The translations under genes were made by a program, and so were the position numbers. From contig JAIVJS010000021.1 in NCBI GenBank assembly GCA_020199905.1, positions 14,649-78,648 on the forward strand: a stretch of DNA of 64,000 nucleotides, in the 5' to 3' direction. The DNA is from Acidobacteriota bacterium (GTDB lineage: Bacteria > Acidobacteriota > Thermoanaerobaculia > UBA5066 > Gp7-AA6). The notes beneath the pieces were generated by a model that was not told the DNA's origin, searched no databases, and saw only the letters and a list, made by a program, of their open reading frames with translations. The stretch's first letter is position 1. The number at the start of each line of letters is the position of its first letter. Positions 1-64,000 of the stretch are shown in pieces.

Positions 1-205
1 GCTCCCGCAGGTTGCAGAGCGAGATCTTTTCTCCCTCGTAGACGGCGGCCACCGCGTCCTTGCGCGGGAAGGTGTAGTCGCCGCACACGACGCAGATGAC
101 CGGGTCGGCCGGAGGAGACGGCGCCGCCGCCGGACTCGCCGACAGGAAGCCGGCGACGGCAATCAACGGCGCGACCATGGAGGCCGCCCTTCGGGAGAGC
201 GACAC
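1..205 (-). CDS. Secreted YHS/TRASH-like metal-binding protein, truncated by the window edge
   Basis: Manual translation from GTG 205: MSLSRRAASMVAPLIAVAGFLSASPAAAPSPADPVICVVCGDYTFPRKDAVAAVYEGEKISLCNLRE. Signal-like N-terminus, then DPVICVVCG...YEGEKISLC, resembling the YHS pattern. Not in the ORF track. Confidence 0.4.
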   Translation of the reverse strand, partial: MSLSRRAASMVAPLIAVAGFLSASPAAAPSPPADPVICVVCGDYTFPRKDAVAAVYEGEKISLCNLRE

Positions 206-210
206 GAGGA

Positions 211-534
211 TCAGCTCTCCGCGGGCTCCGACGGCCGGATCGCGGGGGCCGAGGCCCTTTCGCGGCGGCGGCGGGCGGACGCAACTCGCACGAGACCAAA
301 GGCGAGGAGTCCCAGGCCTCCCTCCGTGACGACGGCACCGTAGAGCTGCGAGCCGTAGAGCGGGAGGAGGACCGGGGGAACCCTGACAGCCGCGTACTTG
401 GTGGGTGCGCAACTCGGGCCGCACTTCCACGAGTCGCAGTCCCTGGGTTTGGGCTTGGAGGCCAGAGCCACCGAGAGCGCGGCTCCGAGAAACAGTCCGG
501 TGAACGCGAGAGCCTTCTTTGCCGGTCCGTGCAT
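211..534 (-). CDS. Hypothetical membrane protein with a short Cys-rich loop
   Basis: Two hydrophobic segments flank CDSWKCGPSC; sits directly upstream of the 205 ORF. Confidence 0.4.
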   Translation of the reverse strand: MHGPAKKALAFTGLFLGAALSVALASKPKPRDCDSWKCGPSCAPTKYAAVRVPPVLLPLYGSQLYGAVVTEGGLGLLAFGLVRVASARRRRERASAPAIRPSEPAES

Positions 535-584
535 GGCGACCTCCAGACATACAGTCTATCGCGGTTCATGCTAAAGATCGCACC

Positions 585-1100
585 GTGAAAAGGCCTTCGT
601 GGGGGGTCGCGGCCGCCGGGATCGTCCTGCTGGGCGCCGTGGGTTTCGCCGCCACTCGGGGCCCCGCCCGCCTGCCCAGATTCTTTCTGGGCTTCGCCTA
701 TCGAGGGCCCCTGGTCGACGTGAATCGGTGGCAGACCTGGGTGGAGCGCAATCCCGACGTGTTCGGCCCGCTCGGGGAGACCGCCTCTTTTGCCGTCGTC
801 GAGAGTCCCGCGGACTCGACGGGGCTGATCCTGACCCGGACGCCCCGCGGCCTTGCGGTCCGCAAATCGCACTTTCTGCTCTTCCAGCGGATTCCGGTCG
901 CTCTCGCGATGAAGCCCGCCGCCGCGGAGGAGCTTCTCCGCCTGGATCAGAGCGACGTCAATCGGTTCTGGGACGGGATCAAATTTCTCGTCCAGTCCCG
1001 ATCCGTCGTCGTCTACGTCTTCGCGCCGCGGCGGGAGCTCGACCGAGTCGGATTGACCGGATTCCTTCAGGTCATCGACGCGATTCCCCCGAAGGGATAG
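585..1100 (+). CDS. Hypothetical exported or membrane-anchored protein
   Basis: ORF 519..1100; probable GTG start at 585 followed by a hydrophobic leader (GVAAAGIVLLGAVGFA). Confidence 0.5.
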   Translation: MKRPSWGVAAAGIVLLGAVGFAATRGPARLPRFFLGFAYRGPLVDVNRWQTWVERNPDVFGPLGETASFAVVESPADSTGLILTRTPRGLAVRKSHFLLFQRIPVALAMKPAAAEELLRLDQSDVNRFWDGIKFLVQSRSVVVYVFAPRRELDRVGLTGFLQVIDAIPPKG

Positions 1101-1112
1101 CCCCGGCGATCC

Positions 1113-1457
1113 TCAGCGGGACCGGTCGGGCGACAGGAAAAGCTGCCGGAGCGATTCGCGGAGCGTGTTGCCCTTCTCCGTCAGGCGATAGGCCGAACGA
1201 AACGATTCCATGGCCTCGGTCTCGCGGCGGATGAGCCCGACACGCTCGAGGTCGTGAAGCCTCTCCGCGAGGGTGGAGGAAGACAGCCCTCCGAGCCGCT
1301 CCTGGATTTCGTTGAAGTGGGTCTCCTCGCCGTCGGCGATCACGTTCAACACCTGCAGGGCATGCCGTCGTCCGACCGCCTGGACGAGGGGCTCGAGGAC
1401 GCAGTAGCAGGACCCGATCTCCTTGTCCTCGACCGAGCAGCCGCAGTCTTCGGTCAC
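1113..1457 (-). CDS. HxlR-family winged-helix transcriptional regulator
   Basis: HFNEIQERLGGLSSSTLAERLHDLERVGLIRRE...YRLTEKG; Cys-rich N-terminus. Confidence 0.8.
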   Translation of the reverse strand: MTEDCGCSVEDKEIGSCYCVLEPLVQAVGRRHALQVLNVIADGEETHFNEIQERLGGLSSSTLAERLHDLERVGLIRRETEAMESFRSAYRLTEKGNTLRESLRQLFLSPDRSR

Positions 1458-1510
1458 CTCGCCTCCCCGAGCGATTGTAGCCAGACGAGGATCCGGTGCG
1501 AGGCCGCGGG

Positions 1511-1837
1511 TTAGTCTCGCGTGATGGTGACTCCGAGAATCACCCCAACCACGACTCCCACCCCGAATGCCGTCAGGGCCCCCCGCATCGGCTGGGTCGT
1601 GACAAATTCATCGACGCTGGACGTGATGCCGGACCAGGCTTCCTCGGCCTTTTGACCGAGCTCACGTCCTCTGTCCCCGGCGGCATTCAGAAGCTCAGCG
1701 GCTCCTTTTTCGACTTTCGCCGCCTCCCCGTCGGGACCGAGTACAGAGCTGGCAGGGGCTCCTGAGCCGAATTGCGCCTCTCCCGGCATTTTTTGACCGA
1801 GTGAGTAGGTTTCGGGTGGCTTGCTGGTCGTGTCCAT
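1511..1837 (-). CDS. DUF883/ElaB/YqjD-like tail-anchored protein
   Basis: Helical N-terminus and C-terminal QPMRGALTAFGVGVVVGVILG anchor. Confidence 0.65.
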   Translation of the reverse strand: MDTTSKPPETYSLGQKMPGEAQFGSGAPASSVLGPDGEAAKVEKGAAELLNAAGDRGRELGQKAEEAWSGITSSVDEFVTTQPMRGALTAFGVGVVVGVILGVTITRD

Positions 1838-1966
1838 GCATGTCCTTTCGTTCGAAACGTCACACGCCGGGGCGTTCCCCCGGAGTTCTTTCCAGGGGCA
1901 GCAATGACCATGCCGGGCAGGAAGTGCACGCCAGCCGACTTTCTCCAGGGCGCGCTAGTCTGAGGA

Positions 1967-2833
1967 ATGCCCTCGAGCTCTCTGGCCATCAGCGCCGCGG
2001 TCGCGGGACTCGCTTTCCTGGCGCTGGCCGCCGCGGAAACCGCCCGGCCCCTGCGCCGCCGCGTCGAGTCGCGGCTCCGGCGGACGGCGCGCAACGTCAC
2101 GATGGGCGGCCTCTCGCTCGCGCTGATCACGCTCCTGCAGGCGCCGATCATCGCGCCGGTCGCCGCATGGACATCGCGGCGCGGGTGGGGTGTGCTGCGG
2201 CTGGCCGAGCTTCCGCCCGCTGCAGCGCTCCTCCTCGGAATTCTCCTGATGGACTACACCCTCTGGCACTGGCACCGGATCAACCACCGCGTCCCGTTCT
2301 TCTGGAGATTTCACCTCGTCCATCACGTCGACCGCGACATGGACGCCTCGACGGCTCTCCGCTTCCATTTCGGGGAAATCGCGTTCTCCGTCGGGTGGCG
2401 GGTCCTGCAGATCGCGGCGATCGGGCCGAGCCCGCTGGCGATCTGGATCTACCAGCTGCTCCTGTTCGTCTCGATCCTCTTTCACCACTCGAATACCCGC
2501 CTTCCGTTATCGCTGGAGCGCGTTCTCGTCCGATGGGTCGTGACGCCGCGCATGCACGGGATCCACCATTCGGACTGGCGAAACGAAACCGACAGCAACT
2601 GGTCGAGCCTGCTGTCCGTGTGGGACTACCTCCATGGAACCGCCGTGCTTTCGGTTCCGCAGTCGGAGATCGAGATCGGTGTTCCGGCGTACCTGCGGGC
2701 GGAAGACGTCACGTTGCCGAAGATCCTTCTGAACCCTTTCGGCGGGCAGAGAGACGACTGGCGTGCAGTCGATCGGAAACCCCGAATCGAGCGTCCCGCT
2801 GCTGCCCACGACGCTCGCGAGCTGGCCCCCTGA
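1967..2833 (+). CDS. Sterol desaturase / fatty acid hydroxylase family protein
   Basis: His boxes HRINH, FHLVHH, FHHSN, MHGIHH. Confidence 0.9.
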   Translation: MPSSSLAISAAVAGLAFLALAAAETARPLRRRVESRLRRTARNVTMGGLSLALITLLQAPIIAPVAAWTSRRGWGVLRLAELPPAAALLLGILLMDYTLWHWHRINHRVPFFWRFHLVHHVDRDMDASTALRFHFGEIAFSVGWRVLQIAAIGPSPLAIWIYQLLLFVSILFHHSNTRLPLSLERVLVRWVVTPRMHGIHHSDWRNETDSNWSSLLSVWDYLHGTAVLSVPQSEIEIGVPAYLRAEDVTLPKILLNPFGGQRDDWRAVDRKPRIERPAAAHDARELAP

Positions 2834-2945
2834 TCCAGCGACCGGTGAGCCTGCCGCGGGGCGGTCGCCTGCCGGTCGAGCCCCCGAGACGCGCGCTCGT
2901 CCGGACGGATAGCCCTAGAATAAACGCGCCAATCCGAGGAGGGCG

Positions 2946-3503
2946 ATGACGAGGCGACGGGATCCGGAAAGCGGGATTACCCGCGTGGAGAAGCCCGCTG
3001 GTGCTCTTCGGGGGGGCATCGCCGTGGGATTCACCGTGGCGGAAGACGTCGTTTACGTCAGCCTCGGCCTCCTCCTCGCCGTCAGCGCCGGGGCGCTCGT
3101 CGTCGGCGGAGCCGCGGCGCTCGTCCGGAGCCTCGGATCCGGAGCTTCGCCGGTTGAAATCGTCGTCGTGCTCGACCGGATCCTCCTGGTGCTGATGATC
3201 ATCGAGCTCCTCTACACCGTGAAGGTCTCGTTTCAAGAGCACGCCCTCGTGCCGGAGCCTTTTCTCGTCGTCGGCCTCATCGCCGCGACCCGGCGCATCC
3301 TGATCGTCACCGCGCAGCTCGCCGTTTCCGCGGAGAAGACGATGGACGAACTCGCTTTTCGTCACGCGATGCTCGAGCTTGCGCTCCTGACCGTGATGGT
3401 CGTGGCGCTCGTCGCGTCGTTGCTGATGCTGCGAAAGCGAACCGCGGTCGCCGTCGCTGCCGGGATCGGCCCCTCTGCCATCGAGGGTACCGCCCGCGAC
3501 TGA
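2946..3503 (+). CDS. Phosphate-starvation-inducible PsiE-family membrane protein
   Basis: LLVLMIIELLYTV...EPFLVVGLIAATRRIL pattern. Confidence 0.8.
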   Translation: MTRRRDPESGITRVEKPAGALRGGIAVGFTVAEDVVYVSLGLLLAVSAGALVVGGAAALVRSLGSGASPVEIVVVLDRILLVLMIIELLYTVKVSFQEHALVPEPFLVVGLIAATRRILIVTAQLAVSAEKTMDELAFRHAMLELALLTVMVVALVASLLMLRKRTAVAVAAGIGPSAIEGTARD

Positions 3504-3549
3504 CCGTTCTGCCGACCGGGCGTTTCGAACCCCTCGTTCCCCTGACGGT

Positions 3550-3679
3550 GATGGAAAGCCTGAACGAGCGTCAACACGCCCGACGCGAGGAAATCAGGGC
3601 CGCGCCGTACCGGATGAGCTTGTGGGGAAGGCGTTTCCCCCATCACCTGCGCGACGATGATCGCCAGACCGTCGGCCAC
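3550..3679 (-). pseudogene. C-terminal remnant of a TMEM165/GDT1 (UPF0016) cation transporter
   Basis: Correcting one extra G and one missing T gives VADGLAIIVAQVMGKRLPHKLIRYGAALIFLASGVLTL, typical of the UPF0016 C-terminus. No N-terminal part present. Confidence 0.55.
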
Positions 3680-3779
3680 TCGCGGCGACAGGCGCACAAG
3701 TCAAGTGTCCAGGCAGTCGGTTTCTGTGCCGATCGGAGCGAGGCTCGTTCTCTCGTCGGATGCCCGGGATTCAGGCCGC

Positions 3780-6700
3780 TCACCGCGCGCGCTCCATTCC
3801 GGAAGCACGCAGGGTCCCCTTCCTGCGCGCGCGTTCCTTCATCAGCAAAAAGATGACGGGCGTGACGAGGAGCACATGAAGCGTCGACGTGAGCATTCCT
3901 CCCACGATCGGGGTTGCGATCGGGCGCATCACCTCGGATCCGGTTCCCGTCGACCAGAAGATGGGCACGAGCGAGAGAATCGCGGCGGATACCGTCATCA
4001 GCTTCGGGCGAAGGCGCAACACGGATCCTTCGCGAGTGGCCTCGAGCACGTCCTCGCGAGTCAGCTCGCCCTTGCCAATGCGCTTGTCGAGCGCCTCGTG
4101 GAGGTAGATGACCATCAGGACCCCGGTCTCCACGGCGACCCCGTAGAGGGCGATGTACCCGATCCAGACGGCGACCGAAAAGTTGTAGCCCAGCAGCCAC
4201 TGGAGAATGACACCGCCTGTCATGGCATAGAGCACGGACAGCATGACGATGGTCGCTTCCGAAGCGGATCGGAACGTCATCGTGAGCAGGATGAAGATCA
4301 GGCCGAAAACGATCGGCAAGACAACTTGAAGGGTCTTCCGGGCATGAACCTGGAACTCGAACTGGCCGGTCCAGTCGAGCGTCACCCCCGCCGGCAGCTT
4401 CACACGCTCGCCCACGCGGCGCTGAGCGCCGTGCACGAATCCCACGAGGTCAGACGTCGTCGTGTCGACGTACACGATTCCGGAGAGGCGTCCGTTTTCG
4501 TCCTTGTACATCGGCGGCCCGGAAACGATGCGAAGCGTCGCGAGCTGTCCCATCGGAATCTGCGCGCCGGATGGCGTCATTACGAGGACGCGCTTGAGGG
4601 ACTCGAGGTCGCTTCGAGAATCCCGCGGGTAGCGAACGAGCACCGTGAAACGCCGCCGCCCCTCGACCGTCGTGGTCACCATTTTTCCGCCGGTCGCGGC
4701 TTCCAGGGTGTTCTCGATCTGCATTACGGAGAGCCCGTAGCGTGACGCCGCATCCCGGTCCACCGTGAAGTCGAGATAGGACCCGCCCGTCGTCCGCTCG
4801 GCATACACGCTGCGGGCGTCCGGCAGGTCTCTCAGAGCGTTCTCGATCTCGAGGCTGACTTTTTCGATGACGGAGTAGTCGGGGCCATACACCTTGACAC
4901 CGACCGGCGTACGGACCCCGGTCGCCAGCATGTCGAGACGGTTTCGGATCGGTTGGGTCCACGCGACCGGCATCCCGGGGACCTGAAGCTTCTCGTTCAT
5001 CGCGGTCACGAGCTCGTCCTGGGTCGCGGACCGGCTTTCCGGCCAGATCGGGCGGAAAACGGGTTTGATCCAGCCGGGCCATTTGGAATACCAGCGGGCA
5101 TGAAATCCCCTGGGCCAGTCGGACCGCGGCTTCAAAACGATCGTCGTTTCGAACATCTCCATGGGCGCCGGATCGGTGGAGCTTTCGACCTTTCCCGCTT
5201 TTCCGAGCACGGACTGAACTTCGGGAAACGTTCGGATGATCCCGTCGGTCTTGACGAGCACGTCGCGGGCCTGCTCGACCGCCATCATCGGGAGACCCGT
5301 CGGCATGTACATCACCGAGCCTTCCCGCAGCGGCGGCATGAACTCGGAGCCGAGAGACAGGGCAAGAGGCACGACCGCGGGCACGAGGAGGAAATTCAAC
5401 AGGAGCGTCGTCCTGGGGAAACGGAGGGCGCGATTCAGAACGGGGGCGTAGAGCCGCCGAAAAAACATCGCGATCGGGTTCTGCTCTTCGGCGCGGATCC
5501 GCCCCCGCATCCAGAAGACCATCAGGACGGGCACCAGGGTGACCGACAGAAGAGATGCCGCCGTGATCGCGAACGTCTTCGTGAAAGCGAGCGGATGGAA
5601 GAGGCGGCCTTCCTCGCCTGTCAGCAGGAACACCGGCAGAAAAGAGACGACGATGATGATCAGCGAGAAGAAGATCGGCCTGCCCACCTGCTGCGAGGCG
5701 GCGACGATCGCCGATTCATGTCCCTCCTTCCCGGCCTTCGGATCCACCCCGGCCAGATGACGGTGCGCGTTCTCGACCATGACGATCGACGCATCGACCA
5801 GGACCCCGATCGCCAGAGCGAGGCCTCCCAGGGACATGATGTTGGACGAGACGCCGAGCAGGTACATGGGCAGGAACGAAATCGCGATTGCGATGGGAAG
5901 GACCGTGATGGGAACCAGGGCGGATCGAAAGTGGAACAGGAAGAGAGCAATGACCAGCGCGACGACGATCATTTCCTCGACGAGCGTTTGACGCAGCGTG
6001 TCGATCGCGCGCCGGATGAGGCCCGTTCGGTCGTAGGCGATTTCGAGCTTCACGCCGGGAGGAAACGAGGAGGAGAGCTCGGCGATCTTCTTCTTCACGG
6101 CCTCGACGACTGTGAGGACGTTCTCTCCCGAGCGGACGATCACGACGCCGCCGACCGCTTCGCCTTCGCCGTTCCAGTCGATCACGCCGCGCCGCATTTC
6201 CGGGCCGAAATGGACCGAGGCGACATCGGAGAGGTACACGGGAGTGCCGGTCGACACTTTCGAGCGGATCGAAATCCGCCGGAGGTCATCGAGGTTCTGA
6301 AGATAGCCGCGACCGCGCACCATGTATTCGCGCCCCGACCATTCGACGACCCGGCCGCCGACGTCCCCGTTGCTCTCCTGGACCGCGGTCAGCACATCCT
6401 GAAGGCCGATGCGGAACGACGCCAGCCGGGCCGGATCGACCTCGATCTGGTATTGCTTCTGGAACCCGCCGACGGATGAGATCTCCGCCACGCCCGGCAC
6501 CGCGCGCAGCCAGTAGGAGAGGTCCCAGTCCTGAAAGGTCCGCAGATCGGCGAGGGAATGCCGGCCGCTCCTGTCCACGAGCACGTATTCGAAGCCCCAC
6601 CCGACCCCCGTGGCGTCCGGACCGAGGTTCGGATTGACCTCGGGAGGAAGCTGGCCCTTCAGGCCGTTCAAGTACTCCAGAACCCGGCTTCTTGCCCAGT

Positions 6701-7010
6701 AGAGGTTCGTCCGGTCCTCGAAGATCACGTAAACGTAGGAATATCCAAAGAATGAGTACCCCCGCACGGTCTTGACCCTCGGCGCGGAGATGAGGGCCGA
6801 GACGATGGGATACGTCACCTGGTCCTCGATCAGGTTGGGGCTCTGCCCACCCCAGTTCGTGTACACGATCACCTGCACGTCCGAGAGGTCGGGGAGCGCG
6901 TCCAGAGGCGTGCGGCGGAGCGCCCAGAGGCCCGCGGCGAACGCGCCTCCGACGAAGAGCAGCGTCAGGAACCTGTTCCGCACGCAGACGGCGATCAATT
7001 TTTCGATCAC
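3780..7010 (-). CDS. cusA: CusA/CzcA-family heavy-metal RND efflux permease
   Basis: 1076 aa; DALPDLSDVQVIV, LGPDATGVGW, GVLVDASIVMVEN, RLRPKLMT; Met-rich MVEM-type site. Confidence 0.95.
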   Translation of the reverse strand: MIEKLIAVCVRNRFLTLLFVGGAFAAGLWALRRTPLDALPDLSDVQVIVYTNWGGQSPNLIEDQVTYPIVSALISAPRVKTVRGYSFFGYSYVYVIFEDRTNLYWARSRVLEYLNGLKGQLPPEVNPNLGPDATGVGWGFEYVLVDRSGRHSLADLRTFQDWDLSYWLRAVPGVAEISSVGGFQKQYQIEVDPARLASFRIGLQDVLTAVQESNGDVGGRVVEWSGREYMVRGRGYLQNLDDLRRISIRSKVSTGTPVYLSDVASVHFGPEMRRGVIDWNGEGEAVGGVVIVRSGENVLTVVEAVKKKIAELSSSFPPGVKLEIAYDRTGLIRRAIDTLRQTLVEEMIVVALVIALFLFHFRSALVPITVLPIAIAISFLPMYLLGVSSNIMSLGGLALAIGVLVDASIVMVENAHRHLAGVDPKAGKEGHESAIVAASQQVGRPIFFSLIIIVVSFLPVFLLTGEEGRLFHPLAFTKTFAITAASLLSVTLVPVLMVFWMRGRIRAEEQNPIAMFFRRLYAPVLNRALRFPRTTLLLNFLLVPAVVPLALSLGSEFMPPLREGSVMYMPTGLPMMAVEQARDVLVKTDGIIRTFPEVQSVLGKAGKVESSTDPAPMEMFETTIVLKPRSDWPRGFHARWYSKWPGWIKPVFRPIWPESRSATQDELVTAMNEKLQVPGMPVAWTQPIRNRLDMLATGVRTPVGVKVYGPDYSVIEKVSLEIENALRDLPDARSVYAERTTGGSYLDFTVDRDAASRYGLSVMQIENTLEAATGGKMVTTTVEGRRRFTVLVRYPRDSRSDLESLKRVLVMTPSGAQIPMGQLATLRIVSGPPMYKDENGRLSGIVYVDTTTSDLVGFVHGAQRRVGERVKLPAGVTLDWTGQFEFQVHARKTLQVVLPIVFGLIFILLTMTFRSASEATIVMLSVLYAMTGGVILQWLLGYNFSVAVWIGYIALYGVAVETGVLMVIYLHEALDKRIGKGELTREDVLEATREGSVLRLRPKLMTVSAAILSLVPIFWSTGTGSEVMRPIATPIVGGMLTSTLHVLLVTPVIFLLMKERARRKGTLRASGMERAR

Positions 7011-8488
7011 CGGGAACCGTCCGGCTTTCTGCCGCTCGGCTGAGCGGGCTGCCCCGCGGAGCCCGCCGGCGCGGCTCCGATCCCACCAATGCGGGATTCA
7101 GAATCGATCAAAAAGTTTGCCGACGTGACGATGGTTTCGCCTTCGGCGAGTCCCGAGAGCACTTCCACGAATTCTTTTCCCGAGGCTCCGGTCTTGACGG
7201 CCCGCGGCGCGTACACGCCGGCAGATTGCTCGACGAACGCGATCTGACGATCTCCCGTGTCGATGAGCGCCGATCGGGGCACGGAGAGGACGTCGCGTTG
7301 CCCGGCCTGGAGAGAAACCCGAACGAACATCCCGGGCTTGAGCGAGCCCTTCGGGTTCGGAACGACGACCCGCACCTTGATCGTGCGAGTCTCCTCCGAC
7401 AGCGTCGGATAGACGAAGTCCACGCGGCCCCGAAACGTCTCCCCGGTCAGAAACGACGCCGTGATCTCCGCGGGGTTGCCCTTCGCGACGGACCCCATCT
7501 CCGACTGGTAGACGTCCGCGAGAACCCAGACGGATGAGAGATCGGCGATCGTGTAGAGAGCCATTCCGGGAGTGATCGCCATGCCCGCGACGGCGTCCTT
7601 CTTCAAGACGACCCCGGAAGCGGGGGAGTACAGAGTCAGGGTCTTCGAGATCTCTCCCTTCTTCTCGATCCGCTCTATCTGCGATTCGGAGATGTCCCAG
7701 AGCCGGAGACGCTGGCGCGTCGCGGCGAGAAGCGATCCCGCGTCCGAAGCGGCGCCCGCGCTCGATGAGGCCTGCAGCCGTCGCGCGTTCTCGACCGCCA
7801 GAAGCAGCTCTCTTTCCGTCGCGACGAGCTCGGGGCTGTAGACCGTCAGGAGGGCCTGGCCGCGCCGGACAGGCTGGCCGGTGCGATCGACGAGCAACTT
7901 GTCGATGTATCCCGAGAATTTCGCGCTGACGGAATTCAGCCTGCCCTCGTCTTCTGCGATGACGCCGTTGGTTTCCGTCGCTCCTGCGATCTGACGGCGC
8001 GTGACCTTCCCGGTCGTCACGCCGATCTGCTGCCGCCGTTCGAGCGGGATGCGGACGACGGAAAGGCCCGGAGGGACCGAGCCCGCAGAGACGGGCTCAC
8101 CCTCCGCGTATTTCGGAATCATGTCCATTCCGCAATCGGGCGATTTGCCAGGCCGGTCCGACCGGTACTGCGGGTGCATCGGGTCGTACCAGAAGAGGAC
8201 CTTCTTTTCGGCGGGAGCCGTGGTTGTCTGCGCCTCTTCGGCGTACTTCGGCAGTAGCTGCATGTCCATGAAGGGCGATTTGCCGGGGTGGTCGAAATGG
8301 ACGTCCGGTTTCATCGGGTCGTACCAGTACGCGACCTTCTTCCCGGAGTCCCGCTTCCGGGAGGCGTCCGGGGCGACGTTTGCGCCGGGGCCCGCGCCCG
8401 CCGGCGGCCGGTCCGTTTTGCGGCACGCCAGAGGCGCGAGCAGGACGAGAATTGCGGCTCCGCAGAGCCTGGCGGCATCACTTCTCAT
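7007..8488 (-). CDS. cusB: CusB-like RND periplasmic adaptor with two N-terminal heavy-metal-binding repeats
   Basis: ATG 8488; lipobox-like LAPLAC; YWYDPMKP..PGKSPFMDM and FWYDPMHP..PGKSPDCGMDM; LYSPEL, ANFLIDSES. Confidence 0.9.
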   Translation of the reverse strand: MRSDAARLCGAAILVLLAPLACRKTDRPPAGAGPGANVAPDASRKRDSGKKVAYWYDPMKPDVHFDHPGKSPFMDMQLLPKYAEEAQTTTAPAEKKVLFWYDPMHPQYRSDRPGKSPDCGMDMIPKYAEGEPVSAGSVPPGLSVVRIPLERRQQIGVTTGKVTRRQIAGATETNGVIAEDEGRLNSVSAKFSGYIDKLLVDRTGQPVRRGQALLTVYSPELVATERELLLAVENARRLQASSSAGAASDAGSLLAATRQRLRLWDISESQIERIEKKGEISKTLTLYSPASGVVLKKDAVAGMAITPGMALYTIADLSSVWVLADVYQSEMGSVAKGNPAEITASFLTGETFRGRVDFVYPTLSEETRTIKVRVVVPNPKGSLKPGMFVRVSLQAGQRDVLSVPRSALIDTGDRQIAFVEQSAGVYAPRAVKTGASGKEFVEVLSGLAEGETIVTSANFLIDSESRIGGIGAAPAGSAGQPAQPSGRKPDGSR

Positions 8489-9773
8489 GCGGTTCTCCTG
8501 GCGATGGGGTTCCGGCAATGAGGGGAAGGCCGGAGGCTTTCTGAAGAGCGGCGAGCGCGCGGCCAATCCCGGCGGCGCGCGTCGCGATCTCGCCTTCGTA
8601 GGTATCGAGGTCGAGAGCCGCGCGCACGTACGTCTCGAAGTCGATCTGACCGACCGCGTAGGACTCCTGCGCCGCTCGGAAGTTGATCTCCGCCTGGGGC
8701 ACGATCGTGGTGCGATAGAGCTTCTCCTGCTCGACGTTCCGCTCGAGCTCCACCGCCGCCGCTTCCACGTCGCGGCGAATCTGGTTTCGCACGGCTTCGA
8801 GATCGGCCCGAGCCGAAGAGAGCTCCGCCGCCATTTCGGCGCGTTTCGCCTCGAGGCGGCGAGGATGCGCGAAGGGAAGGTTGATGGAAACGAAGGCGCC
8901 GGCAAGATCCTCGAACTTCTCGCGGCGGCCGTAGTAGGTCGAGACCATCCAGTCGGGCCTGCGGTCGAGCCCCGCCAGCCGCAACTCCTCTTCGGACCGG
9001 CGCAGCGTCGCTCGCGCTGCGGCAACCGCGGGGCTCTTCTCCTCCGCCTCGCGTTCTACGGCGGCGGAATCGGGAATCGAGGGAACCGGATCGAGAGGCC
9101 CGATGACAGGGACTGCGGCCCTGGCGGGAAGAGCCTGCAGGGCGTTCCACCGCGCCGAAAGCACCCGTCTCTCGGCTCTCAACGAGAGGAGACGATCCTC
9201 GAGCGCGGTCGCCGCCAGGTTGGCGCGGAGCACGTCGCTCTGCCCGGCCTTGCCCACCTCATAGCGTTCCTTAGCCGACGCCGAGGTCGTCTTGAGGCGC
9301 TGGCGGGATCGTTCCAGAATCTCCAGGCGCATGTCGAGCTCCGCGATCCCGAAGAAGGCGTCGGCGACGTCGGCTGCAATCCCGACAGCGTGGACGGCAT
9401 GCATCGCGAGCGCATTCTCGGAAGCGGCCTCCGCCGAAGCGCGACGCGTCGCGAGTTTTCCGCGTCCCGGCAGGCTCTGCCGTGCGGTGATCATCTCCAT
9501 CGTGAAGTTGTCCCGCGTGAGCGACGGGCTCGAGACCGGAATGTCCTTGATCCCGACTTCCAGCTCCGGATCCGGGAAAGAGCCGGCCTGAGCGACTCGC
9601 TGTCGAGACGCCTCGATTCGTGACTCCATTGCGGAGAGCTCGGGATTCCTGGCCACGGCGAGTCGGATTGCCGATTGAAGCCTCGAGCTCCAATCCGGAT
9701 CGGCGACGGGACTCTGGCCTTTTACAAAGGGCGCGACGGCGAAAATCGCCGTCGCCAGGCGACGCAGACGCAT
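8478..9773 (-). CDS. TolC-family outer membrane factor (CusC-like)
   Basis: LAVARNPEL, FPDPEL, SINLPF; position upstream of cusBA. Confidence 0.9.
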   Translation of the reverse strand: MRLRRLATAIFAVAPFVKGQSPVADPDWSSRLQSAIRLAVARNPELSAMESRIEASRQRVAQAGSFPDPELEVGIKDIPVSSPSLTRDNFTMEMITARQSLPGRGKLATRRASAEAASENALAMHAVHAVGIAADVADAFFGIAELDMRLEILERSRQRLKTTSASAKERYEVGKAGQSDVLRANLAATALEDRLLSLRAERRVLSARWNALQALPARAAVPVIGPLDPVPSIPDSAAVEREAEEKSPAVAAARATLRRSEEELRLAGLDRRPDWMVSTYYGRREKFEDLAGAFVSINLPFAHPRRLEAKRAEMAAELSSARADLEAVRNQIRRDVEAAAVELERNVEQEKLYRTTIVPQAEINFRAAQESYAVGQIDFETYVRAALDLDTYEGEIATRAAGIGRALAALQKASGLPLIAGTPSPGEPHEK

Positions 9774-9779
9774 ACAACG

Positions 9780-9832
9780 CTCCAGTTCTCGTAATGCCGG
9801 CGAGAGCCGGCGATCTGCGAACGAGAAGGGAG
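9780..9832 (-). promoter_or_regulatory. Anti-Shine-Dalgarno stem between the leader ORF and tolC
   Basis: On the minus strand CUCC-C-UUCUCGU (9832-9821) pairs with ACGAGAA-CU-GGAG (9792-9780). GGAG is the tolC SD, 6 nt before ATG 9773. Inner GCCGGC-UCUC-GCCGGC hairpin. Confidence 0.65.
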
Positions 9833-9833
9833 A

Positions 9834-10184
9834 TTAGAGCCGCAGGGCGGTCGGCAGGGAAGAGGGAGGAGGCGAGGCGGACGTGAAAGCGAGCGACGCA
9901 GGCGCCGCCGAGAAACCGGTGAAAATACGGCCGGGAGCCGCGGGAATCAACGCCACGAGACCTCGACCCGACGAAAAAGCCAGGCCCGCCCGAAGACAGG
10001 ACGTGGCCGAAGGCGATTCAAAGGCGCTGCTCCCGCAGTCCTGATCGCAGCACGAAGAAGAGCGAAACGAGTTGGGCGAAACGGGATCTGCGCAGCAGCT
10101 GGCGCACAAGGTCTGAGCGGATAGCCCCCCGGTCGCGAGGACGGCCGCCAGAACGAATCCCAGGAGTCGGAATCGAGGGGTCAC
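9834..10184 (-). CDS. Secreted Cys-motif leader protein (DUF2946/CutF-like candidate)
   Basis: Signal peptide, CASCC and CCDQDC, Pro-rich C-terminus SPPPSSLPTALRL; directly upstream of tolC. Confidence 0.6.
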   Translation of the reverse strand: MTPRFRLLGFVLAAVLATGGLSAQTLCASCCADPVSPNSFRSSSCCDQDCGSSAFESPSATSCLRAGLAFSSGRGLVALIPAAPGRIFTGFSAAPASLAFTSASPPPSSLPTALRL

Positions 10185-10264
10185 ACCCCCGTCAACCGGC
10201 GTCCCGAGCTATCCATTCCGGCGCCGGCCTGTTCCCTTCCGGCGGGCTCCGCCAACTAACGGGA

Positions 10265-10402
10265 TCAACGACAGTCGGGATGCCCGCAGCCGCATTTCCC
10301 GCCGGACATCTTCCCCTGAGCGCAGGCCTCGGAGCAGGATCCGTTGGGTTGATCTGTCTGACATTTGCACGCGGCATGCTTGCATCTGGTTTCTTCAGCC
10401 AT
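10265..10402 (-). CDS. Metallothionein-like small protein (45 aa)
   Basis: MAEETRCKHAACKCQTDQPNGSCSEACAQGKMSGGKCGCGHPDCR: 8 Cys, 2 His; GGAGG SD before ATG 10402. Confidence 0.75.
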   Translation of the reverse strand: MAEETRCKHAACKCQTDQPNGSCSEACAQGKMSGGKCGCGHPDCR

Positions 10403-10499
10403 TTCTTTCCTCCCTGGCTTCGGAGGATGCAAGACTCGCACCTCGCTGAACGCGACCTGCGCCAGGTCGGGTTCCTGGATCTCCCGCTTCTCTTTGCTC

Positions 10500-11027
10500 C
10501 TACGGCTGCGCCGACGCATCGCGCTCGTACTGCCTGCGACCATACCGGGTGAGGCCCCGCGGCTTGTACACCGACAGTGTCGTGGCCACGAGCAACACCA
10601 GCAGTGCGGCGCCGGCATCAGCCACGAGTTGAATTCTCAGGCCGCGGAGATCGGCACCGGACAATGGCATCCGTGCCGCGACGCCTGCCACGTAGGACGT
10701 TGGCCGCATGTGCACCACCAGGAGAACGGTCGCAAGGATGGTGATCAGGAGTTTGATCAAGACCCAGTAGTGTCGGAACAAACCCCACGTGGTACCCAGC
10801 GCCTGGATCAGCCCTGTGAGCAGCGACGCGACACTCAGGGGGACGATGACGAGCCAGCCGATCAACTCCATCGCGAGATAGGCGGCACGCACCCTCTGAG
10901 CGTCCTGGCTGGCCAGACCGGCGACGGCGAGTGCGAGGAAGCCAGCGACCGCGCCGAGCCAGCCGACCGAGGAAGTGACATGCGCGGTGAGGGCGAACTT
11001 GCGGAGGCGGGGTGTCATCGTCATCAC
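10500..11027 (-). CDS. DUF2269-like integral membrane protein
   Basis: LTAHVTSSVGWLG, WGLFRHYWVLIKL, LSVYKP; four TM segments. Confidence 0.75.
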   Translation of the reverse strand: MMTMTPRLRKFALTAHVTSSVGWLGAVAGFLALAVAGLASQDAQRVRAAYLAMELIGWLVIVPLSVASLLTGLIQALGTTWGLFRHYWVLIKLLITILATVLLVVHMRPTSYVAGVAARMPLSGADLRGLRIQLVADAGAALLVLLVATTLSVYKPRGLTRYGRRQYERDASAQP

Positions 11028-11212
11028 GGCATGTGGCCCCGGAAGCCGCCGCCGGTCAGATGCAGGATGACAAAGAGAAGGACCAGGACGATCGCGATGA
11101 GCCCGAAGACGTAGACCCAGCGTGGTGTGCCGGGGGTGGATACGAGGTCGAATTCCCGACGGCTGATTCCGTCGTTGCCCTTGGAGTCGGGTTGAGGGGG
11201 TGGATCGGGCAC
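11024..11212 (-). CDS. Small single-pass membrane protein
   Basis: TPRWVYVFGLIAIVLVLLFVILHLTGGGFRGH; its TGA overlaps the next ATG. Confidence 0.6.
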   Translation of the reverse strand: MPDPPPQPDSKGNDGISRREFDLVSTPGTPRWVYVFGLIAIVLVLLFVILHLTGGGFRGHMP

Positions 11213-11267
11213 AGGGTTTCTCCTCGTCTGAGGCGCGTCGACCTCGAACCGGGACGCGAGTTTATCG

Positions 11268-11280
11268 AGACAGTCTGTCT
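11268..11280. promoter_or_regulatory. Candidate TetR operator
   Basis: Perfect palindrome AGACAG-T-CTGTCT in the divergent intergenic region upstream of tetR. Confidence 0.55.
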
Positions 11281-11337
11281 TGTGTCAAGTCATAGCGTCT
11301 CGACAGACCGACACTCGCGTCGCGCATACTGGGAAGG

Positions 11338-11910
11338 ATGCCGAAGCTCTGGAACGAGACCATCGAAGCGCACCGCCGCGAGGTTCGTGACGCGATCCTG
11401 GACGCCACGGCGGCGCTGGTGGCCGAGCGCGGGCTGGCGTCGGTGACAATGTCGCGGATCGCCGGGGAATCCAGGATCGGGCGGGCGACTCTTTACAAAT
11501 ATTTTTCAGGCGTCGAAGCGATCCTCGTGGCGTGGCACCAGCGTCAGGTCAGAGCCCACTTCGAGTACCTGATCCAGGTTCGGGACCAGGCGGGCGATGC
11601 GGGCGAGCGGCTCGAAGCCGTCCTCGAGGCCTTCGCGCTCATTTCTCACGAGCACCATGGCACGGAGCTCGCGGCACTCCTGCATCGGGGGGAGCACGTC
11701 GCCCGAGCGCAGCAGCACTTGAGCGACCTGATTCGAGACCTTCTGACCGAGGCCGCAAAAACCGGCGATCTCCGGGACGATGTCTCGCCTGACGAGCTGG
11801 CGAGCTATTGCCTCCACTCCTTGACGGCAGCCAGCCGTCTCCGTTCCAAGGCCGCGGTCCGCCGGCTCGTCAAAGTCATTCTGGCTGGACTGCGCCCCGG
11901 TCCCTCCTGA
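11338..11910 (+). CDS. TetR/AcrR-family transcriptional regulator
   Basis: ILDATAALVAERGLASVTMSRIAGESRIGRATLYKYF helix-turn-helix. Confidence 0.95.
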   Translation: MPKLWNETIEAHRREVRDAILDATAALVAERGLASVTMSRIAGESRIGRATLYKYFSGVEAILVAWHQRQVRAHFEYLIQVRDQAGDAGERLEAVLEAFALISHEHHGTELAALLHRGEHVARAQQHLSDLIRDLLTEAAKTGDLRDDVSPDELASYCLHSLTAASRLRSKAAVRRLVKVILAGLRPGPS

Positions 11911-11946
11911 CGCTGTTTCCGCAACACGACAAATCGCCCTTTGTTC

Positions 11947-12870
11947 TCAAAAGCCCGCTCCGCTCCGGAGTCTGGAGAGCAGTTGCATCATGCCCGCCCA
12001 TTCGCTTCTCAGTTCGGGGATGTCCATCTGCCGGAACTGGCGGTCGGCTTCGCGCCCGTCCTGCCACAGGTGATCGACGTTGCCGCGGACGTCCTCCGGG
12101 CTCAACCCGCGCTCGTACCGTTCGTGAAAAGCGTCGGCTTGCTGCGCGAAGTGCTCGATGGCCTCGACAGTGCCCCTCCGGCCCTCGTCGTCCCGGTAGC
12201 GGCCCGTGAGCTGGCTCGTCAGGCTGGACAGGCGCGCGGAGCGTTCGGCAAGTTCATGGGCCAGCGCCGCGACCTGCTCCCGGTCATAACCCCGCCCCTC
12301 CGGTCTTCCCACCTCATACCGATCATTCGACCGGTCGTTGGAGTAATAGCCCGAGCCCGCCGGCGGGGCAACGTGCTCGTCGCGGTATTGCGGTTCCGGG
12401 GCGCCGTACTGGTTGCGTGCGAGATCCGATTGGTAGACCCGGATCATCTGGTTCAGCAGGATGACCACCTGGTTCCAGTCGCCGACCGTGTGGCGATCCG
12501 CGTTCCGGGAACGTCTCAGCCGGTATTGAACCGCTCTGGCGTCGCGCAGGATGAGGCGCAGTTCGTCGTCGACCTGCCAGGGCGCCGTGCGGTAATCGTC
12601 CATGCGGTCGTGAAACCGATTCGCGCGGTTGGCAAAGCTGTTGATCGACCTCAGGAACCGGGGGTCGTGACCGTAGAACCAGACTCCCTGGTGCTGTGCC
12701 TGGTCGTTGGCGTGCTGGGCCTGCTCGTCGAGCTCGTGCGCGAATTGACGCATTTGCTGGTAGCCGCGGTCAGACAGGGTGTCGTGATCCCCCCTCGCGG
12801 TGCCCGCGGCCAGAAACAGAAGCGCGAACCCTGCCCCGAGGAGCGCCGTCGTTCTGTTTTTCGCGTTCAT
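11947..12870 (-). CDS. Hypothetical secreted two-domain helical protein (paralog of 18502..19407)
   Basis: GGAGG SD, signal peptide, internal repeat (FAHELDEQA / LAHELAERS), shared YRTAPWQxDDELR motif. Confidence 0.75.
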   Translation of the reverse strand: MNAKNRTTALLGAGFALLFLAAGTARGDHDTLSDRGYQQMRQFAHELDEQAQHANDQAQHQGVWFYGHDPRFLRSINSFANRANRFHDRMDDYRTAPWQVDDELRLILRDARAVQYRLRRSRNADRHTVGDWNQVVILLNQMIRVYQSDLARNQYGAPEPQYRDEHVAPPAGSGYYSNDRSNDRYEVGRPEGRGYDREQVAALAHELAERSARLSSLTSQLTGRYRDDEGRRGTVEAIEHFAQQADAFHERYERGLSPEDVRGNVDHLWQDGREADRQFRQMDIPELRSEWAGMMQLLSRLRSGAGF

Positions 12871-13134
12871 GCTGTCGCCTCCCAACTCTTCGTTTCAGCA
12901 AGGAACGGTCCACATCGGAAGGGCTGTGTCCGGAAGCACTTGCGGGTCGCGCAGAAGCCGGAGTGTCCTCCCTCGGGGACGATTCGTAACCCTCCGACCA
13001 TCCGGGCGGCCTCGCCGCCGCCTCGGACGGCAGCGTCCGCGTCGATCTGGCATCCGGGGGAAGCTCTCCGCCCTCCCGGGGCGGTCCACCCGGGTGGAAT
13101 CCGGGGCGTGTCGTGAGAGTTAGGAAGCCTTGAG

Positions 13135-13578
13135 ATGAAGACCCGGAGTTGCTTCGCCGTCGCGCTCGCTCTGGTCCTGGTGGCGTTGCCTGTCTTCGCC
13201 GGGGTTTGCGACCTGCGGTGCGCCTCGGCGCAGGGCGCGATGCGTCGCTTCGGGGTCCAGGAGAGGGCAACCGAATCGACCACCGGTTCCGGTCTCGACG
13301 CCATGTCCTGCCCTCTTCACGCCGCCGACAAGTCGGATCCGGAGCCTTTTCCATCGTCTTCGAGTCCCTGCCATGGCCAGCGCGGCGGTGGCAGCGGCGC
13401 CGTTCTCGTGGCCGCTTCCGCCTCCCCCTCCTCGATGAGCTTCGGCCACTCTCCGGCATTCGAAGCCTCGTCCGTCCCCGACCTCGTGCGCGCCGGCGCG
13501 AATTCTTCTCGCTCCCGCGAGTCCGAGTTTCACCGAAGGCCCGGGTTCTCCCCGCTTCTTTCGATCCTCCGACTCTAA
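13135..13578 (+). CDS. Secreted Cys-motif leader protein (DUF2946/CutF-like candidate)
   Basis: Signal peptide ending VFA, CDLRC, SCPLH, CHG, C-terminus RRPGFSPLLSILRL; first gene of the beta-barrel operon. Confidence 0.6.
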   Translation: MKTRSCFAVALALVLVALPVFAGVCDLRCASAQGAMRRFGVQERATESTTGSGLDAMSCPLHAADKSDPEPFPSSSSPCHGQRGGGSGAVLVAASASPSSMSFGHSPAFEASSVPDLVRAGANSSRSRESEFHRRPGFSPLLSILRL

Positions 13579-13580
13579 GA

Positions 13581-13668
13581 CTTCGTTCAACCAGGTCGTC
13601 ACCGCTCCTCCACGCGTTGAAGCGCGCCGGTCGGAGCGGCTCAGCAGTCCGTGAACCTGTGAACGAGG
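13581..13668 (+). promoter_or_regulatory. Anti-Shine-Dalgarno stem between the leader ORF and the beta-barrel gene
   Basis: CUUCGUUCA (13581-89) pairs with UGAACGAGG (13660-68), which contains the GAGG SD of ATG 13678. Inner stem CCGCUCC (13602-08) / GGAGCGG (13633-39). Confidence 0.65.
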
Positions 13669-13677
13669 ACTCCCGAA

Positions 13678-15081
13678 ATGAAAGCATTTGCTCCCGCATT
13701 CGTCTTCGCGTGGCTGATCGCCGGTGGCGCTCTCGCGCAGCACGAGCATCATTCCTCCGCGCCGTCGCCGACACCCACCCCGGCCCCGGAGGGTTCGACT
13801 CCGGGCGATAAGGATCCGATGAAGGGGATGGACCACAGCCAGATGGATATGCCGATGACCGGCGAACCTGACGCCAGCCGCAACCTCTTCCAGTCCGACA
13901 TGAACCTGATGACGGGGATGACACCGCACGATCCGATGGCGGGCATGACCGGCATGACCGGCTGGCACCTGATGGATATGGGAATCGCGCGGCTGTCCTA
14001 CAACCGGCAGGGAGGCGCATCGGGAGGCAACAGGATCGAGTCCAGCAACTGGAACATGATTCATGTCCAGAAAGCGATCGGTCCGGGCCGCCTGTCATTG
14101 ATGATGATGAACTCCCTGGAGCCCGCGACTTTCGCCAAGCGAGGCTCTCCTGAGCTCTTCCAGACAGGCGAGAGCTTCCGCGGGGAACCCCTCGTCGATC
14201 GGCAGCACCCCCACGACTTCTTCATGAACCTCTCCGCGACGTACCGGCTGGATCTGGGGCCCGACGCGGGCGCCTGGTTTCAGCTTGCGCCGGTCGGCGA
14301 GCCGGCCCTCGGACCGACCGCGTTCATGCACCGCGCTTCCTCCGGCGACAACGGAACCGCACCGCTCGGGCACCACTGGCAGGACTCGACGCACATCGCC
14401 TACAACGTCGTCACGCTCGGGGGAGGCTGGAAGTGGCTCGCTCTCGAGGGTTCCGCTTTTCGAGGAAGAGAGCCGGACGAACACCGCTGGGACATCGACG
14501 GAGGCAGGATTGACTCGGCTTCTCTCCGCGCGAGGTTCTTCTTCGGAGGAGGCTGGTCCGGCCAGGTTTCCCACGGCTACCTGCGGCAACCCGAGGATCT
14601 CGTGCCCGGAAACACGCATCGGACGACTGCCGCCGTGGAGTATGGAGCGGAAGGCGACCGGCCCCTCGCGGTGACGCTGCTGTGGGGGAGGAACGTGGAA
14701 ACACACGGAACGAGTGACGCCTACCTGTTGGAAGGGGCCTGGCAAATGACGGCGACAGATCAGCTCTACGGCCGCGCGGAGCTCGTTCAGAAGGATCGCG
14801 AGCTTCTCGAAACGAAGCAGAGCTCCGGCGGCCGCGACGGCGGCGGGCAAGAAGAGCTCGTCCGGGTCGGTGCCTACACGGCGGGCTACGTTCGGGATTT
14901 CGACTGGGTGTCCGGACTGCGGACGGGGATCGGCGCCGACGTCACGGCCTACAGCTTTCCGTCGAGCTTGAAGCCTGTCTACGGCGACTTTCCGCTCTCC
15001 GTCCATGCTTTTCTGCGGCTGAGATGGGGCTCGCCCCACGCGGCCGCCGGACACGCGGGACATGCTGGAATGAAGATGTGA
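13678..15081 (+). CDS. Putative outer-membrane beta-barrel protein with His/Met-rich termini
   Basis: Signal peptide, QHEHH, MKGMDHSQMDMPM, amphipathic beta-strand pattern, C-terminal HAAAGHAGHAGMKM. Confidence 0.7.
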   Translation: MKAFAPAFVFAWLIAGGALAQHEHHSSAPSPTPTPAPEGSTPGDKDPMKGMDHSQMDMPMTGEPDASRNLFQSDMNLMTGMTPHDPMAGMTGMTGWHLMDMGIARLSYNRQGGASGGNRIESSNWNMIHVQKAIGPGRLSLMMMNSLEPATFAKRGSPELFQTGESFRGEPLVDRQHPHDFFMNLSATYRLDLGPDAGAWFQLAPVGEPALGPTAFMHRASSGDNGTAPLGHHWQDSTHIAYNVVTLGGGWKWLALEGSAFRGREPDEHRWDIDGGRIDSASLRARFFFGGGWSGQVSHGYLRQPEDLVPGNTHRTTAAVEYGAEGDRPLAVTLLWGRNVETHGTSDAYLLEGAWQMTATDQLYGRAELVQKDRELLETKQSSGGRDGGGQEELVRVGAYTAGYVRDFDWVSGLRTGIGADVTAYSFPSSLKPVYGDFPLSVHAFLRLRWGSPHAAAGHAGHAGMKM

Positions 15082-15118
15082 CCGGCGGCCTGAAGATCAC
15101 GAATCGGGCCCGTCCGAG

Positions 15119-15303
15119 ATGGATCACTCCACGATGAACATGAAGGAGTCAGGTTCGGGGACCTCCGGTATGGACTATTCGAAAATGAAACGAGCCGGAG
15201 GATCCGACGCCCAGCGACCTACAAGGAAACGACCTACTACTTCTGCTCCAGGGCGGATAAGGAGAAGTTCCTCTCCGATCCCGCGAAGTACTTGAAACGC
15301 TGA
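15119..15303 (+). pseudogene. Degenerate Met-rich/YHS-domain gene
   Basis: One frame gives MDHSTMNMKESGSGTSGMDYSKMK, another gives TYKETTYYFCSRADKEKFLSDPAKYLKR*. The DPVCGM motif is absent and the frames do not join. Confidence 0.6.
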
Positions 15304-15312
15304 GGACGCAAG

Positions 15313-15942
15313 ATGTCGAAGCCGAAAGGGATCCTTCTCGTCCTGCTTCTCGCCTTCCTCGCCGGGGGCGCGGTCTTGTTCGCCGGCATGGTTCGGCGCG
15401 GTTTCAGTGCTCGGGACACGCCGTCGATGCCGGAGGCCTTCATGGCGCAACGGATGCGCCGCTGGTCGATCCCCGCGAAGGCGCGGGAGATGAAGAATCC
15501 GTTCGCGGACTCGGCGGAAGCCGTCGCCGGAGGTCGGGCGCACTTCGCCGACCACTGCGCGACCTGTCATGGCAATGACGGGAGGGGCAAGACGGAGATC
15601 GGCCAGAACCTCTACCCGAAGGCGCCGGACATGTGGGGCAGGGAAACTCAGAAGCTCTCTGACGGCGAGATTTTCTACATCATCAAGAACGGCGTCCGTC
15701 TGACCGGCATGCCCGCGTGGGGACAGGACACCCCGGAAGACGATCGGCAGTCGTGGCACCTGGTCGCATTCATCCGTCACATGCCGCGGATCACGGCGGA
15801 AGAGCTCGAGGCGATGAAAGCGATGAATCCCGTCAGCCCCATGGAGATGAAGGAAGAGAAGGAAACCGACGAGTTTCTGGAGGGAGGCGACGCGTCGAGG
15901 CCGTCTCCCGAGCACAAACCGGCCGCCAAACACGGCCATTGA
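15313..15942 (+). CDS. Membrane-anchored c-type cytochrome
   Basis: CATCH heme motif, YPKAPDM, LSDGEIFYIIKNGVRLTGMPAW. Confidence 0.9.
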   Translation: MSKPKGILLVLLLAFLAGGAVLFAGMVRRGFSARDTPSMPEAFMAQRMRRWSIPAKAREMKNPFADSAEAVAGGRAHFADHCATCHGNDGRGKTEIGQNLYPKAPDMWGRETQKLSDGEIFYIIKNGVRLTGMPAWGQDTPEDDRQSWHLVAFIRHMPRITAEELEAMKAMNPVSPMEMKEEKETDEFLEGGDASRPSPEHKPAAKHGH

Positions 15943-15956
15943 AAAGGAGTCTGATC

Positions 15957-16283
15957 ATGAGAAAGATACTCGGATCCCTGGTTCTCGCCGCGACGGTCCT
16001 GGTTCCCGGAGCTCTTCTGGCGCACGAAGGCCATCGCCACGTCATGGGAACGGTGACCGCCGTCGACGCGACGCACGTGGAAATCCAGACGAAGGATGGG
16101 AAGTCGAGCTCGGTCCCGCTCTCCTCGTCCACGAAGTACTACAAAGGCAGCAAGGGCAAGACGGCGGGTGCGGCCTCGGCGATGAAGGTCGGAACGCGGG
16201 TGATGATCGATCTCGCAAAGGACGGCAGCGCGAGTGAAGTTCGGTTGCCGGCAGGCAGGATGAGCTCGTCGCACAAGATGTAG
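15957..16283 (+). CDS. Secreted small beta-rich (OB-fold-like) putative metal-binding protein
   Basis: AAGGAG SD, ATG 15957, signal peptide then HEGHRHVMGTVTAVD...KVGTRV; CusF/DUF5666-like pattern. Confidence 0.65.
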   Translation: MRKILGSLVLAATVLVPGALLAHEGHRHVMGTVTAVDATHVEIQTKDGKSSSVPLSSSTKYYKGSKGKTAGAASAMKVGTRVMIDLAKDGSASEVRLPAGRMSSSHKM

Positions 16284-16634
16284 TTCAGTGGCGCTGCGTT
16301 GCGCGTCGTCACTATGGATCGCCCCGAACGAGTTCGTCCGCGAGCCGCAATCGCGGGATCCGGTCGGGGCCCGGCTACGGTTCCGCAGCCTGGGAGGGAT
16401 GAGGCGGCTCACTCCGACATGGGTGCAATCCAGAAGCTGAGGGTCATATTCGCGACCCTGGCGGCGCTTGCGGCGGTGGTCGCATTTGGCGGGCCTCTTC
16501 GGAGATCTTGCGATGCGCTCAGGCGAAATGGCGGCGATCTTTTTCAGGCCTCGGATGAGCCACTCGCCGCGACGGGTCGCTAGCCTGCCGGCCGCGTCGG
16601 GCGGCTTTGCCCCGTGCGGTCCGTCGAGGCGGGG

Positions 16635-16835
16635 CTATTTCCGATGTCCCGACCAGTGAAAGTGGGCGATTCTCCAGCGTCCCTTCTCCTTCTTGAGCAG
16701 GGCCGTCTCCGTTCCGATTCGCATGACCGTCTTTCCCCCAACGGTCCCCGACGTTTCCGAAATGCGTAGGACCCACGCCGCGTCCTTCACGCCGCCCGTC
16801 CGGGATTCGATCACTCGGGTCGATGCGGGTCGAGC
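16635..16835 (-). pseudogene. C-terminal remnant of a SnoaL/NTF2-like (DUF4440-type) protein
   Basis: Translates as ...KDAAWVLRISETSGTVGGKTVMRIGTETALLKKEKGRWRIAHFHWSGHRK*; no N-terminal half. Confidence 0.55.
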
Positions 16836-17279
16836 TCAATGCGCCCCTGCGATCTGATTCCCGAGCTCCGCGGAAAGAGCTTCACGAATCCGGGCGTCGG
16901 ACCCGAGGTAGACGACGATCAGGGGCCCTCTGCGGAAGATGTGGGGCGGCGCGATCCATCCGATGGCAGTCGTGCCCACCGTCCCACCGGACGGGGCGAT
17001 CCGAAGCGAGTCCGTGAGGGCCGCGCTCTCCGTCGGGTACACGAACACCTGGAGGTCATCGCCATTGACGGTGTAGACGGATCCAGGGACGGCGAAAACC
17101 GCGGAGTCGAGCGGATTGGCATAAGCCACCCCCAGACCTCGGGCGCCGAGAGCGGCAGCGAGCTGCTCGGCTCCGGCCGGCCGCGGCCCTGCCGGTCGGA
17201 CAGGGCCGTTGCGACTGGAACATCCAGCGGCCCCGCAGATCAGGGCGACGAGGAACCCAAGGGCATGTCTCATGTTCAT
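16836..17279 (-). CDS. Hypothetical lipoprotein
   Basis: Lipobox-like GAAGC after a hydrophobic stretch; PPHIFRRGPLIVVYLG. Confidence 0.65.
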   Translation of the reverse strand: MNMRHALGFLVALICGAAGCSSRNGPVRPAGPRPAGAEQLAAALGARGLGVAYANPLDSAVFAVPGSVYTVNGDDLQVFVYPTESAALTDSLRIAPSGGTVGTTAIGWIAPPHIFRRGPLIVVYLGSDARIREALSAELGNQIAGAH

Positions 17280-17387
17280 CGGACGGCTTGCCCGCCGAAA
17301 GTCTCCGGCAGAAGAGGGGCTCGGCGAAAATGAAGAGGGCGAGACCCCCGTCTCGCCCTCCTGTGTTCTCCCGCTACCGGGGCGCAA

Positions 17388-18215
17388 CTATTTTGCCGGG
17401 TCGCGCGGGCCGCTCCGGTCCTCGACGTCCGCTTGTCCGCCGTCGGCCCAGTTGACGAAAGTGAGGATCTTGTTGCCGTGCCCGAAATCGAGCTCGAAGG
17501 TTGAGGTGCTGCCATCCTCAGAACGCTCGATTTCTCTGCCCCACTGGCCCGGGCCGTCCAGAACCAGGTCTTCCATTGCCGGCGGCATGACGGCGGCGGA
17601 CTTGACGGTCGTGCTCGAGTCGAGATGCGTGTAGATGGTGACGAGCTCGTCGTAATCGTGCGCGTTCGGACGGGTGCTCAGGGTGCTTCCGGCGTTGGCG
17701 CCCGTGTTCGAAAAATAGTCCATACAGGTGTCTTGCGAGCTGCCGTCCGTGCTCTGATGGTCGAGCCCGAACGTATGGCCGATTTCCTGACACATCACGT
17801 GCCGTCGCTCGTTGGGGTTGTTGTAGGTCGCCGTGTCGAAGTAGGTGTCGTTGACTTTGACGGTGCCTTGCGTGATGTGCGTGCCGCCCGTGATCGAGAT
17901 CGACGCGAGCCCGAGCCAGCCGTTGTTGCCATACCGGCCGTTGCAGACCTGGATGGTGCCCGCGACGGCGGAGCAGTGCTTGTTCGACGTGCCTGTGACA
18001 GCGGTGAGGTTCAGGACGCTGGAGGATGTCCAGTCGGACAGGGCCGCGTCGAAATAGCTTTGCCAGTTCGAGTCGACGTTATCGCCGGTTTTGAGAGTGA
18101 AGGGGTTGGAGGTTCGCGCCCAGTGGTATCCGCCCCAGGAATGGTTCGCGAGAGCCATCGACGGAGACGCGATTACGAGAAGGGCCAGGATCACGCGGCG
18201 GGGAGTCCAGGACAT
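17388..18215 (-). CDS. Secreted metzincin-like metallopeptidase with a variant zinc motif
   Basis: Signal peptide; CQEIGHTFGLDH followed by a TCMDY Met-turn. Confidence 0.7.
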   Translation of the reverse strand: MSWTPRRVILALLVIASPSMALANHSWGGYHWARTSNPFTLKTGDNVDSNWQSYFDAALSDWTSSSVLNLTAVTGTSNKHCSAVAGTIQVCNGRYGNNGWLGLASISITGGTHITQGTVKVNDTYFDTATYNNPNERRHVMCQEIGHTFGLDHQSTDGSSQDTCMDYFSNTGANAGSTLSTRPNAHDYDELVTIYTHLDSSTTVKSAAVMPPAMEDLVLDGPGQWGREIERSEDGSTSTFELDFGHGNKILTFVNWADGGQADVEDRSGPRDPAK

Positions 18216-18501
18216 CAGAGCCTCCTTCTGAAGTGTGTCAGAAACGCCCAATCCTAAAAGAAAAATGCACTCGCGCGGCAGGTGAATCCTTGATGGGCGA
18301 GTGCCTGGTGGAGGGAATATACACCGCCCGTCGCCCCGCCCGAAGGCGTACCGAGTGACTCCGGCCGGCTGAAGTCCCGCTTCCTGAGAGCGACCGTCCT
18401 GTTCCGGGGACAGTTCGGTGACGGATCTCAGGTAAGTGCTTTTGTTTGAGCGCCTCGTTCTGGATCGAAGTTTGCTCCACGGAACCTCGGAGGTGAACTC
18501 G

Positions 18502-19407
18502 ATGAAATTGAGAACACGATGGTTGCTGGCAATCTCTGCCTGTGTCTGCGTTTCTTTTCTCGCGGCGAATACCGCGACAGCTCATGACCCCGTTACAGGG
18601 CGCGCATCCGGGGTCCTCTCGGACCGTGGCTACGAACGGATGCGCCAGCTCGCCCACGACCTCGACGGCCAGGCCGAGCACGCCAGTCAACAGGCCAATC
18701 AGGGCGGGGGATTTTATCGAAACGATCGCAATTTGCGGCGGTCCGTCGCCAATTTCGCGCGTCGCGCCTCTGACTTCCACTCGCGGATGGATACGTACCG
18801 CACGGCACCGTGGCAGCTGGATGACGAGCTGCGGGGACTCCTCCGGGATGCGCGGGCGGTTCAGTCCCGCATGCAGCGCTCCCGCAACACCGATGACCAC
18901 ACAGCCGCGGACTGGTCCAAGACGGTGGAAGTCCTGAACGAGATGATCCGGGTCTACCAGTCGGATGCGACCGGATCGACGTCTGATCAGGGCGGGTATG
19001 GACGTCAGGGAGACGCCGGGCGTTATGGCGACCGGTACGAAGCCCGCGGCTCGGCTCGAGGCGGTTACAACGAGCAACAGGTCGGCCCCTTGATCCACCA
19101 GCTCGCCGAGCGCTCGACGCGATTGATGGACGCGGTGAACCAGCTTTCAGGGCGTTATTCGGGTAGCACGGGTCAGAACCAGTCCGTCCAGGCGATCCAG
19201 CATTTCACCGAACAGGCAAATACCTTTCATGAGAGATATGAGGGGGGGCTGAGCCCGGAGGACGTGCGCGGGAATATCGGCCACCTCTGGGACGACGCGC
19301 GTGAGGCGGACCAGCAGTTCAGGCAGTCGAACATTCCGGAGCTGCAGGGCGAGTGGTCCGGGATGATGCAGCTGCTCACGCGGATCCGGAGCGCCGCGGG
19401 TTTCTGA
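18502..19407 (+). CDS. Hypothetical secreted two-domain helical protein (paralog of 11947..12870)
   Basis: GGAGG SD, ATG 18502, signal peptide, SDRGY..MRQLAHDLD, YRTAPWQLDDELR, EWSGMMQLLTRIRSAAGF. Confidence 0.75.
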   Translation: MKLRTRWLLAISACVCVSFLAANTATAHDPVTGRASGVLSDRGYERMRQLAHDLDGQAEHASQQANQGGGFYRNDRNLRRSVANFARRASDFHSRMDTYRTAPWQLDDELRGLLRDARAVQSRMQRSRNTDDHTAADWSKTVEVLNEMIRVYQSDATGSTSDQGGYGRQGDAGRYGDRYEARGSARGGYNEQQVGPLIHQLAERSTRLMDAVNQLSGRYSGSTGQNQSVQAIQHFTEQANTFHERYEGGLSPEDVRGNIGHLWDDAREADQQFRQSNIPELQGEWSGMMQLLTRIRSAAGF

Positions 19408-19431
19408 CGCCGACTCGAAGACGAGGCCATG

Positions 19432-19466
19432 GAGCCGGAGCACACGCTCCGGCTCTTTTTCTTTTT
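19432..19466 (+). terminator. Intrinsic terminator
   Basis: GAGCCGGAGC-ACAC-GCTCCGGCTC followed by TTTTTCTTTTT. Confidence 0.85.
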
Positions 19467-19646
19467 CCAGGGGCAGGCGCGCGTCCTGCTCTCAAATGAG
19501 GCCAGAAAGCATCACGGAGGGACAGCCAGGGCGGAAGCCTCCGCGTTTCGGATGTGCCTCTCATTGAATCGAAAGCAGTTAGAGTCACGCCGTCGGAGAG
19601 GGATCGGGCACCGGAGTTGCGATAGATCGCGGCGGAGGAAACAGAA

Positions 19647-20090
19647 ATGAATAGAAAATGGCTCTTCGCGGCGGCTCTTGGGGCGGTGATCGTGACGGGC
19701 GTGTCGTCGCCGGCCCTGGCCGACGAGTATTGTGCGAGTCCCTACGCCGGTCAGAACGTTTACGTCGGCGGCGGGTACTCCCACGGGAACGGCGGATATG
19801 GCTACGTCCGCCAGCACGATTCGTACAACGGTGGATACGGGTACCAGGGAAATTACGGCTACCAGGGAGATTACGGCTACCAGGGAGATTACGGGTATCA
19901 GGGTAACTACGGTCACGGTGGATACCCGCAGACGCGATACCAGTATTCGCAACCCTACTACCAGGACGGCTACGGACGCCAGGGTTACGGCGCCACCGTG
20001 CACGAGGACCACACCAGGATCACCTTCAAGCCGTTCCCGTTCCCCCACATTGAAAAGCGCGTCGTCCATCACGAGCATCCGATTTACTGA
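19647..20090 (+). CDS. Secreted Gly/Tyr-rich low-complexity protein
   Basis: Signal peptide, GYQG(N/D)Y repeats, His-rich C-terminus, terminator downstream. Confidence 0.7.
   Translation: MNRKWLFAAALGAVIVTGVSSPALADEYCASPYAGQNVYVGGGYSHGNGGYGYVRQHDSYNGGYGYQGNYGYQGDYGYQGDYGYQGNYGHGGYPQTRYQYSQPYYQDGYGRQGYGATVHEDHTRITFKPFPFPHIEKRVVHHEHPIY
19839..19910 (+). repeat. Coding tandem repeat, 4 x 18 bp
   Basis: GG(G/C)TA(C/T)CAGGG(A/T)(A/G)A(T/C)TAC x4, encoding GYQGNY/GYQGDY. Confidence 0.9.
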
Positions 20091-20102
20091 CCCGATCGTT
20101 CG

Positions 20103-20130
20103 GGCGGAGCGGCACACGCTCCGCCTTTTT
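20103..20130 (+). terminator. Intrinsic terminator
   Basis: GGCGGAGCG-GCACA-CGCTCCGCC followed by TTTTT. Confidence 0.8.
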
Positions 20131-20456
20131 CTCTTCGTTCCGCGAGGCTGAAACCGCCGACGCTCGAAATCTCGAATTGCCTCCGCGATCCTGAGGCGTT
20201 GTCACCGATTCCGCACGTCAGGCGTATGGGACGCGTCGGAATAGGATGGCTTCTCGCGCACTCCGTTCTCACGCATCCCGCGCCATTCTGTTTTTCCCCG
20301 ACAATCTCCGAGTCGCCCTGGCTGAGCACTCAGGGCCATGGCATCCGGCATCTCCTCGTTGCCTCGACTCTTACCGTTCACCTGGAGACGCAGCGATACC
20401 GGGCCGGAATCCCGCAGGCGGCGGCCGCGTAGATTCCTGCAGACAGGGAGTTCACC

Positions 20457-22922
20457 GTGAGCAGTAAAGAACAGCGGCCCCCCGAGGCGAAGTCCGGAGC
20501 GAACCCTCTCAGGGATGCGGTCTGCGGGATGACGGTTTCGGAAGAAAGTTCCCATCGGGAAACATGGAACGGCCGGCCGTTCGTCTTCTGCAGTGCAGGG
20601 TGTCAGGAGAAGTTCAGGGAGCATCCCGAGCGCTACGTTCTCCGGCCCGAACCAGTGCCTCTTGCCGCGACCGGGACTGCGCCGGCGCCCATCGCTTCGG
20701 GAGAGAGTTTGACTTGCCCGATGCACCCGGAAGTCCGAGAAAAGAGCTCCGGCTCCTGCCCGAAGTGCGGCATGGCCCTCGAAGGAGTGATCCCCTCGTC
20801 TGCGGCCTCGAGGGCGCAGTGGACCTGCCCGATGCATCCCGAGATCGTCCGCGATGGTCCCGGCAGCTGTCCGATCTGCGGGATGGCGCTCGAGCCGCGG
20901 ACGATTTCGGCAGGCGACCGAGAGAATCCCGAGCTGGTTGACATGCGGCGGAGGTTCGCAGTCTCCGCTGTGCTGTCCGTTCCCCTTCTCGTCATTGCCA
21001 TGCGCGACCTCCTCCCGGGATCTGCCGGAATGGGCGCCTCCGGGGTCCTGCCGTGGGTCGAGCTCGCGCTGGCGACGCCGGTTGTCGTGTGGGGGGGCTG
21101 GCCCTTCTTCGTTCGGTTTGCGCAGTCGATCCGAAATCGCAGCCTGAACATGTTCACGCTGATCGGCCTGGGCGTCGCCGTCGCGTACTTCTACAGTCTG
21201 GCGGCCATCTTCTTTCCGGGTCTTTTCCCCGCGTCGTTCCGGGATGCTTCAGGACACGTCGGGCTGTATTTCGAAGCGGCGGCCATCATCGTCACGCTCG
21301 TGCTTCTGGGCCAGGTTCTGGAGTTGAAGGCCCGGAGCCAGACGGGTGCGGCGATCCGCGCCCTCCTGGATCTCGCCCCGAAGACCGCCCGCCGCATCGA
21401 GCAGGGCGGCGCCGAGGTCGATATCCCTCTCGATCAGGTCCAGGTCGGCGATCGGCTCCGGGTTCGGCCGGGGGAGAAAATTCCGGTCGACGGGAGCGTC
21501 GTGGAAGGCCACACCGCGGTGGACGAGTCGATGGTCACGGGTGAGCCGATTCCGGTCGAAAAGAATGCGGGTGATCGACTCATCGGATCCACGGTCAACG
21601 GCACCGGCTCGGTCGTCCTGACCGCGGAACGCGTCGGGGCCGAGACGATGCTTTCTCAGATCGTCCGGCTCGTCAGCGAAGCGCAACGCACGCGCGCGCC
21701 GATCCAGAAGCTCGCCGATCTGGTGGCCGGCTACTTCGTTCCGATCGTCATTGCCGTCGCCGTCATCACCTTTGGCGTCTGGGCGTTCGCCGGGCCCGAT
21801 CCCAGGATGGCTCATGGTCTCGTGAACGCGGTCGCGGTCCTCATCATCGCCTGCCCCTGTGCCCTCGGGCTCGCAACGCCGATGTCCATCATGGTGGCGA
21901 CCGGGAAGGCGGCAAAAGCGGGGGTGCTCTTTCGAAATGCCGAGGCCATCGAGTCCTTGCGAAAGGTCGACACCCTCGTGATGGACAAGACCGGAACGAT
22001 CACGGAAGGAAAGCCTAGGGTCGCAGAGATCCTGGCGCAGCCCGGATTCGAGGAGGCGGAAGTGCTTCGACTCGCGGCGAGCCTCGAGAGAGGAAGCGAG
22101 CATCCTCTGGCGGCATCCATCGTTGCGGCCGCCGGAGAGAGGCAGGTCCGACTCGAGCCAGTCGGCGACTTTCAATCGCGGACGGGACGAGGCGTGTCGG
22201 GCCGGGTTGCAGGACGCGCCGTCGCGCTCGGAAACGCGGCTCTCCTGGCGGAAATGGGCCTCGATCCGGCAGGGCTCGGCGCTCGGGCGGAGGACATGCG
22301 GTCGCGGGGTCAAACGGCGGTCTTTCTGGCCGTGGACGGAAAGATGGCCGGGATTCTCGGCATCGCGGATCCCATCAAGAAGACGAGCCCGGAGGCGATC
22401 GGCCACCTCCGCGCCGAAGGGATCCGCGTCGTCATGCTCACCGGCGACAGCAAGACCACCGCGAACGCGGTTGCGAAGGAGCTCGGAATCGACGAGGTCG
22501 TCGCGGAGGTGCTCCCGGAGGACAAGGTGAACGTCATCAAGCGCTATCAGGCTGAAGGCCGGTTCGTGGCGATGGCTGGCGACGGGGTCAACGACGCTCC
22601 GGCCCTCGCCCAGGCGCAGGTCGGAATCGCGATGGGGACGGGAACGGACGTCGCGATGGAAAGCGCCGGCGTGACGCTGCTCCGAGGCGACCTCCTGGGA
22701 ATCGTGCGTGCCCGAAGCCTGAGCCGCGCGACCATGCGGAACATCAAACAGAATCTCTTTTTCGCCTTCGTTTACAACGTGCTCGGAATTCCCATCGCAG
22801 GGGGCGTTCTCTATCCTTTTTTCGGTGTTCTTCTGAGCCCGATGATCGCTGCCGCGGCGATGAGCTTCAGTTCCGTTTCGGTGATCGGGAATTCACTGAG
22901 GCTGAGTCGAACGAAAGTTTGA
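20457..22922 (+). CDS. copA: Copper-translocating P1B-type ATPase with N-terminal YHS and two heavy-metal-binding repeats
   Basis: DAVCGM..FCSAGC, TCPMHPE x2, [35 protein letters not shown]. Confidence 0.95.
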
Positions 22923-23099
22923 GGGAGATCAGCGCGCCGGAGAACCGGTCGAGGTTCTCTCGGCCCGATGCGAAATTCGACGCGAGGGTCCGACTGAACG
23001 TCTCGCAGGAACTCTTCTCGAGATCGAGCGCCGGGCCGGCAATACCGGAGAAATCTTCTTTCCTTCATGGGCGGACGAGGGGGGTTGAGGCAGGGGATC

Positions 23100-23120
23100 T
23101 GATATACTCCCCCCCTGTAT
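23100..23120 (+). promoter_or_regulatory. Candidate CsoR/RcnR-type operator overlapping an extended -10
   Basis: ATAC-TCCCCCCCT-GTAT (23104-20), AT arms around a C/G tract as in RcnR/CsoR sites; overlaps TGaTATACT. Confidence 0.7.
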
Positions 23121-23145
23121 CACTTCTCCCGGAGGCGGAATACCA

Positions 23146-23448
23146 ATGAAGAGGTCTCTTCCCGTGATGGAAAAGGTTTTCGTGCCAGACCGGCGCAAGG
23201 AGGCCGTTCGGGCTCGTTTGAAGCGTGCGCGAGGGCAGGTGGATGGGATCGAGCGGATGCTGGAGGAAAACCGACCATGCGCCGAGGTTCTTCAACAGAT
23301 CGCGGCCGCGCAGGAGGCTCTGCGGGCCGCCGGGAAGCTCATGGTCCGAAGCTACATCGAGAAGTGCGCGGCGGAGGGAATCAGGGCCGGTCGAACGGAG
23401 GAAGTGTACGACGAGCTTTTGGACATCATCTACCGGATGGTCCGGTAA
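23146..23448 (+). CDS. CsoR/RcnR-family metal-sensing repressor
   Basis: RLKRARGQVDGIERMLEENRPCAEVLQQIAAAQEAL...YIEKC. Confidence 0.9.
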   Translation: MKRSLPVMEKVFVPDRRKEAVRARLKRARGQVDGIERMLEENRPCAEVLQQIAAAQEALRAAGKLMVRSYIEKCAAEGIRAGRTEEVYDELLDIIYRMVR

Positions 23449-23498
23449 CGTTGGGTCGATAAATCTCCTTTTCTGCTCGCTCTGATCACGGGATTCGA

Positions 23499-24356
23499 TT
23501 GATAAGAGCGACGTCGGCTCTCGCCGTTCTCGCCGCCCTGACGTTGTATCCGGCCGCCGCGCGAGCAACCGGGCACGGACCCGTGTACGGGGTCGCGACC
23601 CCGACGCTCGCGAAAGGCGCCTGGAGTCTGGATCTCGGGGTGATGAGCCGGAGCGTGGCCCGGAACAACACCTCCGTCATGTTGCGCCCGCTCATCGCGT
23701 ACGGAATCACGGAAGACCTGCAGGTCTCGGCGTCTCTCCCGGTGCCGCTGTACACGCCGGAGGGCATGCGTCCGGTCCGGATGATGGCCATGATGCCCGC
23801 GACCCCGGACGTCGAGGTGCTGCTCGGCTGGCGATTTCACCGGGAGGGCACCGGCGTCGGGTCCCGATTCGAGAGCACGGCGTACCTGGGCGTGGACTAT
23901 CCGACCGACTCGGTGCGCAACGGAGTCAAGACCTCTCCCGGCATCTACGCGGCCGCGGTGACCGGTTACGCCTCTCGCTCCGTCTATGCCTGGGCGGGTG
24001 GAATGTACAGGCGTTATCTGAGCCCGACGGGACCCACGACCGATCACCCGGGCGACCTTCTGATGTGCAGCCTCGTGGTCGGATATCGCCCGCCCGTCTT
24101 TCGCAAGGAACTGCCGCACGCCGACTGGCGAGTCTTCATCGAGGCGATCGGCGAGGTCATCGACCGGGATCGGCTGGCGGGCGGTGAACTCCCGAACACC
24201 GGAGGCAAACGGATCTTCGCAGGCCCGACGCTGCTCGGTCTCTACGGTTCGTGGGGGCTGTCCGGCGGTCCCATCTTTCCCGTCTACACCCGGCTCAACG
24301 GAACCCAGCCGAAGGATCGGGTGCGGATGGTCGTGAATCTGACGTACTGGTTTTAG
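23499..24356 (+). CDS. Putative outer-membrane beta-barrel transporter
   Basis: Signal peptide, GHGPVYGVATPTL, Met-rich loop MMAMMP, terminal aromatic VNLTYWF. Confidence 0.65.
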   Translation: MIRATSALAVLAALTLYPAAARATGHGPVYGVATPTLAKGAWSLDLGVMSRSVARNNTSVMLRPLIAYGITEDLQVSASLPVPLYTPEGMRPVRMMAMMPATPDVEVLLGWRFHREGTGVGSRFESTAYLGVDYPTDSVRNGVKTSPGIYAAAVTGYASRSVYAWAGGMYRRYLSPTGPTTDHPGDLLMCSLVVGYRPPVFRKELPHADWRVFIEAIGEVIDRDRLAGGELPNTGGKRIFAGPTLLGLYGSWGLSGGPIFPVYTRLNGTQPKDRVRMVVNLTYWF

Positions 24357-24368
24357 ATTGGGGGCCCA

Positions 24369-24890
24369 ATGAGACGAGTCATCGGTTCGGCCGCGCTCTT
24401 TAGTCTTCTCATGGCCGCTTCGGCGGCGGGAGAGATTCGGGAAATCCGGCAGGGGATCTTTGGAATGGATTGAGCGGTTTGCGCTCACGCCGTGAGCGTG
24501 GCCATGAAGAAGGTACCCGGCGTCGAGACGGTGCAGGTGTCGCTGAACAAGGGTGAGGCGGTCTTGAAGCTGAAGCAGGGCAATTCGGCCACCGTTGCGC
24601 AGATTCGTCAGGTGGTGGTCGATACCGGTTTCACGCCGAAGGATGCAGACATCGAAATCGCGGGGAAGCTGGTCGAAAGAGCGGGCAAGGCGGCGTTGGC
24701 CGTCTCGGGGACGGCGGTCGTCTACTCGCTCGTCGACCATCGGCAGGCTGTCGGAAAAGTCGATCAGCTGTGGAGGGAAGCCCGGGACAGGGACGTGGTC
24801 CTGCGCGGGCATCTCCCCGAGACCACGACGAAGGGAAAGGCCGAAGAACCTCGATCTCTCGAGGTCAGAGGTTTCGAGATGAAGCGATGA
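24369..24890 (+). CDS. Secreted HMA-domain selenoprotein (UxxC), 173 aa with Sec35
   Basis: ATG 24369, signal peptide, then IFGMD-TGA(24471-73)-AVCAHAVSVAMKKVPGVETVQVSLNKGEA in frame with ORF 24492..24890; TGA occupies the first Cys position of GMxCxxC. Confidence 0.85.
24476..24503 (+). promoter_or_regulatory. Candidate bacterial SECIS element
   Basis: CGCTCAC-GCC-GTGAGCG core stem (24482-98), extended by G-U and G-C pairs to 24476/24503; loop starts with G, 15 nt after the UGA. Confidence 0.7.
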
Positions 24891-25265
24891 GCGAGTTGCC
24901 GCATCCTCCTGGTGGGGGCGATCACGTTTCTCTATTGACGCGGCATGGTTCCGCAGCCCTGCGCCTCGTCGGTATCGCCATCAGTCTCTATCCGCTCGTC
25001 AAGACGGGCACGCACGGCGCGGCCTTCCATGAACCTCTATCCGGGCGGCCTGCTCGGGGTCAGCGTGGGAAAGACGTGTCCGCGGTGAGGAGAGCGTCAA
25101 TCGGAGAGAGGGAGGGGACATGTGGAGAAGAAAAAACCAGCAGCCCGACCCGGCGTGATCGCGGGCGACCGTGCCAGGGGGATACGGCGCCGCGGATCGT
25201 ACCGTGATGCGGGCGGAGGATCCCGACGACGGCTTCGAGTCCACGAGCCCCCGACGCCTTCCCGC

Positions 25266-25294
25266 TTGACACCGGCGCCTTCGAGGAATGGAAT
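25266..25294 (+). promoter_or_regulatory. Candidate sigma70 promoter for cutA
   Basis: TTGACA-N17-TGGAAT. Confidence 0.45.
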
Positions 25295-25304
25295 GTCGAA
25301 TTGC

Positions 25305-25709
25305 ATGCGCAGCCAGGACCTCATCGTGGTGGTCACCTCGGTCGGAACGGAAGAGCAGGCCCTGGACATCGCGCACGCCCTGATCCGGAATCGCCAGGCG
25401 GCGTGCGTCAACCTGATCCCGAACGTGCATTCGATCTACCGCTGGAAGGGCCGCGTGTGCGACGACGGGGAGTTCCTCCTTCTGATCAAGAGCCGCGCCC
25501 GGGAGTTCGAGGGCGTCTGCGAGACCATCCAGAAGATCAATACGTACGAGCTTCCCGAGATCCTGGCGTATCGCGTCGACGAGAGTTCTCCCGGCTTCGC
25601 GGACTGGATCACGCGGACGACGGAGCACCCCAAGCGCAAGTCGAAGAAGAAGGGTCCGAAGCTGGTCGCGTCTCCCGTCCCCCTGCGCCGCCGCGCCGCC
25701 TCCCGTTAG
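25305..25709 (+). CDS. cutA: Divalent-cation tolerance protein CutA with a basic C-terminal tail
   Basis: AACVNLIPNVHSIYRWKG, EFLLLIKS, NTYELPEIL. Start is 25293 or 25305. Confidence 0.9.
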   Translation: MRSQDLIVVVTSVGTEEQALDIAHALIRNRQAACVNLIPNVHSIYRWKGRVCDDGEFLLLIKSRAREFEGVCETIQKINTYELPEILAYRVDESSPGFADWITRTTEHPKRKSKKKGPKLVASPVPLRRRAASR

Positions 25710-25764
25710 AGACGTCCTCCGCCGTGGGGCAGCTCGGCCGCCGCGGTCTCTCCTTCGGTCCGCC

Positions 25765-27096
25765 GTGATCGCGTTCGTCTCGCTCTTTCTGGGGCTCGTG
25801 ATCGGGGCGCGGCCGGTGACGGTGACGGCGAGCGGCCCGGTGGCGTCCGTCGAGCTCCTCTTAGATGGCGCGCCCGCCGCCCGAATCGACGAAAAGCCGT
25901 GGACGGCCCGGGTGGACTTCGGGATGGAGCTCTCGCCCCACGAGCTCGTCGCCCGGGCGCTCGATTCCCGGGGCCGGGAGATTGCGCGGGCGCGCCAGTG
26001 GCTGAACCTTCCGAGGCCGGCCGCCGAGATGTCGATCCTCCTCCAGCGGGACGACAAAGGGGTCGCGACCGGAGCGCAGCTCTCGTGGGCGAGCCTCCAG
26101 CCGGGACCGCCGTCGGCCCTCGCGGTGACGTTCGATGGCCGTCCTCTCGCCGTCAAGGGGTCCGAGAGCTTTTCCCTTCCTTCCTACGATGCCTCGAGCA
26201 CGCACCTGCTCTCCGCGTCGGCGGAGTTCGGAAACGGCGTCCGGTGCCGCGCGGATGTGGTGCTGGGGGGAAGGACGTCCACCGAGACCGTCACCGAGCT
26301 GACGGGCGTCGCCGTCCGGCTGGCGCCGGCGGCCGAGCTCCCGGAGCCGGCGGCGCTCGAAGGCTGGATCATGCGTAAGGGAGAGCCGCTGCGCGCCGTC
26401 GGAATCGAGCGCGCGGGCGCTCAGGTGCTGATCGTGCGCGACCTGCCGGTGGCGGAGGCGCTCTCGCGGCTCGGACGAGGCGGGCGCACCATCTTCCAGC
26501 CGGGGCGCCGGGGCGCTCTGCCGGTCTACGACGGCGAGGCGCTGCGTCTCGACCTGCGACTCGGCGACGACGACAGGATCCGGTACATCTGGCCGAGTGT
26601 TCGCTCGGTCGCCATCACGTCGGGAGCGGCCGAGCTCTTCGAGTCCTCGCACGAATTTCGGGGACGCGACGCCGGCATGCACTGGCTCCTCACGCGCATC
26701 TCCCATCCCGGCCGGCCCGATCCCGCGCGCCGCTACGCGGATGCGACCGCCGTCGCTGGCCTTCAGGCCGTCCAGAGCTGCACGCGCCGCGCGGTTCTCC
26801 TCGTCCTGGGGAAGAACCCCGCGGACGCGAGCCGGTACTCCCCGGCGACCGTGCGCGCGTACCTCGAGCGCATCCACGTTCCTCTCTTCGTCTGGTCCTT
26901 CGAGCCCCTCCCGGCCGGTGCGCCGTCTCCATGGGGACAGGTCGAAGACGTCTCGAACCTCCCGAAGCTGCGGGTCGCGTTCGAGCGCCTGAAGCGGGAC
27001 GTCGAATCGCAGGCGATCGTCTGGGTCGAAGGGCAGCATCTCCCGCAGGAGATCGCCCTGTCGGCGAAGGCGATGGGGATGGAGATTGTGAGGTAA
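25765..27096 (+). CDS. Hypothetical protein (Ig-like N-terminus, possible VWA-like C-terminus)
   Basis: 443 aa ORF with coherent composition; VELLLDG..PWTARVDFG..HELVARALD. Confidence 0.6.
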   Translation: MIAFVSLFLGLVIGARPVTVTASGPVASVELLLDGAPAARIDEKPWTARVDFGMELSPHELVARALDSRGREIARARQWLNLPRPAAEMSILLQRDDKGVATGAQLSWASLQPGPPSALAVTFDGRPLAVKGSESFSLPSYDASSTHLLSASAEFGNGVRCRADVVLGGRTSTETVTELTGVAVRLAPAAELPEPAALEGWIMRKGEPLRAVGIERAGAQVLIVRDLPVAEALSRLGRGGRTIFQPGRRGALPVYDGEALRLDLRLGDDDRIRYIWPSVRSVAITSGAAELFESSHEFRGRDAGMHWLLTRISHPGRPDPARRYADATAVAGLQAVQSCTRRAVLLVLGKNPADASRYSPATVRAYLERIHVPLFVWSFEPLPAGAPSPWGQVEDVSNLPKLRVAFERLKRDVESQAIVWVEGQHLPQEIALSAKAMGMEIVR

Positions 27097-27103
27097 CTCT
27101 GCG

Positions 27104-27174
27104 TTTTCAGTTCTGAGTTTCAGTATTCAGCCGTCTTCTCGCCATCCGTCTGACAACTGACTGACAACTGACAG
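27104..27174. repeat. Imperfect heptamer tandem arrays
   Basis: TTTTCAG/TTCTGAG/TATTCAG and CTGACAA/CTGACAG units between convergent genes. Confidence 0.7.
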
Positions 27175-27179
27175 ATTCT

Positions 27180-28133
27180 TTACGTCTTCCCCGGACTCTC
27201 CATCCGATTCCGCCGCGCCGGCAGCAGGTCTCTCGGCCGGCCGAAGACCTGCACCCAGAGGACCTGGTACCCATTGGCGTTCTTGCCGATCGCGACGGCG
27301 GAACCGGTCTCGCTGAAGAGGTTTCCCAGGATGTGCTCGCGGTGGAGATCGCTGCCCATCCAGCCGTCCATGACTTCCTGCGGCGAGTACTGTCCGCGCG
27401 CGATGTTCTCACCGATGTACCGGGGCTTGTACCCCGCCCTTTTGCTTCGGTCGAGCGCCGTCGTTCCCTCCGGGCTGTCGTGGCCGTAATAGGAGCGGGC
27501 GAGCATGTCCCGCGCATGGCGCCACGCCGTCTCGTCGAGCAGGGGCTGAGGTCGGACGGTCTGAAGTCCTGCGGCCACGCGCTCGAGGTTCACTCGCGCG
27601 AGGAGCGCGGCGCGGATCGTTTCGAGGTTCGAAAGCTCGACCGTCTTGTCGGCGAAGAAATCGGGCCACGCGCGCGCGAAGAGAAAAACGTACAGGGGAA
27701 TGTCGTCGAGGCGCGAGACCCCCACTCCCAGGTCGCGGAGGTCGCTCCGTCGCACCTCCTCGGCAAAGGCCGTGTCGAGGGCCGCGCCCCTCAGCACGGT
27801 CTCGACGTCGCCGTCCGCCTGCACCAGCACTTCCGAGAGGGCGCGGGCCTCGTACCCCTTACTCGAGGCGGCGGCGCTGTCGGCGTGCGCCGACTCTTCG
27901 GGGTGCGCGCCCTCCCGCACGACGGCCGCGGCGCGATCCTGCGCAATCCTCGAAAGGAGAGGAACGAGACGGAAGGGAGGGAGCCCCTTCTCTGCGCGGC
28001 CGCCGTTGATGCCCTCGAGAAAGGCCGTCCTCACCGCGCCGAAGTCGTCCTCGGGAGCGGCCGGGCGGGCGAGCGCCGCCGCGGCGGAGAGAATCGCGGC
28101 GGCGGCCGCGGTGCGAGTCCGGAGCGGGTTCAC
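27180..28133 (-). CDS. CAP/SCP-domain protein with two CAP domains
   Basis: INGGRAEKGLPP and VNLERVAAGL...HARDMLARSYYGHDSPEG...GENIA...WMGSDLHREHIL. Confidence 0.85.
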   Translation of the reverse strand: MNPLRTRTAAAAAILSAAAALARPAAPEDDFGAVRTAFLEGINGGRAEKGLPPFRLVPLLSRIAQDRAAAVVREGAHPEESAHADSAAASSKGYEARALSEVLVQADGDVETVLRGAALDTAFAEEVRRSDLRDLGVGVSRLDDIPLYVFLFARAWPDFFADKTVELSNLETIRAALLARVNLERVAAGLQTVRPQPLLDETAWRHARDMLARSYYGHDSPEGTTALDRSKRAGYKPRYIGENIARGQYSPQEVMDGWMGSDLHREHILGNLFSETGSAVAIGKNANGYQVLWVQVFGRPRDLLPARRNRMESPGKT

Positions 28134-28146
28134 GGGACGACCTGCC

Positions 28147-29292
28147 TCAGGCGGGAATGGCCTCGAGCGCCTGGGCGAGGTCGGCGGTCAGATCCTCGAC
28201 GTCCTCGATCCCGACGGAGATGCGCACCAGGCCGGGTGTGACGCCGAGGCGGCTTCTCTCCGGCTCCGGGATCGCCGCGTGGGTCATGCTCGCCGGATGG
28301 GAGATCAAAGTCTCGACGCCGCCGAGGCTCTCGCCGAGCGAGCAAAGGCGCACGCGGCCGAGAAACGCCGCGGCGTTTTCGAAGGAGCCGAGGTCGAAGG
28401 AGATCATCGCGCCGAACCCGCGCATCTGCCGTTTGGCGAGCTCGTGCTGCGGATGCGTCGCCAGGCCGGGGTAGTTCACTTTCCGGATCTTCGGCTGGCC
28501 GTCGAGAAACGCGGCGACGGCGCGGCCGTTGGACTCGTGCCGCTCCATGCGCACGACGAGCGTCTTGATTCCGCGCAGGACCAGCCAGGAGTCCATCGGC
28601 CCGAGGATCGCACCGGAGCTGTTCTGCACGAAGGAAAGCCACTCGAGGTGCTCGGGACTCTTCACCACCGCGATGCCGCCGATCGAATCGGAATGTCCGT
28701 TCAGGAACTTCGTCGTCGAGTGATAAACGATGTCAGCCCCGAGGACGAGGGGCTGCTGCAGATAAGGCGACGCGAACGTGTTGTCCACGACGACGATGGC
28801 GCCCCGCTCGTGCGCCATCCCCGAGAGGAGCGGAATGTCACACAGCGTCATGATCGGGTTGGTCGGGCTCTCCAGATGCAGCAGGCGGGTCGTCGGGCGG
28901 AACGCGCGGAGCACCTCGGCCGGATCGGCCGTGTCGACGAACGAGAACTCGACACCGTATCGGGCCTGGATCTGCGTGTAGTAGCGGTAGGTCCCGCCGT
29001 ACGTCATGTTGGAGCAGACGACGTGATCTCCCGATTTCACGAACGTGGAGATCGCGGTCGCCGCGGCCATCCCGGACGCGAAGGCCCGCGCGCCGACGCC
29101 CTTCTCGAGAACCGCCATGTTCTCCTCGAGGGCGTGGCGCGTCGGGTTCTGCGTGCGCGCGTACTCGTACCCCTTGTGCTTCCCCAGCGCCTCCTGCACG
29201 TAGGTGGACGTCTGGTAGATCGGCACGGCCACGGCCCCGGTCGACGGGTCCGGCAGATTGCCCGCGTGAATGCATTCGGTGCTGAAGCCCAT
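28147..29292 (-). CDS. Cystathionine gamma-lyase/synthase family PLP enzyme
   Basis: PIYQTSTY, YARTQNPTR, ESPTNP, VDNTF, HSTTKFLNGHSD, SLGGVETL. Confidence 0.95.
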   Translation of the reverse strand: MGFSTECIHAGNLPDPSTGAVAVPIYQTSTYVQEALGKHKGYEYARTQNPTRHALEENMAVLEKGVGARAFASGMAAATAISTFVKSGDHVVCSNMTYGGTYRYYTQIQARYGVEFSFVDTADPAEVLRAFRPTTRLLHLESPTNPIMTLCDIPLLSGMAHERGAIVVVDNTFASPYLQQPLVLGADIVYHSTTKFLNGHSDSIGGIAVVKSPEHLEWLSFVQNSSGAILGPMDSWLVLRGIKTLVVRMERHESNGRAVAAFLDGQPKIRKVNYPGLATHPQHELAKRQMRGFGAMISFDLGSFENAAAFLGRVRLCSLGESLGGVETLISHPASMTHAAIPEPERSRLGVTPGLVRISVGIEDVEDLTADLAQALEAIPA

Positions 29293-29307
29293 GGGGGAAC
29301 CTCGATC

Positions 29308-29450
29308 GGTCGTCAGTTGTCAGTTCTCGGTACTAAGTTCGCAAATCCGGGCTCGAAGGTTTCAGTCTGCCGGAGAGGCCTTTGAATCGAGGAATCGAAA
29401 CTGAAACTGAAAATATAAGAAAGCTGAGAAGTGATAGCTGGGAGCTGACG
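29308..29450. repeat. Imperfect heptamer/hexamer arrays
   Basis: TCAGTTG TCAGTTC; GAAACT x2; AGCTGAG/AGCTGGG/AGCTGAC. Confidence 0.55.
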
Positions 29451-29451
29451 G

Positions 29452-30396
29452 CTATCTCCCGAATATCCCCTGTTCCGGGTACCTTTCCGCCCCGTCGGGG
29501 AAGACGGTGACGACGATTTTCCCCGGCCCGATGCGCTGCGCGATCTGGAGGGCGCCGGCGGCGGAGAGCCCCGAGGAGCCGCCGGCCAGCAGCCCCTCCT
29601 CGCGCCCGAGGCGGCGGCACGCGGCGAAGGCCGCTGGGTCGTCGACCGTGATGACTTCGTCGATGAGGCTGCGGTCGAGGATCTCGGGGTAGAAGGAGAG
29701 CCCGACCCCTTCGACGGCGTGCGTCCCACGCGGCCCGCCGCCCAGGATCGACCCCTGCGGCTCGACCGCGACCTTCAGCACTCTCGGGTTACGCTCCATG
29801 AGGTACCGCGCCACTCCCGTGAAGGTGCCGGTCGTGCCGACTCCCGTGACCCAGGCGTCGACTCGTCCGGACAGCGCTTCCCAGATCTCGGGTCCGGTCG
29901 TTTCGTAGTGAGTGCGGGGGTTGATCGGGTTGGCGAACTGGTTGGGGAGCCAGGCTCCGGGGGTCTGCGCGACGATGTCGCGTGCGCGCTGGATCGCGGC
30001 GCTCATGCGATCCGCGGCGGGTGTTCGCAGGACCTCCGCGCCGAAGGCCTCCATCAGGCGCGCCTTGACGTGCCCGGCCCCGTCCGGCATGACGATCAGG
30101 CATCGATAGCCCCGGACGGCCGCGAGCATCGCGAACGCGACCCCCGTGTTACCCGAGGTCGGCTCGACGATCGTTCCGCCGGGGGCGATGAGGTTCCGCG
30201 CCTCCGCGTCGTTCAACATCGCCGCGGCCACGCGATCCTTGACGCTTCCTCCGGGATTGAACCATTCGAGCTTGGCGAAAATCCGCGCCGCTCCCGCCGA
30301 GAAGCGCGGAAGCTCGACGAGCGGGGTGTTGCCGATCGCCCCGGCCAGGGTCGCCGGGTGGCTTGCGATCTCGGGAGAGGGGAAGGAAGGCGGCAT
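29452..30396 (-). CDS. Cysteine synthase / cystathionine beta-synthase family PLP enzyme
   Basis: IGNTPLV, KLEWFNPGGSVKDR, EPTSGNTG, GVGTTGT, GGSSG, FPDGAERY. Confidence 0.9.
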   Translation of the reverse strand: MPPSFPSPEIASHPATLAGAIGNTPLVELPRFSAGAARIFAKLEWFNPGGSVKDRVAAAMLNDAEARNLIAPGGTIVEPTSGNTGVAFAMLAAVRGYRCLIVMPDGAGHVKARLMEAFGAEVLRTPAADRMSAAIQRARDIVAQTPGAWLPNQFANPINPRTHYETTGPEIWEALSGRVDAWVTGVGTTGTFTGVARYLMERNPRVLKVAVEPQGSILGGGPRGTHAVEGVGLSFYPEILDRSLIDEVITVDDPAAFAACRRLGREEGLLAGGSSGLSAAGALQIAQRIGPGKIVVTVFPDGAERYPEQGIFGR

Positions 30397-30427
30397 CCGC
30401 ACGTCAAGATAGCAAAACGGGGGCCTG

Positions 30428-30460
30428 GTTGAGCGTTGAGCGTTCCGCGTTGAGCGTTCG
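30428..30460. repeat. Heptamer tandem array
   Basis: GTTGAGC GTTGAGC GTTCCGC GTTGAGC GTTCGGA. Confidence 0.8.
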
Positions 30461-30525
30461 GAAGGAGAAACCGGTGAAATGAACATGGCGTTTCGCGATT
30501 TTCCTTCGATCCCGATTCCCGATTC

Positions 30526-30567
30526 GTACCGCGGCCGTCTCGCTCCCGTTGGTCGCTCGGCTCCCGA
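30526..30567 (+). repeat. Dispersed REP-like element, copy 1 (partial)
   Basis: GTACCGCGGCCGTCTCGCTCCCGTTGGTCGCTCGGCTCCCGA, matching copies 3 and 4. Confidence 0.9.
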
Positions 30568-30571
30568 AAAG

Positions 30572-30601
30572 AAAAAGCCCCGGCACGCGCCGGGGCTTTT
30601 T
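30572..30601. terminator. Bidirectional-type intrinsic terminator
   Basis: AAAAAGCCCCGGC-ACGC-GCCGGGGCTTTTT. Confidence 0.85.
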
Positions 30602-30616
30602 ACCGGGGCGATGAGT

Positions 30617-30916
30617 TCAGTAGGCCTGCTGGGCGCGCCGGGCCGAATAGCATTCCCGGCAATAGACGGGCTTGCCATTGGTCGGGTTGAACGGAACCTG
30701 CGTCTGCTTCTGGCAGCCGTCGCACGTCACGTCGTAGAACGTCCGCTCGCGGCCTTCGCCCGAAGAAGTCTTGCGCTTGTCGCGGCAGATCTTGCAGCGC
30801 TTGGGCTCGTTGGTGAATCCCTTGCGCGCGTAGAACTCCTGGTCGTCGGCGGAAAACAGGAACGTCTGGCCACAGTCGACACAGTTGAGATTCTTGTCGG
30901 TGTATTGCTGCATCAT
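30617..30916 (-). CDS. Zinc-ribbon plus CxxC-x17-CxxC domain protein
   Basis: CVDCGQTFLFSADDQEFYARKGFTNEPKRCKIC and CDGC...PVYCREC. Confidence 0.9.
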   Translation of the reverse strand: MMQQYTDKNLNCVDCGQTFLFSADDQEFYARKGFTNEPKRCKICRDKRKTSSGEGRERTFYDVTCDGCQKQTQVPFNPTNGKPVYCRECYSARRAQQAY

Positions 30917-31159
30917 GGGGGTTATCCGATCTCCTGGGTATTTACCCTCGGGGCTTTCGCCCCTTCAATATTTGAAACCGTTGATGACTCGATTCCACAT
31001 GCCCGCGCCCGCGTGATCGCGGACGCCTGAGGTTGGTTCTTTCTAGGACCGACCTCCTTTCGGGCACGCGCACGCCGCCCCGCGAGGGCGTACGGATGGG
31101 GGAAGGAGAGTCATAAAAAGGTGGCCGTTCAGTTGTGCGGAGTCTTATAAAGCTGGCGC

Positions 31160-31188
31160 AAAGTAGCATGCGCCCCGGGGGCGCGCAA
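31160..31188 (-). promoter_or_regulatory. Candidate sigma70 promoter with an extended -10
   Basis: TTGCGC-N17-TACTTT with TG at -15/-14; implies a 5' leader of about 237 nt. Confidence 0.55.
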
Positions 31189-31324
31189 GGGGTTCCCGAC
31201 TGTCCGTCGGCGTAAAGGGGCCGTCCGAACGGAAAAGCCCCTGTTTCATGGCCTTTGAAGGGCGTTTCCGGCGTTCGGGGCGCGCTGTCCGGCGCCCGGT
31301 CTGAAAGTCAGCCCGGCGTGACCG

Positions 31325-32146
31325 TCAGCTCGAGCCGATCACGCCGGCGACGGGCGACGAGGCCGTGGCGTACCGCTTCCTGGGGATTCGCCCGGACAGA
31401 TAGGCGTCCCGGCCGGCGCGGACGGCGTCGCGCATCGCGCGAGCCATCCGGACCGGATCGCGCGCGCCCGCGATGCCCGTGTTCATGAGGACGCCCGCCG
31501 CGCCGAGCTCCATCGCCACGCATGCGTCGGAGGCGGTTCCGACGCCGGCGTCGACGATGACGGGCACTTTCGCGCGCTCCAGGATGATCGAAAGATTGTT
31601 CGGGTTCTGAATGCCGAGCCCGGAGCCGATCGGAGCCCCGAGCGGCATCACGGCCGCGGCGCCCGCATCCTCGAGCTTTCGCGCCATGATCGGATCGTCC
31701 GAGGTATACGGGAACACGACGAACCCTTCGCGGACGAGCGTCTTCGTCGCGGCCAGCAATTCTTCGTTGTCGGGCCACAGCGTCTGCTCGTCGCCGAGCA
31801 CCTCGAGCTTGACCCATTCCGAGAGGCCGACCTCCCGGCCGAGCCGGGCCGCGCGCACGGCGTCTTCCGCGTTGAAACAACCCGCGGTGTTGGGAAGGAT
31901 CGTCATGCCCCGCGGCACGAAATCGAGGAGAGATTCCTTCGAGCGATCCGTGAGATTCACGCGCCGGACGGCGACGGTGACGATCTCGGCCGCAGATTCC
32001 TCGAGCGCCTCCTTCATCATCGGAAAGGTCGCGTACTTGCCGGTTCCGACGATGAGGCGGGACGTGAATGTCTTGCCTGCCAGCACGAACCGCTCCGAGG
32101 CCTGTGCAGAAAGGGCGGTATCGGGAGGGGCGGATGTCGCGGTCAC
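31325..32146 (-). CDS. thiG: Thiazole synthase
   Basis: [48 protein letters not shown]; GTG overlaps the panC stop. Confidence 0.95.
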
Positions 32147-32997
32147 GGGGTCTTCCTTTCTTCCAGCACAACGTTGTCGAGCAGGCGCGTCTTCCCCACG
32201 CGCACCGCGGCGGCCAGGGCGATTCCCGGGGAGGCGCGGTCCGCGCGGGCCATGGAACCCGCTTCGATCGCCTCGACGTAGTCGACCGAAAGACCGGCGG
32301 CTTCGAGCTCCCTCCGTGTCTCGTCCTCGAGCGCGCGCGGGTCGGTCTGGCCGGCTGCCGCGCGGTCGCGCGCATGGAAGAGCGCTCTCGACAGCGCGGC
32401 GGCGCGCGTGCGCTGTTCGCCCGAGAGATAGACGTTTCGCGACGACATGGCGAGTCCATCCGCCTCGCGCACCGTCTCGGCGATCACGACCCGCAGAGGA
32501 AAATCGAGATCGCGGACCATCCGGCGGATGACCGCCGTCTGCTGAAGGTCCTTGCGGCCGAAATAGGCGGCGTCCGGCCCGACCTGGAGAAAGAGCTTGG
32601 CCACGACCGTCGCGACGCCGCGGAAATGCCCCGGACGCGCGGCGCCTTCGCCTCCGTCGCTGACGTCTGCGACGTCGACCGATGTGGAAAAGCCAGGAGG
32701 ATAGAAGTTCGCGGGAACGGGTGCGTAGAGGAGGTCCGCGCCGGCGCTCTCGAGAACTGCCGCGTCTACTTCGAGGCGGCGCGGGTAGCGGTCGAAGTCC
32801 TCTCCGGCCGCGAACTGCAGGGGGTTGACGAAGATCGAGACGACGACGAAGCCGCACTCCGACTTCGCGCGGCGCACCAGAGAGAGATGCCCGTCGTGCA
32901 GCGCGCCCATGGTCGGAATGAAGCCGACGCGTCGCGCCTCGCGGCGAGCGCCGCCGACGGCCTCACGCAGCGCCGCCAGATCCCGGACGGTCTTCAT
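32143..32997 (-). CDS. panC: Pantoate--beta-alanine ligase
   Basis: [43 protein letters not shown]. Confidence 0.95.
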
Positions 32998-33016
32998 GGG
33001 GTAAGCCTAACGGAGG

Positions 33017-33096
33017 CCGGAGAACGGGAACCGGGAATCGGGAAACGGGAAGCGAAGGAAGGAAGGCGATCCTCGGGGAGAGGGCTGGAGTAAGGG
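33017..33096. repeat. Heptamer array plus partial CCCTCTCCC-type element
   Basis: GGAGAAC GGGAACC GGGAATC GGGAAAC GGGAAGC, then GGGGAGAGGGCTGGAGTAAGGG. Confidence 0.7.
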
Positions 33097-33183
33097 CAGT
33101 ATTCCCCCAATATTCTGGTGCACCCCCGACGGGCCGCACAACTCTCCCGCCGGGCGCCCCGCTCCCGGGCGCCCCGCGCTCCC

Positions 33184-34035
33184 TCAATAAATCCGTCGCA
33201 GCGCCGGGGTCGCTCCTCCGGTGAAGGACTCGGCGGCGCTCGGAAATTCGCCGCTCTTGACGTCTTTCGCGAACTCGCGGGCCGCTTCTTCGATGAGCGG
33301 GGCGAGCTCCGCGTAGCGCCGGACGAATCGCGGCGTCGAGGTCGCGCCCGTCAGGCCCATCACGTCGTGAAATACGAGCACCTGGCCGTCGCAGCCGGCG
33401 CCGGCGCCGATGCCGATGGTCGGAATCGCGAGATCCCGCGTGATCTCGGCGGCGAGGCCTTCGGGCACGCATTCGAGCACGACGGCGAAGCAACCGGCCT
33501 GCGCCAGCGCCTCGGCGTCCTGCCGGATCTCCGCCGCATCCTCCGCGCTCTTGCCCTGCACCTTGAATCCTCCGAACTTCCGATAGGACTGCGGCGTAAG
33601 ACCCACGTGTCCCATGACGGGGATGTCGGCCGCCACGATGGCCTCGACCGCCGGCAGGACGCGCCGGCCGCCTTCCACCTTCACGGCCGAACAGCCGCCC
33701 TCGGCGAGCATCCGTCCGGCGTTCAAGACCGCTTCGCGCGCGTCGGCCTGATAGGAGAGAAACGGCATGTCGCCGATGACGAGCGCGCGGCGGGCCGCGT
33801 CGGCGACCGCTCTCGTATGGCGCACCATCATGTCCATCGTCGCCGTGAGAGTGTTCGGCCGGCCATAGACCGTCATCTCGACGGAGTCGCCGACCAAGAG
33901 CACGTCGATCCCGGCCGCGTCAAGCAGGCCCGCCGACGAGGCGTCGTACGCCGTCATCATCGCGATCTTTTCCCGGCCTTTGGCGGAAAGCAGCGCCGGG
34001 ACGCCGACAGGGGAAGTCTCAGAGAGGCTGGCCAT
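33184..34035 (-). CDS. panB: 3-methyl-2-oxobutanoate hydroxymethyltransferase
   Basis: MTAYD, LLVGDS, DMPF, KVEGG, GHVGLTPQ, GIGAG..CDGQVLV. Confidence 0.95.
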   Translation of the reverse strand: MASLSETSPVGVPALLSAKGREKIAMMTAYDASSAGLLDAAGIDVLLVGDSVEMTVYGRPNTLTATMDMMVRHTRAVADAARRALVIGDMPFLSYQADAREAVLNAGRMLAEGGCSAVKVEGGRRVLPAVEAIVAADIPVMGHVGLTPQSYRKFGGFKVQGKSAEDAAEIRQDAEALAQAGCFAVVLECVPEGLAAEITRDLAIPTIGIGAGAGCDGQVLVFHDVMGLTGATSTPRFVRRYAELAPLIEEAAREFAKDVKSGEFPSAAESFTGGATPALRRIY

Positions 34036-34118
34036 ATCGCGCTCCTTTCCTCTCGGTCGACGTCCGAAAACCGGATCGCCGCCGACAAGGGCGTGAGAAG
34101 AATTATAGCAAGTTCCCT

Positions 34119-34157
34119 CCCTCTCCCCGCGCCCGGGGAGAGGATTCGAGTGAGGGG
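34119..34157. repeat. CCCTCTCCCC...GGGGAGAGG palindromic intergenic element
   Basis: CCCTCTCCCCGCGCCCGGGGAGAGGATTCGAGTGAGGGG; similar to 57186-57225 and 33071-33096. Confidence 0.7.
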
Positions 34158-34294
34158 TCCGGCCCTGATGACCGAGAGAGGTCGAACCCGGGCTCGCTCC
34201 CCTCACCCTTCCTTCCCCCCCGCTGTCGCGTTCGAGAGGGGACGAGCGCGCCGGCTCGCGTTCTGAGTGCGGCGAGCCGGCGACCCGGCGGGAC

Positions 34295-34957
34295 TTACCC
34301 CGGGTGCATCGCCGGCACGTAATACTGCACCCCTCGTCTGGCGCGCTGGATCTGCGCGACGAGGTCGTCGAAGTCCGCCGAGCGGTTCACGAAGTCGATC
34401 TCGTTGCAATCGACGACGAGAAGCGGCGTCTCTTCGTAGTGGTAGAAGTAATAGTTGTACGCCTCGATCAGCTGCGCGAGGTACTCGGGCGTTATTGCCT
34501 TTTCGATCGACCGCGAGCGCCTCTTGATGCGCCGCATGCAGGTCTCGAGCGACCCCTGCAGATAGATCACGAGATCCGGCTTCGGCACGCTCTCGGCGAG
34601 AAGCGTGTAGAGCCGGTCGTAGATGAGCAGCTCCGAGTCGTCCAGATTGAGGCAGGCGAAGATCTTGTCCTTGGGAAAGTGGTAGTCGGCGAGAACCAGA
34701 GTCGTGAAGAGGTCGATCTGCGCGATCTCCCGCTGCTGCTGGTAGCGGGACAACAGGAAGAACAGCTGCGTCTGGAATGCGGAACCTTTTTTCTTCTTGT
34801 AGAACTCTCCGAGAAACGGGTTGTCGACGTCTTCCAGGATCTGCGTGCCGTGGAAGCGCTTCGACAGCAGTTCGACCAGGGACGTCTTGCCCACGCCGAT
34901 CGGGCCATCGATGGCCACGTGCCGGAGCTTGACGTCGCCTTCTGAGGGAATCGCCAT
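34295..34957 (-). CDS. Deoxynucleoside kinase family protein
   Basis: IDGPIGVGKT P-loop, FQTQLFFLLSRY, PDLVIYL. Confidence 0.9.
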   Translation of the reverse strand: MAIPSEGDVKLRHVAIDGPIGVGKTSLVELLSKRFHGTQILEDVDNPFLGEFYKKKKGSAFQTQLFFLLSRYQQQREIAQIDLFTTLVLADYHFPKDKIFACLNLDDSELLIYDRLYTLLAESVPKPDLVIYLQGSLETCMRRIKRRSRSIEKAITPEYLAQLIEAYNYYFYHYEETPLLVVDCNEIDFVNRSADFDDLVAQIQRARRGVQYYVPAMHPG

Positions 34958-35037
34958 GGACGCCGCGATTTTACTCTGCCGCGCGGCCGCTCCCGATCCG
35001 GATGCCCGCTCGTCGATTCTCGATTCCGAGTCCGATC

Positions 35038-35928
35038 CTAAAGCGGTCCGGCTGCGCCGCGGATCAGCACGTCCGCGATCCCGAACGCCGCCAGGGCGAC
35101 GGACACGAACCCGTTCGCCGTGAAGAACGCGCTGTCGACTCGGGACAGATCGCCGGGTCGCACGATCGAATGCTGGTAGACAAGCGCGGCCCCCGTCAGC
35201 GCGAGGCCGATGCCGAAGAGCCCGCCGCCGCCGGAGAGCCTCCAGACCACAATCAAGAGCGGAAGCATCAGAAAGTGGAGGAGCGCCGAGACGGCGAGGG
35301 CCGTCTTGCCACCCCAGCGGGCGGGAATCGACCGCAGTCCCGTCCGGCGGTCGTGGTCTTCGTCCTGCAGCGAATAGATCACGTCGAAACCCGCGGTCCA
35401 GAGAAGGACCGCCAGACCGAGCAGCACCGGCTCCAGGGCGAACGATCCGCGGACGGCGATCCACGCGCCGACCGGAGCGATCGCGAGGCAGAGCCCGAGG
35501 ACGAAGTGCGACGCCCAGGTGAACCTCTTGGTGTACGAGTAGAGGAACAGAAGCCCGAGGGCCACGGGCGCGAGAAGAAGAGTCAGCCGGTTGAGCCACG
35601 CGGCGGCGAGGAGGAAGAGAAGAGTCGAGACGACGAGGAAAGTGCGGACGAAGGCGGGCGAAAGAGCCCCCGCCGGAAGCGCGCGCGTCGCGGTGCGCGG
35701 ATTGGCGGCATCGATCTCGCGGTCGACCAGGCGATTGTGCGCCATCGCCGCGCTTCGCGCCCCCACCATCGCCAGGAGGATCTTGCCGACAGCGGCCGCG
35801 GAGGGAAGTCCTCGCGCCGCGAGCACCGCGGACAGGAGCGCGAACGGAAGCGCGAAGAGCGTATGAGAAAACTTGATCATCTCGAGCGTCGTCCGCACGG
35901 AACGGACGAGACCACCCGAGCGGTTCAT
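35038..35928 (-). CDS. UbiA-family prenyltransferase (MqnP-like)
   Basis: [54 protein letters not shown]. Confidence 0.9.
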
Positions 35929-36563
35929 CGCCCGGCGGGTTCGGGAAGTTTCGATTCTCCCGCCCAGCGGTCCTGCGGGCCGGGCAGCTCCAGTCCCAGC
36001 CATCGCGCGGCGCGGACGCAATAAGCGTCCAGGAACCGCTCCATCGACGGGGACTGAAGATAGAACGCCGGCGTCGGCGGCGCGACGATCGCGCCCGCCT
36101 GTGTCGCGCGGCGCATGTTCTCGATGTGCACGAGGGAATAGGGGGATTCCCGCAGGGCGAGGACGAGGGGACGCCGCTCCTTCAGGCAGACGTCGGCGGC
36201 GCGCTGCAGAAGACCGCGGGAGATGCCATTGGCGATCGCGCCGAGCGTGCCCGCGCTGCAGGGGATGACGATCATTCCCGACGACGGATAGGAGCCCGAG
36301 GCGATCGAGGCTCCCACTTCCTCATGAGAGTGCAGGACGAGCTTCGCCGCCGCCGCGGCTGAGGGACTCAGGCGGCGGACCCAGTCAGCGGCGTTGCCGA
36401 TGTCCGGATCGAGCTCGGACCTGGCGACCCGCAGACTGGACGGCGAAAGCACGAGGTGCAGCCGCGCAAGGCCCTCCGCGGCCAGAGCGAGCTCGACGAA
36501 ACGCCGGGCCAGAAGCCCCCCGGACGCTCCAGAGACTCCCACCACGATTTCCGATCCCGCCAT
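35925..36563 (-). CDS. ubiX: Flavin prenyltransferase
   Basis: [35 protein letters not shown]. Confidence 0.9.
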
Positions 36564-36935
36564 CGCGGCGAGTCTACCTGTGCGCGTCGAGCCTGGCCGT
36601 CTCCCCGGCCGGACTCGAACCTCTGACAACCGTCCTGTCCGGCGACAAGAACGTTTTCCACCCGGGCTTCCTCACGCGGGCAGCGTTTCTCTGATCCGCG
36701 GGCGGATCGCCGTCAAGGCCGTTTGCCACCAGCCGCCGCGGGTCATTCCGGCTCCGTTCCTCCATCTCGCGCGCTGACAGCGCTTTCCACCTCGGCCGCC
36801 GCCGGGCACGGCTCTGGCCTCTGGCGGAGGCAAACAAAGGAGGGCCGATGGAGAACGCCTGACGCGAGGGACCCGATGAGGACACGCCCCGGATCGATCA
36901 TCGAAAACGAAACGCAACAGAAAGGACTCCTTCTG

Positions 36936-37352
36936 ATGAAAACGATTCTTCGACTTTTCTTCCCGGCGGCGGCCGCGCTGGCGCTGTCGGCGGTCGCCTT
37001 CGGCGCCGATACCCCGGAGGCGGCCGTCGGGAAGAAGATCAACATCAACCAGGCTTCGGCCGCCCAGATCGCGCTGCTTCCCCGGGTGGGTACCAAGGCC
37101 GCCGAGCGGATCGTCGAGTACCGCAAGGCGCACGGCTCATTCGGCCAGCCCGAAGAGCTGATGGAAGTGAAGGGGGTGGGCGAGAAGCTCTTCGGGGAGC
37201 TGAAGCCTTATGTCTCGCTGTCCGGACCGACGACGCTCGCCGCGAAGGTGCGCGCCGGTTCACGCACGGGACGCGCCTCGGGCGGCTCGGGCCGGGGATC
37301 CTCCGCGAAGAAAACCGCTTCCAACTCCGTCCCGGTGGGCAAGGGACGGTGA
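36936..37352 (+). CDS. comEA: ComEA-family helix-hairpin-helix protein
   Basis: KININQASAAQIALLPRVGTKAAERIVEYR..LMEVKGVGEK. Confidence 0.85.
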   Translation: MKTILRLFFPAAAALALSAVAFGADTPEAAVGKKININQASAAQIALLPRVGTKAAERIVEYRKAHGSFGQPEELMEVKGVGEKLFGELKPYVSLSGPTTLAAKVRAGSRTGRASGGSGRGSSAKKTASNSVPVGKGR

Positions 37353-37987
37353 TCACTCCGCCCGCCCGGGGCCGCGCGAGCGGCTCCGGGCCCCTCCTCT
37401 CGAGGGCCGCCGGCCGCAGGGGATTCTCGATCGTCGAGCTGCTGCTCGCGATGGTCGTCACGGCGACGGTGATGGGTCTCGCCGCTCCCGGTCTGGCGAA
37501 CCTGCAATCCTCGATTTCCGTCCGGTCGGCCGCCAGCGAAGTCGGTGCGGCGTTCTATCGGGCGCGAAGCCTCGCGATTTCTCAGAACCGAAACGTCGGT
37601 TTGAAGTTCGTTCGCAGCGGCGATCGGTACGAGTGGACCGTGTACGCGGACGGCAACGGCAACGGAGTGCGGACGGCCGACATCGCCCGGGGCGTCGATC
37701 GCCCGGTGGCGCGATTCACGTGGACGCACGGGGACGTGCATCCCTCCATCCTTCGGGGGATCCCCGTTCCCGATCCGGCCGGCTCCGGGTACCTCGACCG
37801 CATCGACGACCCGATCCGATTCAACGGGTCGGACATCTGCTCGTTTTCTCCGATCGGGGAGTGCACGCCCGGCTCCGTGTACCTCGCCGACGGGCGTGAC
37901 CGGATGGCGGTTCTGAGGGTGTACGGGCGCACCGGCAAGATGCGCGCGCTCTATTACCGCCGGGGGGAAAGGACGTGGAAACCATGA
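37349..37987 (+). CDS. GspH/FimT-like pseudopilin
   Basis: Prepilin site RRG|FSIVELLLAMVV. Confidence 0.85.
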   Translation: MITPPARGRASGSGPLLSRAAGRRGFSIVELLLAMVVTATVMGLAAPGLANLQSSISVRSAASEVGAAFYRARSLAISQNRNVGLKFVRSGDRYEWTVYADGNGNGVRTADIARGVDRPVARFTWTHGDVHPSILRGIPVPDPAGSGYLDRIDDPIRFNGSDICSFSPIGECTPGSVYLADGRDRMAVLRVYGRTGKMRALYYRRGERTWKP

Positions 37988-37992
37988 CCCTG

Positions 37993-38812
37993 TCAGGTGA
38001 GAGGGAAGGCGCGGGATGGCTCTCCGGGAGCGGCCCAGAGCAACGAGTCGGTGAATTCCGCGCCGGAGGCGACGCGCCCCCCGGCGAGCAGGCAGCGGGT
38101 GAGGCGGGCGCCGGCGGCCACGAAGGCTCCGTCCCAGACGGCGCTCGCGACGATCCGCACTCCTTCGCGAGAGGAGGGGATTCCAGACGTCGTCGACGAG
38201 AGCGCGCTCTCCCGGACCGATCCGCGAGAGAAGCCGGGGGGAGAGGACGCACACACCGGTGTAGAGGAGCGGCGGGGCGGGCTCTGTCCCGCCACTTCCC
38301 GCACGTTCGGGTCCGGCGCTTCCGGCCATGCTGGCCGGCGCACCGGCGCCGAATCGCGTGACGCGATCCCCTTCGGACTGAAGAGGCGTATACCGATCGG
38401 GCTCGCCGTTTGGGACGAGGAGAAGAGTCGCGAGCCTTCCGCTCCTCCGGTGGGCACGGACGAGGGCGTCGTAGTCCGGCTCGATCGCGGCATCGGAATT
38501 CACCACCAGAAAATCGCCGCCGGACAGCCAGTCGGTCGCGTTCGCGAGCGCGCCCGCGGTTCCGAGGATCTCGGGCTCTCGGAAGAAGCGGAGCTGCGGG
38601 AGTTCCGGCGAGCCGTCGACGAAGTCCTTCTCGATCTCCTCTCCGAGATGGTGGAGATTGACGCCCGCCTCCGACACCCCGAACTGGCGCAGTTGCGTCA
38701 GATGGGAGCGCGCGAGGGGGACGTTCAGAAAGGGGAAGAGAGGCTTGGGGATCCGCTCCGTCACCGGGCGGAATCGGACTCCACGTCCCGCCGCGAGGAG
38801 AAAGGCGCGCAG
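37993..38812 (-). pseudogene. NDP-sugar nucleotidyltransferase with an internal deletion/frameshift
   Basis: LRAFLLAAGRGVRFRPVTERIPKP...ILGTAG...YTG in one frame; the hexapeptide-like C-terminus (VRIVASAVWDGAFVAAGARLTRC) resumes in another frame near 38165. No ATG/GTG start found upstream (CTG at 38812). Confidence 0.7.
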
Positions 38813-38908
38813 GCGAGCCCTAGCCCCGAAGTTCGTACGGGCCGCGAGTCGCTCTGACGGAGAAGGCTGAGGCGCCCTGGATGCCCCGGCGCCCGCGCGG
38901 CGTCCGCG

Positions 38909-39508
38909 TCAGGGCGCGCCGCCTTCCCGGGTCGGAAACACCATGTCGGCGGGAAGGGTCGGCTCTTCGTGCCGGCGCTGCATGTACAGGCGCGCGTAGG
39001 AATAGGGAAGAGCGGATGAGAAGTCGAGGCCGAGAGTCTTGAGCACGCGGCGGATGGCGGGCGGATCGCCTTCGACCTCGACGAACGACCCGATCGGCGT
39101 CTCATCCAGGGCCACCGTGCAATCGACGAATCGCCACTCTTCCCGATACTTCTCGTAACGGAAGCGGCGCGCGAGGCCGACCCCGGCGAGAATGCCCTCC
39201 GTCTCGGCGGGATCCCCGACCTCCGTTTCGCGCTCCTCGCGGGACTTGATTCCACCCTGAAAGCGCGCCTTTCCCTTGTACGTGAGGGTGGCGCGGCCGC
39301 CGGCCCGCCGCAGGCGAATGGTGCGGCCCTGGGACGAAAGGCGCTTTTCCGCGTCGTCATAGAGGTCGTTCGACTCGAAGTGCCGAGGAGACAGGGGGGC
39401 CGCGCCGCCGGCTTCCAGGCGCCGGCGCACGTCTGAAAGATCCCGGCACGGGACCTTGACCTCGACTTCATCGTGCTCCGGAGTCGAGCCGGAGCCGGCG
39501 GAGCTCAC
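38909..39508 (-). CDS. CYTH-domain (class IV adenylate cyclase-like) protein
   Basis: EVEVK, IRLR, SREERE, YEKYREEW, ALDETPIGSFVEVEG. Confidence 0.9.
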   Translation of the reverse strand: MSSAGSGSTPEHDEVEVKVPCRDLSDVRRRLEAGGAAPLSPRHFESNDLYDDAEKRLSSQGRTIRLRRAGGRATLTYKGKARFQGGIKSREERETEVGDPAETEGILAGVGLARRFRYEKYREEWRFVDCTVALDETPIGSFVEVEGDPPAIRRVLKTLGLDFSSALPYSYARLYMQRRHEEPTLPADMVFPTREGGAP

Positions 39509-39942
39509 GCGAGCAGCCGGCGGGCGATCTCCTGCGCCCGCTTGCCGTCCACGCGGCCCTTGTGCTGCGCCATGACTTCCTTCATCACCGATCCGACGTC
39601 CCTGGCGGACGCGAAGCCCTTGTCCCGGATGATGCCGCGCACGACGGATTCGAGATCGGCCTCGGAGAGCGGCCGGGGAAGATAGGCCTCGAGGATGCCG
39701 AGCTCCTCCGTTTCCGCGGCGACGAGATCCGCCCGGCCGCCCAGTCCGTACTGCTCGATCGCCTCGCGCCGCTGCTTGACCGCCCGCCGGATCGCCGCTT
39801 CGACCTCCTCGTCGGTCAATGCCCGCTGCAGGTGGATCTTCTCGTTCTTCAGCGCGGAGAGAAGGAGCCGCAGGGTCGAGACGCGGCGCTTTTCGCCCGC
39901 TTTCAACGCTACCTTCAGATCATTTTCCAGGCGGGCCAGCAT
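39505..39942 (-). CDS. GatB/YqeY-domain protein
   Basis: LKVALKAGEKRRVSTLR, KQRREAIEQY..GRADL..ETEEL..LEAYLP. Confidence 0.9.
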   Translation of the reverse strand: MLARLENDLKVALKAGEKRRVSTLRLLLSALKNEKIHLQRALTDEEVEAAIRRAVKQRREAIEQYGLGGRADLVAAETEELGILEAYLPRPLSEADLESVVRGIIRDKGFASARDVGSVMKEVMAQHKGRVDGKRAQEIARRLLA

Positions 39943-40051
39943 CGCGCTCGGAGGATATCAACGACGCGGTCGCGGAACGCCCGGGGTCACGGGAGGCGGG
40001 AGGCGGAAGGGCGAAGGGCGAGGCTGGACGTCGTGCGGACTCGTATCTCAT

Positions 40052-40121
40052 TCGTTTCCCGTTTCCCGTTTCCCGTTTCCCGTTTCCCGTCTTCGTTCGC
40101 CTGCCGCCTGCCGCCTGCCGT
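40052..40121. repeat. Heptamer tandem arrays
   Basis: CGTTTCC x5, then CGCCTGC x3. Confidence 0.9.
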
Positions 40122-40139
40122 CCCCATATAGTTCCCGCG

Positions 40140-42037
40140 TGAAGCGATTCTTGATCGGCACCGCGGGGCACATCGACCACGGGAAGACCGCGCTCGTCAA
40201 GGCCTTGACCGGCATCGACGCGGACCGGCTGCCGGAGGAGAAGCGGCGCGGCATCACGATCGATCTCGGGTTCGCGCACGCGGAGTGGGAGGGCGTGCGC
40301 GTCTCGTTCGTGGACGTTCCCGGCCACGAGCGGTTCGTCAGGAACATGCTCGCGGGGGCGGGCGGGATCGACGCGGTGCTCCTCGTCGTGGCCGCGGACG
40401 AGTCCGTGATGCCGCAGACGCGCGAGCACTTCGACATCGTGCGGATGCTGGGGATCCGGCGTGGCGTGATTGCCGTGACGAAGATCGATCGAGTCGACGA
40501 GGATCTGCGGGCCGTCACGATCTCGGACGTGCGCGATCTGACAGCCGGTTCCTTTCTGGAGTCCGCCCCGATCGTGCCGGTCTCGGCGCGGACCGGGGCG
40601 GGGTTGCCGGCCCTCCAGAAGGCCCTGGTCGCGCTCGCTGGCGACGAGAGCGCGTCCCCGCGCGAGTCCCTGCTCGTCCGGCTGCCGATCGACCGCGCGT
40701 TTTCGATCGCGGGGTTCGGCCCCGTTGTGACGGGCAGCCTGGTCTCCGGAACCATCTCGACCGAGCAGAAGCTCGAGCTTCTCGCGTCGGGACGGCCCGT
40801 GCGCGTGAGGCGGATCGAGGTCCACGGCCGGGAGACGCCTGAGGCCCGGGCGGGCGAGCGCGTCAGCGTGAATCTCGCGGGCATCGAATTGCCGGACCTG
40901 CGCCGCGGTCTGGTGCTTGCGACCCCGGGGGCGTTCGCCACCACGTCTCTCCTGACCGCGCGCGTTCACCTTCTGCCGGGCGCGCCCGAGCTTTCGAGCG
41001 GAGACCGGGTGTCGCTTCATCACTTCTCCGCCGAGCTGCGCGCCGGAGTCCGACTCCTCGAAGACGAGACGCTCCCGCCCGGCGGAAGCGGGCTCGCGCA
41101 ACTGCGTCTCTCCGCCGCGATCGCGGCGGCGCCCGGCGACCGGTTCGTACTGCGCCGTCTTTCGCCGGTCGAAACCGTCGGAGGGGGTATCGTTCTGGAC
41201 CCGCTCTGGCCGGGGGCTCGCCGGGCGAGAGAGGAGAGCCGGTCCTCGTTGTCGCGATTCGAAGGCGCCTCCGCGGCGGAACGCATCGCCGTCTGGGTCG
41301 AGCAGGCGAGAGAGTCGGGCGTCTCGGAAGAGGATCTGGCGCGGCGCGCCGGCGTAGCCACCGAACGGATTCGCGCGGACGCCGCCGCGGCGATCGGCGC
41401 GGGAAAAATCCACGCGCTACGGAGGTCTCCCGAACGCTACATGGCCGAGAGCACGCTCGTTCGGGTCGCCGGACGGGCGCTCGACGAAATGGCGCGCCTC
41501 CTCTCCGCGGGCGGGGCCGTCGGCGTCTCGCGGCGGACGCTTCTCGCGCGCATCCTTCCCGGCGCGTCGGATGCGCGGTGGGCGGAGGCCGTCGAGGCGG
41601 CGCTGGTCGCCCGCGGCGCCTACACCCTGGCGGGCGAGGAAGCCCGGCCGCCGGGGCGCGACGATCTCGGCGGCGCCGATCGGGAGCTCTCTTCGCGCAT
41701 CGCGGACACGTACCGCCGACGCGGGCTCGACCCCCCGTCGCTGCCGGACGTGACCCGTGAGATCGGACACAAGGCGAAGGTGGTCGAGGGCCTCGCCGGG
41801 TACCTCGTCAAAAAGGGGACACTGCTGCGCCTGCCGGGCGGGTGGCTGATCGCCAGAGAAGCGGTGGACGACGTCGTCTCGAAGCTTCGCGGCTCCGGCC
41901 GGCCGTCGCTCGACGTCGGAGAGTTCAAGGAGATGTTCGGACTGACGCGGCGGCTCGCCATCCCCCTTCTCGAGTATCTCGACGGGGCGAAGATCACGCG
42001 GCGGGTCGGCGACCGGCGGGAGATTCTGCCGGGCTAG
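40140..42037 (+). CDS. selB: Selenocysteine-specific elongation factor
   Basis: [39 protein letters not shown]; C-terminal winged helices ([29 protein letters not shown]). Confidence 0.95.
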
Positions 42038-42144
42038 CGGCGCCCCGCGCAGCAGCGGAACGCTCGCCGCTCGACGAACGCGCCTCGTTACAAACGGTAA
42101 CCCGGCCAGGAGCCTGTCCGAGCCATCTCCTGCTGCGCAGCGGA

Positions 42145-42606
42145 TCACGTCTCGGGATCGGGCCCGCCGTCTCCCTCATCCGGAGGAAAGCTTTCGCGTG
42201 GCGATTCGCGGTTGACCGCGGGCTTCCGAAGACCTCTCGGGCCGAAAGACGCCAGCGGAGGGTCCGCGCTCACGCCGAGGCCGGCCTTCCACATCGCCTC
42301 GTCCTCGGCTGTCCTCGCTTCGACTTCGAACGGGATGCGGCCGTACGCCGCGGAGTGGCCGAGACCGCGAAGCCGCCCCTTCACGTACGCGCCCCCGTAC
42401 CGGAACAGGAAGCCGAGAAAACCGTGGCGCGCGAACTGTCCGACGTGCGCGATCTCGTGGGCGATGAGACGCGCCCCCGGCTCCGTCTTCTCGGCGATCG
42501 CGCGCTTCGCATCCGCGGAGAGAAATATGTTCCGCCCGAACGTGACCCCGTCCGCGCGCAGGATGCGGGCCACGACGCGGGCGAACCAGTGCGTGTGCAG
42601 CCGCAC
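42145..42606 (-). CDS. DUF4157-like protein with a HEXXH motif
   Basis: GVTFGRNIF, LIAHEIAHVGQF, IPFEVEAR; start uncertain. Confidence 0.65.
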   Translation of the reverse strand: MRLHTHWFARVVARILRADGVTFGRNIFLSADAKRAIAEKTEPGARLIAHEIAHVGQFARHGFLGFLFRYGGAYVKGRLRGLGHSAAYGRIPFEVEARTAEDEAMWKAGLGVSADPPLASFGPRGLRKPAVNRESPRESFPPDEGDGGPDPET

Positions 42607-42672
42607 CCGCCGCGCCTGCGGAGACAGGGCGACGAATGCGCGGGGGAGAAGAAACCTCGCGATGGCGGAGTA

Positions 42673-43728
42673 TTAAGGAGCGGTTGCCGACAGCTCGGGA
42701 AGGCTCTTGCGCAGGTTGGCTATCTGCTTCACGTCGACGGAGTAGCCGATCTGACCTGAGACGACGAGCTCTGCCCACGAGTCGACCGGCTGCCCGTTGA
42801 CGCGAGCGGGACGAAACTGCCACGAGCCGATCTGCCGCCGGAAATCGGACAGCAGAACGGGGTCCGAGGCCTGGATCGGGATCGAGCGATCCGCTTTCCC
42901 GGCCGCGGTGATGTGGACCCAGACGCGCACCGAGAACGGGCCTCGATAGGAGTCGGCGTCCCACTTCGTCTTCTTCGGGATGGCGAGGCTCTCGAGCTGT
43001 TCGACGGCGACACTTCCATCCGTCGGAGGCGGCGCGGCCGGCAGCGAGTCGTACCACGCGCTGTCGGGCCGCCAGTCGAGCGGCGCGGGAAGGGGACTGG
43101 CGGGTGTGACGGGCGTCAGGGTGATCTGCTCGATCTTCGGGGCCTTGACTTCGATCCGGAGGTCGATTCGCACGCTGACGGACGAGTCCACCGGCTGGCC
43201 GCCCCGGCGCCCCGGCTCGAAGACCCAGCGGTCGAAAGATTTTTTCGTTTCGGCGGCCAGCGATGGAATCGGATCCCGCGCGCGCCGGGACGTCCCCGGC
43301 TTTCCGGTGCGATCGACGCGGACCGACGCATAGAGCGGCTCTTCGACGACCTGATCGGTGAACACGGGCTTGGGGGGGAGAGCCGCCGGAGCCTCCGCAG
43401 TGAGACCGAAGGGGTTCTCGGCGGGAAGGGTCTCGATGCGCACCGAGGGCGGGTCCGAGAGACGCTGCGCGGAGGGGGCCGGCGGCGAGGAAGATGGACC
43501 GCCGGAGCCCGGCGCCACGCGAGGATTCGCCGGAACCGCCGGGCGCGCCGCGGGCGCCGTGGGAGCGGCCGCTCCGGTGGGAGCCGGGCTCGCGGCAGTC
43601 TCCCCCATGGGCGCCGCCGGCGTCGCGGCCGGTGTGGGCGTAGGCGCGGGTTCCTGCGCGGCCGCCGTGGCGCCCGCGAAGAAAAGGCCCGCGGCGAGCG
43701 CCAGGCCGGAAAACGCCCGAAGGTCCAT
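42673..43728 (-). CDS. Secreted Pro/Ala-rich protein with two TonB-C-like domains
   Basis: Signal peptide; WVFEPGRRGGQPVDS and WQFRPARVNGQPVDS. Confidence 0.6.
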   Translation of the reverse strand: MDLRAFSGLALAAGLFFAGATAAAQEPAPTPTPAATPAAPMGETAASPAPTGAAAPTAPAARPAVPANPRVAPGSGGPSSSPPAPSAQRLSDPPSVRIETLPAENPFGLTAEAPAALPPKPVFTDQVVEEPLYASVRVDRTGKPGTSRRARDPIPSLAAETKKSFDRWVFEPGRRGGQPVDSSVSVRIDLRIEVKAPKIEQITLTPVTPASPLPAPLDWRPDSAWYDSLPAAPPPTDGSVAVEQLESLAIPKKTKWDADSYRGPFSVRVWVHITAAGKADRSIPIQASDPVLLSDFRRQIGSWQFRPARVNGQPVDSWAELVVSGQIGYSVDVKQIANLRKSLPELSATAP

Positions 43729-43756
43729 GGAGTTACGGGCAAGTATAGCCGGTCGG

Positions 43757-46200
43757 CTATTTCGCCGAGAGCCAGTCGTGACCCGCGCCCACGTCGACCG
43801 CGAGCCTCACCCGGAGGCTGGCCGCGCCTTCCATGACCTCGCGCAGGAGCGACGTCAGGGTTTCGACCTCCCCGTCGGGCGACTCGAGCACGAGCTCGTC
43901 GTGGACCTGCAGAACGAGACGCGACGCGAGCCCGCGCTCTGCCAGCGTGTCGTCCAGGCGGACCATGGCGATCTTGATGATGTCGGCCGCCGCGCCCTGA
44001 AACGGCGCGTTCAGGGCCATCCGCTCCGCGTTCCCCCGCACGTTCGGGTTGGAGGCGGCGATGTCGGGGATGGGCCGGACCCTGCCGAAGATCGTCGTCA
44101 CCTCGCGAGTCCGGCGGGCCTCCTCGAGGATGCCGTCGAGGCAGGCGCGGACCCTCGGGAACTGCGCGAAATAGGAGTCGACGTAGCTCTTCGCCTCGGA
44201 CGTCGAGACGCCGAGCTCCTTGCCGAGCGTAAAGGGCGCCATGCCGTAGAGCAGCGCGAAGTTGATCCGTTTAGCGGCGAACCTCATTTCGTGGCTGACG
44301 AGGTCCGGTGAAACGCCGAAGATTTTCGCGGCGGTCGCGCGATGGATGTCCTGCCCCTCTTCGAAGGCGCGAATGAGGGCCTCGTCTCCGGAGAGGTGCG
44401 CGAGGATGCGCAGCTCGATCTGCGAGTAGTCCGCGACGACGAGCTTTCCGCCCGGGGGGGCGACGAACGCTTTTCGGATCTCGCGCCCGGCCTCCGTGCG
44501 AATCGGGATGTTCTGGACGTTCGGGTCGGAGGACGACAGCCGTCCGGTCGCCGCGACGGTCTGGCGGAACGAGGAATGCACGCGCCCCTGCGAGTCGGCC
44601 AGCGCGGGCAGGGCGTCGACGTACGTCCCCTTGAGCTTCGAAATCTCCCGGAATTCGAGCACGAGCTTCGGCAGGGGGAAGCCTCGCTCGGCGAGCTCCG
44701 TCAAGACCTCCACACCGGTCGAGGAGCTCCGGGTCTTCGCGGTCTTCTTGAGAACGGGGTAGCCGAGCTTCTCGAAGAGAATCTGCCCGAGCTTGACGGG
44801 GGAGTTCACGTTGAATTCCTCGCCCGCCTCCGCCCAGATCTTCTGCTCGATCGCGCGCAGGTCCTTTTCCATACGCGTCGATATCTCGCGCAGAAAAGGG
44901 ACGTCGACCGCGACGCCGGCGATTTCCATCCGCGCGAGCACGGGCGTCAGAGGCCTTTCGATCTCGCGGTAGATGCGGTCGAGCGCCGGCCTCGCGGCCA
45001 GCTCCTCGCGCAGCGGTTCGGCGAGGGCAAACGCCGCCGCCGAACGCTCGGCCAGCCAGCGGTCGGCATTCGCGATCTCGTAGGAGTCGGGCAGGGCGCA
45101 CGAGGAGATCCCCGCTTCCTTGTCGGAGAGCAGGCGCTGCCCGAGCCGCTGGAAGGCCATCGGCTCTAGGTCCGGGCTCGCGACGCCCGAAGAGAGGACG
45201 TATTGCGCCAGACACACGTCGAACAGGTTGCCGATGACGCGGAGGCCCGCGCGCGCGAGGAGTGCGTCGAGCGGCTTCGCGTCCGCCATCGCGAACGATG
45301 CCCCGGGCCGGTCGATCGCCGCCCACAGCTGCGCGACGCCGGCCGCGCCGGCCTCGGCGACCTGGGAGGCCGTGCCGTCCGAAAGGCCCAGAAGCGCGTC
45401 GCCCGCGCGGTTCAGGAGCGCAACGCCCGTCCAGCCGCCCGAGAGCGCGGGCGTCTCGCCGGCGGCCAGGCGCCGGGAGGAAACCTGCGGAGGCGCCGCG
45501 GAGTCTCCCTGGATCTCGGCCGCGAGCGAATGAAACTCGAGCCGGACGAAGATTTCCTTCAGGCGCGGGAAATCCGGCGGCGAGCAGCGCAGGTCTTCCG
45601 GGTCGAACGGGATCGGGAGGTCGGTCGGGATCTCCACCAGCCTCCGGGACAGGAGGGCGGCTTCGCGATTCTGCCGGAGGCTCTCTCCGACCTTTCCCTT
45701 GATCTCGTCCGCCCGCTCGAGAAGCGCGGTCAGGCTGCCGTATTCGAGGATCCACTTCTTCGCTGTCACCTGGCCGACCCCCGGTACGCCGGGGATGTTG
45801 TCGACGCTGTCTCCCATCAGGGCCAGCACGTCCGCGACCTGCGACGGCTTCACGCCGAAGAACGCCTCGACCCCCGCGTCGTCCAGGAAGGACTCCTTCC
45901 CGGTATGAAAGACGCGGACGCGCGGACCGACGAGCTGCAGCATGTCCTTGTCGGCGGTGACGATGACGACGTCGTACCCGGCCGTCGCGGCCTTAGCCGA
46001 CAGGGTGCCGATCACGTCGTCGGCTTCGTAGCCAGGAAGCTCGAGGATCGGGATCCGATACGCGTCCAGGAGGAGCCGGATGTCGGCGAGCTGGGAGGAG
46101 AGGTCGTCCGCCATCGCCACCCGGTTCGCCTTGTACTCGGCGTACGCGTCATGGCGGGCGGTGCGCTCGGGGCCGTCCCAGGCGATCGCGCACAGGTCGG
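43757..46200 (-). CDS. polA: DNA polymerase I, 5' end apparently missing
   Basis: YEADDVIG, GDSVDNIPGVPGVG, TGRLSSSDPNVQNIP, DYSQIELR, LQVHDEL. Homology starts abruptly at PDLCAIAWD; no LIDG..FRAY N-terminus in any frame. Confidence 0.9.
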
Positions 46201-46331
46201 GGGGCGGCGGAAAGGGCACTTCTGCCGGGCGATGGCGAGTCCGCTCCTCACTCGCAGGGCGGGAAGCGTGGTCTCCGGCGGAATCCAAGTCGCGGGGGCG
46301 CAGCGACTTGGCCCGTCCGAAGTTCCCGCAG

Positions 46332-46408
46332 AAAAGAAAACGCGCGACCCGTTGCCGGAGTCGCGCGATCATTGAAACCAGAATAACAAACGCGCACGGA
46401 AGAGTCAA
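46332..46408 (-). ncRNA. Candidate small RNA unit B (promoter plus about 42-nt hairpin transcript)
   Basis: TTGACT(46408-03)-N17-TATTCT(46385-80), then CGCGCGACUCCG-GCAA-CGGGUCGCGCG and UUUUCUUUU. Confidence 0.5.
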
Positions 46409-46564
46409 GACATTTCGAAAGGGGCGTTCCCGCGCGCCGCATCCCGTAAGACCCAATGAATTCGAGCTCACGACGCGACCCTTGCGAGTTTCTGTTCCAG
46501 GGCCGGGACGCCGGCCGGCGAGCCAGGGGAAACGGGGCCAGAGGGTTGCGGGAAGAACCGGCGG

Positions 46565-46644
46565 AAAAAAGAAATCGCGCGATCCGTTTCCGGAGTCGCG
46601 CGATCGAATGCAAGAACTCTAACAAACGCGCACGATACCGTCAA
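46565..46644 (-). ncRNA. Candidate small RNA unit A (promoter plus about 45-nt hairpin transcript)
   Basis: TTGACG(46644-39)-N17-TAGAGT(46621-16), then AUCGCGCGACUCCG-GAAA-CGGAUCGCGCGAU and UUCUUUUUU. Confidence 0.5.
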
Positions 46645-46743
46645 GCAAAATCGATCCGCGTTCCCTTCCGGTGTAACCGGCGTCTCGTGAGCGACTTGGG
46701 AGAATCAAACGCGTCGATTGCGCGCTGGAATCGTGCGATTCGC

Positions 46744-47373
46744 TCAGAAGCGCTTGCGAACCGAGGCGAGGATGTGTGCGCGCAGCCTCTGAGCGTCGTT
46801 CTGGATCTGCGCGGTCTCGCGCTGCATCTTCGCGACGAAGGCCGGGTCGGAGATTCCGGACAGGTTGACCCCCACGTTCAACAGCGCGCCTTCCGCGGCG
46901 GCCTCGAGAAGCAGGGCCGCCGAGCCCGCGTCGGACGCGGCGCTGGGATTGCCTTTTTCGACCAGCTCGGGAAGCGAGGCGAGCACGCGCGCGGCCAGCT
47001 GGGCGGTCCGCATCGGGACCTCCGTCGCCCGCCGATTCGCGATCGCCAGGGCATCGGCCCGGGCGGTCTTCTGGGAGTCGGTGTCCTTGCCGAGGCGGCG
47101 GGCGGCGACGACGAGCTCGTACGCCTCCGAGTCTTCGCGGGCGAGCTTCAGGAACTCCAGGCGCGCCGAGGCCGCTGTTTGCGCGATCGGGCGGACTGCC
47201 GCGTGGGATCCGACGTACTTGTCGCGCGTCAGGGTCAGGGCCGCGACCATCTCCATGAGGCTCGCACCCATGGCGCCCGCGATGGCGGCCGCAGTGCCTC
47301 CCCCGGGCGTCGGCGCGTCGGATCCGAGCGCGTCGATGAACTCGATGACGGTGAGCTTCGCGAACTCGGTCAT
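46744..47373 (-). CDS. Cyclodeaminase/cyclohydrolase (FTCD C-terminal domain) family protein
   Basis: FIDALGSDAPTPGGGTAAA, LAREDSEAY, KGNPSAASDA, LNVGVNL. Confidence 0.9.
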   Translation of the reverse strand: MTEFAKLTVIEFIDALGSDAPTPGGGTAAAIAGAMGASLMEMVAALTLTRDKYVGSHAAVRPIAQTAASARLEFLKLAREDSEAYELVVAARRLGKDTDSQKTARADALAIANRRATEVPMRTAQLAARVLASLPELVEKGNPSAASDAGSAALLLEAAAEGALLNVGVNLSGISDPAFVAKMQRETAQIQNDAQRLRAHILASVRKRF

Positions 47374-48629
47374 GTCGTCGGGCTCGGAACCCAGAGGCCC
47401 CGGAGCGAAACGCCGGCGACGAGGTTCACCCCCCAATGATAGACGAGGTGCCGGTCGTCGGGAGCGTCGAGCACGAGGACGTCCGCCGACTTCCCCGTTT
47501 CGAGAGAGCCCGTTTCGGCGGCGAGGCCGAGGGAGGCCGCGGCGTTCAGAGTCATGCCGGTCAGCGTCTCTTCCACGGAGAGCCCCGAATCCAGGCACGC
47601 ATGCGCCGCGACCGACGCCAGCGATTCCGTGAAGCAGGTGCCGGGGTTCGCGTCCGACGCGACGGCGACGGGAACTCCCGCCTCGATCAGCGCGCGGGCA
47701 GGCGCGGGCCGCGCGCGCATCCACCATGCGGTTCCGGGCAGGAGGACGGCGATCGTGCCGGAGCGCGAGAGCGCGGCGATCTCTTCGTCCCCGATCCGGA
47801 GCAGATGGTCCGCCGATGCCGCGGAGAGCTCCGCGGCGAGAAGGGCCCCTCCGTAGCGTGTCAGCTCGTCCGCGTGGATCCGGATGCCCATGCCCGCCGT
47901 GCGGGCTGCGGTCAGGATGCGTCTCGACTGCGCGACCGTGAAGACGCCCTCTTCGCAGAAGACGTCGCAGAATTTCGCCATTCCCGCGGCCTGCGGAAGG
48001 ATCTCCGAGGCGATCGCTTCGACCCATTCGTCCGGGCGGTCCCGGCTCTCCGGCGGGAACTCGTGCGCGGCGAGCAGGGTGGGAACGATGCGGGGGAGGA
48101 TCTCTCCGCGCTCGCTCGCGAGGAGCCGGAGCGCCCGAAGCTCGTCGGACACCGTGAGCCCGTAGCCCGTCTTCGCCTCGACGGTCGTCGTCCCGCACGA
48201 CCGCATGCGGGCCAGCCGCCGACGGAGAAGCTGACGAAGCTCCTCGTCCGAGGCCGCGCGCGTCGCGGCGACCGTCGCCCGGATGCCGCCCCCCGCCGCC
48301 GCGATCGACGCGTAGCTCTCGCCGGCGAGCCGCCGGCCGATTTCCGGACCGCGGTCGCCGGCCCAGACCGGATGGGTGTGCGCGTCGACGAGCCCCGGCA
48401 GCAGGGTCATCCCGGTCGCGTCGACCGAGACCTCGGCCGGGCGGCTGCCCCAGGTTTTCGCGTATTCCGTCTCGGTGCCGACGAAGGTCAGCCTCCCGTT
48501 CTCCGCACGCACCGCCGCCCCCTCGATCCGGAGGATCTCTCCCTGCTTCTTTCCCGCGCGCACCGCCGTCCCGGTCGGGGTGGCGAGGCAGGCGGCATTT
48601 CGAAATTCGAGGGAGGGGACAGCCGGCAC
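47370..48629 (-). CDS. hutI: Imidazolonepropionase
   Basis: PGLVDAHTH, GTTTVEAKTGYGL, DVFCEEG, IHADEL, SADHL, ASDANPG. Confidence 0.95.
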   Translation of the reverse strand: MPAVPSLEFRNAACLATPTGTAVRAGKKQGEILRIEGAAVRAENGRLTFVGTETEYAKTWGSRPAEVSVDATGMTLLPGLVDAHTHPVWAGDRGPEIGRRLAGESYASIAAAGGGIRATVAATRAASDEELRQLLRRRLARMRSCGTTTVEAKTGYGLTVSDELRALRLLASERGEILPRIVPTLLAAHEFPPESRDRPDEWVEAIASEILPQAAGMAKFCDVFCEEGVFTVAQSRRILTAARTAGMGIRIHADELTRYGGALLAAELSAASADHLLRIGDEEIAALSRSGTIAVLLPGTAWWMRARPAPARALIEAGVPVAVASDANPGTCFTESLASVAAHACLDSGLSVEETLTGMTLNAAASLGLAAETGSLETGKSADVLVLDAPDDRHLVYHWGVNLVAGVSLRGLWVPSPTT

Positions 48630-48643
48630 AGCCCGATCGTATC

Positions 48644-48790
48644 CGTTGAGCGTTGAAGGTTGAGCGTTGAGGTCGAGCGAAGGGCACGGGGTTTCAGGCG
48701 CCGGGCGAAGGCGAAAGGCGAAGGACGGGAGGGCGTCTCTCTCCGTATTTCCTTCGTTTCCCGTTTCCCGTTTCCCGTTTCCCGTTTCCC
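48644..48790. repeat. Heptamer tandem arrays
   Basis: CGTTGAG-type x4, GGCGAAG-type x3, CGTTTCC x5. Confidence 0.85.
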
Positions 48791-48810
48791 GACTCCTGAT
48801 TCCCGATCTC

Positions 48811-48859
48811 GTTGACCGCGGAGTCGCGGGTCTCGCTCCCGTTGGTCGCTCGGCTCCCG
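48811..48859 (+). repeat. Dispersed REP-like element, copy 2 (diverged)
   Basis: GTTGACCGCGGAGTCGCGGGTCTCGCTCCCGTTGGTCGCTCGGCTCCCG. Confidence 0.9.
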
Positions 48860-48876
48860 TTTCCCGGCTTCGTCGC

Positions 48877-50385
48877 CTACCGCCCGCCGCCTCTCGCCTC
48901 CCGCGCCGCATCAAATGCCGCCGGCTTCAGCCGCGAGAGGCACGAGACGTCCAGCCCGTCCGCGGTACCTGAATCGAGAAACGACAGCACGACGCCGTCC
49001 CAGCAACCGAGGTCGTCCAATCCTTCCACGAGGTGGGCGGAGAGCGGGACGACGACGTGCCGGCTCCGGGAGAGCCTGCGCGCGACCCGCGTCGCCCACT
49101 CCGGAGGCGTCACCGGGTCGCGCCCGCCCGAGAGGATCAGCACGGGGGCGCTCGAGCGCACGTCTCGAAAATACCGGGCGGGCAGAGGCGCCGTGGGCCA
49201 CAGGCTGCACGCCCGGCGCTGTTGATCGATGCGGTACGGCCCGAAAGCCGTTCCGGAAGCGGCGCGTTCGGCTTCCTCCGGCGTGATCCGCGACGTGTCC
49301 TCGCTGCAGGTGATCGAGAGATACAGGCCGTCGGCGCCGCGGTCGCGTCCGTCTCCCGCGGGAAGGGCCGCCGCCAGAAAGGGCGCGTAATCTCCGAGGG
49401 CCGCGGCGTGGAGGACGGCGGGAATGCGGCGGCTGGTCGCGGGCGCGTACATCTGGCGGCGCAGGGTCTCGAAGAAGACGTCGCGCGTGATCGAGACCTC
49501 CTTAGGGGGCGATCCCGCCGGCCAGGCGGCGCTCACCCGCGCGGGCGCGCGGCCGAGCGCGTCGCGCACCCGGGCGAGGTCGGCGGCGAGATCGGGATAC
49601 GCCGCCGCGCACGCGGCTTCCGCGGCGCAATCCTCCAGGAGCAGCGACAGGGCGCGTTGCGCGTTGGCCGCGTGAAACAGCGGCAGACGCGCCCAGGTCG
49701 GCGTCACTCCCATCAGGACGGCCGCATGAACGGACTTCGGATGCCGGCGCATGTAGACGAGGGCGAGGCGCGTCCCATACGAGAGGCCGGCGATGTCGAT
49801 CCGCCCATACCCGAGCGCTAGTCGGACGTCCTCGACGTCGTCGGCCGCGGCGATAGTCGTATACCGGGTCAGGTCGGCGCGCGACTGGAGCTCGGACCGG
49901 CAGCGCCGGACGTATTCGGTGGGATACATCTCCGTCAGAAAGTCGCCCGCGTCGCGTCTTTCTCGCTCGCAGTGGAGGGGATTTGAGGAACCCGTGCCCC
50001 GCTGATCGAACAACACGATGTCGCGGTTCTGCCGAAAGGCCTTGAGCTCGGTCTGCCAGAGCTCGGCCCCGTCGGACGCCGCCAATCCGGGTCCGCCCTC
50101 GAAGGAGAAGAGCGGCGGCCGGGAGCTGACGCCGATGGCGGGCACGACGACGACGTGAAGATCGATCCTTCTCCCGCGTGCGGCGGAGCGGTTTTCGAGG
50201 ACCGGCACCGTGCCGCAGAGAGTCTCCGAGGCGTCCGGGCGTCCGGCGGCGGAGCAGGGTGCGAGACCGGTGCGACCCCGATGGATCTCGTCCGCCCCCG
50301 ACCGGGATTGCGCCGCGCCGGCGGCCGCTCCGAGAAGCGACGCCGCGATCAGAAGAACGAGAGCGCGGAAGCGAGCTTCCGGCAT
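48877..50385 (-). CDS. Secreted alpha/beta hydrolase (TAP-like peptidase)
   Basis: EGGPG, DQRGTG, GLSYG nucleophile elbow, DPVTP, H near the C-terminus. Confidence 0.9.
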   Translation of the reverse strand: MPEARFRALVLLIAASLLGAAAGAAQSRSGADEIHRGRTGLAPCSAAGRPDASETLCGTVPVLENRSAARGRRIDLHVVVVPAIGVSSRPPLFSFEGGPGLAASDGAELWQTELKAFRQNRDIVLFDQRGTGSSNPLHCERERRDAGDFLTEMYPTEYVRRCRSELQSRADLTRYTTIAAADDVEDVRLALGYGRIDIAGLSYGTRLALVYMRRHPKSVHAAVLMGVTPTWARLPLFHAANAQRALSLLLEDCAAEAACAAAYPDLAADLARVRDALGRAPARVSAAWPAGSPPKEVSITRDVFFETLRRQMYAPATSRRIPAVLHAAALGDYAPFLAAALPAGDGRDRGADGLYLSITCSEDTSRITPEEAERAASGTAFGPYRIDQQRRACSLWPTAPLPARYFRDVRSSAPVLILSGGRDPVTPPEWATRVARRLSRSRHVVVPLSAHLVEGLDDLGCWDGVVLSFLDSGTADGLDVSCLSRLKPAAFDAAREARGGGR

Positions 50386-50396
50386 TCTTCCCCCTT

Positions 50397-50912
50397 CTAC
50401 CCGGCCGTCTCACCCTTCTCGGATTTCCGCGTCAGGTACTTGACCGGGCGGTCCTTCTCGTCCTCGTCCTTGTCGAACTCGAGGACCTGACCGAAGAGCT
50501 CGACCATCTTCTGGAGCTGAAGACGGAAGTTGAAGCGGTGCATCTTGAGCTCGTGAATCGCCTTCTCGATCTCGGCCGCCCGCTGAAGAGCGCTGTGGGT
50601 CAGGCGTTCGCCGGAGTCCTGCGCCTCCTGGATGATGAGCTCCGCCTGGCGCGTCGCCGATCCACGGATGTCTTCGGAGGCGCGCTGCGCAGCGACGAGC
50701 GTCTCTTTCAGGATCCGCTCGCGGTCGCGGTGCTCCGCGTTCTCGTCCTGGAGGGCGCGCACACGGCTTTCGAGCTCCGAATTGACCCGCGCGAGCTCTT
50801 CCATCTCCTCGGCCACGGAGGACAGGAAGGACTCGACTTCCACGGGGTCGAGGCCCTTCCACTTGCGCGAAAATTCGTGCTTCTGGATCTCGAGCGGCGT
50901 CAGTCGGGACAT
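50397..50912 (-). CDS. DivIVA-domain protein
   Basis: LTPLEIQKHEFSRKWKGLDPVEVESFL plus coiled coil. Confidence 0.9.
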   Translation of the reverse strand: MSRLTPLEIQKHEFSRKWKGLDPVEVESFLSSVAEEMEELARVNSELESRVRALQDENAEHRDRERILKETLVAAQRASEDIRGSATRQAELIIQEAQDSGERLTHSALQRAAEIEKAIHELKMHRFNFRLQLQKMVELFGQVLEFDKDEDEKDRPVKYLTRKSEKGETAG

Positions 50913-50922
50913 GCAGTCACTC

Positions 50923-51222
50923 CTAAGTAAGAGCCGGGGACGGAACGAAGAGGCGCGCCAGCACGACCTGCAGGAACTGGATGAGAAGGATCAGCAACAG
51001 GGGGGAAAAGTCGATCCCGCCCGTCCGCGAGGACGGCAGGAGCTTCCGGAAAGGACGAAGGAGAGGCTCCGTGAACTTGTAGAGGAAGTGGACGATGGGA
51101 TTGCGGGGGTCCGGGCTGACCCACGAGATCACCGCCGCGATGATGACGATCCACTTGATCAGGTCGAGGATCTTGATGATGATGTCGAGAAGCCCCCAGG
51201 CGAATGCGCCGCCGATGTTCAC
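50923..51222 (-). CDS. yggT: YggT-family membrane protein
   Basis: ISWVSPDPRNPIV..TEPLLRPFR..GIDFSP. Confidence 0.9.
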   Translation of the reverse strand: MNIGGAFAWGLLDIIIKILDLIKWIVIIAAVISWVSPDPRNPIVHFLYKFTEPLLRPFRKLLPSSRTGGIDFSPLLLILLIQFLQVVLARLFVPSPALT

Positions 51223-51932
51223 GTCGCGCTCCGGTCGCCGAAGAGCGCCGTCCCGAGACGGATCTCCGTTGCTCCCTCTTCGATCGCGACTTCGAAATCG
51301 TGGCTCATTCCCATCGAGAGCTCCGGGAAGGCGCGTCCGAAGCGGTCCGCCAGCCCGTCGCGGATCTTCCGGAGCCGTCGAAAATGGTGGCGCGCCGCTT
51401 CGGGGTTCTCGTCGAAAGGGGGAACGGCCATCAGGCCGCGCAGATCGAGCCGGCCTCGTTCGAGGACGGCCGCGATCAGCGCCTCCGCCTCCGAGGGGCC
51501 GGCGCCGGATTTAGACGCTTCGGACGCGATGTTGATCTCGACCAGGACGGGATAGGGAGGAGCGTCCGGCGGCAGCAACGCCTCCAGACGCGAGGCAAGT
51601 CGTTCCCGGTCCAGAGTTTCCACCACGGAGAACCATTGTAGCGCCGCCCGGGCCTTATTCGTCTGAAGAGGGCCGATCAGCTTCCAGACCAGGGCGGGAA
51701 ACTCGGGCCGGAGCGCCCCGATCTTGGAGGCGCCCTCCGCGACCCGGTTCTCCCCGAACCGCGTGAGGCCGGCGAGCGCCGCCTCCCGGACGACGACCGC
51801 CGGGTGGGTCTTCGTGACGGCGAGAAGCGCGACACCGGCGGGATCCCGGCCGCATCGCTCGGCCGCACGGGCGACGCGGTCGAGGATCTCGGCGTGGCGC
51901 CGATGGATCTCGTCGGCGCCTTGGGAGGTCAT
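51219..51932 (-). CDS. yggS: PLP homeostasis protein YggS
   Basis: LLAVTKT, FGENRVAE, IGPLQTNK, GLMAVPP, LSMGMSHD, RLGTALFG. Confidence 0.95.
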   Translation of the reverse strand: MTSQGADEIHRRHAEILDRVARAAERCGRDPAGVALLAVTKTHPAVVVREAALAGLTRFGENRVAEGASKIGALRPEFPALVWKLIGPLQTNKARAALQWFSVVETLDRERLASRLEALLPPDAPPYPVLVEINIASEASKSGAGPSEAEALIAAVLERGRLDLRGLMAVPPFDENPEAARHHFRRLRKIRDGLADRFGRAFPELSMGMSHDFEVAIEEGATEIRLGTALFGDRSAT

Positions 51933-51966
51933 GGGGGAGTTCAGAGTTAGCTGATAGCTGATAGCT

Positions 51967-52386
51967 TCAGGGCCCCATGTCGGGGTGCTCGCTCGCGTCG
52001 GCGCCCAGGTTCGCGAGCCGGTCGGCCTTCTTGTTCAACTCGCGGCGGACGTGGCTCAGGGTGAAGCGTCGAAACTTCTTCGCGCGCCGTACGGCGTCGA
52101 AGACGAGCGGTTTCAGGTGCTCGGCCTTGACCCGGAAGTGTCCGTTGACCTGCTCGACCAAGAGCCGGCTGTCGGACCGGATCTCGACGTCCTGCGCCGC
52201 GATCTCTTCCGCTCGGGTCAGCGCCAGGAGCAGGGCGCTGTACTCGGCGACGTTGTTCGTCTGCCGGCCGAGAGGCTCGAACAACTCTTCCGCCGGCCGG
52301 TCGCCGTCCGCTTCCACGTACACACCGGCGCCCGCGGGTCCGGGATTCCCGCGCGCGGCCCCGTCGATGTAGGCGAGGAATTTCAC
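51967..52386 (-). CDS. rnhA: Ribonuclease HI family protein
   Basis: YIDGAARGNPGPAG, TNNVAEY, SDSRLLVEQ, NKKADRLAN. Confidence 0.9.
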   Translation of the reverse strand: MKFLAYIDGAARGNPGPAGAGVYVEADGDRPAEELFEPLGRQTNNVAEYSALLLALTRAEEIAAQDVEIRSDSRLLVEQVNGHFRVKAEHLKPLVFDAVRRAKKFRRFTLSHVRRELNKKADRLANLGADASEHPDMGP

Positions 52387-52436
52387 GGGGCGTGAAACGG
52401 AAAAGGGAAAAACGAACTGAGGCGCCAGGGGCTCAT

Positions 52437-52473
52437 CGATTCCCGATTCCCGATTCCCGATTCCCGATTCCCG
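52437..52473. repeat. Heptamer tandem array
   Basis: GATTCCC repeated about five times. Confidence 0.9.
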
Positions 52474-52480
52474 GCCCGGA

Positions 52481-53197
52481 TCAAGGCTGCCCATCCCAAT
52501 ACAGGATCCTCTTGCAGCTGTCGCAATACACGATCTCTTTCCCGTTCTTCAAGATCTGCATCGCGGCCGGGCGGATCTTCACGTGGCACGCCGAGCAGGA
52601 TCCGGCGGAGACCCGCGCGATGGCGACGCCGCCCTTCTTCTCGATCAGGCGGTGAAACTCGGCGCGGTCCTTGGGAGGCATCTGCCGCTCGATCTCCTGG
52701 ATCTCTGTCGCGGCGGCCGCCAGCTCGTCGTCGATCCCGCGCTGGGTCGTGCGCCAGTCCTTCAGCTTCTCCTCGTGCTCCTCCGTCTCGCGCGGAAGGC
52801 TCTCCTCGCGGGCCTCGAGCTCCTTGCGCGCGTTCTCGATCTCTTCGTCGAGCGCGAGCACCCGGTCTTCGGTCGTGCGGATCAGCTTGTCCACGCCGTC
52901 GATCTCGTTCAGCACGGCGCCGTATTCGCGGCTGGACTGGACGCTCCTCAACTGTCCCTGGTATTTCTTCTGCTTCTCCTGGAGGTCGGAAAGGTCCCCC
53001 TCGGCGCGTCGCCTTTCGGACTCGGCTTCCGCCAGCCGCTCCCGGATGCCGTCGAGGGTCTCCACGCGCTCCCGGTAGGCGCGATCCACTTCCGAAAGCT
53101 CCTCGGGGACCGTATCGCGCTCCCTCTGGCGCGACTGCACGAAACGAAGCCGGTCCTGCAGCCGGTAGAGCTGCTCGAGAAGGGTCGGGCCGCTCAC
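52481..53197 (-). CDS. Coiled-coil protein with a C4-type zinc ribbon (DUF164-like)
   Basis: LYRLQ..D, long coiled coil, CSACH...CDSCKRILY. Confidence 0.9.
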   Translation of the reverse strand: MSGPTLLEQLYRLQDRLRFVQSRQRERDTVPEELSEVDRAYRERVETLDGIRERLAEAESERRRAEGDLSDLQEKQKKYQGQLRSVQSSREYGAVLNEIDGVDKLIRTTEDRVLALDEEIENARKELEAREESLPRETEEHEEKLKDWRTTQRGIDDELAAAATEIQEIERQMPPKDRAEFHRLIEKKGGVAIARVSAGSCSACHVKIRPAAMQILKNGKEIVYCDSCKRILYWDGQP

Positions 53198-53228
53198 GCC
53201 GGCGTCCCCGTTTCGTTCAAGGCCGCCG

Positions 53229-53268
53229 AAAACAAAAGGGGCGGCCCGCTCAGAGGTCGCCCCTTCTC
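53229..53268 (-). terminator. Intrinsic terminator downstream of the tRNA
   Basis: Minus strand: GGGGCGACC-TCTGAGCG-GGCCGCCCC then TTTTGTTTT. Confidence 0.7.
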
Positions 53269-53341
53269 ATTCTTCGATACTGACTGTCTCGTCGGTTTGT
53301 TACGCCTCAAGCTCCCCGTACCCCTTCTCGCGTCCAGACCC

Positions 53342-53418
53342 TGGTGGGTCCACTCGGATTCGAACCGAGGTCTGACCGGTTATGAGCCGGTGGCTCTGGA
53401 CCGCTGAGCTATGGACCC
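53342..53418 (-). tRNA. tRNA with CAT anticodon, probably tRNA-Ile2
   Basis: GGGTCCATAGCTCAGCGGTCCAGAGCCACCGGCTCATAACCGGTCAGACCTCGGTTCGAATCCGAGTGGACCCACCA: 77 nt, TTCGAAT loop, encoded CCA. G1-C72 pair argues against fMet; Ile2 versus elongator Met is inferred. Confidence 0.9.
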
Positions 53419-53474
53419 CGGCTGTGTTACGGCCGTCAATATAGCAAAGCGGGACAGTGCCTTCAGCGGGGTCC

Positions 53475-55142
53475 TCACCGGATGGTTTCCAGGAATGGTT
53501 TCAGTTTCTTTGCCCGCGACGGATGCCGCAGCTTCCGCAGTGCCTTCGACTCGATCTGGCGGATCCGCTCGCGCGTTACGTTGAACGAGCGGCCGACCTC
53601 TTCCAGCGTGTGCTCGGACCCGTCCCCGACGCCGAAGCGCATCTTGAGCACCTGCTCCTCGCGGGGAGTCAGCGACTTCAGGACCCGCCTCGTCTGCTCC
53701 TGCAGGTTGGAGACGAGGACCGCGTCGATCGGCGACAGGACGCCTCGGTCCTCGATGAAGTCGCCGAGATGCGAATCTTCCTCCTCGCCGATGGGAGTCT
53801 CGAGGGAGATGGGCTCCTGCGCGATCTTCATGATCTTGCGGACCTTCGAGACGGGCATGTCCATCCGCTTGGCGATCTCCTCGGCGTTGGGCTCGCGCCC
53901 GAGCTCCTGGACCAGCGACCGCGAGGTGCGCGTCAGCTTATTGATCGTCTCGATCATGTGAACCGGGATGCGGATGGTCCGCGCCTGGTCCGCGATCGCG
54001 CGGGTGATCGCCTGCCGGATCCACCACGTCGCGTAGGTCGAGAACTTGTATCCGCGGCGGTGCTCGAACTTCTCGACGGCCTTCATGAGGCCGATGTTCC
54101 CCTCCTGGATGAGGTCGAGGAATTGGAGCCCGCGGTTGGTGTACTTCTTCGCGATGGAGACGACGAGCCGGAGGTTGGCGACGATCAGCTCGTGCTTGGC
54201 CTGGTCCGCCTCTTCCTCGCCCTCGCGGACCATGCGAAGGGTCTTCTTGACGTCCTCGTGCGTCACGCCGAACTTCTGCTCGAGCTCACGGAGGAGCTTG
54301 CGGTACTTCGTGATGCGGCGCTTGTAGAAGTCGATCCGCGTCGGGTTCTTTTCCTTCTTGAGCGTCGTCGTGTCCTGCCGGATGGTGGACTCGGGGATCG
54401 ACATCTGCCGGTCGATGTCCTTCAGGATCCCGATCGCGCGGTTCAACACTGCGGGCGTGAAGTCCGCGGCGCGGATCAGCTTCGCCATGTCGGCGATCTT
54501 CCTGTCGATCGAGGCCTCGACGCGCGCGAGCGACTTGCTGCCCTTCTTGATCGTGCGCGACTTGAACTTCAACCGCTTGATGTCCTTATCCAGCGCGCCG
54601 ATCTTCTTGAAGCTGCCGAGGACGCCTTCGATGCGGCGCGTCGCGCGGTCGTCCATCTCCTCGTCTTCTTCGGACAGGTTGACGAGCTCGTTGACGATGC
54701 GCGAATCGCGGCCCGCGTTCTCGAGGAGCTTTAAGATCTCCTGGAGCACGATCGGGTTGTTGGCGAGGGCCTGGTAGATCTTCGCCTCGCCCTGCTCGAT
54801 GCGCTTGGCGATGCGGACCTCGCCCTCGCGGTCGAGGAGCTTGACGGTCCCCATCTCGCGCAGGTACATGCGCACGGGGTCGTTCGTTTTCTCGACGGCC
54901 TCGCGGGCCTCTTCGGCGGTCTCCGCTTCGAGTGCCGCGCGGCGGCGAGCGGCGCGGTCCGGGTCCGTGACGATCTCGACGCCCATGTCGAAGATCCGGC
55001 CGTACACTTCTTCGAGATCCTGGGGGCTCGCGGTGACTTCGTCGGAGAGGATCGTGTGGATCTCTTCGTAGAGCAGGTACCCCTTGTCCTTGCCCGCCTT
55101 GAAGAGGAGTTGAAGCTCCGGGTATTTTTCGTCGATCACCAA
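53475..55142 (-). CDS. rpoD: Primary RNA polymerase sigma factor
   Basis: Region 1.1, [54 protein letters not shown]. Confidence 0.97.
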
Positions 55143-55143
55143 G

Positions 55144-56958
55144 TTACATTCCTTTCCACCGTGGGGAGCGCGAAAGCTCTCCACGCCGGCGCCCGTTCTC
55201 TTGCTTGCGCCGGATCAATTCCGCCAGATCCGTACTCGACGACGCCACTGCCCGATCGATCTCCCTCTGGATGTCCGCGCTCTCCCGTTCTAAGTACTTT
55301 TTTTCGAGGTCCTTGAGGAGACCTTCGACACCCTTTTCGGTGGGCGCGGGGTGATCTTCCAGGGCGATGCCGGACACAAGAATTCGATCTTCTTCCGTAA
55401 GGTGTGCGATTTGCCTCTGAAAATCAACACCTTCTCCCTCGGAGGGGGCTTTCCGAAGGGCCCCGACCACTCTCCCGATCAGAGGGTGGGTGAGGAATTC
55501 ATCTCTCAAAGTACTGAACACCAAGGGGTTGTATTCCGGCTCGTTCAGCAGGATGTGAAGGAGCCTTCGCTCCGACGCCGGCATCTCCCCTTCCCGTAAC
55601 ACGGGGTCATTCCCGGGCGTTCCCGGCCTGGGCGGGGGCGCCGTGACCCCGATCCGGCCGGTTTTGGGGCGGATCCGTTCCCACAGGATGTCCAGGGGGA
55701 CCGCGACGTGCCGGGCGAGCCGCCGGCACTCCTCGTGGCGCAGGATGGTGTCAGGAACAGCCTGAAGGATCTCGAGGATTCCCGCGATGCGATCGCTCTT
55801 GTCCGCCGCGGAGAGATTCTGCTCCATGGGGTCGGAGCCGGCGCCCGCGGGGTCGAGAAGCCAGTCGAGGGCGTCGGGCGCATCCTCGATACGCGCGGCG
55901 AGCGGCTCGGGGCCCTCTTCCCTCAGCACGTCGTGCGGGTCCTTGCCGGCCGGCAACTTCGCGACGCGGGCGGAGAATCCCTGCCCGAGGAGAAGGGCAA
56001 GCGCGCCCCGGGTGGCCGAGCGGCCGGCCGGATCCCCGTCGTAGCAGACGACCACCTTCGGAGCGAGGCGCCGGAGCTTTTCCGCCTGCTCCGGCGTGAG
56101 CGCCGTCCCCATCGAGGCCACGGTTTCCTCGACGCCGGCGGAAAGAAGGGCGAGGTGGTCGAAGTATCCCTCGACCAGGACGACGCGTTCCCGGCGCCGG
56201 ATCGCGTCGCGCGCCGAGGCCAGGCCGTAGAGGGTTCGCTTCTTTTGAAAGATCGGCGACTCGGGAGAGTTGAGGTATTTCGGCTCGCCTTCGGACGAAA
56301 GGACGCGGCCTCCGAATCCGACGGGGCGCCCGCGGTCGTCGCGCAGGACGAAGAGCAGACGGTCGCGGAACCGGTCGTAGGCGCGCTTACCGTCCTGCCC
56401 GGGCTGAAGGAGGCCCGCTTCGATCAGCAGGCTCTCGGGGTAGGAGGACGAGAGCGCGCGCGAGAGGGCATCCCAGGAGTCGGCCGCCTGGCCGAGCTCC
56501 AGCCGCGAGACCATTTCCGGCGTCACCCCGCGGGCGGACAGATATTCCGCCGCGCGGCTTGCCGGCTTCGCGAGCTCCGCGCGGTAAAATCGATGCGCGG
56601 CGGAGACCGCCTCGAGGAGCTTCTCGCGCCGGTCGTCGCGCGGCCCGCGGGCGCGGCGCGGAATCGTGACCCCGAATCGGCCCGCGAGAGCCTCGATCGC
56701 TTCGGCAAACTCGAGGCGGTCCATCTGCCGCACGAAGTGGATGACGTCGCCCCCTGCCCCGCACCCGAAGCAGTGATACAGGCCCTTGTCGCGGTCGACG
56801 GTGAAGGAAGGCGTGCGCTCGTTGTGAAAAGGGCAGAGTCCCTTGTACGAGCGGCCGGCTTTCTTCAGCCGCGTGTGCTCGCCGACCACCTCGACGATGT
56901 CCGCCGCGGAGCGCAGCTCGGCGAGCGCGGAGTCGGTGATGTCGAGATCGTTGGTCAT
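55144..56958 (-). CDS. dnaG: DNA primase
   Basis: [38 protein letters not shown]. Confidence 0.97.
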
Positions 56959-56994
56959 TGGGGACACGGGGGCCGGGAAACGTCGAGGCCGGAA

Positions 56995-57073
56995 ATCGGG
57001 AATCGGGAGCCGAGCGACCAACGGGAGCGAGACGGCCGCGGTACTCCGCGGTCAACTGGAGCGGGAATCGAAA
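56995..57073 (-). repeat. Dispersed REP-like element, copy 3
   Basis: Reverse complement of copy 4; followed by GGGAAAC-type heptamers to about 57150. Confidence 0.9.
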
Positions 57074-57185
57074 GCCGGAAAATGGGAAACGGGAAGCCGA
57101 AGCCGGGAAACGGGAAGCGAGAAAAGAGAAACGAAAGACGGAAAACGGGAAATCTGTCTCGCAGCGGGCCGTCCCCGGAGATTTT

Positions 57186-57225
57186 CCCCTCCCCCGGGCG
57201 CGGGGGAGAGGGCAGGGTGAGGGGG
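57186..57225. repeat. CCCTCCCCC...GGGGGAGAGGG palindromic element
   Basis: CCCCTCCCCCGGGCGCGGGGGAGAGGGCAGGGTGAGGGGG. Confidence 0.7.
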
Positions 57226-57602
57226 ATCTCGCTGGTGCGCGAGACCTCGCGGCTGACTTCGGGCCGCAACGAGCTCTCCACCGCGATTTCCCGCTCCCTC
57301 ACTGCAACTCCACCATCGTGGCGCCGTTGCCGCCTTCGCGCGCGTCGGCGGCTCTGGCCGAGGCGACGTTCGGATGCTTCCGCAGGTGCTCGCGCAATCC
57401 GTCGCGAAGCCGTCCGGTCCCGTGGCCGTGAATCACCCGCAAGCGCACGCCGGCGACGAGCGCCTCGTCGAGCGCCTTCTCAACCTCGTCGATCGCTTCG
57501 TCCAGCCTCTTGCCGATGACGTTTACTTCTTTGACCGGCCCGCTCCCGACCGCTTCGGATTCGCTGCGTGATTCCTGGCGCGCGACTCTCGTCTTCTTGC
57601 GC

Positions 57603-57682
57603 TTTTCGATTCCCGATCCAGTTGACCGCGGAGTACCGCGGCCGTCTCGCTCCCGTTGGTCGCTCGGCTCCCGATTCCCGAT
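57603..57682 (+). repeat. Dispersed REP-like element, copy 4 (inside the mutS2 reading frame)
   Basis: TTTCGATTCCCGATCCAGTTGACCGCGGAGTACCGCGGCCGTCTCGCTCCCGTTGGTCGCTCGGCTCCCGATTCCCGATTCCC. Confidence 0.9.
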
Positions 57683-57979
57683 TCCCGACCCCGTCACCCT
57701 CGTCCCGGCCGGCTCCAGCTCCGACCGGGAAACGCGCATTCTCTTCCCCCCGACGTCGAGCCACGCGCTCTCGGGATCGAGCGACACAATCGTCCCTTCG
57801 ACCTTCATCCCGCGCATGCGGGCCCGGCCGCCTTCCTCGAGGCCTCGCGCCCGCTCCTCGATCTGCTCTCGCGCCTCGACTAAGGCCGGCTCTTCCGCGA
57901 CGGTGCGCTCCGCCTCGGCGACGAGCTGCGCGGCGGACGTCTCGGAGCGGCGGGCGGCGTCCCCGCGGATGGCCGCGAG

Positions 57980-58971
57980 CTCTTCGTCGAGCCGATGGAG
58001 GTCATCGAGGCGAACAACGATCTCGCGCTGCTCGCCGGAGAGGAGCGGCGCGAGGTCGAGCGGCTGCTGACCGGCTTCGGGCGCGCGGTCCTGTCGTCGG
58101 CCGGGGCGACGGAGAGCGCGCGACTCCGGCCGGAGAGACCCGGGTGCAGGCGATAGTTCGGACGCCCGGTCTCCTCGTCGAATTCCATCGCGGCCGTCAC
58201 CGCGTCCGTCCGCCCCGCGGCGAAGTTCTTGATGGCGGAGAGATGCGTGGTGACGATGGCGCGGCCTCCGCGGGCCAGATACTCCTCGAGGAAGGCGACC
58301 GCGAGCGCGCTTCCTTCCTCCGGGTCCGTTGCGCCGCCGATCTCGTCGATCAGTGCGAGGACGCCGGGACCCGACTCCTGGAGGATCGCCGCGAGCGTCT
58401 CCATCGAGGAAGAGAAAGTCGAGCGGTCGGACAGGATCGCCTGCGCGTCCCCGATCTCCGTCCGGATCGCGCGGAAAACCGGCACGCGCGTTCCGCTTCC
58501 CGCCGGGATGGGAATGCCCGACTGTGCGAGCAGCGAGAACAGGCCGGCCGTTTTCAGGACGACCGTCTTCCCGCCCGCGTTCGGCCCGGAGACGACCAGC
58601 ATCCGCTGCTCGCCCGTGAGCTCGAGATCGAGCGGCACCGCCTCGCGGTCGCCGCGATGCTCGTCTAAGACTCGCCGGCGCAACGGCGCGAGACGCGCGT
58701 CGAGCAGCGGGTGCCGCGCGGCGCGGAGGATCCACTCCACATCGTCGGAGATCTCCGGGACCCGTCCCGACGACAGGTCTCCGAACTCGACCTTCGCCTC
58801 GAGGGCGTCGAGCTCCGAAAGCTCCGCGACCGCGGCGGCGAGCGGCCCGGCCGACGACAGGACCGCGCGCCCGAAGCCGGTCAGCAGCCGCTCGACCTCG
58901 CGCCGCTCCTCTCCGGCGAGCAGCGCGAGATCGTTGTTCGCCTCGATGACCTCCATCGGCTCGACGAAGAG
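57980..58971. repeat. 126-bp inverted repeat inside mutS2
   Basis: 57980-58105 is the reverse complement of 58846-58971 (read by eye). Confidence 0.9.
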
Positions 58972-59109
58972 AGGTTTCGTCGCCCGAGGGGACGAGCCCG
59001 GACACGGCCCCGCGGCCGGGCTCCGTGCGGGCGAGGGAAGAGATGAGGCGGAGGACGATGTCGAACTCGAGCGACACCCGATCGGCATCGCCCTCCGCGG
59101 GGGGGATGG

Positions 59110-59316
59110 CTACGGAGTGGCCCGACGCTCTTCCGAGAGCTTGCGAAGCATCTTCTTGCGAGCCTGGATCATCTTGCGTTTGCGCTTCGCGCTCGGCTTC
59201 TCGTAATGCTGGCGCTTCTTCAGTTCCGAGAGGATTCCGGATTTCTCGCACTTCCGCTTGAAGCGCCGCATGGCGTTTTCGAAGGATTCGTCTTCCTTGA
59301 CGTGAACGAGCGGCAC
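59110..59316 (-). CDS. rpsU: 30S ribosomal protein S21
   Basis: [33 protein letters not shown]. Confidence 0.97.
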
Positions 59317-59360
59317 GTACACTCACCCCCTTCACCGTGGAGTTGATAATCGAGCCGCCC

Positions 59361-59389
59361 ATCTTATGGCCGCCGGATGGGTGAGTCAA
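59361..59389 (-). promoter_or_regulatory. sigma70 promoter of the rpsU-mutS2-dnaG-rpoD operon
   Basis: TTGACT-N17-TAAGAT. Confidence 0.75.
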
Positions 59390-59663
59390 TTGCATGCGTA
59401 CAGGTCATTGCGGGACAGTGATTTAGCCGGCCGGCGGCGAGGCGAAAGCCGCCAGGCGGAGAGGGCGCTGGCCAGTGCGGGTTCGTCGCGAACTCCGTGA
59501 GCGCCTCGTCGCCCGTAATCCGGGACTGACCGTTTGCGGCGTTGGGTCTTCCCATCTCGTTTCGGGGTTCATTACGCCGTTCGCCCTTCGCCCTCTTGTT
59601 CCAGCGCCAATGCTCCCTCTCCAACACCAAACAGTTTGACTCTGTAACGAGCGCGCCCGGATA

Positions 59664-61220
59664 ATGCGCCGAGTGACCGAATCCGAAGACCGACTGCGGA
59701 AGCTCGAATCTGAGATCGAGCGCCGCCTCCTCGAAAGATTTGCGGGCCTGCGGGACGAGTTCGAGCGTCTTCGCCTCGAGTCGGACCGCCGCTGGGAGGG
59801 GTTTCTCTCCCGCTTCGACCAGGACTTCACCGGCCTCGTGCCTCCCGAGCTCGTCGCAATCCCCGAGCCGGAAGCCCCGGCGCCCGCGCCGAGCGACCTG
59901 CCGGATCGGCCCACGGGAGCGGGACTGCTCTCGATCGAGGTCGCGCGCAACCTCGATGACGCGGGCAACCAGGTCGAGGCGCTGCACCGGTTCCTGGAGC
60001 TCTGCCGCCGCCACGCGTCGCGCGCCGCGCTTCTGATCTCCAAGTCGGGCTCGTTCGCCGTCTGGAAGGCGACCGGCTTTTCCGACCACGGCGGCAACGA
60101 CGAAGCGGCGAGGCGAGTCGCGTTCCCCATGGAAGACGGTCCTCTCGCCCGCGTGCTCGAAGGGTCGGCCTTCCGCCTTCCGACCGGCAACGAGATTTCC
60201 GCGCGGCTTGGCGCTTTGGACGCTTCTTCCGCGGTGCTCGTTCCCATGGTGGTGAAGGAAAAAGTCTCCGGCGCCGTCTACGCCGACTGCACGGCGGACG
60301 AGGCGAGCCGCTTCGATCCCGAGTCCATCGCCTTTCTGACTTTTCTCGCGGGACTGTTCGTCGACCGGCTCGCGGGCCGCAAGTTGAAACCCGCTCCCGC
60401 GATGCGCGCGGTGGAAGACTTCAGGCCGCCGGCGGGCGAGCGGGCGCCCTCCGCCTCCGCCGAAGGCGCGGCCTCCCCCGAACGACCTGTCTCCACCGAA
60501 GCCGGTGGCGCCGCCGAAGCCATGTCCGCGCCGGAGCCGCCGGCCGAGTCGTCGCGTCCGCCCGCTCGCGAGTCGTTCGGAACGCAGGTTCTGCGGTTCG
60601 GCGCCTCGCCCCCGCCGGCTCGCCCCGAGCCCGCGCCGGCCGCTCCCGAGCCTCCGAGCCCTTCCGAACCCGAGTTTGCGGAGCCCGACGTCGAGAGCCC
60701 GTCGACCGCGCCGCCGGCGCCGGGCGCCGGGGACATGCGCGCGAAGGAAGAGCCCGAGCCCTCGCTGGCCTACGAGGCGGACGAAGAGCCGGCGCCCGAC
60801 CCGGAGCCGCCCGTGGCACTGCGGCAACCCCCGCCGTCGCCCGAGCCTCCGCCGCGGCCTCCCGTCACTCCGAAGCCCGACGCGCCCCCGGCGCCGGCAT
60901 CGTCGGCGTTCCAGCCGGCCGGCGGCGGAGGCCGCCGCCTGGCGGGTCCCCTGGCGCCCGCGGACGGCGACGAACGCCGCGACGAGGCCCGGAGGTTCGC
61001 GAAGCTCCTCGTGTCCGAGATCAAGCTCTACAACGAGAAGGCGGTGCTCGAAGGCCGTCAGCACGGAGATCTCTATCCGCGGCTCAAGGAAGACATCGAC
61101 CGCAGCCGTCAGATGTACGACGAGAGAATTCCGGAGGACGTGCGGTCGAGCTCCAACTTCTTCTACGAGGAGCTGGTGCGAATCCTCGCGGAAGGCCGCG
61201 CGGAGTCGCTCGGCCTCTGA
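59664..61220 (+). CDS. Hypothetical protein: coiled coil, GAF-like domain, Pro-rich linker, conserved helical C-terminus
   Basis: AVLVPMVVKEKVSGAVYAD (GAF-like); DEARRFAKLLVSEIKLYNE...LKEDIDRSRQMY. Confidence 0.75.
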   Translation: MRRVTESEDRLRKLESEIERRLLERFAGLRDEFERLRLESDRRWEGFLSRFDQDFTGLVPPELVAIPEPEAPAPAPSDLPDRPTGAGLLSIEVARNLDDAGNQVEALHRFLELCRRHASRAALLISKSGSFAVWKATGFSDHGGNDEAARRVAFPMEDGPLARVLEGSAFRLPTGNEISARLGALDASSAVLVPMVVKEKVSGAVYADCTADEASRFDPESIAFLTFLAGLFVDRLAGRKLKPAPAMRAVEDFRPPAGERAPSASAEGAASPERPVSTEAGGAAEAMSAPEPPAESSRPPARESFGTQVLRFGASPPPARPEPAPAAPEPPSPSEPEFAEPDVESPSTAPPAPGAGDMRAKEEPEPSLAYEADEEPAPDPEPPVALRQPPPSPEPPPRPPVTPKPDAPPAPASSAFQPAGGGGRRLAGPLAPADGDERRDEARRFAKLLVSEIKLYNEKAVLEGRQHGDLYPRLKEDIDRSRQMYDERIPEDVRSSSNFFYEELVRILAEGRAESLGL

Positions 61221-61221
61221 T

Positions 61222-63447
61222 CTGATCCCGGCCACCCGTCCTCCCTTCCTCTCTCGGATCCTCTCCCGCTTCTCCCGGTGTTCGCGGTTGCGGGGAAGCC
61301 GCGCCGGCATCGTTCTCGCTCTCGTCACCTCGGTTTTTCTCGCCGTTCCCGGCGTGCGCGCCGACGTTTCGCTGCGGCCGGTCAGCGCCGACTTCGACGC
61401 GGAATTCGCCCGGGCCGCGGACTCTCTCGAAGGCAACGGGTCCGCGGAGGGCCGCACCGTTCTCGAGGAGATCCGCCGCCGTGCCGCGATCGTGCCGGCA
61501 TGGACGGCCCGCGTCGGGCTCCTGCTCGCGGCGGACGCCGTTCGCCGCCGCGATTTTGCCGGAGCGCTTCACGAACTGGATCTCGCTCCCGCCGCCGCGA
61601 TCGGGCTCGAGCCTTACCGGCAGGTCCTCTTCGCCCGGGCCCTCGAGGGAGCGGGGCGGCTCCCGGAATCCGCGGACGCGTGGCGCGCCGCGTGGGAAAC
61701 GGAAGAGCCTTTCGGGATGCGATCGTATGCGGGTCGCGGGCTGGCGCAGGCGCTCGCGAGGCGCGGCGCATCCGGCGATGCGGCCGCGGTCCTCGGCCTG
61801 GTCGCCCGACTGACTCCCGCCGAGGCCGTCGCCGTCGCCCCGGACCGCATCCGGCTCTCGCTCGCCGCGGGCAATCGGCCGTCTGCGGCCGCGGCCGCGC
61901 GCGATCTGGCGCTCTCGGGAGTGGACCCGGCGGGCGCGCCTCCTTTTGCGAGAGCCCTCGTGCGCGAGCAGATCGGAATGCTCTCGCCCGCCGAGCGTGG
62001 CCGCCTCGGACGCTCCCTCGCGCAGGGCCCCGCCTCGGCGCGCGCGATCCGCCTGCTGCGACAGGATCCGCCGTTCGCATGGCCGGCCGAAGAGCGCGCC
62101 GCCAACCTTCTGGCGCTCTCGCGGGCGCTCGCGCGCGGCGGCGATGCGAAGGGCGCGGAAGCGGCGGCGGCGCTGGTTCCGGAAGACGGAACGCTCGCGG
62201 ACTTCGACGCGCGTCTGCTGCGCGCCGACATCGCTCTCGCGGCGGCGCGCCGCCGGCGCAATGGCCCCTTCACCGACGGCGACCCGCTCCTGCCGACGGC
62301 CCGGCGGCCGTTTCTGACGTTGACCGCGTCTCCGGCGCCGGTGTCCGTGCGAATCGGCGCGCGCGAGCGTTTGATCCGCCTCGCGGCCGAGGTCGAGCGA
62401 TTCGACGAGGGCCTCGAACAGGCGCGCAACATCCTGGCGGACTCCCCGGGCTCGACGGTCGGATTCGAGCCGCTCTGGAAGCTCGCGTGGGAAAAGTACC
62501 GCGCCGCCGATTTCCGAGCGGCGAGGCAGGAGCTCGAAGCGCTCGCCAGCGTCTACCGCGACGCGCCGCGCGAGCGCCGGCTTCTCTACTGGCGGGCGCG
62601 ATGCCTCGCTCGCGAAGGGCGCGCGGCCGAGGCGGTGCCGCTCTTCGAGTCGCTCGCGTCCGGCGAGCCCGCCGACGTCTACGCTCTCTTCGCCCGCAAG
62701 CGGGTCCCGGACTACCGCCTCCGGCGCGCGGCGCCTCTGCCCGATCCCTCGCGTGAGACGGCGGCGTTCCGGCGGACGGACGAGCTCCTCCGCCTGCGCT
62801 TCTTCGAAGGCGCGGCCGCGGAGGCGCGTCTTCTTCCGCCGTCGCGGGGGCGGGACCTTCGCCTCGCGGAGGCGGAGTTTGCGCTGGGAAAATTCGCTCC
62901 CGCGGCGGCGGCGGTCAAACGAGCGTTCCCGGAGATCGGCACCGCCGCCGAGGCCCGGGTTCCCGACGGCTGGCGGCGCCTCTACTACCCGATAGAGCTC
63001 GGCGGCTTTCTCGCGTCGGAGGCCCGGCAGTTCCGCCTCGATCCGGCCATCCTGCGAGGACTCGTGCGGCAGGAAAGCGTTTTCGACCCGGACGCCCGGT
63101 CGCGGGCCGGCGCGCTCGGCCTGACCCAGTTGATGCCCGGCACCGCGAAGAGCCTCGCGAAGTCCGTTCTGCGCGTGCGCTACCGGCGGGCCTTTCTCTA
63201 CGACCCTTCGACCAACGCGCGACTCGGCGCCGCCTATCTGCGAAGCCTGTTCGACCGCTTCTCCGACAACCCGCTCTGGGCTCTCGCCGCTTACAACGGG
63301 GGTCCCACGCGGATGGCGAGGGTGCTGCGCGAAAATCCGGGACTTCCCGACGACGAGGTGTTCGAGTCCCATCCCGCTTTCGAGACGCGGGACTACGTCC
63401 GCCGCGTCATGCTTTTCGCGGGCTCCTACCGAGAGCTCTATCCCTGA
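61222..63447 (+). CDS. Soluble lytic transglycosylase with TPR-like N-terminus (start uncertain)
   Basis: LVRQESVF, GALGLTQLMP, NARLGAAYL, AAYNGGP, ETRDYVRRV. Confidence 0.85.
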   Translation: MIPATRPPFLSRILSRFSRCSRLRGSRAGIVLALVTSVFLAVPGVRADVSLRPVSADFDAEFARAADSLEGNGSAEGRTVLEEIRRRAAIVPAWTARVGLLLAADAVRRRDFAGALHELDLAPAAAIGLEPYRQVLFARALEGAGRLPESADAWRAAWETEEPFGMRSYAGRGLAQALARRGASGDAAAVLGLVARLTPAEAVAVAPDRIRLSLAAGNRPSAAAAARDLALSGVDPAGAPPFARALVREQIGMLSPAERGRLGRSLAQGPASARAIRLLRQDPPFAWPAEERAANLLALSRALARGGDAKGAEAAAALVPEDGTLADFDARLLRADIALAAARRRRNGPFTDGDPLLPTARRPFLTLTASPAPVSVRIGARERLIRLAAEVERFDEGLEQARNILADSPGSTVGFEPLWKLAWEKYRAADFRAARQELEALASVYRDAPRERRLLYWRARCLAREGRAAEAVPLFESLASGEPADVYALFARKRVPDYRLRRAAPLPDPSRETAAFRRTDELLRLRFFEGAAAEARLLPPSRGRDLRLAEAEFALGKFAPAAAAVKRAFPEIGTAAEARVPDGWRRLYYPIELGGFLASEARQFRLDPAILRGLVRQESVFDPDARSRAGALGLTQLMPGTAKSLAKSVLRVRYRRAFLYDPSTNARLGAAYLRSLFDRFSDNPLWALAAYNGGPTRMARVLRENPGLPDDEVFESHPAFETRDYVRRVMLFAGSYRELYP

Positions 63448-63485
63448 CGAGGCGCGCGCCGGGCCGCCGGAGTAATCTTCGGCGC

Positions 63486-63911
63486 GTGACGGAATTCCAC
63501 GTCCGGACGAAGAAGAAGATCGAGCGGCGCGACATCACGGATCTGGTCGTCGCGGCCGCCAGGGCGCTTGGCGTGTCGAGCGGCGCGATCCTCGTTTCGG
63601 TGCCGCACACGACCGCCGCGATCACCGTCGGGGAGAACTACGATCCCGACGTCACCACGGATCTCGAGCGGGCGTGGGCGAAGTGGGTGCCGGACGTTCC
63701 TTTCGATCACGAGGAAGGCAATTCCGCCGCGCATTTTCTGTCGGAGGCGATCGGGACGTCGCGCCTGGTGCCGGTCGACGACGGCGAGCCGAAGCTCGGA
63801 CGCTGGCAGGGGATTTTCTTAGTCGAGCTCGACGGTCCGCGGGAGAGGACGATCGAGGTCACGGCTCTCACGGGGTCGGAAAACGGGAAACGGAAAACGG
63901 GAAACGAATGA
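63486..63911 (+). CDS. yjbQ: YjbQ/UPF0047 family protein
   Basis: PHTTAAITVGEN.DPDV..DL, HEEGNSAAH, LGRWQGIFLVELDGPRER. Confidence 0.9.
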   Translation: MTEFHVRTKKKIERRDITDLVVAAARALGVSSGAILVSVPHTTAAITVGENYDPDVTTDLERAWAKWVPDVPFDHEEGNSAAHFLSEAIGTSRLVPVDDGEPKLGRWQGIFLVELDGPRERTIEVTALTGSENGKRKTGNE

Positions 63912-63945
63912 GCGCACGCGCCTGACGCTCGACGCTTCACGCTCG
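63877..63945. repeat. Heptamer arrays overlapping the yjbQ 3' end
   Basis: CGGAAAA/CGGGAAA x4, then CGCCTGA/CGCTCGA/CGCTTCA. Confidence 0.8.
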
Positions 63946-64000
63946 ACCATCCCTTACCCTCCCAGCCAATCCTTCTCCTCGCGCCGCACGTGCGCTTCCC

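Follow-up and report, generated by a model that had tools for sequence, protein, structure and literature searches.

Selenoproteins with an HMA Metal Site

The decoding of UGA as selenocysteine (Sec) is an established mechanism in bacteria and is applied here to positions 24369-24890 of a 64 kb stretch of Acidobacteriota DNA (the window). The predicted product of this locus carries a signal peptide, an HMA domain with a UxxC motif and a probable C-terminal OB-fold. The UxxC HMA domain is already known from a Sec-containing cation-transporting P-type ATPase of the E1-E2 family, such as ABB15669 (PMC2398784, PMC9312934, PMC13188914). In both cases, Sec stands at the first Cys of the GMxCxxC motif, the UGA is accompanied by a 3′ hairpin and SelB, and the setting is one of heavy metals. 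However, the HMA of the ATPase is a cytoplasmic N-terminal domain of the pump, whereas the window protein is free-standing, carries a signal peptide predicted to export it as well as an OB-fold, and is paired with an outer-membrane barrel.

Other known systems also carry an HMA module. The NCBIfam family NF041115 (UxxU_metal_bind), termed "putative mercuric reductase" in PMC13188914, is likewise a small HMA-type metal-binding selenoprotein, but its motif is UxxU with two Sec residues, and its members are ~74 aa long and lack the OB domain; with a cut-off of 95 bits for this model, the window protein reaches 34.3 bits and the other members of the HMA(UxxC)-OB family 32-46 bits. A "Mercuric transport protein MerP" selenoprotein was predicted from two GOS reads and appears as a table entry without further description (PMC2398784). 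MerP (TIGR02052) shares with the window protein the order of signal peptide and HMA and a periplasmic location; the window protein differs by the extra OB-fold and by its CsoR/CopA context, in which no mer operon was seen, and it scores 36.1 bits against a cut-off of 92.55. The copper chaperones CopZ and TTHA1718 have the same fold and motif, yet CopZ is cytoplasmic, single-domain and Cys-based, while the window protein combines two domains with a signal peptide; its scores against the CopZ models NF047957, NF033794 and NF033795 are 46.2, 39.2 and 36.5 bits for cut-offs of 85, 95 and 91, respectively. Finally, the MerT/CopZ fusion-like selenoprotein NF045683 also combines an HMA module with Sec and metal transport in one protein, but it is a 235-aa membrane MerT fusion, against which the window protein scores 20 bits (cut-off 375).

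The HMA(UxxC)-OB family thus falls below every NCBIfam cut-off. Apart from two reviews, the literature found on HMA, copper-chaperone or MerP selenoproteins comprises the entries in the GOS table and a bioRxiv preprint of 2022 on new families of selenoproteins; the HMA(UxxC)-OB family is described in none of these. HMA(UxxC)-OB is a new family of an already known kind of selenoprotein, in keeping with the view of the first-pass annotation that HMA/MerP-like selenoproteins had been reported before and that the class itself is not new (PMC2398784; NCBIfam NF041115, NF045683).

One Reading Frame Interrupted by UGA

The locus almost certainly encodes an exported metal-binding protein whose metal site has Sec in place of Cys1. 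The best explanation of the whole, to which we assign a probability of roughly 0.87, is a single exported protein of 173 residues whose UGA is decoded as Sec. The frame runs over 174 codons from ATG 24369 to a TGA stop at 24888-24890, with the TGA of codon 35 as its sole internal one (Table 1). Its read-through product begins with the predicted signal peptide MRRVIGSAALFSLLMAASAAG, followed by EIREIRQGIFGMD-U-AVCAHAVSVAMKK..., and reads GIFGMD(U)AVCAHAVSVAMK around residue 35, at which selenium would be incorporated. The first-pass annotation had described this frame, with a signal peptide from ATG 24369, then IFGMD-TGA-AVC with the TGA exactly at Cys1 of the HMA motif, and an exported product of 173 aa that a standard gene caller would truncate. 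Each of these points holds: the frame is one, its length is confirmed, the signal peptide is recognizable in the sequence, and in full-length homologs the residue aligned with the TGA is Cys1 of GMDCxxC.

Table 1. Features of the locus and its surroundings (window coordinates).
Feature	Coordinates	Strand	Details
CopA-type P1B ATPase	20457..22922	+	Pfam E1-E2_ATPase, Hydrolase, HMBD, YHS; N-terminal YHS plus 2x HMBD
CsoR-family metal-sensing repressor	23146..23448	+	Pfam PF02583, 85 bits
Outer-membrane beta-barrel "OMP285", conserved partner gene	23499..24356	+	Met-rich loop MRPVRMMAMMP, C-terminal YWF
Selenoprotein CDS read through UGA (best explanation), complete	24369..24890	+	173 aa plus stop; signal peptide, HMA(UxxC) domain, OB-fold domain
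Predicted Sec-type signal peptide	24369..24431	+	MRRVIGSAALFSLLMAASAAG; probable cleavage before EIREIR
HMA domain, residues 30-88	24456..24632	+	motif G-M-D-U35-A-V-C38; Pfam PF00403
UGA predicted to be read as selenocysteine (residue 35)	24471..24473	+	aligned to TGC/TGT (Cys type) and TGA (Sec type)
Hairpin H1, of the first-pass annotation	24481..24499	+	GCGCUCAC-GCC-GUGAGCGU; alternative register overlapping H2
Hairpin H2, family-conserved, SECIS-like	24485..24501	+	UCACGC-CGUGA-GCGUGG; first position U/C in family; RNAalifold consensus
Predicted C-terminal OB-fold domain, residues ~93-171	24645..24881	+	AF2 topology b1-b2-b3-helix-b4-b5
CutA1	25122..25709		
selB, selenocysteine-specific elongation factor	40139..42037	+	632 aa, GTG start; NCBIfam TIGR00475 335.9 bits vs cut-off 242.25

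The mechanical list of open reading frames splits the gene in two, namely 24369-24473 (34 aa) and 24492-24890 (GTG start, 132 aa). The same split recurs in the protein database, where all Sec-type members are stored truncated, either unnamed or as "hypothetical protein" or "copper chaperone CopZ". In the six public entries P0001-P0006 the sequence begins with MKKV or MCAHAV, and the stored versions have lost the signal peptide and half of the metal site.

In the window, TGA otherwise serves as an ordinary stop: it ends 9 of the 20 long ORFs as well as the HMA gene itself, so the genetic code is standard. Nor is the internal TGA a read error, a possibility raised at the outset and now excluded, since two independent assemblies of near-identical organisms (L005 and L009; 96-97% identity) carry it as well. 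A scan of the window for other TGA-split ORFs, with a coding-like GC3 filter too strict to recover 24471 itself, returned one weak candidate at 5101, which falls within a long ORF of the opposite strand and was discarded.

Sec-Type and Cys-Type Relatives

Scans of genomes and metagenomes recovered relatives with either TGA or a Cys codon at position 35. TGA is found in 75 related loci (63 distinct), on contigs from ENA, JGI, NCBI and Logan, and TGC or TGT in 73 loci (68 distinct), mostly from Acidobacteriaceae. Named genomes with the TGA type belong to Thermoanaerobaculia (L009, L010), Bryobacterales (L011, L033), an Acidobacteriota MAG (L019) and Gemmatimonadota (L157), and dozens of assemblies from soil bacteria contain this hidden gene. 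The assembly JBBRDK01 has the locus of the window at 94-98% identity. Every Sec-type locus has the motif UxxC. Cys-type homologs are full-length proteins of 159-185 aa in which the motif reads VFGMDCAPCAH, and such copies occur in cultivated bacteria, among them Terriglobus roseus DSM 18391 (locus L065) and Tunturiibacter lichenicola MP8S11 (locus L012). JGI labels the Cys-type homologs "copper chaperone CopZ". One cluster holds both types, which indicates that the two states interconvert.

Taken alone, the window contains only an in-frame stop, as would an ordinary Cys-type HMA gene inactivated by a nonsense mutation or an assembly error and yielding no full-length product; one related locus (L001), moreover, is truly truncated or rearranged. 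Against such a pseudogene, TGA is kept at codon 35 in the 63 distinct loci, which span at least two phyla and go down to ~36% protein identity, far beyond chance. The stop at this position is TGA every time and never TAA or TAG, and the independent assemblies L005 and L009 agree. Purifying selection is seen on both flanks. In particular, the codons -14 to -1 show 103 synonymous versus 12 non-synonymous differences among eight Thermoanaerobaculia-type sequences, so that the 14 codons upstream of the TGA evolve as coding sequence. The comparative data effectively refute the pseudogene, to which we leave practically no chance.

The database entries point the same way. In all six truncated homologs with intact N-terminal DNA (P0001-P0006), TGA occupies the corresponding codon, and their upstream frame is conserved and includes a signal peptide. 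The only long NCBI contig (L001/P0007) was set aside as evidence on the TGA: its copy is N-terminally truncated and rearranged, and hence uninformative.

A SECIS-Like Hairpin in Two Registers

The first-pass annotation had noted a hairpin (CGCTCAC-GCC-GTGAGCG) shortly after the UGA. This hairpin, H1, is indeed present, but the register conserved in the family (H2) lies 4 nt further 3′. In the window, H1 forms a perfect 8 bp stem of -12.0 kcal/mol, compared with -7.1 kcal/mol for H2. Across 56 distinct sequences, H2 is paired in 97.9% of cells and H1 in 86.8%; the central U-A pair of H1 forms in 2 of these relatives, no covariation was found for H1 among them, and its pairing is complete only in the window and the nearest relatives. 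H2 has two pairs with double changes (C-G to U-A), both from L033, so its covariation comes from one divergent sequence. Energy does not separate the two overlapping registers; the family-wide evidence favours H2. H2 is also kept in the Gemmatimonadota locus L157, which was found independently of the peptide of this gene.

Folding of single sequences agrees with the unremarkable stability of this region: compared with shuffles, z was -1.34 for 24471-24510 and +0.17 for 24465-24535, values that are not exceptional and by themselves say little. The minimum free energy structure of the single sequence, a hairpin that includes the UGA itself (UGAGCG-GUUUG-CGCUCA), is broken in homologs and was rejected. 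No SECIS family of Rfam matched the whole window at the gathering threshold, nor positions 24440-24560 at E values up to 10, where only a chance snoRNA match appeared.

The signal lies in the synonymous sites. The block CACGCCGUGAGCGUG is near-invariant in the Sec type, and its synonymous sites are frozen in that type only. At codons +5 to +9 (CAC GCC GUG AGC GUG), third-position entropy is 0-0.23 bit in the Sec type and 1.0-1.8 bit in the Cys type, as against 1.2-1.9 bit in the rest of the gene. A peptide pattern overlapping the SECIS region yielded most of the metagenomic Sec-type loci, so the amino-acid invariance there is partly ascertainment; the pattern leaves synonymous sites unconstrained, and their freezing also holds in 12 sequences obtained without this peptide. 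These data uphold the proposal of a SECIS-like element directly 3′ of the UGA.

The element resembles the SECIS of Escherichia coli fdhF, a hairpin inside the ORF and directly 3′ of the UGA, with a G and a U in the apical loop about 20 nt from it. The fdhF loop bases are G23/U24; those of H2, at 24492-24493, are G22/U23, counted from the U of UGA, and follow the UGA by 19-20 nt. In contrast to fdhF, the stem here is shorter (5-6 bp), the loop is CGUGA, and no bulged U was identified.

The window also encodes SelB. Its presence had been noted and is borne out by TIGR00475, but its start is the GTG at 40139 and not 40140 as first given. Only a tRNA-Met was found in the 64 kb window with ARAGORN and Rfam, with no tRNA-Sec, and neither selA nor selD was recognized among the window ORFs examined. 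An AIRS-domain gene beside the Gemmatimonadota locus, considered as selD, turned out to be ThiL. In the proposed mechanism, SelB would carry Sec-tRNA(Sec) and be recruited by the hairpin located within the coding sequence just 3′ of the UGA, most probably in its H2 form; the ribosome would then insert Sec at the UGA instead of terminating.

Two other uses of the UGA have to be considered. The locus might give two products, a 34-residue leader ending at the UGA and a cytoplasmic protein of 128-132 residues started from GTG 24492 or ATG 24504, with the UGA and hairpin serving as a termination-reinitiation or attenuation device. Both starts exist, gene callers pick them, and the current annotation matches this division. 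Yet beta-strand 1 and one half of the HMA metal site would be missing from the downstream piece, and the 34-residue piece can be aligned, residue by residue, to the signal peptide and first strand of the Cys-type proteins. Furthermore, the conserved nucleotides are those of the hairpin and not of a Shine-Dalgarno sequence, no ribosome-binding requirement is conserved, and SelB is present. We regard the two-product arrangement as highly unlikely.

Alternatively, the UGA could be read through by something other than, or in addition to, Sec, through near-cognate Trp or Cys or through Cys carried on tRNA(Sec) at low selenium. The Cys-type orthologs show that Cys works at residue 35, and the mixing of the two types within one cluster fits this as well. 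But a SelB-type hairpin at the canonical distance together with selB are specific requirements of Sec, plain leakiness would leave the 3′ synonymous sites unfrozen, and a TGC codon would do without cost were Cys intended. Such read-through is very unlikely, and insertion of Sec is the reading retained here.

Domains and Predicted Fold of the Product

The signal peptide, as read from the sequence, starts with a basic n-region, continues with a hydrophobic core and ends in small residues, and it aligns with the ...AAHA/EY... leaders of Cys-type homologs, so that the HMA protein would be exported. With U replaced by C, residues 30-88 match Pfam HMA at 39.3 bits (gathering score 24.8). The AF2 model covers residues 36-173 with a mean pLDDT of 89.6, rising above 90 in the OB-fold part. 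It contains the alpha-beta-beta-alpha-beta remainder of the HMA domain; strand 1 and the Sec position lie outside the modelled piece. Foldseek matches this HMA to TTHA1718 (2roe), with 44% identity over 52 residues and an rmsd of 1.8.

An extra C-terminal beta domain had been proposed, and the model gives it an OB-fold topology. No Pfam model matches this domain, and its Foldseek matches are weak, comprising the OB domains of LysRS/AspRS, SSB and NlpE (E 3e-3 to 5e-2, TM 0.3-0.5). After cleavage of the signal peptide, the mature protein of ~16 kDa would therefore present a periplasmic HMA domain fused to a C-terminal OB-fold, in which the selenolate of U35 and the thiolate of C38 could form a two-coordinate site for a soft metal ion.

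A Barrel Partner and a Copper Island

The gene had been placed in a copper island, and the CopA, CsoR and CutA1 genes around it confirm this. The conserved two-gene module of barrel and HMA protein is absent from the first-pass annotation. In nearly every Sec-type and Cys-type locus with enough upstream sequence, the barrel gene lies directly upstream of the HMA gene. The encoded protein has a signal peptide and an antiparallel barrel of 12-14 strands (AF2, pLDDT 85), no Pfam or NCBIfam model matched it, and its Foldseek matches are FapF (5o68) and the COG4313 channel (4rl8) (E 5e-9, TM 0.6-0.7). The csoR gene is syntenic in Thermoanaerobaculia-type loci (L002, L009, L010, L078, L079), and CsoR is the likely regulator of the module there. 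In Bryobacteraceae and Gemmatimonadota, the regulator of the pair is of the MerR family instead. The copA gene also adjoins the module in L009, L018, L031, L045 and L136.

Because in this Thermoanaerobaculia-like acidobacterium the barrel-HMA pair sits behind csoR and copA, the HMA-OB protein is likely to be a periplasmic chaperone for Cu(I) or another soft metal. It would most likely capture and hand over periplasmic Cu(I), and possibly Ag(I) or Hg(II), and the captured metal might then be sequestered or passed through the barrel. Gene neighbourhood is what suggests the probable metal specificity and a possible link to the barrel.

A true selenoprotein with a role other than copper is also conceivable, although we do not favour it. 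The protein could serve the detoxification of Hg, Ag or another chalcophile element in the manner of MerP, or act as a periplasmic thiol-selenol oxidoreductase. The MerR-family regulators of Bryobacteraceae and Gemmatimonadota would suit such roles, as would the weak matches to the TIGR02052 MerP and MerTP models, the MerP-like selenoprotein from GOS (PMC2398784) and the fact that UxxC is also a redox motif. On the other hand, a CsoR regulator and an adjacent copA are found in the window and in all Thermoanaerobaculia-type loci, neither merT nor merA was seen among the adjoining genes examined in the window, and the Met-rich loop of the barrel belongs to a type that serves for Cu(I)/Ag(I). The preferred role thus remains that of a Cu(I) or soft-metal chaperone.

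Significance

Recognizing this family corrects a recurring database annotation error and adds an exported metal-binding family to a prokaryotic selenoproteome otherwise made up mostly of cytoplasmic redox enzymes. It also puts Acidobacteriota and Gemmatimonadota of soils among the users of Sec, provides a short and very well-conserved SECIS signature for finding more such genes, and brings with it a partner barrel that represents an uncharacterised family without a Pfam model. The natural Sec/Cys pairs of one protein constitute a clean system in which to ask what benefit a selenolate brings to a metal chaperone.

More speculatively, HMA(UxxC)-OB and the Met-rich barrel may together constitute an as yet undescribed two-component system for the soft metals Cu(I), Ag(I) and Hg(II) that leads from the periplasm to the outer membrane, is widespread in soil Acidobacteriota and Gemmatimonadota, and has been upgraded to a selenolate in many lineages, with CACGCCGUGAGCGUG as a minimal SECIS that spans these lineages. 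We consider this combined proposal less likely than not. If it is true, the CACGCCGUGAGCGUG element could serve to search these phyla for more selenoproteins that have stayed hidden, and copper or mercury tolerance in soils would be tied to the availability of selenium.

An In-Frame TGA in the HMA Motif

The HMA gene is a single frame extending from ATG 24369 to the terminal TGA at 24888-90, and its internal TGA lies in the stretch ...GGA ATG GAT TGA GCG GTT TGC GCT CAC GCC GTG AGC GTG GCC ATG AAG.... The mechanical ORF list splits the gene at this codon into pieces of 34 and 132 codons, the second with a GTG start at 24492. The read-through product, MRRVIGSAALFSLLMAASAAG-EIREIRQGIFGMD-U-AVCAHAVSVAMKKVPGVETVQVSL..., has a signal-peptide-like N-terminus. 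With U replaced by C, residues 30-88 score 39.3 bits against the Pfam HMA model (threshold 24.8 bits), which places the TGA exactly at Cys1 of the GMxCxxC motif, as the first-pass annotation had it. A reassigned genetic code is rejected because TGA serves as an ordinary stop in the window, ending 9 of its 20 long ORFs as well as the HMA gene itself. The window also encodes SelB (TIGR00475, 335.9 bits against a cut-off of 242.25 bits), as previously recognized, although its GTG start lies one base before the coordinate first assigned, which is out of frame. Searches of the window with ARAGORN and Rfam found no tRNA-Sec, tRNA-Met being the only match. The observation is correct, and the selenoprotein interpretation stands with small corrections.

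Coordinates of features in the window and in related loci
Feature	Sequence	Position (strand)	Details
Gly/Tyr-repeat protein	window	19647-20090 (+)	GYGYQGNYGYQGDYGYQGDYGYQGNYGHGGY...
CopA-type ATPase	window	20457-22922 (+)	
CsoR regulator	window	23146-23448	
Barrel gene	window	23499-24356	directly upstream of the HMA gene
HMA gene	window	24369-24890 (+)	internal TGA 24471-24473
Hairpin H1	window	24481-24499	GCGCUCAC-GCC-GUGAGCGU; 86.8% of cells paired, 56 distinct sequences
Hairpin H2	window	24485-24501	(U/C)CACGC-CGUGA-GCGUGG; RNAalifold consensus; 97.9% of cells paired, 56 distinct sequences
Cystathionine gamma-synthase/lyase-type gene	window	28147-29292 (-)	
Cysteine-synthase/CBS-type gene	window	29452-30678 (-)	
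selB	window	from 40139	GTG start
Truncated HMA-OB copy	L001, DASYUL010000020.1	5145-5693	Thermoanaerobaculia MAG
MerR-family regulator	L011	2660-3130	
MerR-family regulator	L157	5181-5600	
OsmC-like ORF	L157, JACQVF010000115.1	9119-9589	in-frame TGA 9317-9319
Cys-type pair and surroundings	L065, NC_018014.1	3719224-3727547	Terriglobus roseus DSM 18391

Relatives Carrying TGA or Cysteine

Querying proteins with the read-through sequence gave relatives of two kinds. Seven close database relatives (63-97% identity) are just 106-137 residues long; six start MKKV..., MQKV... or MCAHAV..., and the seventh (P0007), starting further in, is a rearranged copy (locus L001). More distant relatives are full length (163-174 residues) and read ...VFGMDCAPCAHAIHVSMKG.... 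In the DNA of the short relatives, the corresponding codon is TGA in all loci with an intact 5′ region (L002-L008), and upstream of it each has a conserved frame for a signal peptide and GEIREIRQSIFGMD. Homologs carry either TGA or Cys at this position. The L001 copy, truly truncated at its N-terminus and rearranged, is the exception; the inverted 3′ end of the barrel gene precedes it, which points to rearrangement or misassembly, and a separate contig of this MAG (L010) holds a TGA-type copy that is intact.

Scanning one genome per species, and then metagenomes, widened both types. TGA-type genes occur in two Thermoanaerobaculia MAGs and in one MAG each of Bryobacteraceae, Bryobacterales and Acidobacteriota, with dozens more on metagenomic contigs. 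One Thermoanaerobaculia locus (L009) is 96% identical, and its synteny with the window runs from copA and csoR through the barrel and HMA genes to cutA and the gene after it, which makes it very probable that the window derives from Thermoanaerobaculia as well. About 55 Acidobacteriaceae/Terriglobales genomes have TGC or TGT at the codon, among them those of Terriglobus roseus DSM 18391 and Tunturiibacter lichenicola. A Gemmatimonadetes MAG (L157), reached via the neighbouring gene and not via the HMA gene, also reads TIFGMD-TGA-AVCAHAV. Altogether, the TGA type comprises 75 loci, of which 63 are distinct over 153 nt, and the Cys type 73, of which 68 are distinct. In the 14 codons ahead of the TGA, eight Thermoanaerobaculia-type sequences show 103 synonymous against 12 non-synonymous changes, so that the stretch left untranslated by the annotation is under protein-level selection in the HMA frame. 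This selection, together with the recurrence of the TGA across relatives, excludes a pseudogene, and the same recurrence excludes a read error. Sec-type members form at least nine divergent subgroups, and one cluster holds both types, which implies that Sec and Cys have been interconverted repeatedly.

The Recoding Signal

Taken alone, the window sequence gives a fold no better than those of its shuffled versions, and its hairpin region matches no Rfam family. Alignment of the relatives argues strongly for a recoding signal. Over codons +5 to +9 (CAC GCC GUG AGC GUG), third-codon-position entropy of Sec-type genes drops to 0-0.23 bit, against 1.2-1.9 bit in the rest of these genes and 1.0-1.8 bit at the corresponding codons of Cys-type genes. 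A peptide pattern overlapping these codons ([HR][AV]V[SN]V[AT]M[KQ]K) supplied most of the metagenomic loci, so that their amino-acid constancy is partly ascertainment, but the pattern leaves synonymous sites unconstrained, and the 12 sequences obtained independently of it likewise show zero entropy at codons +5 to +8. In L011 and L019, the ~39 nt after the TGA are almost identical to the window, in proteins just ~38% identical overall. The constraint is RNA-level, Sec-type-specific and at SECIS distance.

Two overlapping hairpins, H1 and H2, fit this quasi-palindrome. H1, proposed in the first-pass annotation, is present in the window, but family-wide pairing is better in H2. The central U-A pair of H1 occurs in only 2 of 56 sequences, and its lower stem is interrupted where Ser or Gly takes the place of Ala. 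In the divergent L033, both sides of an H2 pair have changed, from C-G to U-A, and L157 retains H2 with the loop CGUGC. Folding energies of H1 and H2, respectively, are -12.0 and -7.1 kcal/mol in the window, -10.4 and -9.4 kcal/mol for the family consensus, -5.6 and -9.5 kcal/mol in L157, and -8.3 and -3.3 kcal/mol in L033; these values do not settle the register. In the H2 loop, G and U lie 19-20 nt beyond the UGA, a spacing close to the fdhF arrangement. Because the frozen synonymous sites span the H2 columns and the loop G/U lies at this distance, H2 is taken as the putative SECIS core at the family level.

Partner Barrel and Genomic Neighbourhood

The barrel gene precedes the HMA gene in essentially every Sec- and Cys-type locus with enough sequence. 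It has no Pfam or NCBIfam match and 787 database homologs, Gemmatimonadota ones included. Its product, which ends in YWF and bears a conserved Met-rich loop (MRPVRMMAMMP), is modelled as an outer-membrane beta-barrel (pLDDT 85) closest to FapF and the COG4313 channel (E 5e-9, TM 0.6-0.7), and would represent an uncharacterised family of such barrels. The copper context described earlier holds, with CopA, a CsoR-family repressor and CutA1 flanking the HMA gene, and copA adjoins the barrel-HMA pair in several lineages. The regulator before the pair is CsoR in Thermoanaerobaculia-type loci and MerR-family in Bryobacteraceae and Gemmatimonadota; the metal sensed may therefore differ between lineages.

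The CopA-type ATPase of the window has an N-terminal YHS domain and two PF19335 HMBD motifs instead of HMA domains, and just upstream lies a gene for a small secreted-looking protein, mostly Gly/Tyr repeats. A few kb from the selenoprotein gene, two adjoining genes appear to encode cystathionine gamma-synthase/lyase-type and cysteine-synthase/CBS-type enzymes, suggestive of sulfur (or selenium) amino-acid metabolism. In Terriglobus roseus, the Cys-type pair sits among CDF cation-efflux, outer-membrane efflux protein and resolvase genes, which hints at a mobile island for metal resistance; the strain is cultured and could be used for genetics.

Protein Architecture and Proposed Mechanism

The AlphaFold model (residues 36-173, 28-sequence alignment, mean pLDDT 89.6) comprises the remainder of the HMA fold, matched by Foldseek in the PDB to TTHA1718 (2roe, 44% identity), and the extra C-terminal beta domain predicted earlier, with topology b1-b2-b3-helix-b4-b5. 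This second domain, covered by no Pfam model, gives weak matches to OB-folds, namely the anticodon-binding domains of LysRS/AspRS, SSBs and NlpE, at E 3e-3 to 5e-2. In the proposed mechanism, SelB with Sec-tRNA(Sec) would bind the hairpin and insert Sec35, and the exported HMA-OB protein would bind a soft metal ion through U35 and C38, most likely Cu(I) in the window organism because of the CsoR/CopA context. The HMA-OB protein and the Met-rich barrel may cooperate in metal sequestration or passage across the outer membrane; docking of the OB domain to the barrel is a guess.

Relation to Known Selenoproteins

Sec-containing HMA modules are on record: the GOS selenoproteome lists a UxxC P-type ATPase and a 'MerP' (PMC2398784), and further cases are NF041115, a UxxU metal-binding protein (PMC13188914), and NCBIfam NF045683. 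Four members of the family, the window protein among them, fall under the curated cut-offs of NF041115 and NF045683, and of the MerP and CopZ models too; the table of a 2026 review holds no PF00403 or exported HMA entry. OsmC-like selenoproteins are also tabulated in PMC2398784, and an OsmC-like ORF in L157 (GCA_016209885.1), divided by gene calling at its TGA (...VVAAAAG-TGA-LTGTLGG...) into genes of 66 and 89 aa, is probably a second selenoprotein on a contig with a Sec-type HMA gene. As foreseen for standard gene callers, Sec-type members stand in public records in truncated form, either without a name or under the label 'hypothetical protein' or 'copper chaperone CopZ'.

HMA-OB proteins form a new family within a known kind of selenoprotein; their architecture is unusual, and their gene has a partner. 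Understanding of Sec decoding and of HMA proteins is unchanged; the finding fixes a recurrent mis-annotation, provides a sharp SECIS signature and extends Sec use to abundant soil phyla.

Follow-up and report, generated by a model that had tools for sequence, protein, structure and literature searches.

A conserved promoter–hairpin–U-tract unit upstream of polA in Thermoanaerobaculia, a candidate gene for a tiny RNA

The window, by which we mean the whole 64,000-nucleotide stretch of DNA that was analysed, comes from a member of the class Thermoanaerobaculia (Acidobacteriota), a label carried by all of the relatives that we retrieved. These are abundant soil and sediment Acidobacteriota known almost solely as metagenome-assembled genomes, and to our knowledge no regulatory RNA has been described in the class. 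Between a cyclodeaminase-like gene and the DNA polymerase I gene (polA), the minus strand of the window carries two units, each composed of a promoter, a GC-rich hairpin and a U tract, which are laid out as follows.

46744–47373, minus strand: upstream gene (209 aa), which from our own reading of the sequence we take to be cyclodeaminase/cyclohydrolase-like; the unit 1 hairpin would terminate the transcript of this gene as well.
46645–46652, minus strand: A/T-rich UP-like tract GATTTTGC, abutting the unit 1 -35 (read directly).
46616–46644, minus strand: unit 1 promoter, with -35 TTGACG (46644–46639), a 17-bp spacer containing CGTGCGCGTTTGT and -10 TAGAGT (46621–46616).
46602–46576, minus strand: unit 1 hairpin of 27 nt, CGCGCGA-CU-CCG-GAAA-CGG-A-UCGCGCG (DNA CGCGCGACUCCGGAAACGGAUCGCGCG).
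46575–46565, minus strand: unit 1 U tract AUUUCUUUUUU.
46565–46609, minus strand: predicted unit 1 RNA of ~44 nt, with 5' tail AUUCGAU, hairpin and U tract.
46409–46564, minus strand: inter-unit spacer, with CAACCCTCTG at 46548–46539 and the remainder poorly conserved.
46380–46408, minus strand: unit 2 promoter, with -35 TTGACT (46408–46403), a 17-bp spacer containing CGTGCGCGTTTGT and -10 TATTCT (46385–46380).
46367–46341, minus strand: unit 2 hairpin with a GCAA loop, CGCGCGACUCCGGCAACGGGUCGCGCG.
46340–46330, minus strand: unit 2 U tract UUUUCUUUUCU.
46330–46373, minus strand: predicted unit 2 RNA of ~41–44 nt, with 5' tail AAUGAU, hairpin and U tract.
46285–46311, minus strand: small hairpin of 9 bp 3' of unit 2, CCAAGUCGC...GCGACUUGG (read directly).
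43757–46219, minus strand: polA (DNA polymerase I), 5'-truncated, downstream of the units.

The original prediction had placed two minus-strand units of this kind here, and their coordinates, the comparison with shuffled sequence and conservation in relatives all bear this out. The two can be aligned over ~115 nt, from just 5' of the -35 through the U tract, and a repeat finder gave 89% identity between copies lying 235 nt apart, the spacing first given as 236 bp being better stated as 235–236 nt. An identical sequence had been reported in both spacers before the -10, and the 12-mer GTGCGCGTTTGT does indeed match exactly. The predicted start of unit 1 (A at 46609) is placed from the position of the -10 and its 3' end from terminator anatomy, the start of unit 2 (A at 46373) is likewise a predicted one, and the gap between -10 and hairpin is 13 nt in unit 1 and 12 nt in unit 2. 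The hairpin had been drawn with an unpaired CU, however, in most relatives this C pairs with the 3' G, and a more accurate drawing has a lower stem of 8 bp, a bulge of 1 nt, an upper stem of 3 bp and a tetraloop. In close relatives the CAAG...CUUG of the small hairpin after unit 2 is kept (direct reading of the alignment), and CAACCCTCTG in the inter-unit spacer corresponds to a block found after the unit in relatives. The statement that no open-reading frame lies within the units stands for real genes only: mechanical open-reading frames at 46468–46644 and 46248–46625 do overlap them, but indels that are not multiples of three, together with low conservation against the 96–97% identical relatives, argue that neither is real. 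Aligned relatives showed no conserved start or reading frame for a small gene between the units or between unit and polA.

Both units stand out sharply from the surrounding DNA. A 30-nt hairpin pattern with up to three mismatches occurred twice in the window against a mean of 0.00 over 100 shuffles. The only sigma-70-like promoter matches between 40 and 52 kb were the two unit promoters (0.3 expected), each matching the sigma-70 hexamers at 9 of 12 positions across a 17-bp spacer, as is expected of a sigma-70-type promoter; TTGAC-N16-18-TAnnnT has only four matches in the whole 64 kb, two of which are the units, and the element would be driven by one of very few near-consensus promoters in the window. 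Unit 1 has a predicted folding energy of -23.6 kcal/mol (z -4.1) and unit 2 one of -21.4 kcal/mol (z -2.7); the hairpin of unit 2 was also listed by a terminator scan, and both units show the anatomy of an intrinsic terminator, a stable GC-rich hairpin (-21 to -24 kcal/mol) with a U tract directly 3'. A covariance model built from relatives (R1), a check that had been proposed at the outset, recovered both units from the whole window at 65.2 bits (unit 1) and 59.8 bits (unit 2), and the next best match, at 14.8 bits, was the units' own reverse strand.

Searches of Rfam 15 with the locus itself, the intergenic region of a relative and the entire window returned no family at or above its gathering threshold at the element, tRNA-Met being the only family found in the window. 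The unit is undescribed, has not previously been catalogued and matches no Rfam family. The best match was ROSE_3 (RF02523), whose gathering score of 43 is well above the 20.9 and 15.9 bits obtained; the units' 5' hairpin, GC-rich and similarly shaped, aligns with the first helix of ROSE. Unlike ROSE_3, the units have neither a second helix occluding the Shine-Dalgarno sequence (SD) and AUG nor a heat-shock gene, and a ROSE thermometer was rejected for its sub-threshold score and wrong context. No similarity of the element to phage or plasmid records was found. Among public sequencing runs, no RNA run held the window locus or the high-coverage relative L109, and the DNA runs held only relatives at 90–95% similarity.

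The distribution of the element was followed in genomes and metagenomes. Scanning one genome per species for the exact hairpin returned 21 loci, all in Thermoanaerobaculia or Acidobacteriota, and in each of them the promoter precedes the hairpin. A further 80 loci were fetched through the cyclodeaminase protein, which avoids selection on the hairpin itself, and nearly all of these carry the hairpin within six substitutions. When distinct species loci that include the 5' end of polA were pooled, the unit lay upstream of polA and on the same strand in all 86, with six apparent exceptions proving to be indel variants of the unit. When the genome collection was searched with a degenerate hairpin pattern, 80 stretches were returned, in which every acidobacterial match but one (L160) is the polA locus; four matches in other phyla, with no cyclodeaminase-like gene or polA in the vicinity, appear fortuitous. 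Metagenome contigs searched in this way yielded 80 promoter-bearing units, scoring 52–73 bits with the covariance model, and polA follows on the same strand in 69 of the 69 contigs with enough downstream sequence, the commonest distance being ~230 nt, whilst seven further matches, lacking both promoter and neighbouring polA, look like chance. The whole architecture is conserved class-wide, and the original prediction, which was to fall if relatives lacked the element, survives on this point. It had, however, pictured free-standing small RNA genes at an arbitrary place, and this part has to be given up: the element is single-locus, class-wide, specific to Thermoanaerobaculia and tied to polA. 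Four loci (L032, L033, L067, L139) have an insertion of ~2.5 kb separating the unit from the cyclodeaminase gene and in two others a different gene lies upstream (L092, L099), yet in all six the unit sits ~220 nt from polA, so it is with polA that the unit travels.

The one exception, at L160:2937-2968, is the only degenerate-hairpin match in Thermoanaerobaculia away from polA; its hairpin AUCGCGCGGCUCCCGUUUGGGGCCGCGCGAUU has no promoter, is flanked by repeated GCTCCACTCGT and is probably unrelated to the polA-linked unit.

A single unit is the general state in the class and would be the ancestral one. Two units are present in the window and in L022-L026, L029, L034, L054 and L117, and three in L027 and L028, and these species are exactly those in which polA is at least 83% identical to that of the window. 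As copy number tracks polA identity in this way, the pattern points to an ancestral tandem duplication in the subclade of the window, with a further one in L027 and L028, and the early suggestion that the two window copies are paralogues is borne out. Promoter, hairpin and U tract are intact in every copy, including old and diverged ones in L034, L054 and L117 (for example CGCGCGGCACCCAUCGGGGCCGCGCG in L054).

These distributions also bear on another explanation, that the units are a chance resemblance, an assembly artefact or the end of a dispersed repeat or mobile element. A 216-bp deletion in the nearby polA (described below) makes a local assembly problem conceivable, but the two-unit arrangement recurs in independent assemblies of ~12 related species, the window holds only two matches in 64 kb, genome- and metagenome-wide scans place the element at the polA locus only and phage and plasmid records hold nothing similar, such that we give this explanation almost no weight. 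A dispersed repeat (REP or MITE) or mobile-element end was rejected specifically, on account of the one locus per genome and the lack of phage or plasmid similarity.

The anatomy of the family was computed over 105 homologous units. TTGAC is present in 105 of 105, mostly as TTGACA, the 17-bp spacer in 98 and TAnnnT in 99; an A/T-rich tract of consensus GATTTTTC is conserved just 5' of the -35 across 104 units, and the spacer motif CGTGCnnGTTT is conserved class-wide in the 105. The distance from -10 to hairpin is 13 nt in 83 of the 105 units, which implies a likely start ~7 nt 5' of the hairpin. An aptamer upstream of the hairpin had been ruled out from the start on this ground, and the family supports that exclusion: with a gap of only 13 nt and no Rfam match, the unit lacks what a riboswitch or aptamer attenuator would need. 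The consensus RNA reads 5'-AUUGAAU-CGCGCGAC-(A/U)-CCG-loop-CGG-GUCGCGCG-UUUUGUUUUUU. The 27-nt hairpin is nearly invariant against ~56% identity in the flanking intergenic DNA, which places the element among the most conserved non-coding sequences at the polA locus, and the U tract is kept in all units inside DNA of 64–70% GC. Loops vary widely. GNRA tetraloops, to which the original prediction drew attention, occur in both window copies and in many species, but they do not define the family, as relatives carry AUGA, ACGA, AGAA, AAGA, AAAG, AAAA, UAAA, UUCGA-type and 5–6-nt loops and an AAA triloop. A CsrA-type GGA loop was considered and rejected because the GCAA loop variants have no GGA.

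Within the main helix 98% of cells are paired, against 22–55% in slid controls. The pair closing the lower stem changes from A-U to G-C in nine sequences and to G·U in five, both the adjacent pair and the basal pair switch among C-G, U·G and U-A, and G·U or U·G occupies 21 cells of the main helix. As G·U pairs correspond to C·A mismatches on the other strand, the constraint falls on the RNA made toward polA. Compensatory and wobble pairing on the transcribed strand is thus what is expected of a structured RNA, limited by the 6 of 11 pairs that never vary: the central GCGCG/CGCGC is invariant, and this core, uninformative for structure, would signal a sequence-specific constraint.

The function could in principle lie mainly at the level of DNA, with the hairpin serving as a terminator that insulates the polA promoter from upstream transcription or its inverted repeat as a protein-binding site, the two TCGCGCGA octamers lying about two helical turns apart and the promoter exerting local polymerase or topology effects instead of yielding a useful RNA. 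The site lies between two co-directional genes, where a terminator is expected, its core CGCGCG never varies, TCGCGCGA is itself palindromic (direct reading) and its distance to the polA promoter is constant. However, a plain terminator needs no conserved near-consensus promoter 13 nt upstream, nor are plain terminators normally sequence-invariant among species whose intergenic DNA is ~56% identical, and both the G·U wobbles and the A-U to G-C swaps preserve pairing in the RNA at the expense of the octamer palindromes. Duplication of the full unit is also left unexplained, and we regard a function at the DNA level as improbable. A replication origin or dif-like site was a separate candidate, rejected because the skew has no inflection here and the promoter architecture is at odds with such a site.

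The fixed position next to polA calls for a closer look at what lies between. In relatives ~200 nt separate the last unit from the start of polA, and the unit-to-polA distance has its mode at 229–233 nt, in ~40 of 80 loci. Directly before the polA start, CCATAGAATCCGG is almost invariant (e.g., L014:2210-2238 and L061:3940-3965), and TAGAAT or TACAAT stands 7–10 nt before the start in 83 of 86 loci, none of which has an SD-like motif there; the remaining three also have a -10-like box, but with a longer N-terminal extension. This suggests that polA mRNA may be leaderless or nearly so and transcribed from its own promoter throughout the class. Two partly conserved blocks occupy the interval, written CAACCnnCTGAGCG..TTCCACTT and GCGCGCCAAAgggccgTTTCG or, with their positions (e.g., L041:3850-4010), as CAACCnnCTGAGCGnnTTCCACTT ~25 nt downstream of the U tract and GCGCGCCAAA-N6-TTTCG ~50 nt before TAGAAT. 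A larger structured RNA running from the start site to polA was rejected, as RNAalifold on 50 aligned leaders predicted the 5' hairpin only and no conserved structure between hairpin and polA.

The principal alternative to an independent gene is a promoter-proximal attenuator of polA, in which the unit promoter would be the main polA promoter, most transcripts would stop at about +45 and a trans-acting factor would permit read-through of ~200 nt into polA, the tiny RNA being a by-product. The factor might be an RNA-binding antiterminator that recognises the 5' half, which is invariant, or a modifier of polymerase recruited through the conserved spacer. Constant position and co-orientation, as in a polA cis leader, are exactly what was observed: linkage to polA is exclusive (86/86 and 69/69 loci), the unit stays with polA where the upstream gene is displaced or replaced, the spacing is modal, partly conserved blocks lie in between and the near-invariant stem and conserved spacer fit sequence-specific recognition. 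Against this, a start ~7 nt before the hairpin leaves no upstream sequence for an alternative fold, and since nothing would be transcribed 5' of the hairpin an attenuator would need a new antitermination factor. A polA leader would also have its ribosome-binding site within it and no promoter of its own further downstream; going by the sequence, neither holds, as polA has its own perfect -10-like box at a leaderless distance and never an SD, and ribosomes would have difficulty with a long leader lacking one. TAGAAT moreover survives in L015, L005 and L094, where most of the intervening sequence is missing. Finally, tandem copies are retained with full promoters, although an extra terminator and promoter upstream should be near neutral for a leader. 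On balance we think the attenuator unlikely, though it deserves to be taken seriously. An antiterminator fold for transcripts of the upstream gene was considered separately and rejected: the spacer variant GUGCGCG could pair with the 5' stem, but the majority form GUGCCCG would not.

We favour instead the reading of the unit as an autonomous tiny RNA gene, to which we give about an even chance. As proposed, a near-consensus housekeeping promoter (A/T-rich UP-like tract, TTGACA, 17-bp spacer, TAnnnT) would begin transcription ~7 nt before the 27-nt GC-rich hairpin, which with its U tract would act as a strong intrinsic terminator, releasing an RNA of ~41–45 nt made up of a 6–7-nt 5' tail (class consensus AUUGAAU), the hairpin and a U tail. 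The window units would be the local form of a single-copy element upstream of polA, which a tandem duplication in the subclade's ancestor multiplied, with all copies kept since. The RNA itself would be functional, either as a minimal small RNA with a short 5' seed and a hairpin serving as terminator and chaperone-binding site, or as a protein-binding hairpin, and as a side effect the hairpin would end transcription from the upstream gene and shield polA's own leaderless-looking promoter. What the analysis shows directly is the sequence anatomy, the conservation of all its parts, the strand-specific RNA pairing, the exclusive polA linkage and the keeping of duplicates; promoter firing, terminator efficiency, RNA stability and what the RNA binds are predictions. 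The unit has the features of a small RNA gene, being intergenic and conserved with its own promoter and its own terminator. In favour of this reading over the attenuator are the -10-like box of polA combined with the lack of an SD, the absence of a conserved RNAalifold structure between hairpin and polA, and the retention of full tandem copies, which favours selection on a product or its dose over a leader; an upstream duplicate would add little to a polA leader but would double the RNA dose or allow sibling RNAs. Other observations pull against an autonomous RNA: the unit is always found with polA and at a tight modal spacing, as a cis-acting element would be, 6–7 unpaired nucleotides are at the lower limit for a seed, and the invariant GCGCG/CGCGC, where there is no covariation signal, exceeds what a terminator or chaperone module needs. 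If real, the RNA would be among the shortest conserved bacterial small RNAs and would offer a handle on polA regulation or RNA chaperone biology.

Known systems resemble the unit in part. OmrA/OmrB of enterobacteria and PrrF1/PrrF2 of Pseudomonas are tandem sibling small RNAs of 80–150 nt, with longer seeds and known regulators and targets. Like them, the units are tandem paralogues that each carry a promoter and an intrinsic terminator of their own, with conserved 3' hairpins and divergent 5' ends (AUUCGAU vs. AAUGAU); unlike them, the predicted RNA is little more than a terminator hairpin with a 6–7-nt tail and always lies beside polA. The minimal module of Hfq-binding small RNAs consists of an A/U-rich stretch, a hairpin and a poly(U) tail, and FinO/ProQ ligands consist of a stem-loop with short 5' and 3' tails. 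The predicted unit RNA, with its short A/U-rich 5' tail, GC hairpin and 3' U tail, resembles both, a likeness by anatomy alone, but its stem sequence is conserved far beyond the needs of such modules. Spot 42 (spf) of Escherichia coli, a 109-nt small RNA, also has its gene permanently beside polA and oriented alike, but downstream of it; the units lie upstream, are structurally unrelated to Spot 42 and have no Rfam match.

Promoter-proximal terminators that work without an aptamer are known from the Bacillus subtilis pyrG leader (reiterative transcription) and from lambda PR'-tR', where the '6S' transcript is extended by Q antitermination. The units share with these a strong promoter followed soon by an intrinsic terminator, which would give a short transcript unless modified, and with the lambda Q-binding element a conserved element within the promoter spacer. 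They differ from pyrG in that they do not begin with a homopolymer (GGG or TTT) on which reiterative transcription could occur, from lambda PR'-tR' in that the initial TTGAAT/TTCGAT lacks the -11 A of a sigma-dependent pause element and there is no phage context or similarity, and from both in that the downstream gene, polA, has its own -10. A sigma-dependent pause with Q-like antitermination was rejected on these grounds, the initial TTGAAT without the -11 A being read directly.

A more specific form of the autonomous RNA would explain its permanent linkage to a core replication and repair gene. The ~45-nt RNA would be a dedicated partner of DNA polymerase I, since its single-stranded 5' arm, rigid GC duplex and 3' tail resemble the flap or bifurcated substrates of the Pol I 5' nuclease; it could be an abundant ligand or decoy tuning Pol I, or a factor acting on the leaderless polA message. 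We consider this a long shot, which if true would introduce a new class of enzyme-linked tiny RNA.

In the window, polA itself is incomplete. Compared with L012, L013 and L014, whose polA is 96–97% identical, the window lacks 216 bp at ~46203/46204, comprising polA's own promoter (TACAAT box) and the first 58 codons, which encode the N-terminal part of the 5' nuclease domain. Homology to the polA of relatives starts at ~46203, the nearest possible start being an in-frame GTG at 46219, from which the remaining gene could be translated without that part of the domain. Contigs of related strains in public runs leave the window sequence exactly at 46203 and continue into an intact polA; as these runs hold related strains only, the deletion may be real or an assembly error.

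One further feature of the window touches on the spacer that the units share.

53342–53418, minus strand: tRNA-Met gene, with a putative promoter upstream to ~53470.

The putative tRNA-Met promoter (...GTCCCGCTTTGCTATATT) is similar to the units' spacer and -10 (GTGCCCGTTTGTTAGACT), and contains ...CCCGCTTTGCTATATT, which is close to the units' shared spacer. The shared spacer, which had been suggested as a regulator site, is conserved class-wide and might be one, but because the tRNA-Met promoter looks alike, the motif may instead be a general strong-promoter or extended -10 feature of the lineage and not a site dedicated to the units.

Several other intergenic regions of the window contain perfect heptamer arrays, (CGTTTCC)x5 and (CGATTCC)x5, at 40053–40090, 48755–48791 and 52437–52473, and in complement form at 33023–33051, 57076–57152 and 63877–63906. 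A dispersed repeat of 30–60 nt, GTCTCGCTCCCGTTGGTCGCTCGGCTCCCG, present at 30537, 48830 and 57644, adjoins some of these arrays.
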